A stretch of 18,425 nt of DNA from a virus. Below are positions 1 through 18,425 of the stretch, in pieces. Made by a program: the position numbers and the translations under genes. Under the pieces are notes generated by a model that saw nothing but the letters and a program-made list of their open reading frames with translations, was not told the origin of the DNA and searched no databases. Location: IMG/VR virus record IMGVR_UViG_3300029911_000190; one strand, given 5' to 3'. Numbering within the stretch: the first letter of the stretch is position 1; each line of letters starts with the position of its first letter.

Positions 1-7492: not shown

Positions 7493-8304
7493 TTAAGGCC
7501 GAGTTACTAACCGAGACGAATGAACTCCACTTCCAGCGTATGTTGTTGTCGGCGACCTATGGCTTTCAAGAGAAGCATAACGGCCATCGGCTGATTATCT
7601 GCAAGCAGGATGGGCAACTCCGCATGTTCAATCGTGAAGGCGATCCCTCCAGCAAGGCTCTCCACCCCCGCATCAAGACTGCCCTTCTATCACACCGGCT
7701 CAGCATGTTTGTAATCGACGGTGAATTGGTCGGCGGAACCTTCTATATCTTTGACGCTCTGGTGCTCGGGGATGAAGCTATCAACAACGACGCATATGAG
7801 TATCGCGAAGCTCGGTACCACGCTGAATTCGACAATATCTCAAGTCAAATCAGTGTAGTCCCGACCGCACGGACGGCGGAAGAGAAGCGGCTCCTGTGGG
7901 ACGCAGTGCTGGCATCGCGTGGCGAGGGCATCGTCTCCAAGAACATGACCGTAAAATATACCCAAGGCATGGCGGGGGCTCACTGGAAGCTGAAATTTTT
8001 GAAGTCGGCAGAAGCTGTGGTTATAGGCCCTAGTCCAGAGGGAAAAGACAGCGTTGAGATTGGCATGTGGGACTCAAACGGTAGAATGCACCGCATCTCC
8101 GGCCTCTCGCTCCGCAATAAATACCGGGTCGCACCCGGCACTGTTTTGGAGGTTCGTTTCCTTTATGCTACGAAAGAACTTCACATCGTTCAGCCGGTAC
8201 TTGTTCGTGTACGCACCGATAAACGCGCTGCGGACTGTAAGTTAACCCAACTTGTCCCTTACATCAACAAAAATTGGGTAAAAAGCGAACTATCCCATGT
8301 TTAA
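7489..8304 (+). CDS. small ATP-dependent polynucleotide ligase (phage-type DNA ligase; unusual Asn in motif I, EKHNGHR)
   Basis: Motif I KHNGHR; downstream NREGD (SRxG-like); motif III FVIDGELV; motif IV EGIVSK; motif V WKLKFLK. A C-terminal OB-like region follows. GTG start overlaps the upstream stop (GTGA), with a ggagg RBS. Confidence 0.7.
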   Translation: MIKAELLTETNELHFQRMLLSATYGFQEKHNGHRLIICKQDGQLRMFNREGDPSSKALHPRIKTALLSHRLSMFVIDGELVGGTFYIFDALVLGDEAINNDAYEYREARYHAEFDNISSQISVVPTARTAEEKRLLWDAVLASRGEGIVSKNMTVKYTQGMAGAHWKLKFLKSAEAVVIGPSPEGKDSVEIGMWDSNGRMHRISGLSLRNKYRVAPGTVLEVRFLYATKELHIVQPVLVRVRTDKRAADCKLTQLVPYINKNWVKSELSHV

Positions 8305-8348
8305 GCCAATTTCACCTTCACTCCGGCCAACCCGAAAGGACTGAGAGC

Positions 8349-8537
8349 ATGACACCTTTGTTCAAGGGGGTTATCGCGGTGTTGACGTTCTTCATCGCCT
8401 CTGTCTTTTTGTTTATCGCGTGGCTCAACCTTGCCATCGCTAACACATTCGGTGGAGGCCACCTTCTTTTCGCTGCTCTCCTGCTGATTGCTGTATTGCT
8501 CATCGTGCGGGGTGTGAAGATTATCAGGACAATATGA
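8349..8537 (+). CDS. small membrane protein with two predicted TM helices (62 aa)
   Basis: RBS aaagga. Strongly hydrophobic: VIAVLTFFIASVFLFIAWL and LLFAALLLIAVLLIV. Confidence 0.5.
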   Translation: MTPLFKGVIAVLTFFIASVFLFIAWLNLAIANTFGGGHLLFAALLLIAVLLIVRGVKIIRTI

Positions 8538-8788
8538 AAATTGAAATCACCATGCAACTAGAACTGCCGCCCTCCGAGTGCGACAACTTCTCCGACGCTG
8601 AGATGCGGCAGATGCTGTTCGACAGCATCCAGAACCGGCTCACGGTGGGTTACTTACAGGCCGCGTGTCATGCTTTCGTGGACAAGAACTTCTCCTCGGA
8701 AGAACAACGAACTGCAACACTCTACGTTTACAACACGTGGGCGGACATCATGAAGTCCGCAACGTGGGATTGGAAAAAGGTGGACTAA
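8534..8788 (+). CDS. hypothetical protein (84 aa)
   Basis: ATGA overlap with the upstream gene. Confidence 0.55.
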   Translation: MKIEITMQLELPPSECDNFSDAEMRQMLFDSIQNRLTVGYLQAACHAFVDKNFSSEEQRTATLYVYNTWADIMKSATWDWKKVD

Positions 8789-9225
8789 TGGCAAAGAAAG
8801 TTCGTAACCCGGAGGCCGCATTTGGTCTTCTTGACTACACCATGATTCCTAAGCTTCGGCGTCTACTCAAACCCTATGGTCTGACGTTAAAGACTTGCAG
8901 TGACCGCAAAAACTGGGGCGACCAAGTGGAGGTCACTGTCGAACGGATTGAGCAACCCCTTGACATTGCGGCGGCTCAGGCGAATCTCATCCAGAAAAAC
9001 AAAGGCATGGGCACCGCTGTTCAGTTCGGTGATAATCGGGGCGAAGTTGCTACCGCTGTGGCTGAGTTCCTCGCAGCCATGGAAGAAATCCGTGAAGACC
9101 CGGATGAAGAAGCGGCCTTCCTGCTCTTCGGCACAACCGTCATGATGTTTGAATTGCAAGGGCTTATGCTCAGGCCACTGCTCCCCGGAGAATCTAACTT
9201 CGATACCAAACAGCCAGATGCTTAA
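8788..9225 (+). CDS. hypothetical protein (145 aa)
   Basis: TAATG coupling. The ORF track start at 8665 would overlap the upstream gene by 120 nt. Confidence 0.6.
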   Translation: MAKKVRNPEAAFGLLDYTMIPKLRRLLKPYGLTLKTCSDRKNWGDQVEVTVERIEQPLDIAAAQANLIQKNKGMGTAVQFGDNRGEVATAVAEFLAAMEEIREDPDEEAAFLLFGTTVMMFELQGLMLRPLLPGESNFDTKQPDA

Positions 9226-9233
9226 GAGGAATC

Positions 9234-9455
9234 ATGAAAATCGCAATTGGACAAATCAACAACACGGTCGGAGACTTCTACGATAACGTGGAGATGATTA
9301 AGAACCAAGCCATCGAAGCCACGGCTCATGGGGCTGTCGCCATTGTATTTCCGGAATTGGCTGTGTGTGGCTACCCCGTTCGCGACCTTCATTTGGAGGG
9401 GTATCCAAATCATCAAACGCACCGACAACTTCAGTATGGAGTAGAGGAGTGTTGA
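9234..9455 (+). CDS. truncated carbon-nitrogen hydrolase N-terminus, NadE glutaminase-domain type (73 aa)
   Basis: MKIAIGQINNTVGDFYDNVEMIKNQAIEATAHGAVAIVFPELAVCGYPVRDL matches the conserved start of nitrilase-superfamily/NadE CN-hydrolase domains (IAxxQxNxxVGD ... GAxLVVFPELxxxGY). The rest of the ~270-aa fold is missing. RBS aagagga. Confidence 0.5.
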   Translation: MKIAIGQINNTVGDFYDNVEMIKNQAIEATAHGAVAIVFPELAVCGYPVRDLHLEGYPNHQTHRQLQYGVEEC

Positions 9456-9456
9456 C

Positions 9457-9855
9457 ATGCCAACCAAAGTAACCGGATGGAAGAGCGCACGGACGGGTAG
9501 GGTATTCGACACTAAGACCGAATGCCGGAAGGATGAAAACGTCCTCGATTTGGATAAACTTGCAAGGCTTTACGAACGTATTGCCTCGGGTAAGCCGTGG
9601 ATGCCAGAGATAGGCGACTACATCTACGTGGAAACCTCCATGTACATCGACCACGGCGAAGATGATGTTGTCGGCGGGTTGGCTCAGGTTACCGAAGTTG
9701 TGCCAAGTATGAGTGGAGGCAACCCCAATTGTCTCTTTGTATCCTTTGCTCAGTACCCCGGCTCTCGCAATTGGTCGCAGTGGCTGGTGAACAAACAGGC
9801 TGAGTTAAAGAAAAGGTTTGGTAATGAATTTGCGTACCCTGACCCCGATTACTGA
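9457..9855 (+). CDS. hypothetical protein (132 aa)
   Basis: ATG 1 nt after the upstream TGA, with a gagtagaggag RBS. Confidence 0.65.
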   Translation: MPTKVTGWKSARTGRVFDTKTECRKDENVLDLDKLARLYERIASGKPWMPEIGDYIYVETSMYIDHGEDDVVGGLAQVTEVVPSMSGGNPNCLFVSFAQYPGSRNWSQWLVNKQAELKKRFGNEFAYPDPDY

Positions 9856-9888
9856 GCAAAGGATATGAACAGTCACATGTATGGTAGG

Positions 9889-10071
9889 ATGAAGTATGCA
9901 GCCTTCGGACTATTGGTCAGCACCGGACTATTGGTATACGCATGGGAGCGTAAAGCGACCGGGCGGCTTATTCATTGTCGGGGCTTTCGGATTCGTCGTA
10001 AGTATTTTCTCCCTGATGTAAGGAGGTCGAGTGAGACAGAAAATCGACAAAGCGTTGGACAAGTTCGATGA
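9889..10071 (+). CDS. small hydrophobic protein; frame uncertain. The alternative 9896-10021 in the +1 frame also encodes a TM segment
   Basis: Frame A: MKYAAFGLLVSTGLLVYAW... overlaps the next gene by 40 nt. Frame B: MQPSDYWSAPDYWYTHGSVKRPGGLFIVGAFGFVVSIFSLM* ends exactly at the next RBS. A 12-bp direct repeat CGGACTATTGGT occurs twice (9906-9917, 9924-9935). Confidence 0.3.
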   Translation: MKYAAFGLLVSTGLLVYAWERKATGRLIHCRGFRIRRKYFLPDVRRSSETENRQSVGQVR

Positions 10072-10270
10072 GTTTTTGGCCGGTTTCGACCGGCTATGGA
10101 ATCGACTCGACCCATTTGATGAAGAGTTACCCGAGTCTACCGTAGTCGATACAACCATTCGGGTCAGCCTGACTCGAAAGCAGTTAATGGGTTTGCTCCT
10201 CGGGGAGAAAAAGCGGTTACTGTTCAAAGTCAAGGACGGCGTAGCCATCCAAGTAGAATTGAAGCCATGA
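10031..10270 (+). CDS. hypothetical protein (79 aa), GTG start
   Basis: AGGAGG located 7 nt upstream of the GTG. Confidence 0.6.
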   Translation: MRQKIDKALDKFDEFLAGFDRLWNRLDPFDEELPESTVVDTTIRVSLTRKQLMGLLLGEKKRLLFKVKDGVAIQVELKP

Positions 10271-10464
10271 GTGAGTTCACCAACGAGCGGCTACTCGACC
10301 TTGTGCGGTACATGCGTTTCCCCCTGTATGAAGCGGGGGTCATCACCGATGAAGAGTATGCGGCATTAGTCGCCGACAGCGAAAGTGGGCAACGTGTGGC
10401 TCGAATCGAAGAGTGGGACACCTTAAGAAAAAGGCTGGAGGCACAGCATGAGAAACAACATTGA
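10267..10464 (+). CDS. hypothetical protein (65 aa)
   Basis: ATGA overlap with the upstream gene. Confidence 0.5.
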   Translation: MSEFTNERLLDLVRYMRFPLYEAGVITDEEYAALVADSESGQRVARIEEWDTLRKRLEAQHEKQH

Positions 10465-11293
10465 ACAGAAATGGCCTAACCACTTCATCGTTATGCGTCA
10501 CGGGCAATCGAAGAGGAACGTTGACCGTGAGGTTGCAAAGGCTGCTGGCGGGTACGCCGACTTCTCTTCAGGCATCCGTGACCAAGACACGCCCCTGACG
10601 CCGCTAGGCGAAATGCAAGCTCTCAGCGCGGGGGTGGAGTTACGCAAGAGATTCCCCTTGAGGACAAGCCAAGTCAAGCATGACTTTGGCTGCGAGTTGG
10701 ATATGGGGGGGAGCTTTTGCTCCTGCGGCTTGTTGGAAGATGAAACACGTCTCGGCAAACCGATTGACGTTCTCTACGTCTCCCCCTACCTGCGTACCCG
10801 CCAGACCGCAAATAAATTCATTGAGGGTCTTGGTTATACGCCGGAGCATGTCATTGTGGATGAGCGTATCCGCGAGATTGAGTTCGGCTTGTTGGATGGT
10901 CTCGAACACGCCGGTATCAAGGCCAAGTACCCGGAGGAGATTGCCCGTAAGGCTAAGGAAGGTAAGTATTGGTACCGGGCACCGGGTGGCGAGTCTCGCC
11001 CTGACGTTAAACTTCGCATCCGCTCGTTTCTTGACACGGTCGTACGGGACTGCCGAGGCTTGAATGTCATGGTGATATGTCATAGCGTAGTCGTTCTCAG
11101 CTTCCGTGCAACGCTGGAGAAGTGGGGCGAAGACGATTACCTTCAAGTCGATAAAGAGAACGACGTGAAGAACGCCAGCATCACGCACTATGCCTACGAG
11201 CATGTGGGAGCATACCCCAACGGGCTCCCTCACTCGAAGCTGGTGCTCAAAGAATACAACTCAATCTTCTACGCGGAGTATGCAACTAAATAG
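10448..11293 (+). CDS. histidine phosphatase superfamily protein (phosphoglycerate-mutase-like branch) with a Cys-rich insertion
   Basis: N-terminal FIVMRHGQSKRN (RHG catalytic motif), YVSPYLRTRQTA, and VMVICHSVV (second His region). The insertion DFGCELDMGGSFCSCG follows the first motif. Confidence 0.7.
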   Translation: MRNNIEQKWPNHFIVMRHGQSKRNVDREVAKAAGGYADFSSGIRDQDTPLTPLGEMQALSAGVELRKRFPLRTSQVKHDFGCELDMGGSFCSCGLLEDETRLGKPIDVLYVSPYLRTRQTANKFIEGLGYTPEHVIVDERIREIEFGLLDGLEHAGIKAKYPEEIARKAKEGKYWYRAPGGESRPDVKLRIRSFLDTVVRDCRGLNVMVICHSVVVLSFRATLEKWGEDDYLQVDKENDVKNASITHYAYEHVGAYPNGLPHSKLVLKEYNSIFYAEYATK

Positions 11294-11296
11294 ATT

Positions 11297-11551
11297 GTGA
11301 GGAAAGAATGGCGAAAGCAAAGGAAGCAACAAAAAAAAGGCCAGTACCGAGACTCAACAAGGCTGGTATTCGTGGATGAGTACGAATCTAACGGTCCGAC
11401 GTGGCGTGTTATCGCCGCTTTGAAGGCACTTCAGCGGCTCCTCCCTGACGGCACCATTGACAGCAACCCAAAGAAGGTTCACACTCGCCTTCCCCAACTG
11501 GCGGCTCTCTTGGCTACCGCAAAGCCTATGAAGAAGAAAATAGATGAGTGA
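11297..11551 (+). CDS. hypothetical basic protein (84 aa from GTG). An alternative ATG 11308 with a good RBS is in another frame and would need a shift at the A8 run
   Basis: gaggaaaga RBS located before ATG 11308, whose frame closes after 23 codons. The long frame starts at GTG 11297. An A8 homopolymer at 11331-11338 lies between them. Confidence 0.4.
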   Translation: MRKEWRKQRKQQKKGQYRDSTRLVFVDEYESNGPTWRVIAALKALQRLLPDGTIDSNPKKVHTRLPQLAALLATAKPMKKKIDE

Positions 11552-11894
11552 GAATCTCGACCTACCCACTAACGGTTGTGCAGCATGGTCGGAGCCGCAG
11601 ACTAAACTTGCGCGGCTCCGCGATTGTCTCAAGGCGGAACTGGTCGCTGAGAAGATTCCCGGCTGTGTGTTTGATGAGTCTATGGGAAAGCACATCGTGC
11701 ATACCGTGGAGTGGCTCATAGATAAGCTCGTTGATGCTCAGGTAGAACTGCGTGTTGCTGACGAGGCCCTAAAACTGTTAGCCGATTGTGTTGTCAAAAA
11801 TCAACCTCTCGGCTTGTTTATGGCCGATGAGTCCGCAACGGAGATTGTTCGCCTTTGGAAAAACCATGCTGAACTTGTAGTGAAAGGAAAGTGA
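11544..11894 (+). CDS. hypothetical protein (116 aa)
   Basis: ATGA-type overlap with the upstream gene. Confidence 0.6.
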   Translation: MSENLDLPTNGCAAWSEPQTKLARLRDCLKAELVAEKIPGCVFDESMGKHIVHTVEWLIDKLVDAQVELRVADEALKLLADCVVKNQPLGLFMADESATEIVRLWKNHAELVVKGK

Positions 11895-11898
11895 TGAG

Positions 11899-12402
11899 AT
11901 GAGTTACACATCCCTGTATAAAGTCTTCAAGACCAAGAGGGTGGAGCTTGCAACGTTCCGTAATAGCTATGGCTCTTGTGTTCCTGTGTGGGATTGGCTC
12001 AGCCAACAATACCTGAACAAAGACTCTTGGTTCGGTGCAGATCGTGCTCTTTGGGATTTGGCTGAAGATCAACGGGTGCCGGTGGATGTTCGCCTGTGTC
12101 ATGCCTTCACGTTCGACTATGCTGTGGTCAGGCCGGAGCACTTCGCCCGTATGAGCGCAGCCTGTGTGGAGATGAATCGCATCCTTGAAACATGGCCCAA
12201 ATGGGTTGGCTGTGTGAATCACTGGGGCACGATGAGTGAGTTCTTCAAGAGTGTCAAGGAACGGCACAAGATCACCAAGCGGTGCCTCGGTGTTGGAATG
12301 AGAGGCACCTCAGTCAGTGACGTGTGGGACAACTACCCACGCTACGGCAAGGATAAGGTGTTCGATTGTGTTAGTCACGTTTTGAGCGGTGGAGAAAAGT
12401 AA
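11899..12402 (+). CDS. hypothetical protein (167 aa)
   Basis: RBS aaaggaaag; starts 4 nt after the upstream stop. Confidence 0.65.
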   Translation: MSYTSLYKVFKTKRVELATFRNSYGSCVPVWDWLSQQYLNKDSWFGADRALWDLAEDQRVPVDVRLCHAFTFDYAVVRPEHFARMSAACVEMNRILETWPKWVGCVNHWGTMSEFFKSVKERHKITKRCLGVGMRGTSVSDVWDNYPRYGKDKVFDCVSHVLSGGEK

Positions 12403-12956
12403 TGGGCTGCTGGGAAGAAACTTGTGCATTAACAAATACTCCAATTTATAACGGTGAACGGTGCGTCATGTTGGAATTGGATGAACCTCAACTGGGTATC
12501 TACCTGAAGTTCTCCCCACTGTCTCCCATGGGTACCAAAGGCTCTGACCACCAATGGCGGATGTTCAAGGCGCTCCACCGAGGCACTTACAACGACTATG
12601 GGTGGCTTGAGGAACTCGATAGGCGGGACCGTTTCTGGCCCTGCATTTTCTTCCACGAGAAGGTATGGGATTGGGCGTTGAAAACTGCTAAACCCCTACC
12701 TGAATGGAAGTTTGAAAGCGACTTGTATCCCAGCCTGTCGTCGGGGCCGTCAGGGTTGGTTGTAACCGACTGGCTTCGCGACATAGCTCGGGTTTGTGAC
12801 CTTGCATTCTGGCTGCGGAGAAATATCTTCAGCGGTCTTATGTTTCAAGGACATCAAGAGGGAGAAATCACGAAGCGGCAACGAGAGGAGTTCTTTTCGT
12901 TGCAAGCTGACATCACAACTTGCCAAGAGCAAAGATGGGCTGAGGGGGAGGAATGA
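12402..12956 (+). CDS. hypothetical protein (184 aa)
   Basis: TAATG coupling. Confidence 0.65.
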   Translation: MGCWEETCALTNTPIYNGERCVMLELDEPQLGIYLKFSPLSPMGTKGSDHQWRMFKALHRGTYNDYGWLEELDRRDRFWPCIFFHEKVWDWALKTAKPLPEWKFESDLYPSLSSGPSGLVVTDWLRDIARVCDLAFWLRRNIFSGLMFQGHQEGEITKRQREEFFSLQADITTCQEQRWAEGEE

Positions 12957-13147
12957 AGACCAATTTTCTCATCGTGCAACATCGGGTATACGGTACCCGC
13001 ACCATCGCCCGACGCGAGGACTACTCGCACTACTCCACGTACTTGATGGAGGGCAAGATAGTACCCGATGCGGTTTTCAACGGCAACTGGGAAGTTGTAG
13101 CCGACATCAATGTGAACGAGGCTACTATAGACCTCAAAAAGAGGTAA
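12953..13147 (+). CDS. hypothetical protein (64 aa)
   Basis: ATGA overlap with the upstream gene. Confidence 0.5.
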   Translation: MKTNFLIVQHRVYGTRTIARREDYSHYSTYLMEGKIVPDAVFNGNWEVVADINVNEATIDLKKR

Positions 13148-13165
13148 AAACAGAAAGGACAATAT

Positions 13166-13450
13166 ATGTCTCATTTTGCTGTAACCGTAATCGGCGAAGA
13201 ACCGGAAAAACAGCTTGCTCCCTACCATGAATTTGAATGTACCGGCGTTGACAACGAGTATGTTCAAAGTATAGATGAGGAAGCACGTGAAACGTGGAAG
13301 AGGGATGACGATGACTCCAAGAAACCCTTTTTAGAATTCCTTCAAGATTACTTAAAGAGCGGTCGGATAGGGCTTCATGGAACCCCCGGACTTCAAAGGT
13401 TAGACCCCAACTATGAACGGCCAAAGATTACGACCTGTTTGCCGATGTAG
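13166..13450 (+). CDS. hypothetical acidic protein (94 aa); ends at an in-frame TAG
   Basis: RBS aaaggacaatat. Same reading frame as the two following open segments. Confidence 0.55.
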   Translation: MSHFAVTVIGEEPEKQLAPYHEFECTGVDNEYVQSIDEEARETWKRDDDDSKKPFLEFLQDYLKSGRIGLHGTPGLQRLDPNYERPKITTCLPM

Positions 13451-13501
13451 TCAAAGATACGCCTGAAGCGTAAGATTCAGCGATTCTTCGCAGGGGAGGG
13501 G

Positions 13502-13942
13502 GTGAAGCCATTGACAAACCAATTCAGCCAATCACGATACTCGAAGGTGGATGGTCCCAAAATGATCTTATACCTGCTATTAGGTACAAGGTTACTTGCC
13601 CCGACGGATGGTACGAGTCAGCAAAAGACAACCTCTGTCACCTCTCAGGAGCCGAGAACGGCGTTGATTGACGGCGCTCCGTAGGCACCGTATCGGAGGC
13701 CGCAACCAGCACGGTGCGACATCACCTGCACCCGTTCGGAATACATTGAAAGGGCACGGCGGAAAGCAATTACTACCTTTGCACTGGTAAAAGATGGCAA
13801 GTGGTATCAGAGGGGACGTATGGGTTGGTTTGCTTGTGTTTCAGATGAAAAGGATGAAGCCGTATGGCACCGCGAGTTCTCAGACCTGTTCGATGGCCTC
13901 CCAGATAACACGCTCATTACCATCGTTGATTGCCACATCTAA
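13502..13942 (+). pseudogene. protein-like coding signal in the frame of gene 13166, interrupted only by TAG codons (13448-13450, 13682-13684). Possible readthrough/recoded or decayed gene
   Basis: Putative GTG start at 13502 behind the leader TTCGCAGGGGAGGGGG (cf. 13982-13997). The segment 13685-13942 (…FALVKDGKWYQRGRMGWFACVSDEKDEAVWHREFSDLFDGLPDNTLITIVDCHI*) is protein-like, and its only in-frame start is an ATG giving 40 aa. The +1 frame at 13474-13671 is also protein-like and contains no Met. Confidence 0.3.
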
Positions 13943-13949
13943 AAAGAAT

Positions 13950-13979
13950 TTGCAAAAACCAACTAAGACCGTCTATACT
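13950..13979 (+). promoter_or_regulatory. promoter module copy TTGCAA-N18-TATACT
   Basis: Spacer aaaccaactaagaccgtc (18). The leader cctcgcagggggaagga precedes ATG 13999. Confidence 0.55.
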
Positions 13980-13998
13980 TCCTCGCAGGGGGAAGGAC

Positions 13999-14256
13999 AT
14001 GCCTCGTAGCAACAAAGCATTTGGGTCATACCAAAGTGGCAGCGGGTGTTCTATCGAACCAGCGATACCGGCTCGGTGGGATGTTTTCCTTAAGGAACTC
14101 AACGTAACAGAAATGGAAGCTCTGACAATACTCAGGAGCCGGTCGGAATTGACACCCCGTATCCGGTCATGGGTAATGACAAACCACAGGTCAGCCTTTG
14201 TTCCTGAAGATTTCCTCATGACCTTGGGCATTCAAATGGAACTGTACGAAAACTAA
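13999..14256 (+). CDS. hypothetical protein (85 aa)
   Basis: ATG directly behind the ggaagga RBS, downstream of promoter copy P6. Confidence 0.6.
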   Translation: MPRSNKAFGSYQSGSGCSIEPAIPARWDVFLKELNVTEMEALTILRSRSELTPRIRSWVMTNHRSAFVPEDFLMTLGIQMELYEN

Positions 14257-14264
14257 CGAGTGAT

Positions 14265-14528
14265 GTGATGAGCGACCAACTTCTAACCCGAGACGAGTTC
14301 CGCGAGGGCGTATTCGCTAGAGACAGGCACACGTGTGTGAATTGTCGCAAGCCGGGAGTTGACGCTCATCACATCATGGAACGCAGACTGTTTCCTGATG
14401 GAGGGTATTACCTTTGGGAGCAGGAGAAGTACCCCATCACGGTAGACCCTCTCAATGGAGCCGGGTGCGATTACAACGCCATCATCCAAGCGGAGGAGTC
14501 CAAGCGGACGTGTGGGGATTCTAAATAA
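14265..14528 (+). CDS. truncated HNH-like protein (87 aa). N-terminal paralog of the HNH::RNA-ligase gene, lacking the second half of the HNH motif
   Basis: MMSDQLLTRDEFREGVFARDRHTCVNCRKPGVDAHHIMERRLFPDGGYY aligns with MEEPLLTRDEFRGLVLARDHNTCAHCGSSGVRLDVHHIMERRLFEDGGYR of gene 15358. The N...LCxxCH half is absent. DNA-level divergence is high, so the duplication is old. Confidence 0.6.
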   Translation: MMSDQLLTRDEFREGVFARDRHTCVNCRKPGVDAHHIMERRLFPDGGYYLWEQEKYPITVDPLNGAGCDYNAIIQAEESKRTCGDSK

Positions 14529-14532
14529 ATAC

Positions 14533-14562
14533 TAGCCAAAAGTAGGGCACTCCGGGTATACT
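14533..14562 (+). promoter_or_regulatory. promoter module copy TAGCCA-N18-TATACT, followed by an ~80-nt SD-less leader with nested inverted repeats
   Basis: Spacer aaagtagggcactccggg (18). Leader contains TGGGTA(n11)TACCCA and ttgtttcc/gaaaacaa repeats. No SD before ATG 14645. Confidence 0.6.
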
Positions 14563-14644
14563 AGGAGTATGTTGATTGTTTCCTTTGGGTGGGTAGTTTA
14601 ACAATATACCCATCTCAAGAAAACAAACTACCAAACCCATCTAC

Positions 14645-15376
14645 ATGAAAACAAAATGTGGATGTGTGGATACAGGGCAGTTTTTGCAGCTTTTTAATTC
14701 AGGGGCTCTACTTAACGAGATTGGCACAGAGCTTAATGTGAGCCAACGAACCCTGAGTCGAATCGTAAAACAACTAGGTTTGAACGCGAAGACACGCCCC
14801 AAATTTAAGGTGGCGAAGCCGTCATTAACCCGACAGGTGGGCAAAAAATATGCTTACCTCACTGTTGTTGGAACGGAGTACAACAGCCGGTTACATCAAT
14901 GGGTGCTGACCATAAAGTGCGACTGTGGTCGTATTTCTACGGAGACGGCACCCAAGCTAGTCAACGGCGACCGTAAATCTTGCGGAGTTATCGGATGCTC
15001 CTATCGTGGAGTCGTACGTCAAGAAAACGGGAAGAAAGCAGGGTGGACGGGATGCGGGGAGATTTACGGATGTAGGTGGGATCAGTGGCGAATAGGTGCA
15101 GAAAAGCGAGGATTGGCGTTCGACATCAGCATTGAATACGCTTGGGAGTTGTTTGAAAAACAAGGTCGTAAATGCGCGTTGACGGGAGAGCCGATAAGTT
15201 TTGGAAATTCGTGGAACCGAAAATGCACAGCTTCACTTGACCGAATTGACTCCGCTAAACCTTACATTGAGGGCAATGTTCAATGGGTGCAGACGCGGGT
15301 CAATTTGATGAAACGTAGTATGGATGAGGCGGAGTTCATAGAACTCTGTGGATTGATATGGAAGAACCGCTCCTAA
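14645..15376 (+). CDS. HTH + HNH (His-Me finger) homing-endonuclease-like protein
   Basis: N-terminal helix-turn-helix NEIGTELNVSQRTLSRIVKQLGL. C-terminal CALTGEPI...ASLDRIDSAKPYIEGNVQWVQTRVNLMK...FIELC resembles the phage HNH_3-type SLDRID/GY/NVxW signature. AT-richer than its surroundings. Confidence 0.65.
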   Translation: MKTKCGCVDTGQFLQLFNSGALLNEIGTELNVSQRTLSRIVKQLGLNAKTRPKFKVAKPSLTRQVGKKYAYLTVVGTEYNSRLHQWVLTIKCDCGRISTETAPKLVNGDRKSCGVIGCSYRGVVRQENGKKAGWTGCGEIYGCRWDQWRIGAEKRGLAFDISIEYAWELFEKQGRKCALTGEPISFGNSWNRKCTASLDRIDSAKPYIEGNVQWVQTRVNLMKRSMDEAEFIELCGLIWKNRS

Positions 15377-16398
15377 CTCGCGACGAATTCAGGGGACTGG
15401 TTCTTGCCAGAGACCACAATACTTGTGCCCATTGCGGCTCGTCTGGTGTTCGGCTCGATGTTCACCACATTATGGAAAGACGCCTTTTTGAAGATGGAGG
15501 GTATAGAATTTCAAATGGAATCTCACTTTGTTCAGACTGCCACGAAGCGGCGGAAGCAACCACTATTGATTGTGCAACGCTTCGTGAACGAGCAGGAATC
15601 GCAGTTCCTTGCCTCCCTCCACACTTTGAAGCAGATGGTGTGTACGATAAGTGGGGTAACGGAATCTTGCCTAACGGTCAACGACTTCAGGGAGAATTGT
15701 TTCTGGAGCCCGGAGTGCAGAAGGCTCTGCGGAACAAACTCTACCTATTCACCGACAAGGTGAAGTACCCTAAAACTTTTCATTGGCCTTCGTCCCCCGG
15801 TCTACAAAATGACGACCGGATGCACACGACCACCGACCAATGGGACGGGTTGGAAGTCATCGTTACCGAGAAGCTTGATGGAGAGAATACCACCATGGCA
15901 CGGGATTATATGCACGCCCGGTCGTTGGAATTTAGCACTCATCCATCTCGCACTTTCATAAAAGCAATCTGGTCTCGGGTTGCCCACGACATCCCTGAAA
16001 ATTTCAGAGTCTGCGGCGAAAATGTCACAGCGGTTCATTCCATCGAGTACCATGACCTCGCCTCCTACTTCTATGTGTTCAACATCTGGCATGGGCAGAA
16101 CTGCCTGTCATGGGATGACACCGAGACCTATGCCGGTCTACTGGACCTGCCCACCGTGCCGGTTCTATACCGGGGTGTGTGGGAGGAAGGGCTGATAGAT
16201 AGCATCGCCAGCGGTCTTGTACCTGAGCGGCAAGAAGGACTAGTCTTCCGTCCCACACGAGGATTTACTCTGAGGGAGTTCCCCCGGCTTATGGCTAAGT
16301 GGGTGAGGAAGGGACATGTGCAAACCGATGAGCATTGGATGAGCCAGCCTGTAAGGTTCAACCACCGCCCACACAGAGGAGGAAGTAGATGGGGATGA
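15358..16398 (+). CDS. HNH endonuclease :: ATP-dependent RNA ligase fusion (KxDGxN nucleotidyltransferase)
   Basis: N-terminal full HNH (CAHC...DVHHIMERR...NGISLCSDCHE). C-terminal nucleotidyltransferase motifs: I TEKLDGEN (Asn, not Arg, after DG, as in Rnl2/3/5 RNA ligases); III FRVCGENV; IIIa YFYVFNIW; IV EGLVFR; V AKWVRKGH. Overlaps the upstream gene by 19 nt. Confidence 0.7.
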   Translation: MEEPLLTRDEFRGLVLARDHNTCAHCGSSGVRLDVHHIMERRLFEDGGYRISNGISLCSDCHEAAEATTIDCATLRERAGIAVPCLPPHFEADGVYDKWGNGILPNGQRLQGELFLEPGVQKALRNKLYLFTDKVKYPKTFHWPSSPGLQNDDRMHTTTDQWDGLEVIVTEKLDGENTTMARDYMHARSLEFSTHPSRTFIKAIWSRVAHDIPENFRVCGENVTAVHSIEYHDLASYFYVFNIWHGQNCLSWDDTETYAGLLDLPTVPVLYRGVWEEGLIDSIASGLVPERQEGLVFRPTRGFTLREFPRLMAKWVRKGHVQTDEHWMSQPVRFNHRPHRGGSRWG

Positions 16399-16577
16399 TT
16401 AGGCGACTCGATGAGTGGTGGGCTATCTGCTACAAAGACGGAGCTATAGCGTGCGATGACCGAGGACAAGGTCATTTCTATTTCAGCAGACGCGAGGCTC
16501 GTATGGCGATGCGCGGTGCCGTAGAGGAGCATGGGGCGGTTCTGCATATTAAAAAGGTGGCTGTGGAGTTCAGGTAA
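16389..16577 (+). CDS. hypothetical protein (62 aa)
   Basis: aggagg located 7 nt upstream; overlaps the stop of the ligase gene. Confidence 0.5.
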   Translation: MGMIRRLDEWWAICYKDGAIACDDRGQGHFYFSRREARMAMRGAVEEHGAVLHIKKVAVEFR

Positions 16578-16586
16578 TCCTGCGCC

Positions 16587-16618
16587 CTCACCGCACAGCG
16601 GATCAACTAACGCATCAC
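16587..16618 (+). promoter_or_regulatory. conserved intergenic element, copy A: CTCACCGCACAGCGG-N8-ACGCATCAC
   Basis: Directly after a stop codon and ~45 nt upstream of the gene at 16648. Has a near-identical copy at 16912-16948. Confidence 0.4.
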
Positions 16619-16647
16619 AGCTAGCGCCGATGGCGCGGGGGAGAACG

Positions 16648-16911
16648 ATGACGAGCGATCAAATATTTGCAGTGTTTAAGGACTGGGATACGCCGACGCC
16701 AGAATGCGCGTCGAGGGTGTTGACGAGTCCGAGCAGTTCACCAGAAGCCAGTAACTTTCGGCTCAATCTCGAAATAGCCTACCAGTTGGCGCTGCTAAAC
16801 GAGCAGATCGGCTGTGTGCTCAACACCCGCATTGCTCAAATCGCGGTGAGGGTGGAGTCTGGGGAGTATCCACTGCAAGTGCAGGTACAGGAACCACAAC
16901 GGCGTTACTAA
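16648..16911 (+). CDS. hypothetical protein (87 aa)
   Basis: RBS gggggag. The ORF track start at 16531 lies inside the upstream gene. A GCGCC-gat-GGCGC hairpin precedes the RBS. Confidence 0.55.
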   Translation: MTSDQIFAVFKDWDTPTPECASRVLTSPSSSPEASNFRLNLEIAYQLALLNEQIGCVLNTRIAQIAVRVESGEYPLQVQVQEPQRRY

Positions 16912-16948
16912 CCTCCACCGCACAGCGGGCCGGGAGCACACGCATTAC
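16912..16948 (+). promoter_or_regulatory. conserved intergenic element, copy B: CCTCCACCGCACAGCGG-N11-ACGCATTAC
   Basis: Directly after a stop codon and ~50 nt upstream of the gene at 16987. A CCGTC-tcag-GACGG hairpin follows. Confidence 0.4.
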
Positions 16949-16986
16949 GCAACCGCCGTCTCAGGACGGGCGAAAGAGGTGAGGGA

Positions 16987-17628
16987 ATGGAATTCAGTTT
17001 CGATAGTAGGTTTGATCTTGGCGCAAACATGCCCAACTTCGATGAAGCGGCGGTGAAGGATGAGCCTATGCTATTTCGGTGTCAAGTCTCTAAGGCGCGG
17101 GAACTCGGAGGTCCAATCACCCGCGCTTTCTTGGATGCGGTCGGGGACTGGGGCACGGAAGGCAATATCGATTCTCGCGTCCACATGCTGATGCCGGGGT
17201 GGTATCCGTGCATCCCCGGATGGCACCATGACGATGTGCCGCGTTCTAGGTCTGACGGACAGCCTGATTACGTGGACCCCAAGTATCATGCCCGACACGT
17301 CATGGCGCTAATCAACGGCGATATATGCCCTACGCAGTTTGCAGTTGGGAAGTGCGAGATGCCTGATGTGCCGCTCGGTGGAACGATCTACCAAGTGTGG
17401 AATGATGAGGTTGAACGGCAAGTCAGGGACGGGAGGCTGTCATGTTCGGACGTGCCGTCTAATCAACTCGTATTCTTTGATGACTACAGCTTCCATCGTG
17501 GCGCAGTGGCGGTTCGGCGGGGATGGCGCTGGTTTGGACGACTCACCATCGGGACAGGTGTGAAGCCGAAGAACGAAGTGCGCAGACAGGTTCAGGTATA
17601 CATGCCAGTGCCGACGCAGGGCTGGTAG
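16987..17628 (+). CDS. cupin / 2OG-Fe(II) oxygenase of the aspartyl/asparaginyl beta-hydroxylase (AspH) type
   Basis: LMPGWYPCIPGWHHDDVP resembles the AspH LxPGxxIxPHxGxxN region. VFFDDYSFHRGAVAV resembles the AspH FDDSxxHExxN region (second Fe ligand). RBS gaaagaggtgaggga. Confidence 0.6.
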   Translation: MEFSFDSRFDLGANMPNFDEAAVKDEPMLFRCQVSKARELGGPITRAFLDAVGDWGTEGNIDSRVHMLMPGWYPCIPGWHHDDVPRSRSDGQPDYVDPKYHARHVMALINGDICPTQFAVGKCEMPDVPLGGTIYQVWNDEVERQVRDGRLSCSDVPSNQLVFFDDYSFHRGAVAVRRGWRWFGRLTIGTGVKPKNEVRRQVQVYMPVPTQGW

Positions 17629-17658
17629 GCACACGCTAACCCCACCACAGGAGGAGCA

Positions 17659-18174
17659 ATGAGCAAACTGACGCAGGAGCAGGACAAATTACAGGATCGG
17701 CAGATTTGGGAAGCGCAGTCACTTTTGCGGGTGTGGGGATGTGGGCCGACGAATAACAGGATGATTACTGAGCCTGTGTCGCTTGTGGAGCGGATGCTGG
17801 TAGCATTCAGCCAACACAGGCATAAGGCGCGGCAGATCGACGGCATGACCGCAGCCCTGAACGTGGCGCTGGGTGAGGCGTTGGGGCCGGTGACCGCCGA
17901 TGAAGAGGAGCCATATTGGTACAACAGGAGTATTGAACTAATCAATGCTTTCCTCAAGTCTCGTCGCTCCCGTCTCCCCGCGCCGGTCGAGAGGGTGACG
18001 GTGACATTTTACGATGCAGAGCCTACGCCTTATTGGCAGGTGTCTCTCGATGGCAAACACATCGGGCCGCGCTTTCCCGTCACTGGCTATCAGGTGGACG
18101 CCGAGCGCTACGCAGCCGGTCTCCGTGCCGAGATTGCGGACCAAGCGCGTGCAGCGGGAGGCGGGAAGAAATGA
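17659..18174 (+). CDS. hypothetical protein (171 aa)
   Basis: RBS aggagg located 5 nt upstream. GC-rich codon usage like its neighbours. Confidence 0.65.
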   Translation: MSKLTQEQDKLQDRQIWEAQSLLRVWGCGPTNNRMITEPVSLVERMLVAFSQHRHKARQIDGMTAALNVALGEALGPVTADEEEPYWYNRSIELINAFLKSRRSRLPAPVERVTVTFYDAEPTPYWQVSLDGKHIGPRFPVTGYQVDAERYAAGLRAEIADQARAAGGGKK

Positions 18175-18425
18175 CCGATCGCATTCAGGCAGCGCAGACA
18201 GACGAAGAGTATGTAAGAGCGCGGTGGCAGCGAGTCCAGTACGCTGAAACAGGACTCACTGGCGCTGGACCGTGCTACGTGACTATAAACGCAGGTGATC
18301 ACCCAACCGCAGGCAGCACGATCTTTATGGAGCATGGTCCGACGAAGGAAGCCGTGTTCTCAGCCGCCGCAGAGCCCACACGCCAGCGCGAACGCGAGAT
18401 TGCGGAACTGCGGGAAGAGATCAAA
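18171..18425 (+). CDS. hypothetical protein, 5' partial (runs off the window end)
   Basis: ATGA overlap with the upstream gene. The frame stays open to the last base. Confidence 0.5.
   Translation, partial: MTDRIQAAQTDEEYVRARWQRVQYAETGLTGAGPCYVTINAGDHPTAGSTIFMEHGPTKEAVFSAAAEPTRQREREIAELREEIK

Follow-up and report, generated by a model that had tools for sequence, protein, structure and literature searches.

The stretch of DNA analysed here, referred to below as the window, is a viral sequence of 18,425 nucleotides (IMG/VR record IMGVR_UViG_3300029911_000190) in which three consecutive open reading frames, ORF87, gene 2 and gene 3, lie on the plus strand. Their coordinates were confirmed, and the start of gene 3 overlaps the end of gene 2 by 19 nt. 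The features of the locus are as follows.

14265 to 14528, plus strand: ORF87, an open reading frame of 87 amino acids.
14265 to 14417, plus strand: the relic part of ORF87, most probably the first 51 codons of the resident HNH::RNA-ligase gene, with the native start codon kept.
14418 to 14644, plus strand: left part of the putative inserted block, comprising the unrelated 36-codon tail of ORF87 and a 116-nt spacer without a Shine-Dalgarno (SD) sequence.
14645 to 15376, plus strand: gene 2, 243 amino acids, a free-standing homing-endonuclease-type gene.
15358 to 16398, plus strand: gene 3, 346 amino acids, a complete HNH::RNA-ligase reading frame and, taken whole, an apparent chimera.
15358 to 15545, plus strand: the apparently foreign 5' segment of gene 3, at least codons 1 to 63, with an uncertain right boundary between 15540 and 15730.
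Gene 3, residues 1 to 130: HNH module, with its core at residues 23 to 65 and a conserved DKWGN...GELF extension.
Gene 3, residues ~133 to 335: RNA-ligase nucleotidyltransferase domain.

The layout from 14265 to 16592 is 100% identical in at least eight contigs from independent assemblies (JGI, ENA and Logan) and different samples, and the sequencing-frame artefact that a preliminary description of this DNA had allowed for is not the case. The DNA is metagenomic and the population is heterogeneous, as seen from a neighboring 1.7-kb presence/absence polymorphism, and an assembly chimera of two co-occurring strains could in principle mimic a duplication; the base-for-base identity among independently assembled contigs and the finding of the same layout in unrelated lineages leave this explanation with a negligible probability. 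A megablast search of positions 13000 to 17000 against GenBank phages gave no match, and there is accordingly no close cultured relative. The gene upstream of the cluster (13166 to 13942) contains two in-frame TAG codons. Amber recoding was considered and set aside, as stop codon usage (TAA 18, TGA 8, TAG 4) gives no clear signal; one TAG stop has a TAA one codon further on. Since the read-through product is short (258 amino acids against a family profile of 344 positions) and matches that profile in two separate stretches, we treat this gene as a probable pseudogene rather than as a case of recoding.

The fusion of an HNH nuclease motif to a nucleotidyltransferase, as proposed in the preliminary description, is real. 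Both parts of the gene 3 protein score above the Pfam cut-offs (HNH, PF01844, residues 23 to 65, E 6.6e-8, 33.0 bits versus 21.4; RNA_ligase, PF09414, residues 166 to 316, E 2.1e-31, 109.8 bits versus 27). Motif I reads KLDGEN, with K172 encoded at 15871 to 15873, and motifs III, IIIa, IV and V are present as the conserved residues E221/N222, F238/F241, E293-G-x-V-x-R298 and K314-x-V-R317. In 50 homologs K172/D174/G175/E176, E221/N222, E293/G294/V296/R298 and K314/V316/R317 are invariant, as are C23, C26, H37, N53 and C58 of the HNH part, in which conservation of H36 and H62 is 90% or more; C61 is also present in gene 3. The HNH part thereby has the CxxC...CxxC zinc ligands and the catalytic His, Asn and His that define a beta-beta-alpha-metal finger. 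HNH nuclease and ATP-dependent RNA ligase activities can be predicted from these motifs, and the protein is presumably an RNA-repair or counter-defense enzyme, while a coupled "break-and-rejoin" activity of nuclease and ligase is speculation.

A PDB sequence search with gene 3 returned only the HNH domain of IscB, and a fold search was needed for the ligase domain. With the AlphaFold model (pLDDT 92.4), Foldseek matched the nucleotidyltransferase domains of the RNA ligases Rnl5, Rnl3 and Rnl2 (E 1e-6 to 1e-5); the best 31 matches were RNA ligases, bar one putative Aquifex ligase, and characterized DNA ligases scored about 100-fold weaker. The comparison with ligase families suggested earlier thus identifies the C-terminal part as an RNA-ligase-type nucleotidyltransferase. 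Gene 3 shares this fold and motifs I, III, IIIa, IV and V with the solved T4 Rnl2, Naegleria and Deinococcus Rnl5 and archaeal Rnl3 enzymes (2hvq, 5cot, 5d1o and 8uce), at 16 to 22% identity. It lacks the C-terminal domain of Rnl2, as the protein stops 28 residues past motif V (K318 to G346) and the model has only one short helix there (325 to 329), and it also lacks the dimerization and C-terminal domains of Rnl3. An appended N-terminal module and the lack of a C-terminal domain are reminiscent of Rnl5, although the module is an HNH nuclease in gene 3, unlike the N-terminal domain of Rnl5. Rnl2, Rnl3 and Rnl5 cannot be told apart by fold score, and the ligase subfamily cannot be assigned from the modeled fold; the literature (PMC7824862) nevertheless groups HNH-fused phage ligases with "Rnl2".

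The same fusion was previously called unusual, which it is not. Gene 3 matches phrog_24030 over its full length (E 5.3e-105, residues 5 to 335 on profile positions 3 to 338 of 342), full-length metagenomic homologs number in the thousands, and the family is widespread in jumbo phages. Cultured representatives, annotated as "RNA ligase" and 41 to 51% identical to gene 3, occur in Caulobacter phages CcrSC and CcrBL9, Acinetobacter phage ME3, Ralstonia phage RsoM2USA and Salicola phage SCTP-2. These ligases have the same architecture and length (about 335 to 350 amino acids, N-terminal HNH plus PF09414), and gene 3 differs from them in no architectural respect, its distinguishing feature being a 5' segment from another allele. 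HNH-fused Rnl2-like ligases of jumbo phages have been in print since 2021 (Iyer et al. 2021, Viruses 13:63, PMC7824862, which at that point cites Burroughs and Aravind 2016). In the literature searched, we found no biochemical characterization of any phrog_24030-type member.

Gene 2 encodes a helix-turn-helix (HTH) domain (about residues 10 to 43), a Cys-rich beta domain (C92, C94, C113 and C118) and a PacI-like His-Me finger (about residues 140 to 240) with the motif SLDRIDS...N211...N220. The His-Me finger (HNH) is the nuclease fold of one known class of homing endonucleases. In 37 homologs D199, R200, N211 and N220 are invariant, and the canonical HNH catalytic His is absent, the corresponding stretch reading S-L-D199-R200-I-D. 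Pfam HNH found no match in gene 2, its Foldseek matches are weak only, and weak PHROG matches point to the Srd anti-sigma and sigma-70 decoy families. Because the canonical His is missing, activity should not be assumed from the motif, and the protein could be catalytically inactive and mobilized in trans. Membership in the DHHRN/Endo VII-motif family of F-CphI was considered and rejected, as the nuclease domain of gene 2 contains LDRID and only one Cys (C177), and that family is defined by a central DHDH flanked by CX2-4C and CX2C (PMC6083498). The preliminary description of gene 2 as AT-rich holds to the extent that its GC content is 47.8% compared with 52.3% for the window, within the lowest 3% of size-matched windows, but the difference is modest. 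There is indeed no SD sequence ahead of gene 2. Neither a strong promoter nor a structured leader, both proposed previously, could be substantiated: the candidate promoter at 14533 to 14562 scores 9 of 12, which is not above shuffled sequence (2 such sites found, 2.7 expected), and the fold of the leader falls short of significance (z -1.6).

Short as it is, ORF87 holds information about the earlier state of the ligase gene. It is 65% identical to the first 49 residues of gene 3 (32/49, E 3e-18) and matches phrog_24030 at profile positions 2 to 48 (E 4.7e-15), keeping the CxxC...HH half of the HNH motif and diverging past DGGYY(L), so that it is cut inside that motif. None of the three frames beyond 14417 continues the HNH motif, and a frameshift was therefore rejected as an explanation. 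ORF87 ends at a TAA at 14526 to 14528, and among 120 ligase proteins and the fetched loci there is no homolog of its tail outside the same phage. The relic part of ORF87 shares 80 to 82% amino acid identity with the closest endonuclease-free relatives, P0002, P0004 and P0006, compared with 60 to 70% for the N terminus of gene 3. At the DNA level, the ligase 5' ends of three other loci (L031, L034 and L035) match 14279 to 14415 at 74 to 83% identity and give no match to the 5' end of gene 3 at the BLAST threshold used, and in a sliding scan ORF87 reaches 67 to 88% identity versus 50 to 74% for the gene 3 5' end. These comparisons strongly indicate that the resident ligase gene originally began with codons 1 to 51 of ORF87. 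ORF87 does retain the first half of the HNH motif, as described previously, but it is a displaced original gene start and not a "paralog" that arose by duplication within this genome.

The 5' end of gene 3, in turn, appears to be foreign. It has only 60 to 62% amino acid identity to P0002, compared with 94 to 100% for residues 101 to 250, and the closest relatives of the N- and C-terminal parts differ, the best N-terminal matches belonging to a different clade. The segment carries a 2-amino-acid "RL" indel that is absent from P0002 to P0006 and from ORF87, and gene 3 matches the DNA of L031, L034 and L035 only from 15546 to 15615 onward. GC content is 0.484 in this segment versus 0.531 downstream of it and 0.476 in the left part of the block (14418 to 14644), similar to the endonuclease gene; the block from 14418 to 15545 as a whole has 0.479 compared with 0.53 on either flank. 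The N- to C-terminal identity ratio is 0.65 to 0.76 for gene 3 and 0.75 to 1.03 among relatives; throughout the family, evolution is faster in the HNH module than in the ligase domain, and the protein-level mosaic signal is for this reason clear but not dramatic. Sliding scans only bracket the right breakpoint (15540 to 15730). We conclude that gene 3 is, in all likelihood, a chimera whose first ~60 to 120 codons came with the endonuclease gene, and a foreign 5' segment joined to a resident remainder is the co-conversion of flanking target sequence expected from homing. The segment bears a variant motif, GGY-RIS-NG, at the relic breakpoint, and this short motif alone sets endonuclease-linked ligase N termini apart, as overall N-terminal identities do not separate them into a clade. 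Among the fetched loci there was no donor genome for 14418 to 14644.

An invading, free-standing homing-endonuclease-type gene in the middle of the cluster, as suggested in the preliminary description, is supported by its distribution. No comparable gene lies upstream of the ligase in P0002, P0004, P0005 and P0006, the close relatives with readable context (P0003 was left out since its upstream gene, 278 amino acids, is cut by the contig end), and a gene 2-type gene was found in 1 of 80 IMG/VR fused-ligase loci and is absent from the other 79. Such sporadic presence at a fixed site among related genomes is characteristic of homing endonucleases. Conversely, 71 of the best 80 homolog loci of gene 2 have no ligase or HNH-module match nearby, and 8 adjoin a full ligase, including 6 of the 7 top-ranked. 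The nearest homologs of gene 2 sit directly 5' of this ligase, including those in L044 and L045, and the juxtaposition with overlapping stop and start codons occurs in at least eight lineages, in L045 upstream of a ligase-only gene. We propose that gene 2 belongs to a sublineage that is specialized for this ligase gene, at its 5' end.

The complete layout of relic, endonuclease and ligase recurs in five divergent lineages (L044, L045, L114, L046 to L049 and the window), with relics of 8, 19, ~35, ~41 and 51 codons, all of which have kept their Met and their reading frame as far as the junction. No relic was found in the endonuclease-free loci among the 80 IMG/VR ligase loci surveyed, and the endonuclease-ligase pair occurs without a detectable relic in L050, L052 and L063. 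The different lengths could reflect erosion following one ancient event rather than repeated events. An intein-like insertion is present in the same ligase gene family in L114. Among the top 120 ligases, P0009 (RVS) is the only other breakpoint-variant allele, and a blind prediction made from this allele led to a sixth locus: the endonuclease gene beside P0009 survives as a frameshifted remnant, again with an overlap of 19 nt. The variant at the breakpoint and the endonuclease go together in all three cases, blind test included. At L206, the frameshifted endonuclease copy with the 19-nt overlap lies beside an intact ligase.

These observations bear on what ORF87 and gene 2 might do for the phage. 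With a retained start codon, 87 open codons, the same sequence in many assemblies and analogous upstream fragments in other lineages, ORF87 has what might be expected of a small paralog that was duplicated and selected as an HNH-module regulator or dominant-negative protein. We regard such a function as very unlikely, and of the three roles previously offered for ORF87 we favor that of a relic over regulator or dominant-negative. Five different cut points (8 to 51 codons) occur among the fragments, their tails are unrelated, two fragments reach stops almost immediately, and CxxC...HH alone is half of a zinc and beta-beta-alpha fold; the ORF87 tail is without a homolog, and the DNA of ORF87 is orthologous to the gene starts of relatives rather than copied from gene 3. 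That the assemblies agree is due to their sampling a single phage population and is silent on selection. Gene 2, for its part, might not be selfish and could instead be a functional partner of the ligase, either a DNA-binding regulator or a substrate-making nuclease, that is cotranscribed and translationally coupled with it. The tight juxtaposition conserved in the lineages named above, even with a ligase-only gene, would agree with this, as would the weak matches to anti-sigma and decoy families and the lack of the canonical catalytic His. Several observations speak against a partnership, which we consider improbable: about 99% of ligase loci, the closest readable relatives among them, lack gene 2; many of its homologs have no ligase or HNH module nearby; the copy beside an intact ligase in L206 is frameshifted; and relics with a chimeric flank are the signature of a mobility event.

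A further possibility is that the split gene is rejoined, with the 5' part of ORF87 as exon 1 and the endonuclease stretch as a group I intron or intein-like element. Phage HNH endonuclease reading frames are often intron borne, the relic stops within a conserved motif, and the L114 insertion shows that intein-like elements reach this gene family. However, splicing is unnecessary for gene 3, which starts on its own and matches the family profile over its full length; the N terminus would be present twice in a spliced product, and the leader, as noted above, does not fold significantly. No Rfam family reaches the gathering score in the window, and from 13350 to 14700 there was one chance-level lncRNA hit at E<=1. 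A group I intron-borne endonuclease was rejected accordingly, with no Rfam ribozyme at gathering threshold in the window or at the permissive threshold from 13350 to 14700, and there is no sign of the self-splicing once suggested for this locus. Splicing is thus a highly improbable explanation.

Our results lead us to favor, with fair confidence, a scenario in which a free-standing HTH and His-Me-finger endonuclease invaded the HNH::RNA-ligase gene, bringing a foreign 5' segment and stranding the original start. The endonuclease would have cut an endonuclease-free allele in the conserved HNH-coding core, at about codons 50 to 62, and repair would have proceeded by homologous copying from a donor ligase gene at the right end and by illegitimate joining upstream of the donor's endonuclease gene at the left end. 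Codons 1 to 51 would thereby have been stranded as 14265 to 14417, reading on into 36 unrelated codons, followed by ~1.1 kb of foreign DNA (14418 to ~15545) consisting of spacer, endonuclease gene and a new ligase start with its 5' segment, and then by what is left of the resident ligase gene. With a replacement 5' end supplied by the element, the ligase would stay intact.

The locus has the appearance of homing by a free-standing endonuclease in which repair was one-sided and illegitimate; as an example of known biology it is clean but ordinary. Intronless homing is known for the free-standing T4 endonucleases SegF, SegG, SegB and MobE, and Parker, Belisle and Belfort (1999) described "one-sided" homing, in which double-strand breaks are repaired illegitimately (both as reviewed in PMC2988022). 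As in these systems, the endonuclease gene adjoins its target and is sporadically distributed in relatives, and the co-converted flank leaves a chimeric gene; as in one-sided homing, homology appears on one side and a nonhomologous junction on the other. Unlike T4-type homing, the present locus has an in-frame, stranded 5' end of the target, with the footprint in five divergent natural lineages, and gene 2 is a PacI-like His-Me finger with Arg for the canonical His and not a GIY-YIG or canonical HNH enzyme. Insertion of mobE into nrdA of Aeromonas phage Aeh1, which makes the ribonucleotide reductase a case of "genes-in-pieces" (Friedrich et al. 2007, as cited in the corresponding part of PMC2988022), likewise placed a free-standing HNH-type endonuclease inside a useful coding region with function kept. 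In Aeh1, nrdA is split and two polypeptides reassemble, whereas here a replacement 5' segment yields one polypeptide and the upstream piece is redundant.

Whether the endonuclease gene and a cleavage-resistant 5' segment of its target form a composite mobile unit, and hence a distinct and recurrent strategy rather than a one-off repair accident, is a more tentative idea, which we think possible though rather doubtful. Such a unit could land within the coding sequence of a useful gene and need neither intron nor intein, because it restores a complete reading frame downstream of itself; stranded relics may then act as an upstream homology arm in later homing, and cleavage would be predicted at codons ~50 to 62, in the HNH catalytic core of the target.

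Since the fusion is already catalogued, gene 3 carries little weight as a discovery and serves as a clean representative of an enzyme family very common in jumbo phages. The locus and the five or six related ones are a natural record of a homing endonuclease invading a coding region, one that holds a chimeric target, a stranded gene start, an endonuclease-linked allele at the presumed cut site and a decaying copy elsewhere, and it provides a concrete cleavage-site prediction together with a natural substrate set. It is also a warning for annotation, as short "paralogs" beside homing endonuclease genes can be displaced gene ends.

Three open reading frames occupy the cluster, with the end of gene 2 overlapping the start of gene 3 by 19 nt.

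14265-14528, plus strand, ORF87, 87 aa, a partial copy of the ligase gene start
14645-15376, plus strand, gene 2, 243 aa, an endonuclease-type gene
15358-16398, plus strand, gene 3, 346 aa, an HNH::RNA-ligase fusion

This arrangement, as proposed in the preliminary description, was confirmed, and neither the fusion nor the partial copy is an artefact, since the region is base-for-base identical across at least eight independently assembled contigs. ORF87 shares 65% identity with gene 3 residues 1-49 (E 3e-18) and diverges beyond, with no continuation of the HNH motif in any alternative frame.

The gene 3 protein passes the curated Pfam cut-offs for HNH (aa 23-65, E 6.6e-8) and RNA_ligase (aa 166-316, E 2.1e-31). 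Across 50 aligned homologs, the residues of the ligase motifs are conserved (K172, the lysine of motif I, KLDGEN, with D174, G175, and E176; E221 and N222; E293, G294, V296, and R298; K314, V316, and R317), as are C23, C26, H37, N53, and C58 of the HNH motif, with H36 and H62 conserved in at least 90%. In comparisons with the confidently predicted model (pLDDT 92.4), Rnl5, Rnl3, and Rnl2 score similarly in their nucleotidyltransferase domains (E 1e-6 to 1e-5), and because DNA ligases match ~100-fold more weakly, the C-terminal domain is RNA-ligase-like, as had been suggested, with the fold not separating these three families. In contrast to T4 Rnl2, the protein has no additional C-terminal domain. 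The fusion had been called unusual, but it is a known protein family: gene 3 matches phrog_24030, a phage RNA ligase family with an N-terminal HNH, over its full length (E 5.3e-105; residues 5-335 aligned to positions 3-338 of the 342-position profile), and a search of 5.8 billion proteins (E<=1e-5) returned 5983 matches. The best 120 of these, bar a few truncated entries, are ~335-350 aa long with ~96% query coverage, and many of their source contigs are 100-900 kb. Full-length homologs (41-51% identity), annotated as RNA ligase or hypothetical, occur in the cultured jumbo phages Salicola SCTP-2, Ralstonia RsoM2USA, Caulobacter CcrSC and CcrBL9 and their relatives, and Acinetobacter ME3, and HNH-fused Rnl2-like RNA ligases of jumbo phages are already noted in Iyer et al. 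2021 (PMC7824862).

The HNH module, which has a conserved DKWGN...GELF extension, spans aa 1-130. That it also lies C-terminal to the ligase (locus L023) or in a separate nearby gene (locus L018) argues for functional coupling of the putative nuclease and ligase activities. In the L023 stretch 5974-8238, the permuted ligase::HNH protein has 361 aa, and the ORF that comes next (392 aa) resembles by eye an HD phosphohydrolase plus kinase, which would be a candidate partner for RNA end healing. Upstream of the cluster, and syntenic with loci L031, L044, and L206, the window encodes two products that may be nucleic-acid repair partners: a second, DNA-ligase-like nucleotidyltransferase (7411-8304, plus strand; DNA_ligase_A_M E 1.4e-13, RNA_ligase sub-threshold) and a His_Phos_1 histidine phosphatase (10448-11293, plus strand; E 1.1e-28).

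Sequence comparison indicates that ORF87 was once the 5' end of the resident ligase gene and has been displaced. Window 14279-14415 is 74-83% identical to the opening ~135 nt of the ligase gene in the endonuclease-free loci L031, L034, and L035, and the match between the rest of that gene and gene 3 begins only at 15546-15615; the 5' end of gene 3 itself gave no BLAST match to these loci at the threshold used. These matches speak for a relic, one of the options offered earlier for ORF87, and against a local duplicate. A sliding scan of the first ~150 nt gave 67-88% for ORF87, similar to the identity of the three loci to one another, versus 50-74% for gene 3. Against the homolog P0002, the first 49 aligned residues of ORF87 are 80% identical and those of gene 3 60%, while gene 3 residues 101-250 reach 94-100%. 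The nearest relatives of gene 3 residues 1-100 (P0011, P0008, and P0010; 68-69%) belong to another clade than those of residues 101-346 (P0002-P0006; 80-93%). The N-terminus is generally more variable in this family, with N/C identity ratios of 0.75-1.03 among relatives, and gene 3 is lowest (0.65-0.76). Gene 3 carries a 2-aa insertion absent from ORF87 and P0002-P0006, and GC content is 0.479 in block 14418-15545, 0.536 in the relic (the first 51 codons of ORF87), and 0.531 in the rest of gene 3. Because 5' identities, N/C ratios, insertion, and composition agree, gene 3 is a chimera, with ~1.1 kb of foreign DNA comprising spacer, endonuclease gene, and new ligase start; the right boundary is bracketed at 15540-15730.

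Gene 2 gave only weak HTH signals in Pfam; its C-terminal half falls in endonuclease/HNH PHROGs (1.5e-21 to 9e-15), and its GenBank relatives are annotated as HNH endonuclease or endonuclease. The family shares the motif SLDRIDS...N...N, in which Arg invariably occupies the canonical His position, and it does not fit the definition of the DHHRN/F-CphI group. The evidence supports an HTH plus His-Me-finger nuclease-like protein at the fold level, with catalysis not assured; alternatively, an inactive protein might have been mobilised in trans. With a GC content of 0.478, gene 2 ranks among the lowest 3% of windows of its size. The strong promoter once ascribed to gene 2 is a 9/12 site within chance expectation, and of its putative SD-less structured leader the absence of an SD sequence holds, the fold (z -1.6) being at chance level.

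The view of gene 2 as an invader was borne out at other ligase loci: no such gene lies upstream of the ligase in the four closest relatives with readable context (P0002, 84%; P0004, 79%; P0005, 75%; P0006, 74%; P0003 was left out, its upstream gene being cut by the contig end), and only 1 of 80 fused-ligase loci taken from IMG/VR has one (L197, on the same contig as L050). Conversely, a full ligase adjoins gene 2 homologs in 8 of the best 80 loci (L046-L050, L052, L063, and L114), which include six of the seven top-ranked; a ninth locus among these 80, L051, has only a downstream HNH-like segment. Two closer homologs (61% and 58% identity) lie directly upstream of the ligase, in L044 and L045. 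The endonuclease family is large and mostly scattered, but one of its sublineages is thus tied to the 5' end of the ligase gene.

The layout of relic, endonuclease gene, and complete ligase recurs in five divergent lineages, with relics of 51 codons in the window, ~41 in L046-49, ~35 in L114, 19 in L045, and 8 in L044. Each relic retains an intact Met and the family LL(T/S)RDxFRE start and ends at a different point, and endonuclease-free loci have no second N-terminal ligase copy. The relics could alternatively reflect erosion of a single ancient event. In L045 (3068-4575), the ligase downstream of the endonuclease gene lacks the HNH module, apparently because the insertion replaced or deleted it. 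Most endonuclease-free alleles have GGYY-L[DENSA]-NG where the relic of the window breaks off, whereas the window has GGY-RIS-NG and L044 has GGY-IVS-NG; the only other such allele among the top 120 homologs is P0009 (RVS). Its locus, L206, looked up afterwards as a blind test, holds a frameshifted endonuclease remnant (residues 135-243, 54% identity, E 9e-32) whose end overlaps the ligase start by the same 19 nt. Therefore, the ligase 5' segment and the endonuclease gene travel together, and in L206 the latter is seen at the decay stage that would be expected. In L114 (3635-6640), a ligase homolog is interrupted directly after motif I (KMDGEN|CLDGETLITT...) by intein-like sequence and ~2 kb of extra DNA including an ORF (5239-6285), the ligase domain resuming from ~6392; this gene family seems to attract selfish elements.

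Immediately past the ligase gene lies a presence/absence polymorphism, a segment of 1706 bp (16593-18298) with an elevated GC content (0.575), ORFs at 16987-17628 (phrog_1843) and 17659-18174, and a 5-nt overlap at its junction. It is absent from the same-phage contigs L032, L036, L037, L038, and L041, while L039 and L043, which both end at 16869, contain its start. L036 (17133-20732; ~5-9 kb past the window end, allowing for the 1.7-kb indel) carries a TnpB-like gene (OrfB_IS605 / Cas12f1-like_TNB, 385 aa) and a PARP-domain gene (>500 aa). A phrog_10079 gene (13166-13942, plus strand; E 7.4e-43), identical in many assemblies, has in-frame TAGs at 13448-13450 and 13682-13684; two separate stretches of its 258-aa read-through product match the 344-position profile, including the C-terminal end (positions 271-344), and it looks like a decayed pseudogene. 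An ORF of 851 aa has Major Vault Protein domains, which is unexpected for a jumbo-phage contig (761-3316, plus strand; MVP_shoulder PF11978, E 4e-23, aa 548-652; Vault_3 PF17795, E 3.9e-10, aa 494-536) and no PHROG match.

We infer where cleavage took place, how the break was repaired, and what the two proteins do, and favor free-standing endonuclease homing with co-conversion of the target flank, in which repair would use homology on the ligase side and illegitimate joining on the other. Since every relic is at most 51 codons long, cleavage near codons 50-62, within the conserved HNH core, and resection to varying extents would fit. One-sided homing was demonstrated experimentally in T4 (Parker et al. 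1999, reviewed in PMC2988022). The locus combines a known protein family with a new and well-documented case of a mobility process that is itself known.
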